DNA of 64,000 bases from contig NW_024704742.1 of assembly GCF_018977255.1 (NCBI RefSeq), forward strand, positions 12,030,001 through 12,094,000, given 5' to 3'. The notes beneath the pieces are model-generated. The model did no database searches and was not told the origin of the DNA. It saw nothing but the letters and a program-made list of their open reading frames with translations. The position numbers were made by a program, and so were the translations under genes. Below are positions 1 to 64,000 of the stretch, one piece after another. This DNA comes from Callorhinchus milii (Eukaryota). Each line of letters opens with the position of its first letter. The first letter of the stretch is position 1.

Positions 1-380
1 CATTTGCCACTTAATTGTGGCAAGTTAAAATGATCTGGCAATAATCCAACATTTAGTTATAACTGTAAATTGGAATTTAGTTGATTTGTAATATCGCATA
101 GGTAATATTTGAGAGTGGATTTGAAGTAAAATCAACAGGAATTACATGTTTTATTTCAAACAGCATTGTGTACCTTGAATATCATTTTGAATCGTGATTT
201 CAAATAGCAATAAATGCTCTTCAGCTGTTAGCCACAGCTGAAGATCTTACTCTTCAACCTGCCTACAGTCACCTCACCCTCTCCACGGCGCGGTGTCAAG
301 CTCTGCCACTGTTAAACACTACAAGTTGCTACCCCGTGTGAAGGGCCCTATTCAAATGCAAATTGTTGTTGTTATTACAC

Positions 381-580
381 CATAGAACCATGCAGCACCA
401 TTTGGCCCACAGTGTTATAGAGCAACCCAATCAGTTCCATTATCTGTTTTTTTCCTGCAAATTACAGTTTTTTTGATATCTATCTCAATGCCTCTTAAAA
501 GTTAATATGGATCTTGCCTCAAGCACCACACCTGGCAGAGCATTCCACATTCCTACAACTCTGTGTGTAGAAATTCCTAA
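381..580 (-). mobile_element. Old CR1 LINE 3' fragment
   Basis: Contains 'caccacacctggcagagcattccacattcctacaactctgtgtg', a diverged match to the CR1 3' ends at 2873-3340 and 24796-25040. Confidence 0.65.
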
Positions 581-1959
581 TGTTCCGTTTTGCTTCTTTG
601 CTAATATAATGGAAACCTGTTCAAACCACTTCATTGGAACACGGGTTCCCTTGTTGAATATTAAGGGTTTGGATCCAGAAGTTTACAAAATATGCAAATT
701 GCTTGAGGTTGCTACATCTCATGCATAAAAAAGGACAAAACGCCAGCTGGCATGGGGAAGCCAAAACAGCTAACTTCTGGGTGATCAGGTCACCACCAAA
801 GCCACTTTTTCCACAATATACAGAATCTAATAAAACCACAATGTTTTGGCAAACGCCATCAGTTAAACATATGGAAAGCAAATTATTAGCAAATAGATAG
901 AAATTGCACGCACAAATACCATTTATTGTACATGTCAAACTCTTTTCCTTTTTCAAAGAAAAAAGTAGACACGATTTGAAGATAACAACAATTTGCATTT
1001 ATATAGCTCCCCTCACACAGGATAGCTTCCCAGAGCACTTTTATGTTGCACAAATCACAAAGAGCTGTGAACATAACCCTTAAAATGGCCACACACATGT
1101 AACGAATGAAAATATTGGTAGCCTTATGAGAGTGCGATCAGTCAACCGAAGGGCAATCCTTTTAGGTGCTGCAACCTTTTCAGCAGAGGAATAAAGCGGG
1201 TACCTTTTAAAGTCATTGACTTGTAAAGGTAAATCAGAATCCAGCCATTTGAGCCAGTTTATATTCTTCAGGTAAAGGAGAGGGGATTGGGAATGGTGGA
1301 GGTTCATGTGGAGTATAATACAAGCACTGACTGGAATGAACAAATGGCCTCTTTTGATGCTATACAGTCTCTGTAATAATAATATAATAATCCTTGCATT
1401 TGATATAGCGCCTGTCTCCAAGCACATCACAGAACATACTGTAAAGTGAATTGATTGTATATTTTGTGGGTATAATCTATTCTATTCTACAGCCCAAAAT
1501 TTTCAAGAGCTACAGCCTATCTTGTGTTTAATATAACCACAATTTGTGGTATATAATCACACGGTACCATTCTATTTGTTCATTTCTGAGGCTGAGTGAT
1601 GGATGCCATGTGTGTCTTTTTGGCCCAATTCTCATCCCTTTTCACAAAAGCAATATTCTGTATTATTTAGAACCAAAACCCCCAAAAAAGGAAGAGCCGC
1701 CCAGGAATGTAACAGTACATGAAGGGCTAATAGATATTGAGGCATGGATTGTCATGAGGGGAAAGTCGAACATGTGCAGAGAATATTCTTATAACTTGCC
1801 ATAAGACTTTATTTTATTTTGTTAAAAACTCAGGCTGAGCTGAATTATTTTTAGAACAAAATATGTCAAAATAGTTTGAAGGAAGGTCTAAGGAACAAAG
1901 CATATTTGAAACATAATATGACACAAGGCAAACAGACACGATGATTTGTGATCCTAGAA

Positions 1960-2190
1960 AAGAACCTACACTTTTTTAGCATCTAAAACATCTCAAGATG
2001 CTTTGCAGTAATTACTATCACACACAGTGATTGTTTTAGGCAAATGTGGCAGACACTTCACACAAATCAAGATCCCAGAACAGCAGTCTGCTGAATGACA
2101 CCAGAAGAAACGCCCTTCTTGAAAAGTGCCAGGAAATGTTCACTGTTTGAACAATTGAACAGTTCCTCTGGTTAACATCTCATCCAAAGA
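1960..2190 (-). mobile_element. Deu-domain SINE fragment
   Basis: Reverse complement resembles the Deu-type core 'tttggatgagatgttaa...ggcact..ttcaagaag' seen at 49730-49840. Confidence 0.6.
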
Positions 2191-2191
2191 C

Positions 2192-2590
2192 GCTGGAAAA
2201 GAGAAGATTGAGAGGCGATATGACAGTTGTCTTTAAGATTCTAAAGGGGTTAGACAATGTAGATCATCATGCCAGGCTGTTCCAATTAGTCCAGAATAGT
2301 AAAACCAGAGGACACGGCCTGCAATTGAAGGGGGGTAAATTCAAAAGAAATCTACGGAAACACTATTTCAGTGAGCTAATAGTGAACCTGTGGAACAGGC
2401 TCCCCAGGGAGACGGTTGAAGGAGGAAGTTTTGATTCCTTCAACACAGAATAGGTAACTTTCTTTTAGAAAATAACATTATGAGATACAGTACATAGGTA
2501 GTTCGGGATACATGTGCATGTGACCGCCAGGAAAGTGAAACGCGAACTAAATGGAACTTGGTCTTTTTTTCGTCTAGAATTTCTTATGTT
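2192..2590 (+). mobile_element. CR1 LINE 3' fragment (ORF2 C-terminus)
   Basis: ORF 2208-2453 has RGDMTVVFKILKG...KTRGHGLQL...YFSELIVNLWNRLP, typical of the CR1 ORF2 C-terminus. Confidence 0.9.
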
Positions 2591-2872
2591 TTTAAAGACA
2601 GCACTTTTGATAATGCAGAAGCACTGCACTGAAACCAAGAGCAATGCTTTTCCAACATGGAGCTTGAACCCACAAAGGTTGTGACACAGATGCGAGATTA
2701 ATACGGGGGTTTCCATTAGAACGTATTGCAGGTAGAGCATCCGTTTGCTTATATCAGGTATTTACTGTGACCCCACACTGTACTGAGTAAGCTGAGGTGA
2801 TAGTTAATGATCTATAATTGACCTTCACTCCCAAGAGAGAAACCTGAGACAGGTTTCTGATCTTGATCACTA

Positions 2873-3720
2873 GAATCATAGAATCATAGAATGTTACGGC
2901 ACAGAAGGAGGCCATTTGGCCCATCGAGACTGTGCTGCCTCTTTGACAGAGCAAGTCACTTTCACTAACCCCAATCACCAGCTTTTTCCCCATAACCCTG
3001 CAAACCCGTCTTCCCCAGATACCTATCCAGTTCTCGCTTAAAAGCAGTTATCGAATCGGACTTCACTGCCCTTTCGGGCAGATCATTCCAAATTATAACA
3101 ACTCGCTGAGTGAAAAAATTTCTTCTAACCTCCCCTCTGCTTCTTTTGGTAGATATCTTAAGACTGTGACCACGAGTCACAGACACACCTACCAGCAGAA
3201 ACAGCTTTTTCCTATCTAGCCTGTCGAAACCTTTCATGATCTTGAAGACCTCTATCAGGTCCCCGAGGAACCTTCTCTGCTCTAATGGGAAAAGTCCTAA
3301 CTTCTCCAGCCTGTCCTCATAGCTAAGCTTTCCCATTCCTGAATCCCCTATCACAACTGTATTGCCCTTGTGAACCATGCCCTTGTCCTATTGGACAGAA
3401 TGTCCACTGCTGTCCTCATGAGAGGCTTTCACACTCACGATAGCTAATGTTGACTACCAATTAGAGACTGGTACTCTGTTGGGGGTGCTCTGCCTTGAAC
3501 AAGCCCTCTTCTTGCCCCGTCGCACTGTCACCCAATCACTTTTAGCATGAATGAAGGAATGAAGTGTGTTGGGCTCCTCTGGGAGTGGTCCTTTTCTTGA
3601 ACTCTGACCTCCCGATAGCTCCAGTATCCCTCTCTCATGGCTCCTATACAGCTATGGGCTGCTATAACTGAGTCCTAAGGGAATGAAGGTCTCCTCCACC
3701 ATGCTGTCCAGGAACCTCTC
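2873..3720 (-). mobile_element. CR1 LINE, internally deleted (ORF1 middle fused to ORF2 C-terminus); 3' part of an element whose 5' part is 8976-9309
   Basis: (ATTCTATG)n tail at 2873-2892; ORF 2965-3378 reads NTVVIGDS|GMGKLSYEDRLEKLG; ERFLDSMV at the 3720 end; close match to 45943-48724. Confidence 0.93.
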
Positions 3721-5646
3721 AGAGAGAGAGAGAGACCCAGAGAGACACACCCAGAGAGACAGACAGACACACCCAGAGAGAGAGCAGAGAGAGAGAGACA
3801 GAGACACACACCCAGAGAGAGAGAGAGAGAGACACACCCAGAGAGAGAGAGAGAGACAGAGACACACACCGAGAGAGACAGAGACACACCCAGAGAGACA
3901 GAGACACACACCCAGAGAGAGAGAGAGAGAGACAGAGACACACACCCAGAGAGAGAGAGAGACAGAGACACACACCCAGAGAGACAGAGACACACACACC
4001 CAGAGAGAGAGAGACAGAGACACACACCCAGAGAGACAGAGACACACACCCAGAGAGAGAGAGAGACAGAGACACACACCCAGAGAGAGAGAGAGACAGA
4101 GACACACACCCAGAGAGACAGAGACACACACCCAGAGAGAGAGAGAGAGACAGAGACACACACCCAGAGAGACAGAGACACACACCCAGAGAGAGAGAGA
4201 CAGAGACACACACCCAGAGAGACAGAGACACACACCCAGAGAGACAGAGACACACACCCAGAGAGACAGAGACACACACCCAGAGAGAGAGAGACAGAGA
4301 CACACACCCAGAGAGAGAGACAGAGACACACACCCAGAGAGACAGAGACACACACCCAGAGAGAGAGAGAGACAGAGACACACACCCAGAGAGACAGAGA
4401 CACACACCCAGAGAGAGAGAGACAGAGACACACACCCAGAGAGACAGAGACACACACCCAGAGAGAGAGAGAGACAGAGACACACACCCAGAGAGAGAGA
4501 CAGAGACACACACCCAGAGAGACAGAGACACACACCCAGAGAGAGAGACAGAGACACACACCCAGAGAGACAGAGACACACACCCAGAGAGAGAGAGACA
4601 GAGACACACACCCAGAGAGACAGAGACACACACCCAGAGAGAGAGAGACAGAGACACACACCCAGAGAGACAGAGACACACACCCAGAGAGAGAGAGAGA
4701 CAGAGACACACACCCAGAGAGACAGAGACACACACCCAGAGAGAGAGAGAGACAGAGACACACACCCAGAGAGACAGAGACACACACCCAGAGAGAGAGA
4801 GACAGAGACACACACCCAGAGAGACAGAGACACACACCCAGAGAGACAGAGACACACACAGAGACAGAGACACACACCCAGAGAGACAGAGACACACCCA
4901 GAGAGACAGAGACACACACCAGAGAGACAGAGACACACACCCAGAGAGAGAGAGACAGAGACACACACCCAGAGAGACAGAGACACACACCCAGAGAGAG
5001 AGACAGAGACACACACCCAGAGAGACAGAGACACACACCCAGAGAGAGAGAGAGACAGAGACACACACCCAGAGAGACAGAGACACACACCCAGAGAGAG
5101 AGAGAGACAGAGAAACACACCCAGAGAGACAGAGACACACACCCAGAGAGAGAGACAGAGACACACACCCAGAGAGGCAGAGACACACACCCAGAGAGAG
5201 AGACAGAGACACACACCCAGAGAGAGAGAGACAGAGACACACACAGAGAGACAGAGACACACACCCAGAGAGTCAGAGACACACACAGAGACAGAGACAC
5301 ACACCCAGAGAGACAGAGACACACCCAGAGAGACAGAGACACACACCCAGAGAGAGAGAGAGACAGAGACACACACCCAGAGAGACAGAGACACACACCC
5401 AGAGAGAGAGAGAGACAGAGACACACACCCAGAGAGACAGAGACACACACCCAGAGAGAGAGAGACAGAGACACACACCCAGAGAGACAGAGACACACAC
5501 CCAGAGAGAGAGAGAGACAGAGACACACACCCAGAGAGACAGAGACACACCCAGAGAGAGAGAGACACACCCAGAGAGAGAGAGAGAGACAGAGACACAC
5601 ACCGAGAAAGACAGAGACACACCCAGAGAGACAGAGACACACACCC

Positions 5647-5677
<31 letters not shown>

Positions 5678-6472
5678 AACACACCCAGAGAGAGAGAGAC
5701 AGAGACAGAGACACACACCCAGAGAGACAGAGACACACACCCAGAGAGAGAGAGAGACAGAGACACACACCCAGAGAGACAGAGACACACACCCAGAGAG
5801 AGAGACAGGGACACACACCCAGAGAGAGAGACAGAGACACACACCCAGAGAGAGAGACAGAGACACACACCCAGAGAGACAGAGACACACACCCAGAGAG
5901 AGAGAGAGAGACAGAGACACACACCCAGAGAGAGAGAGAGACAGAGACACACACCCAGAGAGACAGAGACACACCCAGAGAGACAGAGACACACACCCAG
6001 AGAGAGAGAGACAGAGACACACACCCAGAGAGAGAGAGAGACAGAGACACACACCCAGAGAGACAGAGACACACACCCAGAGAGAGAGAGACAGAGACAC
6101 ACACCCAGAGAGACAGAGACACACACCCAGAGAGAGAGAGAGACAGAGACACACACCCAGAGAGACAGAGACACACACCCAGAGAGAGAGAGAGACAGAG
6201 ACACACACCCAGAGAGACAGAGAGAGAGAGACAGAGACACACACCCAGAGAGACAGAGAGAGAGAGAGACCCAGAGAGACAGAGAGACAGACAGACATAC
6301 ACCCAGAGAGAGAGTCAGAGAGAGAGACAGAGAAACACACCCAGAGAGACACAGAGAGAGAGACAGAGACACACAGAGAGAGAGAGATACAGACAAACAC
6401 AGACAGAGATACAGAGACACACATACACAGACAGAGAGAGAGAGAGATAGACAAACATAGACAGAGACACAG
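3721..6472. repeat. Compound micro/minisatellite, unit about CCC(AG)nAC-AGAGAC(AC)n, ~20-30 bp, ~2.75 kb
   Basis: Directly visible. The + strand is almost T-free, so the long ORFs over it (RERETETHTQ / CVSLSLW) are artefacts. Confidence 0.98.
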
Positions 6473-7139
6473 GGTGTGGCCATTGTATTACTACTAAGTG
6501 GTCAAGGACTCCGTGACACTACCCACCCGAAGAGGGCTGTAGTAATCCAAGTTGTATTAAAAATTACTGTTTAAAAATGGGCAGTGTGTGTGTGTGTGTG
6601 TAATAAAAGTACAGCATTACACCTTTATATTTTTATCACTTAATAATAAATAAATCTCATTGGAATTAACTCATAAATACTTCACTCATAAAGTAAGTGG
6701 TGAGATTGTAACCTTCTCCTTGGTAAAGAGGAGGTCCTCCTGCTCGATGTAGTGCAATTTCAGTGACTGGAAATAATCCCTATTTGCACATCTTTAGCAA
6801 GGAATTATGTTATTAAATATCTCAAATGAGCCCCCCATTATTATTTTGTCTGTATCGGTGCCCAAACTACATGTCAGCTGCATTTGTGCAGTATCTTTTT
6901 TTACACAAAATGAAATGTCAGTTTTGTAAAACAGGAACAGCTGACTGTAGATCTGCTCCCAAGTTCATTATCTTATATTCAAAACGATAAACATATTCTC
7001 CTTTACGTGTAACAATTATCACTGCCATTTGCTTGTCTATTCCCAAAGGGGTTATGCAATTTACATATCTTTTCCAACAAAGTATATCTGATATAATTTG
7101 CAGAATGTCACTGCAATGAGCTTCCAGTCATAAAGCGTT

Positions 7140-7410
7140 CAGATAAAGTGCACCATCCTTCAGATAAGATGTTAAACTGAGGTCCCATCTGCCTATTCAG
7201 ATGGACGTTAAAGATCCCATGGCACTATTCACAGGAGAATGAAGTTTCTCCCAATGTCCCAACCAACAATCCTTCAGTTAATTGGGCATCCACCTTCTGG
7301 CTGTTTGTTGGAGATTGCTCTGAATAAATTGGCTCCTTGATTTGTCTACAAAAATACACAGTCACTACACTTTAGAGAAAACTCTGTGAAGTACTTTGAG
7401 CCATTTCATA
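7140..7410 (+). mobile_element. Deu-domain SINE
   Basis: 'gataagatgttaaactgaggtcccatctgcctattcagatggacgttaaagatcccatggcactattc' matches the Deu core as I recall it for AmnSINE1/SacSINE1-type SINEs. Confidence 0.8.
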
Positions 7411-7694
7411 GGAACTTAGATAAAATCTTCAATGTTATATAACACCTTTCACATGAAGTAACATCCCAGAGCGCCTCACAGTGGTGAAGTCTGACAACGA
7501 GCCAGGGAGAGTCACCACTGCCCTACATGAGAAAACGGTTGAAGGTTTGAATAATAATAATAATCCTTGGATTTGACATAGCACCTTATCACGTTGTTTA
7601 GACGTCTCAAAATGCTTCAAGAATATATTGGAAAGTAGATTGACTGTATATTTTTTGAGCGAAACACGGCAGCCAATTCACAGAACAGTTTCCC

Positions 7695-8122
7695 ATTCAT
7701 GGCCTTGCACCCTCCTACCTCTCCGACCTACTATCCCCCTACGTACCTGCCCATACCCTCCGTTCCTCTGGCTCTGGTCTGCTCCACATCCCCTGCCCCA
7801 ACCGCCCTATCATCGGTGTCCAGGCTTTCAGCCTCTCAGCCCCTAGGCTCTGGAATTCCATCCCCCAGTGCCTTTGCCTTGCTTCCTCCCTTTCCTCCTT
7901 CAAGGCCAGTCTCAAGACCTTTCTCTTCAACCGTGCCTTCAGCTCCCCTCTCGACTCTTTACCCCCTCCTTGCTCCCTCCCTTCCCTCCCCTCCTTGCTC
8001 GCTCCCTTCCCTCACCCTGACCATTGCCCCCTGCTTGGGCCCCGACAGCTGACTGTTCAGCACTTTGGGACGTCCTCCCGACGTGAAAGGCGCTCTATAA
8101 ATGCAATCTTGTTGTTGTTGTT
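7695..8122 (+). mobile_element. L2 LINE 3' end
   Basis: Pyrimidine-rich 3' UTR ending 'gggacgtcctcccgacgtgaaaggcgctctataaatgcaa(ttg)n'. Confidence 0.85.
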
Positions 8123-8284
8123 TAGGTGGTGGTGAGATGGTGATGTGGAGTACAGGATGTGCTGCTATGGAATAGGTTTAGGGAGGATTTAGTTTGTAAA
8201 ACACAGATTAGTCTGTGGTGGAGCAGGCTTGTTAGGACGAATGACCTTCACCTGTCTTGATTTATGTTCCTTTGTATGTAAATG

Positions 8285-8588
8285 TGGAGTCCTGTAGCTC
8301 AGTGGTTGGAGCACTCGCTTTGCAAGTGAGAGACCTGAATTCAATTCCAGACAGGGCGAAACCTTGGGCAAGTTTCCTTACTCCACACGCCTCACAATAA
8401 TCCCTCCAAAACCAAAAACAATAATAAAAATTGGTCATTTTCAATCTATGACTGTTTGTGGGACATTGCTGTGCGCAATTGGCTGCTGCGTTCGCCCACA
8501 AATATACAATCAATTCACTTTACTGTGTGTTCTGTGAAACACTTTGGGACGTCCTCCTGATGTGAAAAGGATTATTATTATCATTATA
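8285..8588 (+). mobile_element. tRNA-derived SINE (young family, L2-type tail)
   Basis: Head 'ggagtcctgtagctcagtggtt' (A box), anticodon-like 'ttgca', B-box-like 'ttcaattcc', (TTA)n tail; many near-identical copies in the window. Confidence 0.93.
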
Positions 8589-8975
8589 TGAAAAATGTAT
8601 GTGGAATAATAGAAGAGAAAATTCTCACAAGACTAAGGAGGCTATTGATTCAGAAACATAACTATTATACAACTTTAAGATATGCAGAGGTTGAAAATAA
8701 TTTTCAACTAATTGTCAACTTTCAAAATAATTTTCAACTTTCAACTTTTTAAATAATTTTCCCCCCTCAATAAATTGCTTTTCCACTTTGAAGCACTTTG
8801 AGATGTCTCAAAGACGTGATAAGGCGCTATATCAAATGCAAGGATTATATATTATACTGGCTGCCCTTATCACGTCACCAAAGGAACTATTCTTCATGCT
8901 TTAGCCTGGGCAATGCGAATTGGCAAGGCCTCATTGAATAATCAAAAGTTTTCTAGAAGAGTGCCGTATAGTGAT

Positions 8976-9309
8976 AGGGGATAGCTGCAAGAGCCTTACT
9001 CGAGCAGAGAGCCCAGAATGAGCTATATCCGGAGTGAGGCGAGGCCAGAGTGAGAAGGAATTGGGTGAGAGTGGGAATTAGGTAAGGAGGGGGAAGTAGG
9101 TGCAGGTTATATATCTAAGGGGAAGTAAGAAGAGATAGATAATGGCCTGGCAGGTGATGTGCGAGGAATGTGCTATGTGGGAGTTGATAGAGGGCAACCT
9201 GAGCCCAGGTGACTTCATCTGCAGCAAATGTCTGCAACTGAGCAAGCTCCAACTTAGAATAGCTGAGCTGGAGTCTCAAGTGCAGACATTGCGCTCCATC
9301 AGGGACAGT
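8976..9309 (+). mobile_element. CR1 LINE 5' UTR and ORF1 N-terminus (CxxC...CxxC plus coiled coil)
   Basis: ORF 9142: MAWQVMCEECAMWEL...FICSKCLQLSKLQLRIAELESQVQTLRSIRDS; same architecture as ORF 28655-28840. Confidence 0.88.
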
Positions 9310-9334
9310 NNNNNNNNNNNNNNNNNNNNNNNNN
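9310..9334. other. Assembly gap (25 N)
   Basis: Run of N. Confidence 1.
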
Positions 9335-10775
9335 TTCCAATTAGTCCAGAATAGTAAAACCAGAGGACACGGCCTGCAATTGAAGGGGGGTAAATTCAAA
9401 AGAAATCTACGGAAACACTATTTCAGTGAGCTAATAGTGAACCTGTGGAACAGGCTCCCCAGGGAGACGGTTGAAGGAGGAAGTTTTGATTCCTTCAACA
9501 CAGAATAGGTAACTTTCTTTTAGAAAATAACATTATGAGATACAGTACATAGGTAGTTCGGGATACATGTGCATGTGACCGCCAGGAAAGTGAAACGCGA
9601 ACTAAATGGAACTTGGTCTTTTTTTCGTCTAGAATTTCTTATGTTTTTAAAGACAGCACTTTTGATAATGCAGAAGCACTGCACTGAAACCAAGAGCAAT
9701 GCTTTTCCAACATGGAGCTTGAACCCACAAAGGTTGTGACACAGATGCGAGATTAATACGGGGGTTTCCATTAGAACGTATTGCAGGTAGAGCATCCGTT
9801 TGCTTATATCAGGTATTTACTGTGACCCCACACTGTACTGAGTAAGCTGAGGTGATAGTTAATGATCTATAATTGACCTTCACTCCCAAGAGAGAAACCT
9901 GAGACAGGTTTCTGATCTTGATCACTAGAATCATAGAATCATAGAATGTTACGGCACAGAAGGAGGCCATTTGGCCCATCGAGACTGTGCTGCCTCTTTG
10001 ACAGAGCAAGTCACTTTCACTAACCCCAATCACCAGCTTTTTCCCCATAACCCTGCAAACCCGTCTTCCCCAGATACCTATCCAGTTCTCGCTTAAAAGC
10101 AGTTATCGAATCGGACTTCACTGCCCTTTCGGGCAGATCATTCCAAATTATAACAACTCGCTGAGTGAAAAAATTTCTTCTAACCTCCCCTCTGCTTCTT
10201 TTGGTAGATATCTTAAGACTGTGACCACGAGTCACAGACACACCTACCAGCAGAAACAGCTTTTTCCTATCTAGCCTGTCGAAACCTTTCATGATCTTGA
10301 AGACCTCTATCAGGTCCCCGAGGAACCTTCTCTGCTCTAATGGGAAAAGTCCTAACTTCTCCAGCCTGTCCTCATAGCTAAGCTTTCCCATTCCTGAATC
10401 CCCTATCACAACTGTATTGCCCTTGTGAACCATGCCCTTGTCCTATTGGACAGAATGTCCACTGCTGTCCTCATGAGAGGCTTTCACACTCACGATAGCT
10501 AATGTTGACTACCAATTAGAGACTGGTACTCTGTTGGGGGTGCTCTGCCTTGAACAAGCCCTCTTCTTGCCCCGTCGCACTGTCACCCAATCACTTTTAG
10601 CATGAATGAAGGAATGAAGTGTGTTGGGCTCCTCTGGGAGTGGTCCTTTTCTTGAACTCTGACCTCCCGATAGCTCCAGTATCCCTCTCTCATGGCTCCT
10701 ATACAGCTATGGGCTGCTATAACTGAGTCCTAAGGGAATGAAGGTCTCCTCCACCATGCTGTCCAGGAACCTCTC
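9335..10775 (+). repeat. Direct duplicate of 2280-3720 (offset 7055)
   Basis: Appears identical by eye; ORF pairs 2465/9520, 2754/9809 and 2965/10020 have identical translations. Confidence 0.97.
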
Positions 10776-11000
10776 CTGTCTCTCTGGGTGTGTGTGTCTC
10801 TGTCTCTCTGGGTGTGTGTCTCTGTCTCTCTCTCTCTCTCTGGGTGTGTGTCTCTGTCTCTCTGGGTGTGTGTCTCTGTCTCTCTCTCTCTCTGGGTGTG
10901 TCTCTCTCTCTCTCTGGGTGTGTGTCTCTCTCTCTCTCTCTCTGGGTGTGTGTCTCTGTCTCTCTGGGTGTTGTCTCTGTACTTTGCTCTGTCTCTCTCC
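10776..11000. repeat. Same satellite as 3721-6472, opposite orientation
   Basis: 'ctgtctctctgggtgtgtgtctctgtc' is the reverse complement of the 3721-6472 unit. Confidence 0.96.
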
Positions 11001-12589
11001 TATCACCAGTTTGAAATAGATTCACAGATTCTGGTGATAATTACCGTCTGGAGCCGCTCTGTGTTCCACAGCGCAGATCAAACTTGGGCTCCGACACCCA
11101 GTGTGACTGTCAATGTGAACCACCTGCAATCACAGTGTGTGACGACTGGTTTGTGGAAAATTACAGAAAGAATTACACTGCTATGGTTGGCTTCGTTAAA
11201 CATTTATAAATGGACTTTCAGATGCACTGATTAATTTAATGACTGTTTCAACAAAGGAACAGAATGCTCATTTATCAAATCCTTGAAATTCTGCTCTGTC
11301 CTAATTTGATATTGATCTCTGGAACAATATCTAGAATCTGCTTTGAGTTGGAAATCACAGCAAAATGGGTATGAGCACATTAAAGCTTCAGAATTTTTGG
11401 CAATCTGTACAGTCATAATTTTGGGTGACCATCAACAAGATAATGTTCTAAAAGTTCAGAAATTGCAATCTCCGAAAGAATAATGATCAATATCTAATCC
11501 ACATTGGTGTTGATCATGTTGTCCCCATAGTAACACATGGAATATTTACTGTTGCTATGGGACATAAATTTGAAAATAATGTTTTTCTCCGAACATTCAC
11601 AACCATGCAAACACAAGTATATTTTATTTCAATTTATCTGTAAATCCCAGTTTATGCTTTGCTTCATTTATCCATGAACAACCATTTCGTGAGATTATGC
11701 ACAGGAATTTCATGAATATAAAATGAAATAAAAATAAAACGGGAATTGCAGCATTACAGGAAAGGTAGGAAATATGAAGACCATAACTTTGCTTTATTTG
11801 TAATTTGTAATAAAAAAATTCATAGCAAATTTTGTATTCAATAAAATATCTTCAAACAAAATTAGCAAGCCTCTTGATATTTAGTTGTATGGCAGTATAA
11901 CATGTAATTAATTGTTCACCACTGTACCTATGCTTAATACAAAAATTACACCTAAGTGCTATGCGTATAAAGTCTGCTGTAACTACACCATAAATCGCAC
12001 ACACAAAACAGCAATCCTCAGAATTCACTCTGGTTTTATTCATCCAGTTTCATTAATCATTCGCACAAATCAGGATTGCAAATATATTTTTCTGGTGAAG
12101 TGTTAACATTTCTGGATTGTGGGAGGGATGGTACTCTGTGAATTGATGTCATCTGGAAACTGAATTGTACTCAATGAACTTCATTCAACTTGCTACCGAA
12201 TAATCATTAGAGATTTTTTCTATTGTCCACAATTCTTGGCTTGATCTAAATAAAAATTGGGAGAGAGAAGTATTCTACTCGGTGCAATCATGTGGGTTTA
12301 TAGGCTCATGTGGCAATGATACCTATAATATTGTTGCAATTTTAAGGCTCACAGACACAACACAGGCACATACTATGTGGATCCTGGCAAGATTAAATAA
12401 TAGACACACACTATACACTATATGATATCCATACTAAATGGGATTGGCCACAGTGCGGCTATAACATCATTGTTGATAATGAAACGTGTGCATGTGTCAC
12501 TCTCTCACTCTGCCACTATTCCATATTAAAATGGATTAATTGTGATTAATTATTTTAAGACAATCCAAGACAATTCAATCCAAGATTAA

Positions 12590-14570
12590 TTATCTCAAGA
12601 CTATGCCAAAATTATCTTGGGAGGCCAAGGACAACCCCAGGCTACTCTTCTCCATCACCAACCGGCTCCTCTGCCCACTCTCTTATGCCTCGGCCATCCT
12701 CACCTCCAACACCAACTGCGAGGCGATGCTGGACTTCCTCGAAACCAAAGTTGAGGCGATCCGCTAAGCTGCTTCTGCCCTTCCGACCACTGACCACTCC
12801 TCATCTCCCCCTTACACTCCGGCACCTACCGTCAAACCTGTCTCCCCCGTCCTCTCTCATCACCACCATAATCAACATGAAACCGACTAACTGCTCCCTC
12901 GACCCTATCCCTACCCCTCTCCTTAACTCTCAGCTCCATTTTCTTGCCCCCCCTACTCACAGACATCATAAACCTCTCCCTGTCCACTGGCACCATTCCC
13001 ACCCCTCTAAAAACAGCCGTCATCACTCCTATTCTTAAGAACCCTCCCTGGACCCAACCCTGCTCTCAAACTACTGCCCCATCTTCAATCTCCCTTTCCT
13101 CTCCAAGTCCGGAACAAGTCGTTGCTTCCCAGCTTCGCTTTTTCCTCTCCTGCCACTCCCTTCACGAGCCCCTTTAATCGTGTTTCTGTGCCACCCACAG
13201 CACAGAAATAGCTTTGATCAAAGTGACAAATGACATTTGTCCATCTGTGACCCCAGCTCCCACTGTCTCCTCATCCTCCTTGACCTCTCTGCTACCTTCG
13301 ATACTGTTGACCACTCTATCCTCCTCTCACCTCAACCTTCATGGTTCTGTCCATGGCTCAGATCGTATCTCTCACACCATCTCCACTTAATCTCCATAAA
13401 CGGATTCTCCTCTAGCCCCTGCACCATCTTGTATGGCGTTGCTCAGGAATCTGTCCTGGGTCCCCTCCTTTTCATATGCTCCCTCTTGGTGACATCATTT
13501 GCAGACATGGTGTCAATTTCCACATGTATACGGATGACATCCAACTCTATCTCTCTGCCTCCACTCTCAACTCCAGGACCACTGCTATCCGGACAGAATG
13601 TCTGTCAGACAACAACAACAAAATTACATTATTAAATCGCCTTTCACGTAGGGAGGACGTTCCAAGGCGCTGTATGAGAGTGAACAAGTCCTGGATGAGA
13701 GCTAACTTTCTTCAGTTGAACATCAACAAGACCGAGGCCCTCATGATTGGCTCCTGTCAGCGCCTCCACACTTTAGGCACTGACAGGATCACCATCCATG
13801 GTTGCACATTCCACCTTAATAAGCCAGTACAGAACCTTGCCAGCTTGTTTGACCCTCAACTATCCTTTCTACCCCACATCCATGCCATGTCCCACTCTGC
13901 CTTCCCCACCTCAGCAACATTGCCCTGCTCCATCAAACCGCAGGTCGCTGAGACCCCAATACACGCATTCATAATATCCAGGCTTGACTACGCAAACTCT
14001 CTGCTTGTCTGCCTCTCCAACCCTCCCTCCTTAGGTTGCAGATCATCCAGAATTCTGCAGCCCATGTCTTCTCCCACACCAGGCTCCGCGACCCTATCAC
14101 CCCCATCCTTGCCTGACTCTACTCTCGTCCCATCACACAGAGGATACATTTCAAGATCCTGGTCCTCACATTCAAAGCCTTCCATGGCTTTATTCCCCCC
14201 GTACCTCTGCGGGCTTCTAACTCCCTACCAACATGCCCGCTCTCTCCACTCAGTGAGCTCTGGCCTGCTTCATGTCCCCCACACTCACCCACCCCCATTG
14301 GCAAGTGGCCTTCTACCACTCTGCCCCTACCCTCTGAAACTCCAACCCACAGTCCCTCTGCCTCGTCTAGTCCTTTGCCTCCTTCAATACCCATCTCAAA
14401 ACCCTCCTCTTCGACCGTACTTTCATTCACCCTCCTTCTCCCCCTGCTCTCCAAACTCCCCGACCTGGACTTGCAGCTCGGGTCCGAAACACTGAATGTC
14501 CAATACCTTGGGGCATCCTCCCGACATGAAATTTGCTATACAAATGTAATTTTGTGGTTATTGTTGTTAT
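12590..14570 (+). mobile_element. L2 LINE, 5'-truncated, frameshifted ORF2 with reverse transcriptase
   Basis: LLDLSATFDTVDH, GVAQESVLGPLLF, FHMYTDDIQLY, LQLNINKTE, SRLDYANSLL; L2 tail at ~14500-14570; short inverted tail fragment at ~13610-13675. Confidence 0.93.
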
Positions 14571-15269
14571 TTAATTGTGTACATGTCTCTAACCTTGTAC
14601 CTTGCTGGATTGGATCCTTCACTTTGTACTGCTAATTCCCAATCCCTACCAGCTAAATCGAGAATCTGATAATCTCATGCGCGTGTACAAACCCAAACTG
14701 GTTTTGCCAAAATCACAGCAGGAGTCTACTTCCACATCAGAGCCTAGGCAATAGCAGTGATATCAGCCATACAATAGGGTAGCCCGGGGGTTTAACAATC
14801 AATTTTGTAAGTAAATATATACTAATCGATTGACCATAACCTCCTGGGCCATCAGCAATCTTGACTTTGGAAGTCAGAAAGTATTACCCATGGAGTATAG
14901 CACGGCAGGCGAAAAATAATCGAACTTATTTGCCAGGTTCAATAAAATTGCAAAGCAAGTATCAAGCTAATAGTAAAACACAAGAGACAACTGTTTGAAG
15001 AAATTTCATTCAAGAAATTGATGTATCTTAAATTCCTTTACAGCTATGATCAACAACAATGTCATTCACTTGAAGAAATGCGGCTCTGGATGCAAAATTC
15101 AGGAAGGGAGTCAATTTTCTCTGTTCAAAAGTGTAATGCCCCTTCATGATTGATGCTGTGTTATAACTGTTTATATCTCTGCTTTGCTTCCAACACTACA
15201 GAGATTAGGGGTAAGAAGTCCAATTTATACTTCTCACTCCTCATCACTTCACATTGATGACATTAATAA

Positions 15270-15440
15270 GTCAGCTTCAGGTGTCAACCTGACTAAGCTG
15301 GTCAGACTCTCACCTCTCAGATGGATGGATGTGAGTTCAAGCCCCACAATTGAGGCTGATACTCTAATACAGTGTTGCATTTTTAGAGTGCAATTCTTTG
15401 GATGAAATCCCATCCATCTGTATTGAATATAAAGGTAATC
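15270..15440 (+). mobile_element. Old tRNA-head Deu-type SINE, partial
   Basis: 'gttcaagccccaca...tttggatgaaat' resembles 49600-49760 and 53515-53690. Confidence 0.55.
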
Positions 15441-15984
15441 TCTCGATGAATCACTGAATGGTCTTTGAGCCAGCAGACTCCTTAACATTGGCTGGGACAG
15501 ACACACCCACGGTAACATAAGGGTAGCATCACAAGCAAGATAACAACAACAACAAATTGCATTTGTATAGCTTATATAAGGATAACTCAGCAAAGTAGAT
15601 GCCTAATTTCCTTTCTCTCACCCACTCCACTTTATTTGTAGGAATATTTCATTGAAATATGAAAAAAATCCAAACTGATCCTCCAATAACGAATAGAATC
15701 CATGTCCAAATTCTTGCCCAATAATTTGTAGCATCACATACACTGTTGAGAGTGAACTGACTATTCCTGTTTAGTTGTGCGGTGCTGAAAATGAAAATAC
15801 AGTGAAAAGCGCTATATTAAATGCAAGGATTATTATTATTATATAACTCCATCCCAGGTTGAAACCAGAATATATAGGTCAACTCATGTTCCCGAAATTC
15901 AATTTCTTAATTTTCATTTGTGACTGTGGGGCTGATTTGCTTATTCAGGGCCCTTAATTGGTAGATTGCGTCCTGATCACTGTA

Positions 15985-16292
15985 AATTTAGTGGTTAGAG
16001 CACTTGCCTCAATTCCCGGGCAGGGCAAAACGTTGTCTCTGTTTACCTAGCAGTAATTAGGAACCCGGTTGTTAGTCGATCGGCGTATCACTTTTTAAGA
16101 GGTAATAAATCTTCAAAAAAATGAATAAATAAAAATAATAATCGGATCACACGAACATTGAGTGTTTGTGTGCAATTGGTGTGTTTCGCCCACAAAATAC
16201 AGTCACTTTACAGTATATTCTGTGAAGCGCTTTGAGACGTCTCAAAAACGTAATAAGGCGCCGTATCAAATGCAAGGATTATTATTATTATT
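15985..16292 (+). mobile_element. tRNA-derived SINE, longer subfamily
   Basis: 'agtggttagagcac', the 'ctgtttacctagcagtaa' block and the 'gagacgtctcaa...caaatgcaagga(tta)n' tail. Confidence 0.85.
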
Positions 16293-17069
16293 AACACCGT
16301 CAAATCTCATGGGAATAGAAGCCCGGTGATAAGTTTTACTTTTCAGAGCCTTCAGCTCATGACACTTTTATGACTGGTGAACTGTATTACCTGCAGCGAA
16401 AGGCAGTTTTGAAAATGTAACTTCTATGATCATTCTTGGCAATAGATATCTTGCTCTTGGCATTCTTGAAACAAATGAAAGAGCAGCAAGAAACTGTCTG
16501 TGAGAGCACCATTAGAAAAGGCTATAGAAATAGATGGTACAACCAAGAGCGTTGACAGCATTACTTGGCCTGCAAAAATAATAATGTGAAATGTTCTGTA
16601 AAACAACTAGACACTCAACAGTGCATTTGTTTTTTTTTACATTAAACACTGACAGTCGTGCGTTTTGAGAAATGGATACTTTACCCCCATTTGAAACATT
16701 GGTGTTTCATTTGAAACCGTGACGTTAAAGATTTATAATAATAATAATAATCCTTGCATATGATATAGCACCGTATCACGTCTTCGAGACGTCTCAAGGC
16801 ACTTCACAAAGTATACAGTAGAGTGAATTAATTTGCATCTGAACCTCATAATTACAGCCCTGGTCAGTTGATATTAAAAAATAAGTTAATTAAATGAGAT
16901 TTAATTAATTAGTTCATTAGTTTGATTTTGTGTTATTGTTATGTCTTTGATAAAAAAAATTGTTAATAAATATAATGCCTATTTTAACCTAGCGCTCTTT
17001 TTAAGTGGTTTATTTCTCGGTAAAAAAAATGGCATTCTTTGCCATTTTGTGCGTGTATTGGGGTTAGTA

Positions 17070-18310
17070 GGTGACAGAGGTAGGGAGGAGAAAGACCATG
17101 GAGGGCTTTGAAGGCGAGGACGAGGATTTTGAACTCTATTCTCTGGGGGATGCAGTTCCAGTGGTGCCGGGCGAAAGGTCATGGAGCCTGGTACAGCAAA
17201 AAGACATGCTGAAGGATCTGCAACTTGTGGAGGGAAGAGTTGGGAAGGCCAACAAGCAGGGCATTACGGTAATCAACCCTGGGTTTGATGAATGTGCGGA
17301 TGAGGGGCTCAGCGCCCTGAGTAGTGAGGCATTAGGTAAGCCAAGCAATGCTGCAGAGGTGGGGGAAAGCAGAGCAGGTCATAATAATAATAATAATAAT
17401 AATAATCCTTGCATTTGATATAGCGCTTTTCACGTCGGGAGGACGTCCCAAAGCGCTTCACAGAACACACTGTAAAGTGAATTGACTGTATATTTGTGGG
17501 CGAACGAGGCAGCCAATTGCGCACAGCAATGTCCCACAAACAGTCATATGGATTGAAAATGACCAATTTATTATTGTTTTTTGTTTTTTTGGGGGGATTA
17601 TTATTAGGCTCTGTGTGGAGTAAGGAAACTTGCCCAAGGTTTCGCCCTCTGCCTGGAATTGAACTCAGGTCTCTCACTTGCAAAGCGAGTGCTCTAACCA
17701 CTGAGCCACAGGACTCCATGGCACAGATGTGGGGTAGATAGGACAGCTTAAAGTCGAACAAAACACCAAAGTTTCCTCACTAGCTCAGTGAGGTGGAGCA
17801 TGCATCCCTGGATGGTGATGCTGTCAGTGCCTGAGGTGTGGAGGCGCTGACGGAAGCCAAGCAGGAAGGCCTCCGTCTTGTTGACATTCAACTAAAGAAA
17901 GTTAGCCCTCATCCAGGACTTGATGTTTGACAGACAATCCATCGGGATAACAGCGGTCCTGAAATCGAGGGTGGAGGCAATGAGATAGAGTTAGGTGCCA
18001 TCTGCCTACATGTGGAAGTTAATCCCATTTAGTGGTTGATGTAACCAAGGGGGAGCATGTTTAGGTTGAAAAGGAGAGGACCGAGGACAAGGAGAGGACC
18101 ATGCTGAATGCTGCATGTGATCGTGCGGGAGCTGGAGGAGAAGCCTTTCATGGATACAAAGTGAAGGTGATAGAAAAGGTAAGATTTGAAGCAGACAAGG
18201 GCAGGACTATGAAGATTGAGCTGAGAGGAGAGGCGGTGGAGAAGGATAGGATGGTCGACAGTTTAGAAGATGGCAGAGAGGTCAAGGAGGAAGAGGAGAC
18301 AGAGAAATGA
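17070..18310 (-). mobile_element. L2 LINE fragment interrupted by a SINE
   Basis: Reverse complement parallels 13240-14190 (RT and post-RT region). Confidence 0.85.
17381..17718 (-). mobile_element. tRNA-derived SINE, full length
   Basis: Near-identical to 21666-21984, 44041-44362 and 60264-60582. Confidence 0.95.
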
Positions 18311-18446
18311 AGAGAAGGAAAATTAAGAGAAAGAAAACAAATCTGTCAACTGCCAGGTGGAGTTTGTGTTCACAAGTCTTTTAAACTAACAGCTTTATAA
18401 TAAATTTAATTCCTTTTAAAATGCTTTTTCATTAAGGAATGAAACT

Positions 18447-19042
18447 TGTGGTGCCAACATGTCGGACTCAGCCTAAATTGGAACAATTTGGCGGAATAAA
18501 AAAGTTTGTTTAGACCCAGGGAGCGAGGCCACTGATGATACTAATGATCCCAGTGGATTGAAAAAGCACACCTATTCCATGGCAATAGGTGAGTGGATCT
18601 CATTAGACCATAAAAAAAGGCACTAATTACATCAAGTAATTGGTGTAAACTAAATTGCCATTGTATATTCCTTATTAGGAAAGGGGCTCAATGCCTATAA
18701 AAGGTCCACATGGTGCTTGCGGTTGCTGTTTAGCAAAGGTGCTGACTGTTGCTGAGGAGTAGTCCTCTAGGTCAGGAAATGGTCTTTCATGCAATCTTTC
18801 ACTAACTTATTGTTAAGTTACTGCTAGCTGGTGTTCAGTGGCTCCTAGCTGGTGTTTAGTTAAGTGTGTTTATTGTTTGTTATTTCTTGGCATTGTATTT
18901 ATCTGATTTGTTGGAAAGTGTTTTAAGTTGTTAATGCTTTGTGTAGTGTGCTCCATAAAACACAATAAAATTGCGTTGAATTTTCTTGACCGTGTTTTCT
19001 CGAGTCTCTGTAATCACTCTGGAAGGAGGGGACATATAAACA
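18447..19042 (+). mobile_element. Possible solo LTR
   Basis: TG...CA candidate ends, TATAAAA at 18696, AATAAA at 18964; no TSD found. Confidence 0.4.
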
Positions 19043-20699
19043 GGTTGAGCTTACATCACAGTGTGATAGACTACTGATGGAAGCTTTCCAATTCGCAGTA
19101 ATATAAACAGCAATTGGCTGTACCCGTCGTCGTTGTAACTCTCACTAGTGAAGTACACCTTAAATTACAGAACTCGCACTCATAGAGGAGGATCGAACAC
19201 AGAGGCCACTCTGCGAGGGTGGGTGAGATACACATACCAACGGGGTGAGAACCGTTGCAATGTTTCCATGTTGTACATTTTTTTTTAAAAATGGTTTGGT
19301 AAATCTTCCTCCTTTGGTAGTAGACAAGGACTGAATCTATATTTATCCCAGTGAATGATGCTGAGTTCACGAGAAGTGCAACAATTCATCTTTAACACTA
19401 CATTTAGTAAACTATTAAAGAGTCAGTGCTTGTTTGATAACCAGCCTACTTTGAACATCAGACAACGATGGGTGCCCTAACCTGATGTTGAAGTCCATTA
19501 TTCATCTGCATTAGTTTTATTATTGCTTTCTAATGTTACAAACCAGCCAAGCTTTGTCTCATATCCAGTATTTGATAGCTACTGCATTGTTGTGTTTGGT
19601 CTATTTCCCATTCTGCAGATTATAGCCTATTCCAAGTTAGTTATTAGTTTTTCATTAATACTCTAGAAAGTATTTTCTTGATAATATGTTCATTTACACA
19701 TATTAGTATTTCCATCATCATATTCCTCTGGACACATACTTCTATTTCCTATGTGGCATATAAAGAAAATAAAAGATTTTTTATCAACTGACATTGGTGT
19801 CCGAACTTACATTTTGCATGTAATTGGACAATTAAACATTTATATCTATTTTCCTTTCAAGATATCAGAAAGCAAACATCCACAAAGATCCCTCCTATTC
19901 CCACACAGCCTGCCCTCCACCACTCCTGATCCCCAACTTCCAGCTTGGGTCCTATAACCCCTGACTGACCAACGCCCTGGGACATCTTTCCGAAGTGAAG
20001 GGTGTGACACAAGTGTAATTTGTTGTTGTTGTGCGCAAAGCTAAAGTTGGAACGATCCAATAGCGAACAGTTGTTGGTAACAGTGTTCTGATATGGTTGG
20101 TCTCTGGTTGCATTTGAACACAGATTTCATGTAATCATATCTTTATGTGGCCCTCATTTGAGATGGCCACAACAGAATGAAAGAAATGTAACATATTCAG
20201 GAAGAGTGATGTATTCTCATAGATATTGATACTTACAGCCTTCAGAAAGATCAGAAGCACATATTTTGCTTGCAGAAATACAGAGACAGTTGAAATCCTA
20301 TAATTATGACTCTCTTCCCTCCTTCCTGACATAATCTTGCTCCTTCTTCATGCCTTTGGGTCTCGCAAGCATCTGTGACTATAAACTGCTGGCCACAATT
20401 TGTTTTCTTGTTATTGGTGTGTACAAAGGAAATCAAATTCAATATGTGTCTCCATTCCTGGTACATAATGCAGACATGCTGACACCTACACATAAAGACT
20501 TATTGCCTCATAAGTCACCCTCTGTGGAGTGTTCTTGCTAAGTTAAAGTGAAAATACTTTATTGTATAAAACATACAGAATGCAGCACATCTTCCATCAC
20601 AGTCTATGGTTCAACAACAACTTACAGATATATATAGTGCCCCACATGCAGGGTAGCATCCCAGAGAGCCTTTCTGAAGGTTTAATATATTTTCTGTTA

Positions 20700-21345
20700 A
20701 CTATTATAATAATAATGTTTGCATTTGATATAGCGACTTATCACATCTTTGAGACGTCTCAAAGCGCTTCACAGAATATACTGTAAAGTGAATTGACTGT
20801 ACATTTTGTGGGAGAAATGCACACAGCGGTGTCCCACAAACAACAACAACTTGCACTTATATAGTGCCCTCCACGCTGGATAACGTCTCAGAATGCTCAA
20901 CAGAAGGAGGAGGCCAGACCCAATTGAACTTAGGTGCCGGGTGGTGGATTGGGGAGTGAGGAGGGCGGAGAGGTAGAAAAGTGCCAGAGTGTGAATGGAT
21001 TTGAACACGAGAGTAAGGATCTTGAAGTCGATTTGTTTGGTGATGGGGAGCCAGTGGTGTCTGGCCAGAACTGGTGAGATGTGGGTACAGAGTTTAGTCC
21101 GGGTCAGTAAGCGGGTGGCAGAGTTTTAAATGAGCTTCATCTTGTCTAATGGGGGAGCTGCAAAGTCCGGCAAGGAGTGCGTTGGAGTAATCCAAGCGGG
21201 AGGTAACCAACACATGCACAAGGGCTTCAGCTGCATTTGGGATAAAGTACAGTCGGTGGTGGGCAATGTGCTGGAGGTGGAAGAAGGCGATCCTGGTCAG
21301 GGACTGGATGGGGGGAGACGAAAGGACAGTTGTGGGTGCTGTTGA
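20700..21345 (-). mobile_element. SINE 3' fragment (20700-20845) abutting an L2 fragment (20845-21345)
   Basis: SINE tail motif, then L2 tail and reverse complement of the 'ttcaagatcct' ORF2 C-terminal region. Confidence 0.8.
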
Positions 21346-21654
21346 TTAATTGACCAATTTATTATTATTTAAATTGGGTCTTTGTTTTTTTGTTATCTAG
21401 TCCTATGGCCCATAAGCCTTGTACCTATTTAACACTTCAAACACCTTTATGGTTAAATAATGTATTATTATTGCATATTACACAAAATTCATTTTAATTT
21501 CATCAAAACTTGAAACTTAGACCTGATCATTTTAAAAATTGTCTTCTATCAGAATAACCAAATCCATTTCATTGTAGCATATCTTTTGTATGCAATAAAA
21601 CAATGAATTTATCCTCAGTAACATAAAATTTGCATTTGATGAGAAGCAGCTTAT

Positions 21655-22675
21655 TGTTAGATTACATAATAATAATAATCCTTGCATTTGATATAGCGCT
21701 TTTCACGTCGGGAGGACGTCCCAAAGCGCTTCACAGAATATACTGTAAAGTGAATTGACTGTATATTTGTGGGCAAACGCGGCAGCCAATTGCGCACAGC
21801 ACTGTCCCACAAACAATCGTAGATTGAAAATGACCAATTTATTATTGTTTTTGGTTTTGGAGGGATTATTATTAGGCTCTGTGTGGAGTAAGGAAACTTG
21901 CCCAAGGTTTCGCCCTCTGCCTGGAATTGAACTCAGGTCTCTCGCTTGCAAAGCGAGTGCTCTAACCACTGAGCTACAGGACTCTAGATTGACTAGAAAA
22001 TATAGAAATTATAACACCTTATAGCAATTATAAAACATTAGTTTAAAAATGTTAGAAGAACGCTGAGCCTGTCAGTTCCAGGCGCTGGGAGAAGCAGGCA
22101 CGACCTCTAGTCCTGGAGTATGAGGTAAGGGCCACCTGGAGATAGGGGGAGACCCTGAGCCTGGCACCAGGACAATGGAATATGTGTCCGAAAGCTTTTC
22201 TTGTAAACCAGTTACACTCTCAAGGACAGTACTGAGATACGGTTAAGCCTGTCTCAATTCCAGATGGCCAAAAAGAAGAGAATGTTGTTGATCAGGTTAG
22301 ACAGAACAAAGGAAGAGTAAAATTCTGGAGACCATAATCTTATCTGGCCAAAGCAAAAGTTAGAGGGGAATTTAGTATAATTGGGATGCCACCGAACAGA
22401 GAGGGGTGGGAGCAGGGAGAGAGAGATTAAGAGAGATGTGGAAGCAGGGAGAGAGAGAGACAAAGAGAGAACATGAGTATCGCAAATGCTTGAGCCTGAG
22501 AAGCCGACATGAAAGACTGAATTCAGCCTACAAACTGCACAGAACTGGTAGTATGTCTATTTATTTACCTCTTTTGCCATATACTCATAAACTGCTTGTG
22601 AATAATAAACCATTGTACCTTTATTAAGGATGTTGAGTCATTATTTTGGATCCTCAGTATCGGTATATCCCAACA
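21655..22675 (+). mobile_element. Solo LTR with 4-bp TSD TTAT, interrupted by a SINE
   Basis: TTAT|TGTTAG...CCAACA|TTAT; AATAAA near 22604; the flanks rejoin into an older SINE tail. Confidence 0.8.
21666..21984 (-). mobile_element. tRNA-derived SINE, full length
   Basis: Same family as 17381-17718; possible TSD TAGATT. Confidence 0.95.
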
Positions 22676-22908
22676 TTATCATGTTGTCGAGATGTCTCAA
22701 AGCACTTCACACGGTACATTGTAAAATTATGTGGCTATGCTTATTTTGTGGGAACTATTTTTTAGCTGACTGCTGATTGACTCATGTTCAGGCTTCCTTT
22801 GTTTTATTAATATACTGAATGATTTGCTCCATTCTTCATGAAGTGGAGGCTCTTGAGACTCAAAATATTTGTGTATTGTAACACCAGCAGGGGTAATGCA
22901 CATTAAAA

Positions 22909-23232
22909 ATAATAATAATCTTTGCATTTGATATAGCGCCTTATCATGTCTTTGAGACGTCTCAAAGCAATTCACAGAATATAGTCTAAAGTGAAACATG
23001 GCAGCCAATTGCACACAGTCATGTCCCACAAACAGTCATGGATTGATTTTTTTTGTGAAGGAATTATTACCTTCAATCGATCCACCAATCGACTAACACC
23101 AGGTTCCAACTTACTGCTAGGTAAACAGAGGCTTGTGGAGTAAGGAAATTTGCCCAACATTTCTCCCTGCCAGGAATCGAACCCAAGTCTCTCACTTGCG
23201 AGGCGATTGCTCTAACCACTGAGTTACAGGGC
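22909..23232 (-). mobile_element. tRNA-derived SINE, longer subfamily
   Basis: Head, 'ttactgctaggtaaacagagg' block and tail all present. Confidence 0.9.
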
Positions 23233-23829
23233 TTCAGAGGGCCTTTGAAGTCGAGGGGAAATCTCAAAGCACTTCACACAGCTGACTGGGCATCTGCATC
23301 ATCTGGTAGAGTTGGGGCCGAAGCACAGTCCAAAAAAATGGCTTTCAAGGTGGGAAGGGAGGAGTTGAGGCAACATGACTTAAGGATGGAGTTCTACAGA
23401 TTGGGGCACAATAGCTGAAAGCTCATCCACTGATTACTTCACTGATATTCTCACTGAACTCAGAATGTGGAATATATTCTCAGACGGGAGCTTTTCCATT
23501 AACAATGTTAATACTACAACAACAGCATAATCGGTAGATGCAATTGTAAATCATCAATGTTAAATATCAGGAGTTAGGGAGGGTCATTTCTGATCAAAAT
23601 ATTCCATATTATTGGAATGCTCCAGTGAGTTTAATTTTTGGATGAAAAAAAGTATGAGTCTTGTTTTTACTTTGGATTATAAATTTCTCCATTTACTTTT
23701 AATTGATGTGGAAACCAGTTTGGTGCTACCAGACATTACGAGGCAAAACACTGTACCCAAATACTGTGCTTTTCGAAAGTTAGGCTTCTCCCCGGTCATT
23801 GTACATCAGAAGTCAATATTAATCAATAC

Positions 23830-24148
23830 CCGACCAGGCAAAATGTTGGGCAAGTTTCCTTACTCCATACACATCTGTTCACCTAGCAGTAAGTAGGATC
23901 CCAGTTGTTAGTGGATTGGCAGATTGCTTTCCGGGGGAAAAAATTCCTTCAAAAATATAATAATAATAAATTGGTCACTCAATCCATGACTGTTTGTGGG
24001 ACACTGCTGTGTGCAATTGGCTGCCCCGTTTCTCCCACACAATATGCAGTCAATTCACTTTACAGTATATTCTGTGAAATACTTAGAGACGTCTCAAAGA
24101 CGTGATAAGGAGCTATATGAAATGCAAGGATTATATTATTATTATAAT
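23830..24148 (+). mobile_element. tRNA-derived SINE, 5'-truncated
   Basis: 'ttgggcaagtttccttactcca' through 'aaatgcaagga(tta)n'. Confidence 0.9.
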
Positions 24149-24795
24149 CACCTTCCCTGGTCATGGTCAATCACCCACATGGGTCAAGGGTAATTAAACT
24201 CACCCGGGTCAATCTGAATGGAGCTTCTCTGGGACATATTTAACTCATCTTCTGAGTCACAAAACTGTAGTGGTTTTAAGGAGTAGGAGGGTTCCTGTAA
24301 ACACTAACGTTTGATAACTTCTCTTATACAGGTATATTAAAAAAAGTTAACATAAGGATTTAATTTTCTGCTGTATTTTTAAATAGAAAATAATCCCACT
24401 GGACTTTAATTGAGAAACGTGGTGTGAATTATTTTGTGAAAATTGAGACTAAAGTGAAATTACTCAGTCATAATGCAGTATTATAGCATAATTATTACCT
24501 GTGATATTTCTTGTCTTAGCAACTTACATAAAATAATGTTGATGTGTTACTTCAAGAACTATTAGTGTAAAATAATGTTCAGACTAAATGTAATAAGTTT
24601 AAAATACTCCACATCTTTTCATTTCAGTCAACCATAAAACATCGGAGTAGTAAAATATTGGATTGTGTGGTATGACTAATTGTGAGTGCAAGACATAGAT
24701 GCTTCATGTAATTGACAATTCAACAATCTGTAAGCAGCATTTTGGAATCTAATTTTAGCTCTCTTCTTGCATCAGTGCTCTCTCTTTAAGAAATG

Positions 24796-27700
24796 AATCA
24801 TAGAATCATACAATCATAGAATCATACAGCACAGAAGGAGGCCATTCAGCCCATCGCGTCTCCACTCTTTGAAAAGAACTATCCAATTCAATCCCTCCCC
24901 TGCTCTCTCCCCATAGCCCTGAAAACTTGTCCTCCCCAAATAATTATTTACTTCTCTCTTAAAAGTTGTTATCGAATCGGCTTCCACCACCCTTTCAGAC
25001 AATGCATTCCAGATCCAAACAACTCACTGTGTGGAAAAAATTCTCCTCACTTCACTTTTGTTTTTCTTTTAACAACTATTTTAAGTCGGTGCCCTCAGGT
25101 TATCGACCCACCCGCCAATGGAAATAGTTTCTCCTTGTTCACCCTATTGAATTCCCTCATAATTTTGAAAATTTCTATTAAGTCTCCTCTTAACTGTCTC
25201 TGCTCCAAGGAGAATAATTCTAGTTTCTCTAACATAACCTGATAACTGAAGTCCCTTGTTCCTAGTAAATTTCCTTTGACCTTCTCCAATACCTTGTCAT
25301 CCTTCGTAAAGCGTGGTGCACAGAACTGAAGTCTCGAGCTGAGGCCTAACCGGTAAAGGTTGATCTTAACCTCCTGACATTTGTATTCTATGCCCCTATT
25401 TATAAAGTCTAGTATCCCATATGCTTCAACAGCTTTATGTACCTGTCCTGTCAACTTCAAAGATTTACTTATATGACCCCCAGGTCTCTCTGTTCCTTCA
25501 CCGCCTTTAAGATTGTACCATCAGCTTATATCGTCTTTCCTCATTCTTCCTCCCAAAATGCATCACTTTGCATTTCTCCACATTAAACTTCATCTGCCAC
25601 ATGTCTGCCCATTTTACCAGTCTGTCTGTGTCCGTTTTCAGTCTGCTACTGTCCTCCGCACCGTTTACTGCTTTCCCTCGCTTAGTATCATCTGCAATCT
25701 TGGAAATTCTACTCCTTATACCCAAGTCCAGGTCATTTATATAGATCAAAAACAGCAGTGGTCCCAATACTGATCCCTGGGGGACACCACTGCACACTTC
25801 CTTCAAGTCAGAAAAACAACTATTCACTACCACTCTCTGCCTTCTGTCTCCCAGCCAGTTCTGTATCCATGCTACCACTATCCATTTAATACCGTGCACT
25901 TCTATTTTGCTTACAAATCTTTTATGTGGCATTTTATCAAACGCCTTTTGAAAATCCATATAAACCACATCAACTGCACTACCTTCATCCACCCTCTCCG
26001 TTACTTCATTAAAAAACTCTATCAGGTTTGTTAGACACTATTTACCTTCAACAAATCTGTGTTGGCTGTCCTTTATTAACCCATATTTTTCTAAGGAAAA
26101 ATTTATTTTGTCCTGGGTTATAGTCACTACTGATGTTAGGCTGACTGGCCTGTAGTTCCCCGGTTTATCCTTCTGCCCCTTTTTGTACGTGCAGAAATAA
26201 TTTTTTTGCAAGCATCCAGTCCTCTGGCACCACAGGAGGATTAAAAGATTGTGGCCAGATCCTCGGTTATTTCCACCATTACTTCCCTCAGTAACTTAGG
26301 ACGCATCCTGTCAGGGCCCGGTGACTTACCTGCCTTGAGCACCTTTCTGGTACCTCCTCTCAGTTTATTCTTATCTTAACCAATTTCTCTACCCTCTCCT
26401 CTGATACTGTGGTATTGGCTGCATTCCCTTCTTTTGTGAAGACAGATGCAAAGTATTCATTCAGTACGTCAGTTATGCCTCACAAGAAGGTTTCCTCTTT
26501 GGTCCCTAATTGGACCTACCCTACCTTTGACTAACCTTTTATTCTTTATATGCTTACAAAATACCTTAGGGTTCCCTTTTATGTTACCTGCTAATCTTTT
26601 CTCATACAATCTCTTTGCCCACCTTTTTTTTTCCTTTTTCAGTTCTCCTCTTCACAAAAGAAGTGGAAGCACCAAATGCCGCAGTATCGGAGGAGAGGGT
26701 AGAGGAAATGGATAGGATATTTATAAACAGAGGAATTACTGAAAAGGTTGACTGGGCTGAAGGTGGATAAGTCGCCCCGGTCCGCATGGGATGCAGCCAA
26801 GGTTACTATGGGAGACACGGGTACAAATAGTGGAGGCTTTGGCTACAATTTTTCAATTCATCCAACAACATCAACTTGGATTTATATTGCGCCCTCTACA
26901 CCGGACGGCATCTCAGAGCGCTTCACAGTAACGGATCCCAGGGCCAAGACAGGGGGAGGGGGAGGTTTGAAGGACCTGCATTTCCCCTTTGTGAGAATGT
27001 ATTTGTTCTGTCACTGAACTTTCTCCTGCTTGAAGGCTTTTTTTTCCAGTCCACCTTGGCTAGGTCCATTTTAACTCACTGAAATTAGCCGTCTTCCAGT
27101 TGAGTATCTTCACCTTTGATTGTTCCAGGTCCCTTTTCATAAGTACTCTAAACCTAATGATGTTGTGATCACTGTTGTCCAGATGCTCTCCTATTGAAAC
27201 CTGCTCCACTTGACCCACTTTATTTCCCAGAACTAGATCCAGCACTGCTTCCTTCCTCATTGGACTGGAAACATACTGATCCAGAAAGTTATCCTGCAGA
27301 CATTTAAGGAAACCTTCCCCCTCCTTGCCCTTTATGCTGTTATTTTGCCAGTCTACGTTAGGATAATTTAAGTCCCCCATTAACACTACCCTATTGGTTT
27401 TGCATCTTTCTGAAATCTGCTTGCAGATTTACTCATCTATCTCCTTCCCACTATTTGGTGGTCTATAGTATACACCTAACAGAGTAACAGCTCTTTTGCT
27501 GCTCCTTAACTCTAACCAAATAGATTCTGAGCTCTCTAGCACATTTTCCCTTTCCAGGACTGTAACCACCTCCTTTTTTTAATTCCTTATCCCTCCTGAA
27601 TAAATTGTAGCCAGGAATATTCAGCACCCATTCCTGCCCTTGTTTAAGCCAGGTCTCTTTTATTGCCTCTATATCTTAACCCCATGTGGCAACTTGAGCC

Positions 27701-29262
27701 TGCAGTTCACCAATCTTATTTCTCACTCTCCTTGCCTTTACACACATGCACTCCAAGACTGACTTAGTCTGTTCTGCATTTCTCCACTGTCTAATCCCTC
27801 CTTTTTCTAGATTATTCCTGATTACATTGCTATTTGTCTCTCCCAGCCCGCTATGTAACTTGTTTGTCCTCTCCAATGCTACATCCTGATTCCCTTCCCC
27901 CCTCAAAATTAGTTTAAACCCTTCCCCACACCACTATTTAAGCTCCCTGTGAGGACATTGGTCCCAGCCCTATTCAGGTGTAACCTATCCACCTTGTACA
28001 GGTCCCACCTGCCCCAGAACTGGTCCCAATGATCTGGGAACCTCCTTTCTGCGCCATTTCTCCAGCGATACATTCAGGTGTTTGATTCTGCTGTTTTGAT
28101 ACTCGCTTGCATGAGGCACTGTGCGTAATCCAGAGATCACCACCTTTGAGGTCCTACTCTAGCCTTTTTTCTAGCTACTGATACTCTCCCTGTAGGATGT
28201 CAGCGATTTTTTCCCTTATGTAATGGATCCCACCATGTACCATGACTTCTGGATGTTCCCCTTCCCTCTGTAGAACATTTTGCATCCATTCCATGATGTC
28301 TTCAACCCTGGCACCAGGGAGGCAACATACCATGCGAGAGTCACATTTTTGGTTGCAGAAACACTGTCTACTCCTCTCACCATTGTGTCTCCAACGAAAA
28401 TTGCATTGTCACTCTTCCCTGTGCCACCCTGTGCGTCCATCCTCTCCCCAGAGGTGTCATCACCCTGACCAGTATTCAGTACAGAGAACCGGTTTGTGAG
28501 TGCCACACTCTCAGGGGATTTCTGCACTACCAGTTTCCATGGTTGGAAGCAACCATGCCAGCTGGCCATTCACTCACTCATTCTTCTTCTGAACTCTCTG
28601 TGGCTGTGGGGTGACCACCTCCTGAAAAGTTCGATCCATGAACTCTTCAGCCTTCTATATGCTCTGTAGTGACACCAGCCTCTCCTCAAGCTCAGAAACT
28701 CTGAGCTGAAGCACGAGCAGCCGGAGGCACTTCCTATACACGTGTCTGTCCAGGGCACACAAAGCATCCTGGATGTCCCACATGGTACACGATGTGCAGC
28801 ATGCAACCAGTCTCAGCTGCCCTGCCATATTTCCAGACATGTTTTATATTACTTTAATATAAACATTATATATTTTATAATTAAGCACCTCTTTCCCCCT
28901 CTGCACCAAATTCCTTAACAGGATTCTCACTCAGTTCCCTTCCCACACTGCAGGGATCTCTGTTCATGAGAAGTTCTTATAAGTCTTCTCCTTTATATAG
29001 GACCCAAACAAAAACAACCAGTTTTGACTGGTCAGCAAATTTGTTTATCCCCCAACACCTGGCCTATGATTAAATGTGAATTGACTTGTTTGTCTGTTTA
29101 TATATAAAGTTGCCTCTAGCTCAAGAAAAATTTCCCACTCTTCTGTTGAAATTATAGAGTTCTCTTGCTCTCCAGTGTTTTCGTTAATTCCTTAACAGAA
29201 TTCTCACTCTGTTCCACCTCACTCAGTTCCCTCCTCATGCTGGTGGGCTCTCTACTCGAGTG
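24796..29262 (-). mobile_element. Near full-length decayed CR1 LINE (5' UTR, ORF1 Zn-finger/coiled coil and esterase-like part, ORF2 APE endonuclease and RT)
   Basis: ORF1 CCTSCTMW...LQLRVSELEERL and FVGDTMVRG; EN MGDLNYPNVDW...SDHN; RT YMDFQKAFD, SGVPQGSVLGP, IADD; (ATTCTATG)n tail. Confidence 0.95.
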
Positions 29263-30713
29263 AAATGAAAGGGTGAAATTTATCATGTTTAACAGATCCC
29301 ATATGATACTGCATGGAATTAGTTAGGAAGCAATGCAATTTTTGCCCAAATCTAAAGTTTGCATTTGGAATCTAACTGAAGCAGATAGCATTCCTGTTTA
29401 ATGAATGCTTTGTGACCAATACGCGTAGTAATTTTTAGAGTGGGGGAAAGATTTTTTGTGCATACCGCTGATTTCATTTCTACATACTGCACGCTCCAGT
29501 TGATAAATAACCCTGCTTGTCATCAATTTTAGTGAAAAGTGATTTATTAATTTGCAAGGATGATAGAATTAGGCCTTCCTATCTTTCAACTGTGCAGAAC
29601 AGCTTGCGAAACAGAATAAGGATAGTTGTGTTGAATCATTACAATGGTTGCCTCTTCAAGAGCTGTTCTGCCATATTATGATATGTCATCATTTACACTG
29701 AAGTCATTAATATGGATTGAAGCAAATCACCAGCGAATTTGGATTAAAGACTAATACTTCAGTTAAAGTGGAATGGAGATGAAGTTAATTCAGAGTGAAT
29801 TGGACTTGAAACATCTATCTTAGGGTAATAGCGGATTTAGAGCCAATTCATTTTGGATTTGGTGGTCACATAAATATTGTATTTTTCACAGGACCGTTTT
29901 GAATTAAGCACTGACAGATTCCTGCCTAAATTATTTTTATATGAATGGGTTTAAAATAAAACTACAATTAGGTCATATCTCTTATCAGAAGTAAACATGA
30001 CTCCAGTCTTTTCACTGTCTGTAAACATTAATCCTGTGACAGATTAGCAATAGTTAATTGGGAATTGACAGAATTTTAAGATTGCATTCCATTTAATTTC
30101 TATTAAAATTATTTTTATATCCATCCATAGAAACATTAATGGGACATTGCAGTCATCAGTCAAAGTAACAAATCAATCAAAGTTTGATTTTCCAATGACC
30201 AAGGATTTAAAACTAAAGGATTTTAAACTTGTATCTTTGTCTCCTGATCACACGATTAGTTATTCAAAATAAATAAAAATAATTTGGTCACTTCAATCCA
30301 GGACTGTTCGTGGGACATTGCTGTGTGCAATTGGCTGCCACGTTTTGCCCACAAAATATACACTTTGCCACATATGCTGTGAAGTGCTTTGAGACATGAT
30401 TGAATATGGAGCTACATCAAATGCAAGGATTATAAGTATAATAATTCCATAAACATCAGGAATTTTCCAGTACTTTGCTCAAGTGGCTATTTCTCTAAAA
30501 TGCAGGTTTCAAACTAAGTCTCAGGTAATTATTCAGCCATGGAGCACCACAACTAAGCCTGATCAAGCATTGATCTAATGTGTAGGCATATGCACTGAGC
30601 AGCTTGTTGACTGGATAGCAATCAAAAGTAGAGCCAGAGCTGATTTTCTCCTCCACAGCACAGTTACACTGAACCATCCTCACTGCACCATCCTCACTGC
30701 CACTCAATGATGA

Positions 30714-30924
30714 AACAAAAACAGAAGTTGCTGGGAACACTCAGCTGGTCAGGCAGCGTCTGTGGAGAAAGGAAAGTGAGTCAACATTTCAAGTCCATGC
30801 CTCTTTGTCAGAACAAGGTTCTGGTGAAAGGTCGTAGCCATAGATGCTTCCTGACCTGCTGAGTGTTCCCAGCAACTTCTGTTTTTGGTTCAGATTTCAG
30901 CATCTACAGTTTTTGCTTTTTGCT
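30714..30924. mobile_element. Palindromic non-autonomous element, probably Penelope-derived, 12-bp TSD
   Basis: Inverted arms 'aaaaacagaagttgctgggaacactcagc' / 'gctgagtgttcccagcaacttctgttttt'; ACTCAATGATGA at 30702-30713 and 30925-30936. Family call is from recollection. Confidence 0.75.
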
Positions 30925-30954
30925 ACTCAATGATGAGTTAATCTTACTTGGAAA

Positions 30955-31335
30955 TAATAATAATATCCTTGCATTTAATGTGACATATTATCACGTTGTC
31001 AACTTCTCACAGTGCTTCAGGATTTACTATAGAGTGTAATGAGTGTATTTTGTTGATGAATGTGCCAGCAAATTCATGCAGAGCAATATCATGCAAACTG
31101 CCCTGACCAGTTTTATCCAAGGATTATGATCAGGACACCAGGAAAACCTCACTTCCTTTTTTGGAGTGCCATGGGATCCACCTGAACAGGCAGTTCTCAG
31201 TTTAATGTTTCATCTGAAGAATGGTATCTTCCAAAATGCAACGATCCACAGGACTCCATCAGAATGTCAATCCAGATTATGAACCCAAAGTTCCAATTTT
31301 GGGCTTGAACCCCCAACCTTCTGACTCAATCAGAA
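30955..31335 (-). mobile_element. Deu-domain SINE
   Basis: 'gtgccatgggatc...tttaatgtttcatctgaaga' is the reverse complement of the Deu core. Confidence 0.75.
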
Positions 31336-31342
31336 GTGATAC

Positions 31343-31572
31343 TGAAGTTGCTGAGAACACTCAGCAGATTAGGCAGCATCTATGGAGAGAGGAAAGTGAG
31401 TTAGCATTTCATCAACAAGAGCAAATTACACTTGTTTAGCGCCTTTGACAACAGGAGGACCTTTCATCAGGACCTTTAATTCACTCTGTCATTAGATGCC
31501 TGACCTGCTGAGTATTCCCAGTGACTTCTGTTTTTATTTCAAATTTCCGGCATTTGAAGTGTTTGCCTGTTG
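31343..31572. mobile_element. Second, more decayed palindromic Penelope-type element
   Basis: Arms homologous to 30714-30924; TGATACT on both sides. Confidence 0.7.
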
Positions 31573-31792
31573 TCAAGAATGATACTAATTGAACCAGGCA
31601 GACACCTAATGAACATGAATTCAACCTGGCATCTTCTCAATTTCAAAATAGGGCACAAAAGACAAATGAATAATCAACTAAGGCACCAGGGCAACTTTTT
31701 TAAAGTAAAAATAATATTTGTGAATATTCATCAGTTACCATCCTCACACAAACAATATGGGACTGATCAGCCATTTGTGCTAAGCATAAGAT

Positions 31793-32087
31793 ATAATAAT
31801 AATAATCACCCATGCATTTAATATGGTGCTTTATCACGTCTTCAAGAGATCACAAAGAGCTTCATAGAATATACTTAAAGTGAATTGAATGTATATTTTG
31901 TGGGCAAACTTGGCAGCCAATTGCACAAAGCAGTGTCCCACAAACAGTTGTGTATTGAGTGACCAATTTTTTTTGAAGGAATAACCCCCGGAATAGCGAC
32001 TTGCCCAGCGTTTCGCCCTACCGGGAATCAAATCCAGGTCTATTGCTTATGAGGCGAATGTTCTAACCACTGAGCTACAGGACTCCA
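31793..32087 (-). mobile_element. tRNA-derived SINE
   Basis: Tail plus head 'ctaaccactgagctacaggactcca'. Confidence 0.9.
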
Positions 32088-32600
32088 CAATATGTGGCTT
32101 ATAGTCAAGCCAAGGTACCGTGATAGGGTGAGAAAGTTGACTGAAGAGAGAAAGATGTTTTATAGGCCAAGAGTTGCTTGGAAGAAGTTAAGTCAGTGCA
32201 AAAGACTTAAGTTTAGCAGGGAGTTACCCTAATGGGGAAGAAACTGAGGTAGAACCGTAGAAAGTTAGTGAAAGTAAACTTGAAACAGACAAAAGGAAAA
32301 TGATCTTTGCTCAAGAGAGGCATATGTTAGCAATATTGTTAGCACCAGTCTAGCAAAATATAACTGGATGGGATGATGGGATAAGCAATGTGGAGAAATG
32401 AGCTCTATTGGACTGAATAACATTTTCTTATCTCTGATGTTTGTTACATATAATGAGCCATGAAGAAGGGAATATGCTGCATGGGATGTAAGTGAAGAAA
32501 TTGTTAATAGTACCAGTCATGACCATGGAGGAAGAGGATTCTAATTGTTGGGAATAGTAAGGCCAGATTAAAAGCAGTGTCAGAGTGGCACTGTGCAATC

Positions 32601-32977
32601 AATAATAATAGTAATAATAATAATCCTAGCATTTGATATAGGGCTTCATCACAAGGTGTCCCAAAGCACTTTACAGAATATACTGTAAAGTGAATTGACT
32701 GTATATGTGTGGACGAAATGCGGCAACCAATTGCGCACAGCAGTGTCCCACAAACAGTCGTGGATTGAATTGACCAAAATATTATTATTATTTTTTTGAA
32801 GGAATTATTACCCCCGGAAAAGCAATCTGCCAATCAATCAATTAACAACTGGGTTCCTACTTATTGCTAGGTAAACACAGATGTGTGGAGTAAGGAAACT
32901 TGCCTAATGCTTCCCGAGAATTGAACCCCGGTTCACTCGCTTGTGAGGCGAGTGTTCTAACCATTAAGCTAAAGGAC
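32601..32977 (-). mobile_element. tRNA-derived SINE, longer subfamily
   Basis: Tail, 'ttattgctaggtaaacacag' block and head. Confidence 0.9.
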
Positions 32978-34324
32978 ATATCTCTGATATTTGCTACATA
33001 TAATGAGCCATAAAGAAGGGAAGAAGCTGCAAGGGATGTTAGTGAAGAAGTTGCTAATAGAACCAGGCATGACAGTCAAAGAAGAGTATTCTAATTGTTG
33101 GGAGTAGTACGGACGGATTAAAAGCAGTGTACCATAGTGGCACAGTGCATTATCACTGATATCAGGCTCTTACAGCCCTAAAGCAGTGATTTGTTCAAAT
33201 TTAAGTTGAAATGATCATGGCAGGAGCTATATTGATGTAGGTAATTATTTACCAAGTTGAATTCCTAGAGCTAGTATTCAGTCAATTCACTTTACAGTAA
33301 TATTACTCTATTCAGGTGTACAGTAATTACACTTTACACTTTACTGTGAAGACTTTGAGACATCTCAAATACATGATAAGGTGCTGTATCAAATGCAAGG
33401 ATTATTATTATGGTATTATGATGAGAATAATGCTTTGGAAAATGTTGGATATTTTTAAATATCAGATATTGCATACAAAGAGTTGGGCATCAAAGGCATT
33501 AGTATTGACTCAGTGAGAGATCCAATGAAAGATTTTATAATAATAATAATCCTTTTATTTGATATAGCACCTTATCACATCATCCAGACGTTTCAAACCA
33601 CTTTACAGAATATACTGTAAAGTGAATTGACTGCATTTTGGGTCGAAACTCAACAGCCAATTGCACACAGCTGTGTCCCACAAACAGTCGTGTTTTTACA
33701 ATCAAATGTTGAATTAATTATCCTATTTACGTTTTGATTGCAAACTGCATGAAACCTATTGGAAATGATCATATTTTTGTAAGATTAAATTATTAATATG
33801 TCGAGTTAAACCTGCATCAGTGTGCTTGGTTGGAATGAAAGTCCATTCATAATGAAAAACAGTGTTGTCTAAATTTAATTACTGTACACCTGAATAGAAT
33901 AATATTACTGTTAAATCCATATTATGAGCCACGTATAATGAAAATCTGAGCAATAATCTTACATTATTTAGTCCATATGCAGCAGTGTAATGTCTCATAC
34001 AGCTCAATAGAAGCCTGCAGTGCCCACAGCCACAAAGCAACAGGCCGAATTACAATAGAATTTGATGGACAATATTATATCTCAGCACTGAACTAGACCA
34101 GAAAAAGGAGACTGATTATGTTTTCTACCCCATGTTTTTCCTAAAGAGCACTGCAACTAAACCAATACTAAAAGAAAATAAGAAATTCTAACTATTGTTT
34201 AATGTATAAAATAATTCTCGATAATTACTTATACCATTTGCTATGTTGAGAAATGAGTTCCTCCTGGTATCCTGGCCAACAATCCTCCAAATAAAATTGC
34301 TCATTTGTTTCATAGCTGTTGTTC

Positions 34325-35560
34325 GTCCTGATTCCACCCCGCACCCTCTTAACCATCATCTCCCAGTTGAAGCCCACCAGCTGCTGCCTCGATCCCCTCC
34401 CCATCCAGTTGCTGGTCACCCAGCTCCCCTTCCACTCCCCGCTGCAGGCTGACACAGTCAACCAGTTGCTCTCCTCAGGTGCTGTTCCTCTCCCCCGTAA
34501 AATTGCTGTCATCACTTCCGCCTCAAAAAAAAACACCCTTGACCCCTCTAACCTCATAAATTACTGACCCATTTCCAATCTAACCTTCCTTACCAAAGCT
34601 TGTGGATGTGTTATCGCTAACCAGCTTTGCTCTCACCGCTCCCTCCACCCCCTCTTTGAGCCCATCCAGTCTGGTTTCGACCCTGCCCACAGCACAGAGA
34701 TGGCACTGGTCAAGGTCACAAACAATGTCTTCTCTATCTGTGACCAGAGCTCCCTCTGCCTCCTTGTCCTCCTAGATGTCTGTACTGCATTTAACACACT
34801 TGACCATGCCATCCTCTTCCACTGCCTCTCCTTCTTCATCCAGCTTAGTGGGACCGCACTAGCCTGGTTTGAGTCCTACCTAACAAATCACCTTCTCTTT
34901 ATCGCCTCAAACGGTTGCTCCTCCCGCACCCTCCCACCGATTACCTGTGGTGTACCCAAGGGCTCCATCCTTGGCCCCCTCTTCTTCCTCATCTATTTGC
35001 TCACTCTTGGCAATGTCATCTACAGACATGGGAGAAAAACTTCCACATCTATGTAGATGGCACATAAATCTACTTCTCCTCCTCCAGCTGCAATTCCAGA
35101 TGCACCAATGTTCTCTCAACTTGTCTAGTGGACATCAAGGCCTGGATGGGTGAAAATTTCCTGCAACTAAATGTTGACAAGACAGAAGCCATACTCATTG
35201 GCTCCTGTCAATGTCTTCTATCCTGTGGCTCTGAGCTCCTCAACGTCCTCAGCCTATCCCTCAGACTTACCGAACCGGTGCGCAACCTAGCGTCAAGTTA
35301 GACCCACAGCTATCCTTCCGTCCCCACATCCGGCCCCTAACCCGGAACCACCTTCCTCCACCTCCGCCACATTGTCCTCTTCTGAATGTACCTAAGTGTA
35401 CCCCAGATGCACCCAAAACACTTGTCCATGCATTCGTCACCTCCCAACTCAACTTTTCAAATGCCCCGTTTGCTGATCTCCCCAGCTCCACCATGCACAG
35501 GATCCAGCCGAATGGATCAATTTCAAGATCCTCACACTTGTTTTCAAATCCCTTCATGTC
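34325..35560 (+). mobile_element. L2 LINE RT fragment
   Basis: ALVKVTNN, LLDVCTAFNTLDH, CGVPKGSILGPL; parallels 61020-62300. Confidence 0.92.
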
Positions 35561-36354
35561 CTGGTAAGATGCTTGTGTGTGTAACATATATAATATATGT
35601 ATTAAAAGAATATTAAAGTTTGAGATATTCCTTTGGATTCAAACCACTGTGAATTAAGATATCTTCTGTATCCTTAGTTCATAATTACAGCAGATAATTG
35701 CAGAATTTGCCTTGAAATTATTTGATATAAATTGTGCAATTCTAAACTTACAAAGGAACTCTGGCCCTTGAGGCTTCAGAAAATGTCCTCTTGGCTTCTT
35801 GAAAGAATAATAAGCTCATGTCACATAATGATTCATAACACAATTGTTTTGTTCAAAAAAAATTTATCTGTAAACTGCAAACATCATTTGTGAAATAAGT
35901 TTTCGACAGTCTGAACCCATTTCCAAGTGGATTTGGCGCTAATTGGAAATCTCACTCAGAGGCGTTAAGGGATGGATAGCTTGTGCAGGGAATGGAAAAT
36001 GTCATGCTGGTTCAGTGGAAAGTACTCTTCAGATATTAAGACTGAGATTCGGCGTTGAAGTATAGAGGAAGAAACATTTTGCTGAAATTGAAAGAGGAAA
36101 GTTTAATTTTCTATCTTTTCTTTTCCCCTTGTGAGCAAATGCTGTTTGCTTAAAAAAAAATTGCAGATCCTTTTTATCTGATAATAAAAATAATAACCTT
36201 TGCATTTGGTGCCTTACCACATCATCAGAATGCGTCAATGTGCTGTATAAGATCTGTACTGTGAAATGCAGTTACTATGTTTGTCATACAATGCGGGCCA
36301 ATTTGCATTCAGCAAAGTTCCACAAACAGACATGAAGTGAATGACTAGGTTTAT

Positions 36355-36530
36355 CAAAAATGACATCCTCTCTCTCTGTAACCAGGACTTCTTCTGGCTC
36401 CTTGTCTTCTTGAACCTTTTATCTTCGACAGTCAACAATGCTGTTCTCCTCAACTGCCTCTCCTCCCTCATCCACCTCAGTGGGACCGCACTCTCCTGGT
36501 TTGAGTCCTGGCTTTTCACTACCATCGGGA
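36355..36530 (+). mobile_element. Short L2 RT fragment
   Basis: NDILSLCNQ...HLSGTALSWFES. Confidence 0.8.
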
Positions 36531-36749
36531 ACTGAATGTTTGGGTTGTTTCCCTTATTATAGTGTGCTTTTTTGCCTACTTGGTGGCACATTGCTTCCTG
36601 TCATTGTGGAAATGGTGGTGGACACCCTGTTGATGTGCTACTACCTTCCGTCACTTTCCCCCTCTCCCTGGCTTGGCATCGGGTTACACCACTGTTAAAC
36701 TCTCCGAGACACTACCCCAACATATAAATGCAAGTTGTTATTAGTTTCT

Positions 36750-36990
36750 GGCATGAGGACCAGGAGAAACCCCCCTCTCTTTTTAAATAGTGCCATGAGA
36801 TTTTTAACATCCACCTGAACAAGTAAACAAAATTTTGGTTAAACATTTCGTTCAAGGCATGGCACCTCCATCAATACAGCAAACCCCATAAACTGCATCG
36901 AAGTGTTAGCTGAGTCTACAGGATCAAAGTCCTGATGTGGGGTTTAAATCCACAACCTTATGATAAAGAGGTTAGAACGCTACTAACTAT
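36750..36990 (-). mobile_element. Deu-domain SINE
   Basis: 'aatagtgccatgagatttttaacatccacctgaac' is the reverse complement of the Deu core. Confidence 0.75.
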
Positions 36991-37184
36991 CACTCTAGCC
37001 TTTTTTTGGCACCTACTTCCTCCGTATAATTAGAGCTCTGACTTTGGCTCTTCCTGTTCAATTACAGATCTACTTCATCAAATCAAATAGCACCTGCTTC
37101 ATTATATCAGATATACGCTGTCTTTGGCAGAATACCCTTTGAGGGTTCCTTTGGTATCTGATTATGGGGTGTCATTATTGCATA

Positions 37185-38035
37185 AATCACAGAATCGCAG
37201 AATTATACTGCACAGAAGGCCATTCGGCCCATTGTGTGTGTGCTGGCTCTTTTAAAAGATCTATCCAAATCAATTGCAATCCCCCGCTCTCTCCCCATAG
37301 CCCTGCAAACTTGTCCTCTCCAAATCATTATCTACTTCTCTCTTAAAAGCTGTTATTGAATCGGCTTCCACCACCCTTTCAGACAATGCATTCCAGATCT
37401 GAACAATTCGTTGTGTGAATACATTTCTCCTCACCTCCCCTCTGTGTTTTTTAAACAACTAGTTTAAATCAGTGCCCTCAGGTTACCGACCCACCCGCCA
37501 ATGGAAGTAGTTTCTCCTTGTTCACCCTATTGAATCCCCTCATAATTTTGAAAACTTCTATTAAGTCTCCTCTTAACCTTCTCTGATCCAAGGAGAATAA
37601 TCCTAGCGTCTCTAGCCTCTCCTGAAAACTGAAGTCCCTCATTCCTGGTACCACCCTGGTAAATCTCCTTTGCACCCTCTCCAATGCCTCGATATCCAGA
37701 ACATAGTCTCTCGCTGAGGCCTAACCAGTGTTTTATAAAGATTCATCATAACTTCCTGACTTTTGTATTCTATGCCCCTATTTATAAAGCCTGGTATCCC
37801 ATATGCTTTTTTTAACAGCTTTATCTACCTGTCCTGCCATCTTCAAAGATTTACATATATGAATCCCCCAGGTCTCTCTATTCCTTTAACCCCTTTAAGA
37901 TTGTACCATCAGCTTATATTGCCTCTTCATTTTGCCTCCCAAAATGCATCACTTTGCATTTCTCCACATTAAACTTCATCTGCCATGTGTCTGCCTATTT
38001 TACCAGCCTGTCTATGTCCTCTTGCAGTCTGTTTC
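37185..38035 (-). mobile_element. CR1 LINE 3' part
   Basis: ERVQRRFTRVVPGMRDFS...LRGDLIEVFKIM; same subfamily as 24796-25650. Confidence 0.94.
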
Positions 38036-38174
38036 CCCTTTACTCAGAGATTAAATGCAAGGATTATTATTATTATTATTATAAATATCTGGCAAGCACA
38101 AAGTAACAACAAACTTGATGAAAACTCAAAATATCTATAATTTTTTCAGAAGTATTCAGCCACCAGATAAATAA

Positions 38175-38424
38175 AATAATAATAATCCTTGCATTTGATA
38201 TAGCGCTTTTCACGTCGGGAGGACGTCCCAAAGCGCTTCACAGAACACACTGTAAAGTGAATTGACTGTATATATGTGGGCGAACGCAGCAGCCAATTGC
38301 GCACAGCAATGTCCCACAAACAGTCATAGATTGAAAATGACCCAATTTATTATTATTTTTGGTTTTGGAGGGATTATTATTAGGCGTGTGGAGTAAGGAA
38401 ACTTGCCCAAGGTTTCGCCCTGCC
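38175..38424 (-). mobile_element. tRNA-derived SINE lacking most of the head
   Basis: Matches 44041-44295. Confidence 0.92.
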
Positions 38425-38544
38425 TTCATTGTTCTATTTCTTTGTTGGATTCTGTCTTCCCGCAAAAATTGATCTCCTTTCATCGGACAAAGAACATTCT
38501 CATAAAATCACAGAAACCAAGAAATCTTTAATTTGTACATTCTA

Positions 38545-38900
38545 TTCCTACCTCTGTGAACTGCTAACTCCTTATCAACCTGTCCACTCCCTCCTCTCAG
38601 CAGGCTCCGGCTTGCTCCACATCCCCGCCTGACACGCCCCACCATTGGCGATTGGACCTTCAGTCTATCTGCCCCCACCCTTTGGAAGTTCATCCCACAT
38701 TCCCTTCACCTTCTTCAAGGCATATCTCAAGACCCTCCTCTTCGACCATGTTTCACCTCCTAACCTCCCTGCCCCCAGCCTCCCTTATCCCAAAACCTCC
38801 CAACCCCTCCACCCTGCTTGGGTCCAAATCCCTGACTTTCCAGTGCCTTGGGACATCCTTCCAATGTGAAAGGCACTATACAAATATAATTTTGTATTGT
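38545..38900 (+). mobile_element. L2 LINE 3' end
   Basis: Ends 'cttgggacatccttccaatgtgaaaggcactatacaaat'. Confidence 0.85.
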
Positions 38901-39347
38901 ATCGTAAGTAAGCACTGTAGTGAGTCGCAACCTACCACAAAAGCATAGAAGAGTACACAGGGCCCTGGAAACTCTGGTGTGTGAAAAGCGTTGAGAGAAT
39001 GTAAAAGCGTTGAGAATGTAAAACATTCTTTACTGGGACAGCCTTTCCTGCGTGTCAGATAGCGCACATAGATTATCAACAATCACCGTGCGAGGAGAGA
39101 TGTGTGAGCGTACAGAGAAAATGCTGCGACAGCCAAAGCAACATGGTTTGAGTAGCCTGATGTCCTGATGAATCAAACCGAGCTGGCAACACTGTTTCCA
39201 GGCAACAACACAAGCCACAAGGATGATCGATTCATCCTGAGGCTCTCCACCCTACCAACATACACAGACACACTCCCTCCTACCTCCAGTCTTGGAAACC
39301 ATCATTGTGTAGCACCTACAAAATTAATATGCACATATATCTATACA

Positions 39348-40093
39348 CAGTAGAAACCTGGTTTGTGGTCACCTCCATAATCCAGCCACCTCATAACTGT
39401 GGGCACATATTCACAGTCTCTTTCATTGTCAATGTTAAAAGATAGGCTGTCTGCTTCATTATTTGTGGCCGTTACAGTGCCCTCTTCCAATTCAAATGCG
39501 GTACAGATACCCCCCTCCACTGCTAACCTGTACAGTACACAGTGCGCTAGTCCTCGAGCTTCTCACGCGGTTTCCTCAAAGTTGCTACTGTGGGTGGAGT
39601 GGGCTCCAGTCGCACATGCGTGGCGTGGGGAGTGTTGGGATCGCGGAAACGGCACAAGCAGAAAATTGACTTGGCCCAGCGCCCGCGGCCTAACCTGAGC
39701 TCCTGTGGACAATTATTGGTAAGTGCTGTAAACATGCCACCACAGAGGGAATTGTCCTTACTTGAGAGAGTGGACTTGTTCAAGAAAAGTGAGGGCAAAA
39801 GTCATAGAGAGTTAGCTGTGATTCTATGGCATTAACAGAACACACATTGGATGCAATCTCAAAAGGTAGGCTGAATACATGACAGCTTTTGTTTTAAATG
39901 TGACAATGCCTTTATTTCAATTGAGATTGCAAAGTATGGTTGTTGAATGTTCATCACCCTTGCCCATTACCAATGCCCTTAACATTACATCAGTGACCTG
40001 AATCACCCGACCTGTTTCAATAATCAGGTCACCTCACTAAGTAGGTCACTTTTGCCCAGTCACTTGTGTGACCGGATTCGTGAGGTTCTACTG
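39348..40093 (+). mobile_element. Internally deleted Tigger/pogo-like (Tc1-mariner) DNA transposon
   Basis: Inverted ends CAGTAGAA(A)CCT...AGGTTCTACTG, subterminal 'ggtcacctc' repeats, and from 39734 MPPQRELSLLERVDLFKKSEGKSHRELA, resembling a CENP-B-type N-terminal HTH. Confidence 0.78.
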
Positions 40094-40299
40094 TGTGTGT
40101 ATATATATATAGTTGTACTTTCAGCATATGGCTTTAGAGGTCCATATATATAAGAATAAAGCTTTATAATAATGTTATAATTGCCTTTGACAAGTCACTT
40201 GCAAAGCCAACCAGTTAAGCTAGGTCTGCACCTTGCTTGTACCTCACATCACACACTAATAGATTGTGTTGCAATGTATTGGATAAGATGCAAAACTAC

Positions 40300-41765
40300 A
40301 CAATTCAAATAGATATATATATAGCACCTTTCACATCGGGAGTAATTTTCAAAGCATTGACAATGCTGGATGGGCACTTAAGCTGGGGTTGGGAGCAGAA
40401 TGGGGTGGAGAGGGATAAGATGACCCCTCGGTCAGAGGTAGATTTTGAGATGTGCCATAAAATGTCCAGTTTGATACAAAACCAGGAACACAAACAATTG
40501 CAAATGAACCGATCGTTCATGCTTTCCTTACAAAGTCTTCAAAGTTCGCTCACATAAATCATTTGAAGGTGAGGACGAGGATTCTTAAAGTTGATCTGCT
40601 GGAGAGTAGGGAGCCAGTGAAGTTGCGCAAAGATGGAGGTGAAAGGGTTGCAGAGCCTGGTAAGGGAGAAGATATCATTTGCAGGGTTCTGGAGTTTGTG
40701 GAAGGTTGAGCTGGGCAGGCTGGAGAGCAGGACATTAGAAATATTGAGTTTGGATGTGACAAACAAATGGTTAATGGTGTCAGCTGTGTTGGGTGTAGCA
40801 GTAGCATGCTGATGTGGGCAATGTGGGCAGGAAGCATGAAGCAAGCTGGAGTTGGTGTAATGGGTCGAATCACAGGAGACTGCTAAAGTGAGGTGATGCC
40901 ATGGAGGAATTTGAAGATGAGGATGAGGATCTTAAGGCTGATCCATTGGAGCGTAGTGTTAGAAAATAAAATCAGCCAAATCTGTAAGGAAATAACGCTA
41001 ATTCCTCTAACCAGATATCAGACTGTTTTATTATAATTCATTCGTTATTCCACAATATCCCGATAGGTCAGACCAAAGGCCGGTACAATCAACAGATCTT
41101 ATAACAGAATAACACCACTCGAGTTCAAGAGTTCAACATTGTGTCTTTACAGCACACAAGCTTGATTCTTCATGCTTTCAGTCTTCTTGCTTACAGCTTT
41201 CAATCCTCCATCTGATATCCTCAGTCTTAGTGTTTCTAGCTCTCAGTCTTCCATCTCCGTACCCTTGTCTCCACAGCCCGGGATGGCCCCATCTCCCGAA
41301 TCCATGTCTCCGCGACCCGGTACAGCTCCATCTCCCGTATCCTTGTCTCCGCGACCCGGGACGGCCCCGTACACAAAGTTATCGGAACTCTTATACCAAT
41401 GTTCATCCAATCATGGTGCGGACATTAGGTCACCTGGCCAAAATCATGCTGGGTTCACGTGAACATCTCATGGGGTGTACGTGCCTCAGCACACAAACAC
41501 ACTGTCCTTGAGACAGTCCGTTATCTCGTGTCCGTGTAGGGAGTTTCAGTCCAGCTGCCCACAACACACTTAACTTAAAAGTTAACCCGTTCGCAACATC
41601 TATTATGATTTTAACATTATACAAAAAGTGTAAATTCTTACAGTAGGGAGCCAGTGAAGCTGGAGATGGAAGAAAATGGGCTTAGTGAGATGAAAGATTG
41701 AAGGAGAGTTAAGGGTTGAACAAAACAGCACAAGTTCTGCACAAGCTCCATGATTTGGAGGGAGG
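40300..41765 (-). mobile_element. Old L2 fragments interrupted by the LTR at 40957
   Basis: TSKLNISNVLLSSLP...LHWLPTLQQINFK resembles the L2 ORF2 C-terminus. Confidence 0.8.
40957..41642 (-). mobile_element. Solo LTR with 4-bp TSD GTAG
   Basis: GTAG|TGTTAG...CTTACA|GTAG; the empty site restores L2 'ggagcgtagggagccagtga'; on the minus strand a CCAAT-type box, TATAAG and AATAAA occur in order. Confidence 0.9.
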
Positions 41766-43182
41766 ACCCAAAGTCCATTCCTTCACAAGTAATTTGAGGT
41801 TTATTGGGAGGTTAGCTTTGAGAAGATAATGCACAACATTATCGGACTTTAATGACAATATCAAAATAAAAAGTGTGGTTTTATTCCTCCTAATTTGATC
41901 ATTATTTACATGGCCAATGCCATTTGTTGCTTTAACCGTTAAATATTTGTGTTCTTGATACAGAGTGATAAATAGGTCCTGTTGCAATTATTTTAAACAT
42001 CAATGAATCTTTTGTGTGACTTTTTTTTAACTAGGCTTCAACAAGGGCTGTGAATTTGCAACTTGCGTGATCCGAGTAGCTTTAAGCATCTGTATGTCTG
42101 AAATGTTTCACTACTGCAGCCTCACATGTTACAGGAAAAATAGGAATTGTGGATTATAATCCTTGCATTTGATATTGCGCTTTTCACATCTTCTCGACAT
42201 CTCAAAGCGCTTCACAGAATAGACAGTAAAGTGAATTGACCATATATTTGTGGGGGATTATATGCATAATGTTGATAATGTGATTTTCCTTATTAGAAAA
42301 TCGTACATATGCCTGCCCAGGTTCGGAGAGGGGGGGAAACAGTGGGGAAATCCCACATCCCAGTTGTCTATAACACTTTTTGACATACTAAGTACCAAAT
42401 ACTGTATAATTCTCTAATATTTAACAATTTTATGTTAACCTCTCTTTGAATACCATCTAAAGATATCTCTAACAAAGGCATTGGTTTTACAGAAGCTTCA
42501 TAGAACCACGCATGGAATTCCCTGATCATTTTGAGATTTAAATCTCCTTGATTAAGAGGCGGATTTTTCATGGATCAACTTCTCCATTATTTCCACTAAC
42601 TCAGAGACGTATTGCACAAAGTATGGTTTTGTTTTTCAGTATAATGGATGACATACGGTGGATTTTGCTCTGACTTTCCCATCAGTCTTCTTTCCCGTTA
42701 ATGAGATGCTTCTTCTATATTAGCTGATCCACTCCTCGTTGCTCACATTTGGGACTCTGTTTACTGAACATCCCTGATTGACATTTAACCTAATGAAGCA
42801 GTGATACAGATATTTTTAATTATATTTTTCATAAAGGGTACTATGTTCCCAGGAGATTAGACCACACTTTATTTAATTTTCCAGCACAAGCAAAACAATT
42901 ATAAACAAGCCAAAAAGCTGAATAAACCCCCGATTGGGAGATTGAACATATCAGATTTTTATCCCCTTTACTAAGGGTTTAAAACAATACAGATCATAAA
43001 GATCATAACTGCAGTCATGTAAGGTGAAGCTCCAAGTATTAATATACATCAGAGCTCCAGACCCTACCCTGCATGAAGGATGCTAAAGGCAAGTTGTTGT
43101 TGTCATCATATTTACACACCTAGTCCAAACTGCTAAATACTAACTGCTGAGCTGATTTTTTTTTAAAATGGGTCTAAGAACA

Positions 43183-43890
43183 TATCATCATCCTCATCCA
43201 TCCTCACCATCCATCATCATCATCATCCATCATCATCATTCATCATCATCATCATCCATCATTAACATCATCATTAATATCATCATTATCCATCATCATC
43301 ATTGTCCATCATCATCATCATCATCCATCGGTAACATCATCATCCATCATCATCATCCATCAACAGCATCCATCATCATTGTCATCATCCATCATCATCA
43401 TCCATCATCATCATTCATCATCATCATCACCCATCATTGACATCATCATTAATATCATCATCATCCATCATCATCATCATCCATTATTAACATCATCATC
43501 ATCATCATCCATCATCATCCATCATCAGCATCCATCAGCATCATCCATCATCAGCATCATCGATCATCAGCATCCATCATCCATTGTTCATCATCATCAT
43601 AATCCATCATCATCATCATCCATCATCATCCATGGATGATGGAAGATAATGATGATGGATGATGATGATGATGATGATGACGGATGATGATGGATGATGA
43701 TGATAATGATGGATGATGAGGGATAATGGATAATGATGATGATGGATGATGATAGATGAGGATGATGATGAGGAGGAGGATAACGATGATGAGGATCATG
43801 ATGATGAGAATGATGATGATCAGGATGATGAGGATGATGATAAGGATAAATATGAAGATGATGATGATGATGAGAATAATGATGATGATG
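43183..43890. repeat. Inverted microsatellite: (CAT/CATC)n then (ATG/GATG)n
   Basis: Strand switch at the palindrome CATCCATGGATG, centre 43632/43633. Confidence 0.97.
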
Positions 43891-44040
43891 CTTGTATTTG
43901 ATATAGGGCCTTATCACATTTTCGAAACGTCTCAAAGTGCTTCACAGAATATACTGTGAAGGGAACTGACTGTATATTTTGTGGGCGAAAAGCAGCAGCC
44001 AATTGTGCACAGCAGTGCCCACAAACAGTCATGGATTAAG

Positions 44041-44362
44041 TAATAATAATAATAATAATCCTTGCATTTGATATAGCGCTTTTCACGTCGGGAGGACGTC
44101 CCAAAGCGCTTCACAGAACACACTGTAAAGTGAATTGACTGTATATTTGTGGGCGAACGAGGCAGCCAATTGCGCACAGCAATGTCCCACAAACAGTCGT
44201 GGATTGAAAATGACCAATTTATCATTGTTTTTGGTTTTGGAGGGATTATTATTAGGCGTGTGGAGTAAGAAAACTTGCCCAAGGTTTCGCCCTCTGCCTG
44301 GAATTGAACTCAGGTCTCTCGCTTGCAAAGCGAGAGCTCTAACCACTGAGCTACAGGACTCC
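44041..44362 (-). mobile_element. tRNA-derived SINE, full length
   Basis: Young family; AAGTAA on both sides. Confidence 0.95.
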
Positions 44363-44521
44363 ACAAAGTAACCAAATTATTAGTATTATTTACTTATTTA
44401 AAGAGATTATTATCCCCAGAAATGGAATCTGCCAATCGACTAACAACCGAGTTCCTACTTACTGCTAGGCAAACTGAGGCATGTGGAGTAAGGAAACCTG
44501 CCCAACATTTTGTCCTGCTGG

Positions 44522-45366
44522 TGTTAGAATATACACTTTTTGTATACTGCTAGAATCATAATAGATGTTGTGAATGGGTTAACTTTTAAGTTAAGTGTGG
44601 GGGACAACTGGACTGACAGTCATGGGATAGGACACATCTGGTTTTCTCTGTTTTTGAAAGAATAACGGACAAGGGCAGAGGGTCACCTCTTATCAGTAAA
44701 TGACAACAAGCCACAGAGGTAACAGTCCAAGGTACCAGTCGACACGGGATCTCTACTGAGCAACAAGTCGCTAGATTCTGACAGGGCCTGCCAACCGACA
44801 GAAGGCAACCCTCAAGAATAGCAGCTAATGAGCAAGTTGCTTAAACTAGAGGACCTTGGTACCATCCCGGGATACTGATAAGGAATAACTAGTCACTTAA
44901 AATGAATGTACCAATGATCTCACACCACAAAATAATGAGCACCAGATACAGCCCTAAACTGATCAATCCTCTATCTTAGACAATTAGATCAGATAACAGG
45001 GGTCTTAAGGACAATATGTATGTGTGCTGAGGCATGTACACTCAGCATGATTTTGGCCAGGTGACCTAATGTCCGCACCATGATTGGATGGACACAAGCT
45101 TAAGACACAGTGCCAGACCAAGATCGGGCCGTGCTCAGGACAGTACCTACCGTGGATGGAAGACTGAGAACTAGAAGACAGAAGTAGACGACCACGAGGA
45201 GGAATTATGCGGTAGCACTGTTCTGTTAGTAAATTGATTGATTGTGCTTACTTGCCGACGCCCATCGGGAACTTGGACGGATCTTGGAGTTTAATAAACA
45301 CTACTCTGGTTGCAAACAGTGGTTGTGTTTGATTGGAACTCAAAAAGAAGATTTTATTTTCTAACA
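44522..45366 (+). mobile_element. Solo LTR with 4-bp TSD CTGG, related to 40957-41642
   Basis: CTGG|TGTTAG...CTAACA|CTGG; AATAAA at 45293; both ends homologous to the reverse complement of 40957-41642. Confidence 0.92.
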
Positions 45367-45942
45367 CTGGGAATCAAACCCAGGTGCTCTGGCTTGTGAG
45401 GCAAGTACTCTAACCACTAAGCTATAGGACTTCACAATGGAATGAAAAGAAGCACTTTCTACATAACAACAAAGCCTTTGAGCCTTCAGAAGGTGGATGG
45501 CAGATACCAAGAGCTCCCTGTGAGCTTCTTAATAGGAAACACAGCTCAGCATGAAATATTTGAGAGTATTGGCATCTTCCTACTTACAACTCCAACACAA
45601 ATCCTTTCACATTGAGCGACTTTGCCACCAGTTGGAAGTGTGGAGCTTGAGCAGCAGCTGCTTGCCTCTCTGCAAACAGTCAGACTGGATTCCAAGCTAA
45701 AGATGTTGAAACGCATGTTCACATACTCAAACTCAGGCTACACCTTCCAGCAGCTGTCATTCCCAAGCCTCAGAATTTCCTTATCAGCTACCTGCCAGGC
45801 ATTTGGAGGGAGGAACTTTACAGGACAGTTTTTGGTGTGCCAGCCACCTTGATGTTCTCAAAGTCCAAGTCCAATACCGTGGACCAGGCTTTTTCAGCAC
45901 CAGCTGTTTAATCCAGATCCTCTTTTGAGGAGCCTTGGCAAA

Positions 45943-48724
45943 TAGATTCATAGATTCATAGAATGTTATGGCACAGAAGGAGGCCATTCAGCCCATCGAG
46001 TCTGTGCCGGTTCTTTGACAGAGCAAGTCACTTTCACTAACCCCAATCACCAGCTTTCTCCCCATATCCCTGCAAACCCGTCTTCCCCAGATACCTATCC
46101 AGTTCTCGCTTAAAAGCAGTTATCAAATCGGACTTCACTGCCCTTTCAGGCAGATCATTCCAAATTATAACAACTCGCTGAGTGAAACAATTTCTTCTAA
46201 CCTCCCCTCTGCTTCTTTTGGTAGATATCTTAAGACTGTGACCACTGGTCATAGACACACCTACCAGCAGAAACAGCTTTTCCCTATCTAGCTAGTCGAA
46301 ACCTTTCATGATCTTGAAGACCTCTATCAGGTCCCCGCGTAACCTTTTCTGCTCTAATGGGAAATGTCCCAACTTCTCCAGCCTGTCCTCATAGCTAAGG
46401 TTCCCCATTCCTGGTATCATTCTCGTGAATCTCCTCTGCACCCTTTCCAGTGCTTTAATGTCCTTCCTGAAGTAAGGTGCCTGGAACTGGACGCAGTACT
46501 CCAGCTGAAGCCTAACCAGTGTTTTGTATAGATTAAGCATAACCTCCCTACTCTTATAGCTTAAAGCTCCGTACACCGAATGCCTTTTTTACTACCTTAT
46601 CTACCTGCCCCGCTACCTTTAATGATTCGCTTACTTGAACAACCAGATCTCTCTGTACGTTCACCCCCCTTAAGTTTGAGCTACCAAGTCTATATTGCCT
46701 CCTATCATTTTTCCTACCTAAGTGTATCACCTCACACTTATCCACATTGAAATCCATCTGCCACATGTCAGCCCATTCCACCATTCTGTGTATGTCTGCC
46801 TGCAGTTGGTTACAGTCCTCCTCACTATTTACTACCCTACCTAACTTTGTATCATCTGCAAACTTGGAAATAGTGCTCTCTATGCCCAAGTCCAGATCAT
46901 TAATATATATTAGAAAGAGCAGTGGTCCCAATACCGATCCCTGGGGGACACCGCTGCACACCTCCTTCCATTTCGAGAAACACCCATTAACCACCACCCT
47001 CTGCTTTCTGTCACTCAGCCAGTTCTTAATCCAAACTGCCACTGTTCCCTTAATACCGTGGGCCTCTACATTTTTTATTAATCTCTTATGCGGTACTGTG
47101 TCAAAAGCCTTTTTGAAATCCATGTTAATAACGTCCACCGCATTTCCCTCATCAACCCTCGCAGTCACCTCTTCAAAAAATTCTATTAGATTTGTTAGGC
47201 AAGATTTGCCTTTAACAAATCCATGTTGGCTGTCTCTAATTACCTAATTTTCCTGTAAATAGAGATTTATTTTGTCCCGGATTATGGTCTCCAGTAATTT
47301 TCCTATTACCGAAGTTAGGCTGACTGGCCTGTAATTTCCAGTTTGTCTTTCTGCCCCTTTTTGTAGAGTGGGGTAACATTAGCCACTCTCCAGTCTCTTG
47401 GCACCACTCCTGTGTCCAATGAAGATTGAAATATAATGGCCAAAGCCTCCGCTATTTGAACCCGTATCTCCCACAGCAACCTTGGCTGAAACCCATCTGG
47501 TCCTGGTGACTTATTAATTTTGAGCCCAGTCAATCTTTTCAGAACTTCCTCTCTGTCTGTAGTAATCTGATCTATGTCCTCTACCCTCTCATCCAATACT
47601 GCGGCCTTTGGGGCATCCATTTCCGTTGTGAAGACAGATGCAAAGTACTCGTTCAGTACATCAGCCATGCCCTCTGCCTCCACAAGAAGATTGCTGTCAT
47701 TGTCTTTGATTGTCTGTCCGGTTGGTCTGTATTAAACCCCTATCAGTGTAACCACTCCTTTCTTATTTCTTATCTCTAAGCAGATGGATTCTGTTGTCGG
47801 GCCCTCCAGAGCCTCGTTCCTTTCTACAGCTATAATTGTATCCTTAACTAATACTGCCATTCCTCCTCCTTTTCTTCCTTCTCTATCCATCCTGAACACA
47901 TTTAACTCCCATTCCTGTCCTGGCTTGAGCCATGTCTCGGTTACTGCCACCACATCGTAACCCCCTACCGCCAGTTGAACCTGCAGCTCATCAACCTTAT
48001 TCCCTAAGCTACGTGCATTTAGGTACATGCATTTGAGGAAATTGTCTGCTTGTACCTGCTATACACTTCCCACTTGTATTTTTCTTTTAATCTCTAATCC
48101 ATTGTTTATCCTTGGATACCCATCCCCACTCGACACCAGTTTAAATCCACCCCTACAGCATTTGATAATCTCTTGGCAAGGAAGCTCACCCCTGCCTTGC
48201 TTAAGTGCCGCCCATCCTCCAGGTAAAGATCCCACCTCCCCCAGTAGTGGTCCCAATTGTCCAGAAAATGGAAACCTTTTTTTCCGGACCATTTCTCCAG
48301 CCAATTGTTCATGCCCCTGATCCTTTCATTATGATGCCTTGTTGCCCGAGGTACTGGGAGTAATGCAGAGATCACCACCTTGGATGTTCTGGACTTGAGT
48401 TTGCTCCCCAGCTTTTGATACTCGCCCTGGAGCATCTCAGCCCTCTTCTTACCAATATCGTGGGTCCCCACATGGACCACAACTTCTGGACATTCTCCTT
48501 CCCCCCGAAGAATCTTGTCCATGCGCTCTATGAAGTCCACTACCCTTGCACCAGGAAGGCAGCAAACCATCCTAGCCTCACGATTCTGATTACAGTAGAT
48601 CCTGTCAGTGCCTCTTACTGTTGAATCACCTATCACAACTGTATTGCCCTTGTGAACCATGCCCTTGTCCTGTTGGACAGAATGTCCACTGCTGTCCTCA
48701 CGAGAGGCTTCCACGCTCTCAATA
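45943..48724 (-). mobile_element. CR1 LINE, 5'-truncated within ORF1, with internal ORF2 deletion
   Basis: ORF1 SGNH-esterase-like GDS...VHVGTHD...DGRHL; EN MYLNARSL...VTETWL; RT DFKKAFD, SGVPQGSVLGP, FADD; tail at 45943-45965. Confidence 0.96.
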
Positions 48725-48929
48725 GATGGGCTCACTGTGAATCCAATTCTGTTTCCGATGAGTTCAGTGACATTTGAAATGGAGAGTGCATTATCTCCCC
48801 AGGGGAATGCACCCTGCTCCAACTCCAGAAAGGGCAAGCAATTAGTTGGCAAGAGCAGAGGATTGATGATCCCAATGTGTAAAATAGAGTGAACTTTAGC
48901 TTGGCATTGAGAACACCTGCCATAACATA

Positions 48930-49382
48930 GCCATCACAACAGTGCTTGTCAGGCACCATTGGCTCCCAACTGATTGACTTTGAATTCCTTAACTTCACTT
49001 ATAAATCCCTTCATGCCTTAGCACCTCCCTACCTCTGGGATATTTTTCTACTCCACTCTTCTGCTCTCCATCTCTGCTCAGCTACCTGTGGCCTGATGTG
49101 CCCCCCACTCCCTCCCCACTACCATTGGTGGCAGAATCTTCCATTACTGTGCCCTTTACCTTGGGAAGTCCCTTCTTCTACTATTTAGTCTCATCCCCCT
49201 GTCTTTCTGTCTTTAATCCCACCTAAAAATGTACCTCTTTGACTGAACTGTCACAGTGGGCAAATGCCAAGGCCCCTCCCCCTCCCCTGTTCTCCCTTGC
49301 TCACTTCCAACTTTGGGATTGTGATGCACTCAGAAATTTTATTCTATTTTAAGGGTGCTATATAAATGCAAGTTGCTGTTGT
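48930..49382 (+). mobile_element. Old L2 3' end
   Basis: YKSLHALAPPYL; tail 'aagggtgctatataaatgcaagttg'. Confidence 0.8.
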
Positions 49383-49589
49383 CTACCTAGGATAATATTG
49401 TCTATTTGGGCTTTGACTTGCAGGATTAACAGGAACTCAGTAGAACAAATGCCTACATCCAGTGACTGCAGTGCTCCTACAAATCCTCCTGATGAACCAA
49501 GCCAATTGGTCCATCAACAACAGTATTTGGAAATATTGCAGACCTGCCTGGCTCTGGATCTGGGAAATCAAGACAGACACCGAAGATTG

Positions 49590-50010
49590 GGTGTCAACCT
49601 CGCTCATTTGGTAGCTCTCTCAGCTCCAAGTCAGAAGGTTGTGCATTCAAACCCCATGTTGGGACTTTGAACTCAATGTCTAGATCGACATTCCAGTGCA
49701 ATGCTGGGGATGTGTTGCATTGTTAGAGATGCCATGCTTTGGATGAGATGTTACACTGAGATCCTGTCTGCCTGTTCAGGCAGATATTAAAGATGCCATA
49801 ACACTATTCAAAAAGAGAAGTGAGTTTATCCCAGTGTCCAAACAACCCCCTAAATAAAATTGGTTATTTGCAAACATGGTTGTGTGTGGGACATTGCTAT
49901 GGGCAAATTGGCTTCCCTGAATACACAGTCGCTACTCTTTACAGTTTATCCTTTAAAGTGCTTTGAGATGTCTTCCCAATATGAAAGCCAACTATGACAA
50001 ATACAACAAT
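49590..50010 (+). mobile_element. tRNA-head Deu-domain SINE
   Basis: 'gctcatttggtagc...ttcaaacccca' head, Deu core, and SINE-like 3' half. Confidence 0.8.
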
Positions 50011-50935
50011 TATTTTTAAGATTAACGTCTAAAATGATTATGCAAGCACTCCGAGACCCTGCCACATGTGAAGGGCGCGATATAAATGCAAGTCATTGTT
50101 GTTGTACTATTATTCTATTACCATGTATGTATGCTGGGAGCAACTCAACACTAAGGAGGCCACATAGCTCTCTTCTATTCCCCGCCCCCAAGTCAATCCT
50201 TAATATGAGAATTAGTACTGCAGATGGCAGGCAAAGTGTTGCCATTGCAAAGCAGCAGCTGTGTACTGAAGATAACGCTAGGGTGACTGTAAGCTCTGTT
50301 AACCTGACAGAGACAGATAGATACTGCTTTCTGACTGAAACCCTGTAAATTTTCTTCGCAACATAAGCTCACTTCAACAGATGCTTCAGCTATAAGTCTT
50401 CCAGCTGCAGTTCTTAATCTTGAAATCAATTTCTATCCTCGACCGCGAGTGTAACATAAACAGTAACTTTTCATTACTTCAAACTGGCTACTTTTGCTCT
50501 CCTTTTCAATTTCGAAATTGCTCAAAAATCCCCTTTCTTGCCCTGCTTCATGGGACGCTCATCTGCAAGTTAAAAAGTTTATGGAAACACAACTGCCGTT
50601 TCCACTCGGAAATATTAAGATCACTTTTTCAAGTTGACATGATCCACTGATGGCACAAATAGAAGACTGAGATTCAAGTCTTATAAAGATACACCTGAAA
50701 ATAGAGATCACGGTTCAAAACATGTTAGTCTAGTACCTGAAGTATTAATAAAAAGTCGACCAAAGAAAAAAAGTATCAATTTGTGGAAGTGTGATCAGGT
50801 TGATCCTCATTGTTAGAGGTATAAGAAGATCAGAGGGCTGACTCGAAGGTTAGGTCTCTAAAGCAATTGAAAGGATATCTCTGAGGAAACTTTACATAAG
50901 TGCTAAATAGCAAAGAAAAAAAAAGTTGAGAAAAT

Positions 50936-51165
50936 GATTGGGGCGGTGTAATGGAGAGGGGCCAGGGATTGGGGTGCAGTCATGGGGAGGGATCAGGGAT
51001 CGGGGCGGTGTAATGGGGAGCGGCCAGGGATTGTGGTGGGATCCATGGGCGGGTCAAGGTCAGATTGTGTAATGGGGAGGGGCTGTGGGCGCGGCGTTGT
51101 GATGGGGACAGGCTGGTGAGGGGAGGGGTGGGCAGTGGATTGATGGGGATTGGCCGGGTTGTTAT
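50936..51165 (+). repeat. G-rich minisatellite, ~31-bp degenerate unit
   Basis: Units like 'gattggggcggtgtaatggagaggggccagg' and 'gatcggggcggtgtaatggggagcggccagg'. Confidence 0.85.
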
Positions 51166-51659
51166 TGGATACATTAGAGATTTTTTTTAATTTGATGTAC
51201 TCCACACTTGGAATGGGTAACCAGGCAGGCTGCTTCTGGTTTTACCTATTTCAATCTTTTGATTGTATTCACAGTTAGACATTAAAGATCCCATGACACT
51301 TTGCCCTCAATAACGTTGATATTTTACCTCTTAATCAGCCACAGTCATTTGTTCATCTATTTCACTGAAGAATTATATCTCCTCCAAATCCAATTATGCT
51401 TTAAATCCATTGGTTTATTTTGTATTTTGCATTGTCATTTTCAATCACTTTCTTCCTATATCATTTTCTTCTCCTTCAGAATGTTATCTAATTACCTACA
51501 AACTCAACTGTTTTTTGTGCCTATGGTTTTACCAAGCATTTATTTTTTTGCACTCTACAGAGAAAAAATAAGCCTTAACCTCAGGTACATTTTGTATTAA
51601 CCTACACCTTACATTTGTCTTAGCTCTGTTTCTTTTGTCCAAGATATAATAGTCTATGC

Positions 51660-51978
51660 TGACGCTGCAGTGTGGGAGATGGCGTCCGTTGGATGAGAAG
51701 TTAAACCAAGGCCTTGTTCTGTTTGTTCAGATGGTCATTAAAGATCCCATGACACTGTACGAAAAATAGTTTCTCTGGGGTCTTGTCAACAAGCCCCCAA
51801 TAAAAGATTGGTTACTCGCTCCATGGTTGTTTGTGGGACACTGCTGTGTTGTCTGCCATATTTGCCAACAAGACACACACAGTTGAACCACTTTAGTGAA
51901 TACAGTATCCTGTGCAGCGTTTAAGATGTCTCAATGAAGTGATAAGTTGCTATATAAAATGCAAGGGTTATTATTATG
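51660..51978 (+). mobile_element. Deu-domain SINE
   Basis: 'ttggatgagaagttaaaccaaggcc...ttaaagatcccatgacact'. Confidence 0.78.
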
Positions 51979-53019
51979 TTAGTTATGGTGTATAATGAGT
52001 AAAACTTACACACGTATATAAAACCTATGTATCAACCTAGCACTCTGTGGTTAAGTGCTCCGAGATAGCATCTGGTGTGAAGAGCGCTACATAAATGCAA
52101 GATGTTGTTGTTCTTTTCCCTCGTGAACTAACCAGACCTAACTAACCTTGTTTCTCAGACCCTTGCCTGAAGAACACAATGTTATTCTCTCTGTAAGTTA
52201 CGATCCACATATCTCAGTCCACTGTTTCAATTGTTTATTTAGCTACATCCATCATCCTGATTAATTTGCAGCACTTTCATTCTCCTCCTATCAACCTTCA
52301 CATTCTCTTGGCAAGCATGTTTCTCCTTCACCCAGGGAGGGTTATTTACTGCATTCCTGGTAAAGGACCTGACAACTTTGCCTTCTGAGGATGCACTTCC
52401 TATTGCAGACTCAAATTCCTTCAGATTATTTTAAGGTTACTACAATCTATTCACCATGGAGTGTTAATAATAATAATAAAGATAATAATAATAGTGCTTG
52501 TATTTGATATAGCAAAATAGTATATATGTAATATACAGAATATACATAATATATTTATAATATACAGAATATATTGTAAAGTGGATTGACTGTTATTTTG
52601 TGGGCAAAACGGGGCAACCAATTGTGCACAGCAGTGTCCCACAAACATTCATGGTTTGAGTGACCACATTTTTTGGTGGCCCCTCGAACCTTAGCAACAT
52701 TTTACTCATGAGTAAGGTGGAAGGGGGAAATCTGAACCAACAGTAAACAACACTCCCTCCACCAACATTCCACAAATCAGTTAATTAAATTACGAGAATG
52801 TAATAAAGTGTTAATGAGCCACATACATTAAGAACTAGCTCTGAGATTTCTCAAATATGCTGTTTGAATTGTCTGAAAATGTACATGATGTACAATTTAT
52901 CATGAAGCTCGCCGCCTTATCAACATATATGATCCCAATTGAACCTGTCTTATAAATCAGTGTTGTTTGACGCTTTTTAAAAAATTCTAAATTTATTCCA
53001 CTATTCAAAAAATGTATCT

Positions 53020-53330
53020 CATTCAGAACTCTGCTGCATACTTCCCCAGACCACACCAGTTCTGGCCAGGCTCCACCGAACGGATTTGACTTCAAGATCC
53101 TCACACTCGTTTTCAAATCCCTTCACTCCCTGGTACGTTCCTACCTCTCTGACCTCCAAACTCACCAATCCACCACCTGGCGCCTCCGCTTGACTGGTAC
53201 CGGCCTCCTGCTTGTCTCTCGCACCCTCCGCCCCACCATTGGAGGCTGCGCATTCAGCCACTACGCCCCTAGACTCTGGAACTCTCCCTCAATCCCTCCT
53301 TCTTGCCCCCTCTCTCCCCTCTCCCCTGTT
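53020..53330 (+). mobile_element. L2 3' fragment
   Basis: RPTIGGCAFSHYAPRLWNS. Confidence 0.85.
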
Positions 53331-53514
53331 CAGCTTCCTTTGTTTGGGAGTTTTATGACCTTTAAATTTCAGGAGGAAGAATCAATTCAGCCATGAAGCC
53401 TCTTTTATCATTTTAATAGATTGTGGCATATTTTTAAAATCTGATTTTCCCTTTTCTCCATATCTACTATTTTTTGCTTCCCAAGTATCACAATCAATCC
53501 CATGCAGACACCCT

Positions 53515-53930
53515 TGAGTTGCTTGGCTCAGTTGATGGCACTCTTACCTCTAAATTAGAAGATTGTTGATTTGAACCCCACATTGGGACTTCTAAATCAC
53601 ATAGTGTGGAATGACACTCTAGTGCAGGGTTGGAAATGTGCTGCATGATGGGAGATGCCATCTTTAGGATGAGATTTTAATCCAAAGTCCCATTTTAACT
53701 GTTCAGATGGGTATTAAAGTTCCGAATGCACAATTTAAAAAGAGACAGGAGGTTTCTCCTGGTGTCTTGGCTAATAATCACTCTCATTAAAAAAATGTCA
53801 TTCACTTCATGGCTATTTGTGGGACAAATTAGTTGCTATGTTTGCCTACAAAATATATGGTCACTACAGTTTACAGTACATCCTGTGAAGTGCTTTCAGA
53901 TGTCCTCTACATCAAATACAAGTATCATTA
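53515..53930 (+). mobile_element. tRNA-head Deu-domain SINE
   Basis: 'tggctcagttgatggc' head and Deu core. Confidence 0.75.
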
Positions 53931-54609
53931 AATTGTGTTCAGATGGAAGTTTGACCATTCAGAGATGAGCATGCTATTTGCATTGATTGAGGGCATCAAA
54001 AAGTGATTGCATTTTGGTTTGGATACTCTAAAGCATGGTGATGGGTTTCCACATGTGTCAGACACTCGTTTGACCAAACAAAACAGTGATTGCAGCTGGG
54101 GAGTAAAAGATCCCCTTCTGACATTTTGTTTAAACTTCTTTTCTTAACCTTATACATGGTGAAAAACACTGCTACAGTTTTTATTGACTGATCTGTTCAA
54201 ATTGCATGAATGAAATGAAATCTACTGAATAGACTAGTTTTTCATACTGAAACCATATACTGTTAATGTTTTTGCAATATGGTATTACCATACATATGAG
54301 TTACTGCCGTGCTCGTTGTTTTTCTGTTGAGCACTATTGCAATTAAATACCATATCAAATTCATCTTGAAAATTGAAGCAATTCCTAATTGTCTCTAATA
54401 TCGATGCTAAATTGAACCACATAGAGAGTTATATATATAAGTTGTACTAGGCTTTGAACAACCATTCAACTAACCAGAGGAATGCTAATTGTTGGACCGG
54501 TATATCTATATATAACTTCAGCAAAAACAAAGTTCTAACTGAAAGATTTAACACTTTCCTTTTTTTTCACATTCTGAACAATGATGTAGACATTTCTAAT
54601 CTAGTTATT

Positions 54610-55062
54610 CAGCAGCAAACCTTGCCTACACCAATCTCCGCATGCCCATCACCCCAGTCCGCTCCAGGCACCACTGGCATCCTATCACCCAACAGATAAA
54701 ATTTTAAGTTTTCACTCTTACCCATAAATCCCTTCATGCTCTAGCACCTTCCAATCACATATCTTCTTTTACCCACTCTTTGTCTCACCTCTTCTGCTCG
54801 GCCAACTCTGGCCTGCTGGGTGTCCCTCGACTCCACTGTGCCACCAGCGGTCTCTGAGCCTTCAGCTACTACCTTCTACACCTCCCTTAACCTACTCTTT
54901 TTCTATCTATCTAAATCCTGCCTGGAAACCTACCTCTTGAATCACTTCTAAAGCCACCTACCTCTTTCCCTTCTCCCTTGCTTGATTTCTGACCACCATC
55001 ATTGTGAAACACTAATATATTACTGTATATGAAGGGTGCTGTGCAAATCCAAGTTGTTGTTA
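54610..55062 (+). mobile_element. Old L2 3' end
   Basis: Parallels 48930-49382. Confidence 0.75.
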
Positions 55063-55289
55063 GTGGTATGAATATCCTGGTTTAACTACTGGCTGCAAAC
55101 TTATGTTTATCCAAGTACATGATTCATTATATTTCCTAGATGTGAGATCCACTTGATAAAAAACAAAATATTTTACATTTGAATAGCACCTTTCATGTCA
55201 GGAAGATGTCACAAAATACTTTGCGACATAACATTGGAGTGACTGTGTACTTTGAGGGCCAATGCAGCAGCTAAATAAGTCATGTAACA

Positions 55290-55583
55290 ATTTCCTTACT
55301 CCACATGCCTCTGTTTACCTAGCAGTAAGTAGGAACCCAGTTGTTAGGCTTATTACTTTTCAGGGGGTAATAATTCCTTCAAAAAATAAAAATAAATAAA
55401 AATTTGGTTACTCAATCCGCGACTGTTTGTGGAACATGGCTGTGCACAATTGGCTGTCACATTTTGCCCACAAAATATACAGTCAATTCACTTTAAAGTA
55501 TATTCTGTGAAGCGCTTTCAGACATCGCAAAGACATCCCGAAGACGTGGTGAGGCGCTATATCAAATGCAAGGATTATTATTA
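55290..55583 (+). mobile_element. tRNA-derived SINE, longer subfamily, headless
   Basis: 'tttccttactccacatgcctctgtttacctagcagtaag' through the tail. Confidence 0.88.
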
Positions 55584-57058
55584 TGTACAGCCATAAAGCG
55601 AATGACCAATTTTAATTGGAGGATTGTTGATTGCTGACCAGGACACCAGGAGAAACTTCTTTCTCCTTTTGAGTGATTCCATACGAATTTGATAGCAGAT
55701 GAGAGAACTCTGAGGCTGTGGGCAACAGCTGCTGGAAGGCGCTTCTTGGAATCCGAATTTATGAACAGGGCTTGGTTAGTTTGATCGGGCACTTTGATTA
55801 GTTTGCAGTGAGATAAGCAGCTGCTGCTCATGCTCCAACTGGTGGAACCATCGCTCAATGGGAAGGGAGATGTGTCTAAGCTGTGGGCAGGAAGATAGTG
55901 ACAATCCTTTCACACATTGCAGGAGGAGTTGTGCTGGCATCAGAAAGCTGACAGGTAGTTCCTGGTATGTGTCATCCATCTAGTGAGGGCTCAACTCCGC
56001 TGTATCTATCCTTTTAGTGGCAGGGGAGATAAGTTGGGTCTCCTTAGAGCTGAGCTGGCTCCAAGGTGAAATATTTGGCAACAGAATGTCAGAATTAAGC
56101 CAACCATCTGTGGTGGTCTCAGTTGTCGAGTTCCTGAGCCAAGCTGACACTGCTGATGACAGCCCAGATAACCTCGCTCATTGGTAGTACTTGGAAGGGC
56201 AGACAAGTGACTAGAGGCAGGGATTCTTCCTACTCGGCTCCTATTAACCCTGCAAGCCAAAGATCTAAAACACTAGTTGCCAACCGTTGGTTTATGGGCT
56301 AGAAGTGGCCCATGGGGCCATCAAGAAGCAGCCCTGAACATTCACACTAGACAAGGTAAGTCTCTGTTCAATCAATATTGTATTTCCAGGTTGTCCTTGA
56401 TTGAATATTTCTTGACTTATGGTATACATCAAGCAATATTCAATCCAGAAAATGTATTTTGTTGGCCGACCCAAAGAGGTTGGCTATCACTGCCCTAATG
56501 GGTAGGGTATTCCTAGCTGGACAAGCAGAGGAAGCTTGCCAAACAGTGCTCTCAATGGCAAGTTGTGCAGTTTTAGCTGGTTAGGCTCCAGCAGTTACCC
56601 CAATGCACACTCTGGGGTCCCCATGCCTTGGCTCTTGCCCATTTGCACCCAAGACTCTCCAGTATTAATTAAGCAGTATTAAGTAGGCAAAAGGTGTCCT
56701 TCAGAAAGATAGTATTCATTCCATTCCAAATTTCTCATGAATTGTCATGTAAAGGTAGGGTGGATGGTACTCTGCGTGGTTTGGATACTCTTACTCACGG
56801 TGATGGGTTTCCATGTGTCAGACACCTGGCTGATCACCCCCCAAAAATCAACACACGTAACAATGTGCCACAAACAGGAATGAACTGAATTATGTGTGTG
56901 TGTGTAAAAGTGTGAAAGGAGTACCCAAAACCCAAAAGATGGTAAGTATCGGAGTAAAGAGTTTTTTGCTGAGGAGGATAGCCTCAGAAGGTAATTGAAA
57001 ATCATCTAACAACCTTGTTAGTTTGCATTCTTTTATTTTAATTGCTTCCATTTAACAG

Positions 57059-57087
57059 GTCAAATTCAATTTTTCAAAGGTGGCTGA
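57059..57087 (+). CDS. Candidate short terminal exon A (phase 1, GQIQFFKGG*), gene unknown
   Basis: Preceded by a well-formed 117-nt intron (GTAAGT 56942, CTAAC 57006, T-rich tract, CAG 57058); paralogous to 63038-63066. Confidence 0.3.
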
Positions 57088-57542
57088 ACAATGATGGAGC
57101 TAATGGCATGTTAGCTGATTGGATTGAAAAGTGGCCTGGGAATAGAAAACAATATACAATGATAGATGTGGGACAAAGGTCTGATGGGGAAAGGGCAATG
57201 TTAATTCTGTAGGTTTCCATCATGGGTCTCTTGCTTGCCATACCATTTAGGAATTATATGGAAAGTGTGTGTATTTTTTGATCAGCAGAATGTCTGAATG
57301 TCAGTTCATTTCCCTGGATTGCGCATTTTTTCCCTGGAGGAACAAATCCTGATTCCCGAAATCTGAAGAGTATTAGATGTAGATGGGCAAGAGCCAAAAC
57401 TTGGGGACCCCAGAGTCTGTACTGGGGTACTGCTGGGCAAGTTTCCCACTACTTGACAGCTTAGACTACCCTACCTGTTAGGGCTTTGGCTTACAGGATT
57501 AATAGGAGACAAGTGGAAAGAGTCCCTGTTTCCATTGATCAA

Positions 57543-57810
57543 TACAATACAAAATTCCATTTGTATAGCGCCTTTCATGTCAGGAGGACATCCCTTGGCG
57601 CTGCACTTTCAGGAATTTGGATCTGAACATGGGGGGTTGGGGTCCCTGGAGGACAGGGAGGGCAGGAAGGTAGCCGAAGGTATGGTTGGAAGAGGAGGGT
57701 CTTGAGACGTGCCTTGAAGGAGGCAGGGGAAGGAGCAAGAAAAAGGGAATGTGAATGGAGTTCCAGAGGGTGGGAACAGTTTGCTCTTCCAAGTCCTACC
57801 ATTGAGCCAG
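57543..57810 (-). mobile_element. L2 3' end
   Basis: Reverse complement of the L2 tail and pyrimidine-rich UTR. Confidence 0.85.
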
Positions 57811-58659
57811 GCCGATTGGGTTGTCATCAGCAGTGCCCCGGAGTACTGTGGATCTGCCTGGCTCTGGAACCAGACTAAGAATTAAAGCTCCAACTGCAAA
57901 TACATTCTGTAGCCAATATGCTAGAGAACCACTGTATGAAAACGTATCCTGATTTCAATACCTTCAATACAGTCTTGTGCTCTGTTTGCTTATATATACA
58001 TGGAATGTATGTTGCTGCCAGAAGTAGTACAATAAAGTGGGAATCCGAGAAAGTATAGCCCTGAGGAGGAGGCTAATGAGCCAATGCTTGTGCCCTTGGA
58101 GTTAATTTACTCCAACCTGATTTCCTACTTTTCTTCCCTTACATTTTTATACTGTATTACTGTTTAAATATTTAATCATTTCTCTCTTAAATGTTGTAGT
58201 TTTGGCCTCAGTAGCCAATTGTGGAATCATTCAATTTTCTGACAAAAACATTTACATAGAACTTTACAGCACGGAAATGGGGCATCAGCCAACCAGGCCA
58301 TACAGTGTATACACTCCACATAAGCCTCCATCCTTCCGAATCCCCTTTCCCATACCCCTGTTCTCTCTTATGTATCTGTCAATTGGGGTTAAGTGCATTG
58401 ATAAGTAATCCTTGTATTTGATATATGCCATATCACATTGTCAAGATGTCTCAAAGTGCTTCACAGGATTTGTAGGCACAAAAACTTTTGATTTCTGCTT
58501 CAAGAACAGCTATTGTTAATGAGTTCCACATTCCACATTCCACATTCTCACCATCTTTTGCAATAAGTTTTTACCAAATTCCCTTTTTCAGATTAGCTAC
58601 TTTTAGACCTTTATTATTATTTTTATCTTTCAAACATAGCTAAACTATGCTCTAACTAC

Positions 58660-58995
58660 AAACTTTCATTAACGGCATAAATAAGCTTTCCCACTGGTTG
58701 GGGATTCAGTAGCCAGGGGACACAAGTATAAGATAGTAACAAAGGGATCTAAAAGAGATGTTAGGAGGAACTACTTCATGCAGAGGGTAGTGAGATTGTT
58801 GAATTCACTGCCAGAAGTGGTGGTTGAATCAGATAAAGTAGATCCATTCATGGGAAAGCTAGACCTTTGTTACGAGGCAGAGGGGAATAGAAAGCGATGG
58901 AAAGAAAGACTTGCGTGGAGTACATTTACCAGCATGGACTAATTGAGCCAAATCACTTGTTTCCCTATATTATTTGTAATCTTTGTACATCTATG
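58660..58995 (+). mobile_element. Old CR1 3' end
   Basis: 'ttcccactggttgggg...agggga cacaag...aactacttcatgcagagggtagtg'. Confidence 0.8.
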
Positions 58996-59359
58996 TAAAG
59001 TTCCACTGAACCTTTCCATTGATAACCCCAAGTTTTTCCCCTTGTTCCTGATTTACAAAAAAGTGGGAATGATCTTTCACTATTGATTCTTTGCTAGTTG
59101 AATACCTCTAATAGATCCCCTCAACATCCAGCTCATTAGAATATATTCAGAAATACTAAATTGCATCTGACTCTGGAGTACAGCTCATGTGCAGATGTAA
59201 AAATAAAATTGGGTGTATCTTTTTAGTGTTGCTAAAGAGCTGGTCTTACATTGGTCAACTTTCAAAAATAATCAATTAAAATTCTTGGGCCATCCACTGA
59301 GCAGAAGAATTGGTATTGATCCAGTTTATTTTTGCTAGACAATGCAAATTGAATTGCTT

Positions 59360-60150
59360 CTGAAACTATCTGAACGCAAGTCTTGCTTGACAAATTTTAA
59401 GACTTTGTTGAATAAATAACGGAGTATTGATAAAGGGAATACACTGAATGTTGTGAGTTTACATTTTCCAAAGATGATTAGTACAGTGCTCTTTAGGTTT
59501 GCTGAAAATGTTGAGGCATACATTAGCAGAAATGTACAGTATTGATAGAAAGTTGGATAAAGGACTAAATATGCGAATAGATGTTTTTCTAACTGGATGG
59601 ATGTAAAGAATGGTGTCTCCCAAAGGTCAGTGATTGGACCATTACAGATGACAGAATGACAGAAATTGAGGCTAACTGTGAAGAGGATTGTAAATGATTT
59701 GAGGAGTAGGACATAGACAGACTATTGGATTGGGCTGATACCTGGCAAATTGATGGAGAAAAGTGTGAGGTGATTCTTTTTTGAGAAAAATATTGAGAGG
59801 AAATGTAAATTAAATGTGATTTTTTTACGTTTGAAGAGCAGAGAGATATAGAGGTCAATGTATATATCTTTAAGGGTAACATGAGAGAGCGATTTATTTA
59901 AATAAAATGCTCCTGGAATTTTTTTATAAACAAGAATAGAATAGAAAAGCAAAGGCATTAATGCTCAATCTATACAGGTTATGTTGGGTCACAGCTGCAT
60001 TATTGTGACCAGGTTGGGGCCCCTCAGTATAGGAAAGGGTGAAAATGTCATAGAAATTGAGAGGAGATGCAGCTGGACAATAGAAATTTGCTTATGAGGA
60101 TACAGTGATAAAATTGGACTATTTTAGAACAGTAAAGATTGAAAAAAAAT
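59360..60150 (+). mobile_element. Highly decayed CR1 RT region
   Basis: 'tcttgcttgacaaat', 'ggtgtctcccaaaggtcagtgattggacca' (GVPQGSVLGP relic), 'aagtgtgaggtgatt'. Confidence 0.75.
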
Positions 60151-60229
60151 CTTTAAATAAAAAAGTTTTTTTTAAAAAAGGACAAAGATGTGTAATGCCC
60201 GACTTGGAATGAATGGTGGTTCAGGCATA

Positions 60230-62668
60230 TGGTTTGGACCATCTCCAAACACCCAATTCCCCGTGGAGTCCTGTAGCTCAGTGGTTAGAGCACTCGCTTT
60301 ATATGCGAGAGACCTGAGTTCAATTCCAGGCAGAGTGAAACCTTGGGCAAGTTTCCTTACTCCACACGCCTAATAATAATCCCTCCAAAACCAAAAACAA
60401 TAATAAATTGGTCATTTTCAATCCATATGACTGTTTGTGGGACATTGCTGTGCGCAATTGCCTGCCGCGTTCGCCCACAAATATACAGTCAATTCACTTT
60501 ACAGTGTGTTCTGTGAAGCGCTTTGGGACGTCCTCCCGACGTGAAAAGCGCTATATCAAATGTAAGGATTATTATTATTATTTATCATCTCCGCTCCCTA
60601 AAAATCCAAACCCGGCTGCTCGAGCGCAGATGGCAGAAAACTGGCCTGACAGTTCACCACCAACTGTGGCTCGAGCATCTCCACACCTACCGCAATTCTT
60701 TGACACGTGCAAAAACAGCCTTCTACTCCAACATCATCCAACATCAAAACACAATCCCAAAGTCCTTTTTTCCACCACCCACTACTTCCTCCATGCGCCC
60801 CCTCAGGCCTCCTCAATTTTCACATCTAATACCAAAAGCGAGGGCGTCATGGACTTCTTTTCATCCAAAATACATAACATCTGCCAGGCAGCCTCATCCT
60901 CCTGCCTCTTGTCACTCTCCACCACCCCTTCTCCATCTCCCTCACTTTCCCCATCATCAGTTCCTACCACGACACCCACCCTACATTCCTTCCTCCCCAT
61001 CTCTCCTTCCTCCCTCTCACCCACCATCACTTCAATAAAACCCACCACCTGCTGCCTAGAACCCCTCCTCGCCAACTTTGATGGCCACTACTACTGCCCA
61101 CTACTGGCGGACATCATCAACCAGTCCCTCTCCTCTGGATCAGTCCCTGCCTCCCTCAAAACTGTTGTCATCACCCCCCTCCTCAAAAAACCTTCCCTAG
61201 ATCCCTCAAACCCCAGCCATTACCGCCCTGTTTCAAACTTGCCCTTCCTCGCCAAAATCCTAGAATGCATTGTGGCCAATCAACTCCACGCACACCTCTC
61301 CTCTCACTCCCTCTTTGAGCCCCTCCGGTCCAGTTTCCGCCCTGCCCACAGTACAGAGACTGCGCTTGTGAAAGTCACAAACAACATCCTCTCTATCTGT
61401 GACCAGGGTTCTCTCTGCCTCCTTGTCCTCCTGGACCTCTCCGGCACTATCGACACAGTCGATCATGCCATCCTCCTTCACCACCTTTCCTCCATCATCC
61501 ACCTCAGTGGGACCGCACTCGCCTGGTTCAAGTCCTATCTCACGAACCACCAGCAATACATCTGCACAAATGGCTTTTCCTCCCGCTCTCACCCGATTAC
61601 TTGCGGGGTACCCCAAGGATCCATCCTTGGCCCCCTCCTCTTCCTAATCTATATGCTCCCTCTTGGGGATGTCAACCGCAGACATGGGGTACACTTCCAC
61701 ATGTATGCGGACATCATCCAACTCTATTTTTCCACCTCACTTTACAACCTCCAGTCCCCTGATGTTCTGTCAGTCTGCCTGTCAGACATCAGGAGCTGGA
61801 TGAGTGCGAATTTTCTTCACCTAAATGTTGACAAGGCGGAAGCCATACTCTTTGGCTTTCGTCAACGTCGAAAATCATATGTTTCTCACCTCCTCCAACT
61901 ACCGACCTCCCCCTTAAACTCTCCAAACCCGTACGCAACCTAGGTGTCAGGTTCGACCCTTAATTATCCTTCCTCCCCCACATCTGGTCCCTCACCAGCA
62001 CCGCTTCCTTCCACCTCCGACGCATCACCCGCCTCCGCCAATACCTCTCCCCAAAAGCCACTGAAACCCTGGTCCATGCCTTTGTCACCTCTCGGCTGGA
62101 CTATTCAAACGCCCTCCTCGCCAGCCTCCCCTCCACTACCATTCATAAAATCCAGGTCATCCAAAACTCTGCCGCCCACATTCTCACCCGCACCAAACTC
62201 TGCTCCCCGATTACCCCAGTCCTTGGAGGACTGCACTGGCTGCCCATCCCAGAGAGGATCGATTTCAAGATCCTCATCCTTGTATTCAAATCCCTCCACT
62301 CCTCTGCACCCCCCGACATCTCTAACCTCCTCTCTCCTCACAACAGTGCCCGCTGCCTTCACTCCACCGGGTCTGGCCTCCTTCTTGTCCGCTGAATCCA
62401 CTGTTCCACCATCGGCGGCGTGTCTTTAGCCACTATGCCCCGAGGATCAGGAACTTCCTTCCTCACTCCCTTCACCTCGCCCCCTTCTCTTCCTATTTTC
62501 AGGTCTCTGCAGAAGACCTTTCTTTTCGACCGCGCCTTTTGTCACCTTCCTCCCCCTCCCCCTGGCTCGGCTCTGGGATCCATTAATGTGAAGCGCTCTG
62601 ACACGCCGTCCGGCGTGGAGGGCACCACATAAATCCAAGTTATTGTTAAATCCAAGTTGTTGTTGTTG
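60230..62668 (+). mobile_element. L2 LINE, best-preserved copy; long open ORF2 stretch with RT; SINE inserted near its 5' end
   Basis: YRPVSNLPFLAKILE, HSTETALVKV, LLDLSGTIDTVDH, GVPQGSILGP, YADI (YADD mutated); duplicated tail 'aaatccaagtt(g/a)ttgtt'. Confidence 0.96.
60264..60582 (+). mobile_element. tRNA-derived SINE, full length
   Basis: Young family. Confidence 0.95.
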
Positions 62669-63037
62669 GTGTATAATCCATATTAGCTTCTAAGAGGAAA
62701 TTAGATACATATTTGGAGAAATATGAAAGTGTGTGGAAAAGATGGGAGAACAAGGCGAAAGGGATGTCATTTTGAGAGAGAACCACAATAGACTGAATGA
62801 CACCTCCTGTGCTGTAAATGTCATATCTTCCAGGAACGTGACTCCAGTGCACTTCACACTTTGCTGAACCCTCAATTTACACTGCATCTTTAGTGATGAA
62901 TTGCTGCCAAAGCAGTGGCGTTTTGCCGCATTAAAACAGCATTACACTCTCGCTGTGCCCTGTTCACTCTCTGCTTTTCACAAAAACGTAACCTTGTTAG
63001 TTTGCAGTCTTTTATTTTAATTGCTTTAACTCACCAG

Positions 63038-63066
63038 GTCAAATTCCAATATTTAGAGGTGGCTGA
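63038..63066 (+). CDS. Candidate short terminal exon B (phase 1, GQIPIFRGG*), gene unknown
   Basis: T-rich tract plus CAG acceptor shared with 57011-57094; AATAAA at 63315. Confidence 0.3.
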
Positions 63067-63334
63067 GCAATGAGGTGTTGGTCAAAATTCTGTTCACATA
63101 CCTGACCTGCCATTTGCATAAGAACTAACAGCACAAATCAGGAAGGTATTTGAGAGTAAGTATGACTAAGAAAATTACAACTGGGGAATCAGCATGTTTC
63201 CTTTCCACATGATTCTCCCCTTTTGCACAACCACGTTGGGTTGCTCATAACTTTTTTTTGCTGCTACAAAGAAACAGCTATGCAGACTGAATTAACCTAT
63301 AGGCTTACAAGAAAAATAAAATACACAAGACTTA

Positions 63335-63705
63335 TTCTGCCTCCACCCTCCTGAACTCCCTCCACTCCCTTCCACCGCCCACACATTTAAAGCCTGTCTT
63401 AAGACTCATCTTTTTCGATCATGCTTTCGGTCATCTGTCTCTCCCACGCCCGATTCAGATGGCCAGTCAACCGTGAAAAGCACTTTGAGACATCTTTCCA
63501 ACGTTAAAACTCCCTCCCTTACCTCTTCAAGACGCATCTCAAAACTCTTCTCTTCGACTGAGCTTACAGCCACCCTCCTAGCCTCCCTGTCCTTCACTCC
63601 CCCCGATCCCGACCCCCAGCTCGGGTCTAAATCCCTGACTGTCCAGTACCTTGGGACGTCCTCCTGACGTGAATGGCGCTATTCAAATGTAATTTTGTAT
63701 TGTAT
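63335..63705 (+). mobile_element. Two tandem L2 3' ends
   Basis: Tails at ~63480-63505 and 'cttgggacgtcctcctgacgtgaatggcgctattcaaatg'. Confidence 0.82.
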
Positions 63706-64000
63706 TATATGTAAATTGTAGTTTCCATGATGGGCCTAGCAGAAATATAAACACATTGGCCTGCATTGAACAGAAATCTAAACTGGGTTATCAATAATAC
63801 AATATTTCCTCTTATTTCAGACTTTCAGGATTCCATTTTACTTTCTTCTCTCTGCAGCAAATAATCAATGAAGTGCAGTCAGAAATGATCAAGTGTTTTA
63901 CACTACAATCTGTTTATAATGATCTTCCCCCTCTCTTAATGAGATTGAGAATAATAAATCCTACTGATCTGGAAGTGCAGCTTGCGCATAAAGTGATCAT

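What the first reader, a model, noticed from the sequence alone, without database searches (positions are those of the whole stretch)
3721..9309. 5.6-kb inversion that splits a single CR1 element within ORF1
Seen: the + strand CR1 5' piece ends at ...ATCAGGGACAGT (RSIRDS, 9309). The - strand piece begins GAGAGGTTCCTGGAC (ERFLDS, 3720). Flipping 3721-9309 gives an uninterrupted in-frame ORF1 (...LRSIRDSERFLDSMV). The element's TSD is also restored: ATCACTA at 2866-2872 and its reverse complement TAGTGAT at 8969-8975. The flip also puts the 2.75-kb satellite in the same orientation as, and next to, 10776-11000. Inference: the ancestral order was 1-3720, rc(9309-3721), 10776 onward, with one break in CR1 at CTCTC^ACTGTC and one in the satellite, which contains the near-identical CTCTCTCTGTC.
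Basis: partly seen in the sequence, partly recalled or inferred. Interest (0 to 1): 0.8.

Follow-up and report, generated by a model that had tools for sequence, protein, structure and literature searches.

The report
Apparent inversion at an assembly gap
The two halves of a broken jumping gene do fit together, but the supposed inversion ends at an assembly gap followed by a duplicated flank, so it is most likely an assembly error, not a rearrangement.

Summary
The sequence-level observation holds. Window 8974/8976-9309 (+) and 3720-2873 (-) are two abutting parts of one LINE insertion. In 7 of 7 other genomic copies the two parts are directly contiguous with no base lost or gained. A 7-bp target-site duplication, ATCACTA, flanks both ends.

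Base 9309 is followed by the window's only N run, 25 N at 9310-9334. The sequence after that gap, 9335-10775, is a 1441-bp copy of 2280-3720 with no mismatch. This copy ends at the same LINE base. There it joins the satellite in the opposite orientation (10776-10980).

So the scaffold gives two incompatible continuations of one flank. The second inversion junction is not in the assembly at all. In Logan contigs of three of four other samples, the duplicated flank has single-copy depth. No contig listed bridges either junction.

My reading: the ancestral order is correctly inferred, but a genomic inversion is not demonstrated. The most likely cause is an unresolved, misassembled locus at a 2.75-kb satellite (confidence 0.62). 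A real inversion remains possible (about 0.2). Interest is low.

The parts
2280..3720 (+). First copy of the duplicated flank. It holds a unique flank, part of a high-copy repeat and the minus-strand LINE part X, and it ends at the break point.
   Evidence: 100% identical over 1441 bp to 9335-10775. 2190-2594 is a high-copy repeat.
2866..2872 (+). Target-site duplication ATCACTA at the 3' end of the LINE.
2873..3341 (-). LINE 3' end: ORF2 C-terminal coding remnant and an octamer-repeat tail.
   Evidence: 94% copy at 45943-46413. Translation. No Pfam hit.
3342..3720 (-). ORF1-region segment of the same element (ERFLDS... to the start of the esterase domain). It is joined to the 3' end by an internal deletion.
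   Evidence: Matches nt 1-381 downstream of the break in 7 of 7 other copies. Translation.
3721..6471 (.). Satellite, 52/22-bp period, in AG-rich orientation.
   Evidence: (TRF).
6472..8968 (.). Segment U. Its left part is single copy (6473-7182). 7076-8884 carries high-copy repeats.
   Evidence: unique in the genome. (depth; contigs with 0 differences in all 4 runs).
8969..8975 (+). Reverse complement of the target-site duplication (TAGTGAT).
   Evidence: Family homology starts at 8974.
8976..9309 (+). LINE 5' end with the ORF1 start (ATG 9142, 56 codons). It ends at the last base before the gap.
9310..9334 (.). 25-N run, the only N run in the window. I read it as a scaffold gap.
9335..10775 (+). 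Second, exact copy of 2280-3720. It starts at the first base after the gap and ends at the same LINE base.
   Evidence: Single-copy contig depth in other samples.
10776..10980 (.). Short block of the same satellite in CT-rich orientation, followed by unique sequence B.
   Evidence: B is unique in the genome.

Best explanation
The scaffold at this place is an unresolved assembly of one locus, not a faithful picture of a chromosome. A LINE with an esterase-bearing ORF1 (CR1-like, internally deleted, about 1.19 kb) inserted once on the minus strand between flank A and segment U, making a 7-bp target-site duplication. Next to U lies a satellite of about 3 kb.

Two incompatible reconstructions of this locus were placed one after the other with a 25-N spacer.
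- Contig 1 (to 9309) runs A, X, then the next 5.6 kb in reverse orientation. It stops at the exact base where it would re-enter the element.
- Contig 2 (from 9335) starts 1441 bp upstream of the same point. It runs A', X, then straight into the last 205 bp of the satellite and on into B.

Shown: the gap, the exact duplicate, the two conflicting continuations of X, and the absence of the second inversion junction.

Inferred:
- The duplication is false.
- The true order, in at least one haplotype, is A, intact element, rc(U), satellite (CT), B.
- The cause is misorientation or misjoining of a small piece during scaffolding or gap filling at a satellite. A heterozygous deletion allele (X|Z) may have aggravated it.
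For: 1. The only N run in the window is 9310-9334, directly after the claimed breakpoint.
2. 2280-3720 equals 9335-10775 with 0 mismatches and 0 gaps over 1441 bp. The duplicate starts at the first base after the gap and ends at the same LINE base.
3. X is followed by AGAGAG... at 3721 and by CTGTCTCTC... at 10776. These are two contradictory adjacencies. The junction expected for an inversion (9309 joined to 10776) is nowhere in the assembly.
4. The two element halves are complementary to the base. All 7 natural copies read GGGACAGT|GAGAG. A clean cut with no loss or gain, used in both contigs, fits pieces cut and re-joined by software better than two independent repair events. This point is inference.
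5. Per-contig depth in Logan contigs of the other samples (table 8). The table lists contigs on the duplicated flank for 3 of the 4 runs:
   - X15: flank 7.75 and 15; U 9.6; B 9.
   - X17: flank 11.8; U 12.2; B 12.7.
   - X18: flank 8.61, 13.2 and 10.1; U 11.8; B 16.8.
   - X16: no contig listed on the unique part of the flank.
   So there is no doubling in those 3 runs.
6. The start of contig 2 (position 2280) lies in the middle of a high-copy repeat at 2190-2594. That is an arbitrary point such as a read end.
7. U and B have no second copy in the 991.5-Mb assembly.
8. Background from passages of PMC3504050. A widely used long-read gap filler defines gaps as 25 or more N. It extends both flanks. 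It reports 'overfilled' gaps, where the extensions do not overlap, and attributes them to draft errors including inversions. I did not establish that this assembly used such a tool.
Against: - The left junction 3720/3721 is seamless, with no N. The contig then runs through the whole 2.75-kb satellite into unique U. That is what a real inversion allele, or real reads with this junction, would give. I found no specific software path that produces a seamless X|rc(Y) join.
- The depth argument comes from other samples, not the assembled individual, and the tool warns that contig depth is a poor copy-number measure.
- No contig listed bridges 9309 or 10775/10776. The intact (un-inverted) order was therefore not observed directly either.
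- In 264 kb examined (the window) this is the only N run longer than one base. I could not show that such gaps in this assembly usually carry false duplicates.
Confidence: 0.62

Rival explanations
1. A real 5.6-kb inversion, fixed or polymorphic, with breaks in the LINE and in the satellite. The assembler failed at the right junction. The A'-X head of contig 2 is then a separate artefact.
For: - Junction 3720/3721 is seamless and continuous through 2.75 kb of satellite into unique U.
- The halves are exactly complementary and the TSD is restored by flipping.
- After flipping, the satellite blocks have the same orientation.
Against: - The right junction is absent. After a real inversion only 205 bp of satellite would separate the element 5' end from unique B. 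Long reads should cross that easily, yet the assembly has a gap there.
- The sequence reaching B from the left is A'-X, not the element 5' end.
- The satellite phase across the proposed join is atypical. Only 1-2 of 43 internal occurrences of the 10776 head (16-nt probe; 45 with the 12-nt probe) have a comparable predecessor, so a shared second breakpoint is not shown.
Confidence: 0.2
2. Both junctions are real alleles in a heterozygous individual. One haplotype carries the inverted segment (X|rc(Y)|Z). The other lacks the segment (X|Z). The assembler laid the two arms of the bubble in tandem across a gap.
For: - The layout X-rc(Y)-gap-A'X-Z is what a linearised insertion/deletion bubble looks like.
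- The 100% identity of the duplicate fits shared polishing.
Against: - It needs an inversion and a deletion that use the same two break points to the base. Both are blunt joins at ...CCTCTC|, and there is no microhomology that would excise rc(Y) precisely.
- In the four other samples U has the same contig depth as B (table 8). A deletion allele is therefore not common there.
Confidence: 0.1
3. The scaffold is literally correct: a real inverted segment followed by a real 1.4-kb duplication of the flank, that is, a complex duplication-inversion rearrangement.
For: It takes the sequence at face value.
Against: - The duplicate starts exactly at the gap edge and has 0 differences in 1441 bp.
- The flank has single-copy depth in 3 of 3 runs with listed contigs there.
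- The same LINE base would have to be used three times as a break point.
Confidence: 0.03

Closest known systems
False duplication at contig boundaries, or overfilled gaps, in scaffolded and gap-filled assemblies
   Same: - A fixed short N spacer.
- The sequence after the gap repeats sequence before it at 100% identity.
- Two flank extensions that cannot be merged.
- The locus sits at a satellite.
- Passages of PMC3504050 describe overfilled gaps and suspect inversions and draft errors as causes.
   Different: - The duplicate is not at the very end of the left contig. It lies 5.6 kb inside it, and the tail of that contig is in inverted orientation.
- The pipeline used for this assembly was not established here.
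Inversion that splits a transposable element, a classical marker for inferring ancestral order from split TE halves and TSDs
   Same: - Two halves of one insertion lie on opposite strands.
- The halves are exactly complementary.
- Flipping the segment restores the TSD.
   Different: A real case shows both junctions. Here the second junction is missing and is replaced by a gap and a duplicate.
Twin-priming 5' inversion of LINE insertions (recalled from the L1 literature, not read here)
   Same: One LINE insertion has its 5' part inverted relative to its 3' part.
   Different: - In twin priming the two parts are adjacent, and the TSD abuts the internal end of the inverted part.
- Here 5.25 kb of satellite and unique DNA lies between the parts, and the TSD abuts the true 5' end.
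- Rejected.

Membership tests
CR1-like LINE (non-LTR retrotransposon with esterase-bearing ORF1) | ORF1 followed by ORF2 with an AP endonuclease in full-length family members | tested here: met
   In natural copy L003 an ORF1 of 176 aa (MAWQVMCEEC...RSIRDSERFLDS...) is followed by a GDSL esterase (PF13472, E 2.5e-10). Then comes Exo_endo_phos (PF03372, E 4.2e-13).
CR1-like LINE (non-LTR retrotransposon with esterase-bearing ORF1) | Reverse transcriptase that groups with the CR1 clade | not tested
   The fetched loci end before the RT domain, and the window copy has lost it by internal deletion. The clade name CR1 therefore rests on the 3' end only.
CR1-like LINE (non-LTR retrotransposon with esterase-bearing ORF1) | 3' end with short octamer repeats instead of a poly(A) tail. 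That this is CR1-typical is recalled, not from a call. | tested here: met
   2873-2895 reads GAATCATAGAATCATAGAATG, that is (ATTCTATG)n on the element strand. The 94% copy at 45944 has the same kind of end.
Genomic inversion | Both novel junctions present and contiguous in one molecule | tested here: not met
   The left junction is present at 3720/3721. The right junction is absent and replaced by 25 N and a duplicate of the left flank.
Genomic inversion | Independent support from reads or other individuals | tested here: inconclusive
   No listed piece of the Logan contigs of X15-X18 bridges 9309 or 10775/10776. 715 joints and most pieces were not shown.
False duplication at an assembly gap | An exact duplicate that abuts the gap | tested here: met
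   1441 bp, 0 mismatches, starting at the first base after the N run.
False duplication at an assembly gap | The duplicated sequence is single copy in read data | tested here: inconclusive
   Contig depths of 7.75-15 on the flank compare with 7.6-16.8 on U and B in X15, X17 and X18. These are other samples, and contig depth is only a rough proxy.

The most novel reading that the evidence does not exclude
Both X|satellite(AG) and X|satellite(CT) are real molecules. They would be the inversional and deletional outcomes of cutting the same two sites: the LINE at CTCTC^ACTGTC and the H-DNA-prone GA/CT satellite. That would be recurrent, site-specific double-strand breakage at a mirror-repeat satellite, with both products captured in one individual.
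Probability: 0.06. Interest if true: 0.5.

Novelty: not a real feature. Interest (0 to 1): 0.1.

Why it matters
If the inversion were real, it would be an ordinary small structural variant whose polarity is given by a split LINE. That is useful as a marker but not surprising.

The practical value of this check is the opposite. It flags 2280-10775 of the window (G000:C1 about 12,032,280-12,040,775) as a misassembled stretch with a false 1.4-kb duplication and a probably misoriented 5.6-kb piece. Structural-variant or repeat analyses should not take this stretch at face value.

It also shows that a rearrangement read from raw sequence should first be checked for N runs and flanking duplicates.

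Tried and rejected
- **Logan contigs of four other samples.** The contigs are short and break at repeats. No listed piece bridges 9309, 10775/10776 or the satellite. The tool showed 15 joints and left 715 unshown, so neither order was seen.
- **Alternative haplotig in the assembly.** U and B each occur once.
- **Satellite phase continuity across the proposed join rc(3721)|10776.** The join is atypical but attested: 1-2 of 43 (16-nt probe) or 45 (12-nt probe) internal occurrences of the 10776 head are preceded by a long (CT)n run. Inconclusive.
- **Decay of satellite units toward 3721 as a sign of a natural array edge.** The first windows score 0.72 and 0.75 against an interior of 0.82 +- 0.06 (minimum 0.63). 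Inconclusive.
- **Sampling other gaps of the assembly.** The 200 kb downstream holds only three single N, each next to a homopolymer, and no further gap.
- **V(D)J-type recombination as the source of paired inversional and deletional joints.** A six-frame scan of the window for the loose J-like motif G.G[TS].[LVI].[VI] gave 2 hits, at 57860 (+) and 50603 (-). Neither has the preceding F/W, so nothing indicates an antigen-receptor J cluster. Rejected.
- **Twin priming.** Rejected on the position of the TSD and the 5.25 kb of intervening DNA.
- **Earlier notes of this scan.** None exist for this genome.
- **Gap-filler literature.** The passages confirm the 25-N gap definition and the 'overfilled' class. 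They do not state that 25 N are written into such gaps. That detail is my recollection only.
Full report
**What is in the sequence**

The window is G000:C1:12030001-12094000 of a 991.5-Mb assembly.
- The + strand piece ends ...CCATCAGGGACAGT at 9309.
- The - strand piece begins GAGAGGTTCCTGGAC at 3720.
- ATCACTA lies at 2866-2872 and TAGTGAT at 8969-8975.
- ORF1 starts at ATG 9142 and runs 56 codons to 9309, ending on a codon boundary.
- The minus piece in frame 1 reads ERFLDSMVEETFIPLGLSYSSP and then hits a stop. The restored reading frame is therefore in phase, but only 22 codons stay open.

**The two pieces are halves of one element**

I searched the assembly with 8976-9310 and took the eight best loci: L001, which is the window itself, and seven others, L002-L008. 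In 7 of 7 of these others, the base matching 9309 is immediately followed by the base matching 3720. All read ...GGGACAGT|GAGAG... with nothing lost or gained.

Natural copy L003 has these open frames:
- a 176-aa ORF1 with ...LRSIRDSERFLDSMV...;
- a GDSL esterase (PF13472, E 2.5e-10);
- an AP endonuclease (PF03372, E 4.2e-13).

This is a LINE with an esterase-bearing ORF1. The octamer-repeat 3' end fits CR1, though that this is CR1-typical is recalled. I did not test the RT clade.

Only 3720-3340 continues the family's ORF1 region. 2871-3341 is a LINE 3' end with a 94% relative at 45943-46413. The window copy is therefore internally deleted, at GDS|GMGKL near 3340, and measures about 1.19 kb.

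Family homology starts at 8974, so 5 to 7 bases of the TSD are unambiguous. A 7-mer match with +-3 slack at both ends occurs for about 0.5% of random site pairs in this window.

The window has one N run, 25 N at 9310-9334, directly after the claimed breakpoint.

The sequence after it, 9335-10775, is identical to 2280-3720 over 1441 bp, with 0 mismatches and 0 gaps. The duplicate begins at the first base after the gap. It ends at the very same LINE base (...GTCCAGGAACCTCTC).

After this base the first copy continues AGAGAGAGAG..., the satellite in AG orientation at 3721-6471. The second copy continues CTGTCTCTCTGGG..., the satellite in CT orientation at 10776-10980, and then unique B.

The scaffold therefore makes two incompatible statements about what follows X. 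The junction that a real inversion must have, 9309 joined to 10776, is not in the assembly.

**Is the duplication real?**

U (6473-7182) and B (10981-12000) occur once in the assembly. No alternative haplotig exists to compare with.

Four runs of the same species label from one other study hold 55-66% of the words of 6473-9309. I laid their Logan contigs on 6473-12500. Table 8 lists contigs on the duplicated flank for 3 of the 4 runs:

| Run | Flank contigs | U | B |
|---|---|---|---|
| X15 | 7.75 (9530-9955), 15 (9455-9554) | 9.6 | 9 |
| X17 | 11.8 | 12.2 | 12.7 |
| X18 | 8.61, 13.2, 10.1 | 11.8 | 16.8 |

X16 has no listed contig on the unique part of the flank. A sequence present twice should show about double depth, and none of these does. 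This evidence is weak. The samples are not the assembled individual, and the tool warns against reading depth as copy number.

The same table shows contigs crossing the U|element boundary (8827-9005 in X15, 8827-9025 in X16). It also shows contigs crossing the A|element boundary (up to 9955 in X15, X17 and X18). The insertion itself is thus shared with other individuals.

No listed piece bridges 9309 or 10775/10776. Most rows were not shown. The orientation of the 5.6-kb segment in other individuals stays unknown.

**Other tests**

- The start of contig 2 (equivalent to 2280) lies inside a high-copy repeat of about 400 bp at 2190-2594. The first look found 5442 candidates, and the 38 scored hits outside this locus are 85-86% identical. 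It is an arbitrary point such as a read end, not a repeat edge.
- The satellite phase across the proposed join is atypical but attested. Unit decay toward 3721 is within the interior range. Neither result shows nor excludes a break inside the array.
- The motif CTCTCTCTGTC occurs 3 times in 3721-6471 and 0 times in 10776-10980.
- Both X|AG and X|CT are blunt joins at the same base, and the LINE halves are cut without loss. An inversion and a deletion that share break points to the base are hard to derive from each other biologically. No microhomology would excise the inverted piece precisely. Pieces cut at graph or alignment boundaries and re-joined by software would look like this. This last point is inference.
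- In the 200 kb downstream there is no other gap, only three single N next to homopolymers.
- Passages of PMC3504050 show that a common long-read gap filler treats 25 or more N as a gap and extends both flanks. It reports 'overfilled' gaps whose extensions do not overlap, and suspects inversions and other draft errors as causes. PMC6240028 (passages) confirms 25 as that tool's default minimum gap. Whether such a tool was used here was not established. That it writes 25 N into such gaps is my recollection.

**Verdict**

The anatomy (split element, TSD, satellite orientation) is real in the assembly, and the ancestral order is correctly deduced. A genomic inversion is not demonstrated.
- One junction is missing.
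- It is replaced by a gap and an exact duplicate of the flank.
- That duplicate carries a contradictory junction.

My confidences:

| Explanation | Confidence |
|---|---|
| Unresolved or misassembled locus at a satellite, perhaps aggravated by a heterozygous deletion allele | 0.62 |
| Real inversion with a botched right junction | 0.2 |
| Two real alleles linearised across the gap | 0.1 |
| Scaffold taken literally | 0.03 |

The strongest point against my reading is the seamless left junction, which runs through the whole satellite into unique U. Only reads of the assembled individual or PCR can settle it. Interest is low. The practical outcome is to flag 2280-10775 as unreliable.

Noticed in passing
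window 3320-3365 (junction near 3340): The split LINE copy is also internally deleted. The start of the esterase domain (…VVIGDS) is fused in frame to the ORF2 C-terminal remnant (GMGKLSYEDRLEKLGLF…). The whole insertion is therefore only about 1.19 kb.
   Followed up: partly
window 45943-46413: A second LINE 3' end of the same family, 94% identical to 2871-3341, with the same kind of octamer-repeat terminus and different flanks.
   Followed up: partly
window 2190-2594 (and its copy from 9335): A very abundant repeat of about 400 bp that encodes a LINE ORF2 C-terminus-like peptide. The first look found 5442 candidates in the genome, and the 38 scored hits outside this locus are 85-86% identical.
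   Followed up: partly
G000:C1:12107068, 12152937, 12272171 (loci L017, L021, L033): Single N letters, each directly next to a run of 6-7 T or 7 A. They look like ambiguous homopolymer lengths in the consensus, not gaps.
   Followed up: partly
window 7076-8884: Segment U carries repeats whose summed word depth in the Logan contigs of four samples is extremely high, up to about 600,000 against about 10 for single-copy sequence. There are many skipping joints between 7372 and 8826.
   Followed up: no
window about 57860 (+): A peptide GSGTRLRIK in one frame resembles an immunoglobulin or T-cell-receptor J-segment core but lacks the preceding F/W. It is one of two hits of the loose motif in six frames. 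The other, at 50603 (-), is SGNGSCVSI-like.
   Followed up: no
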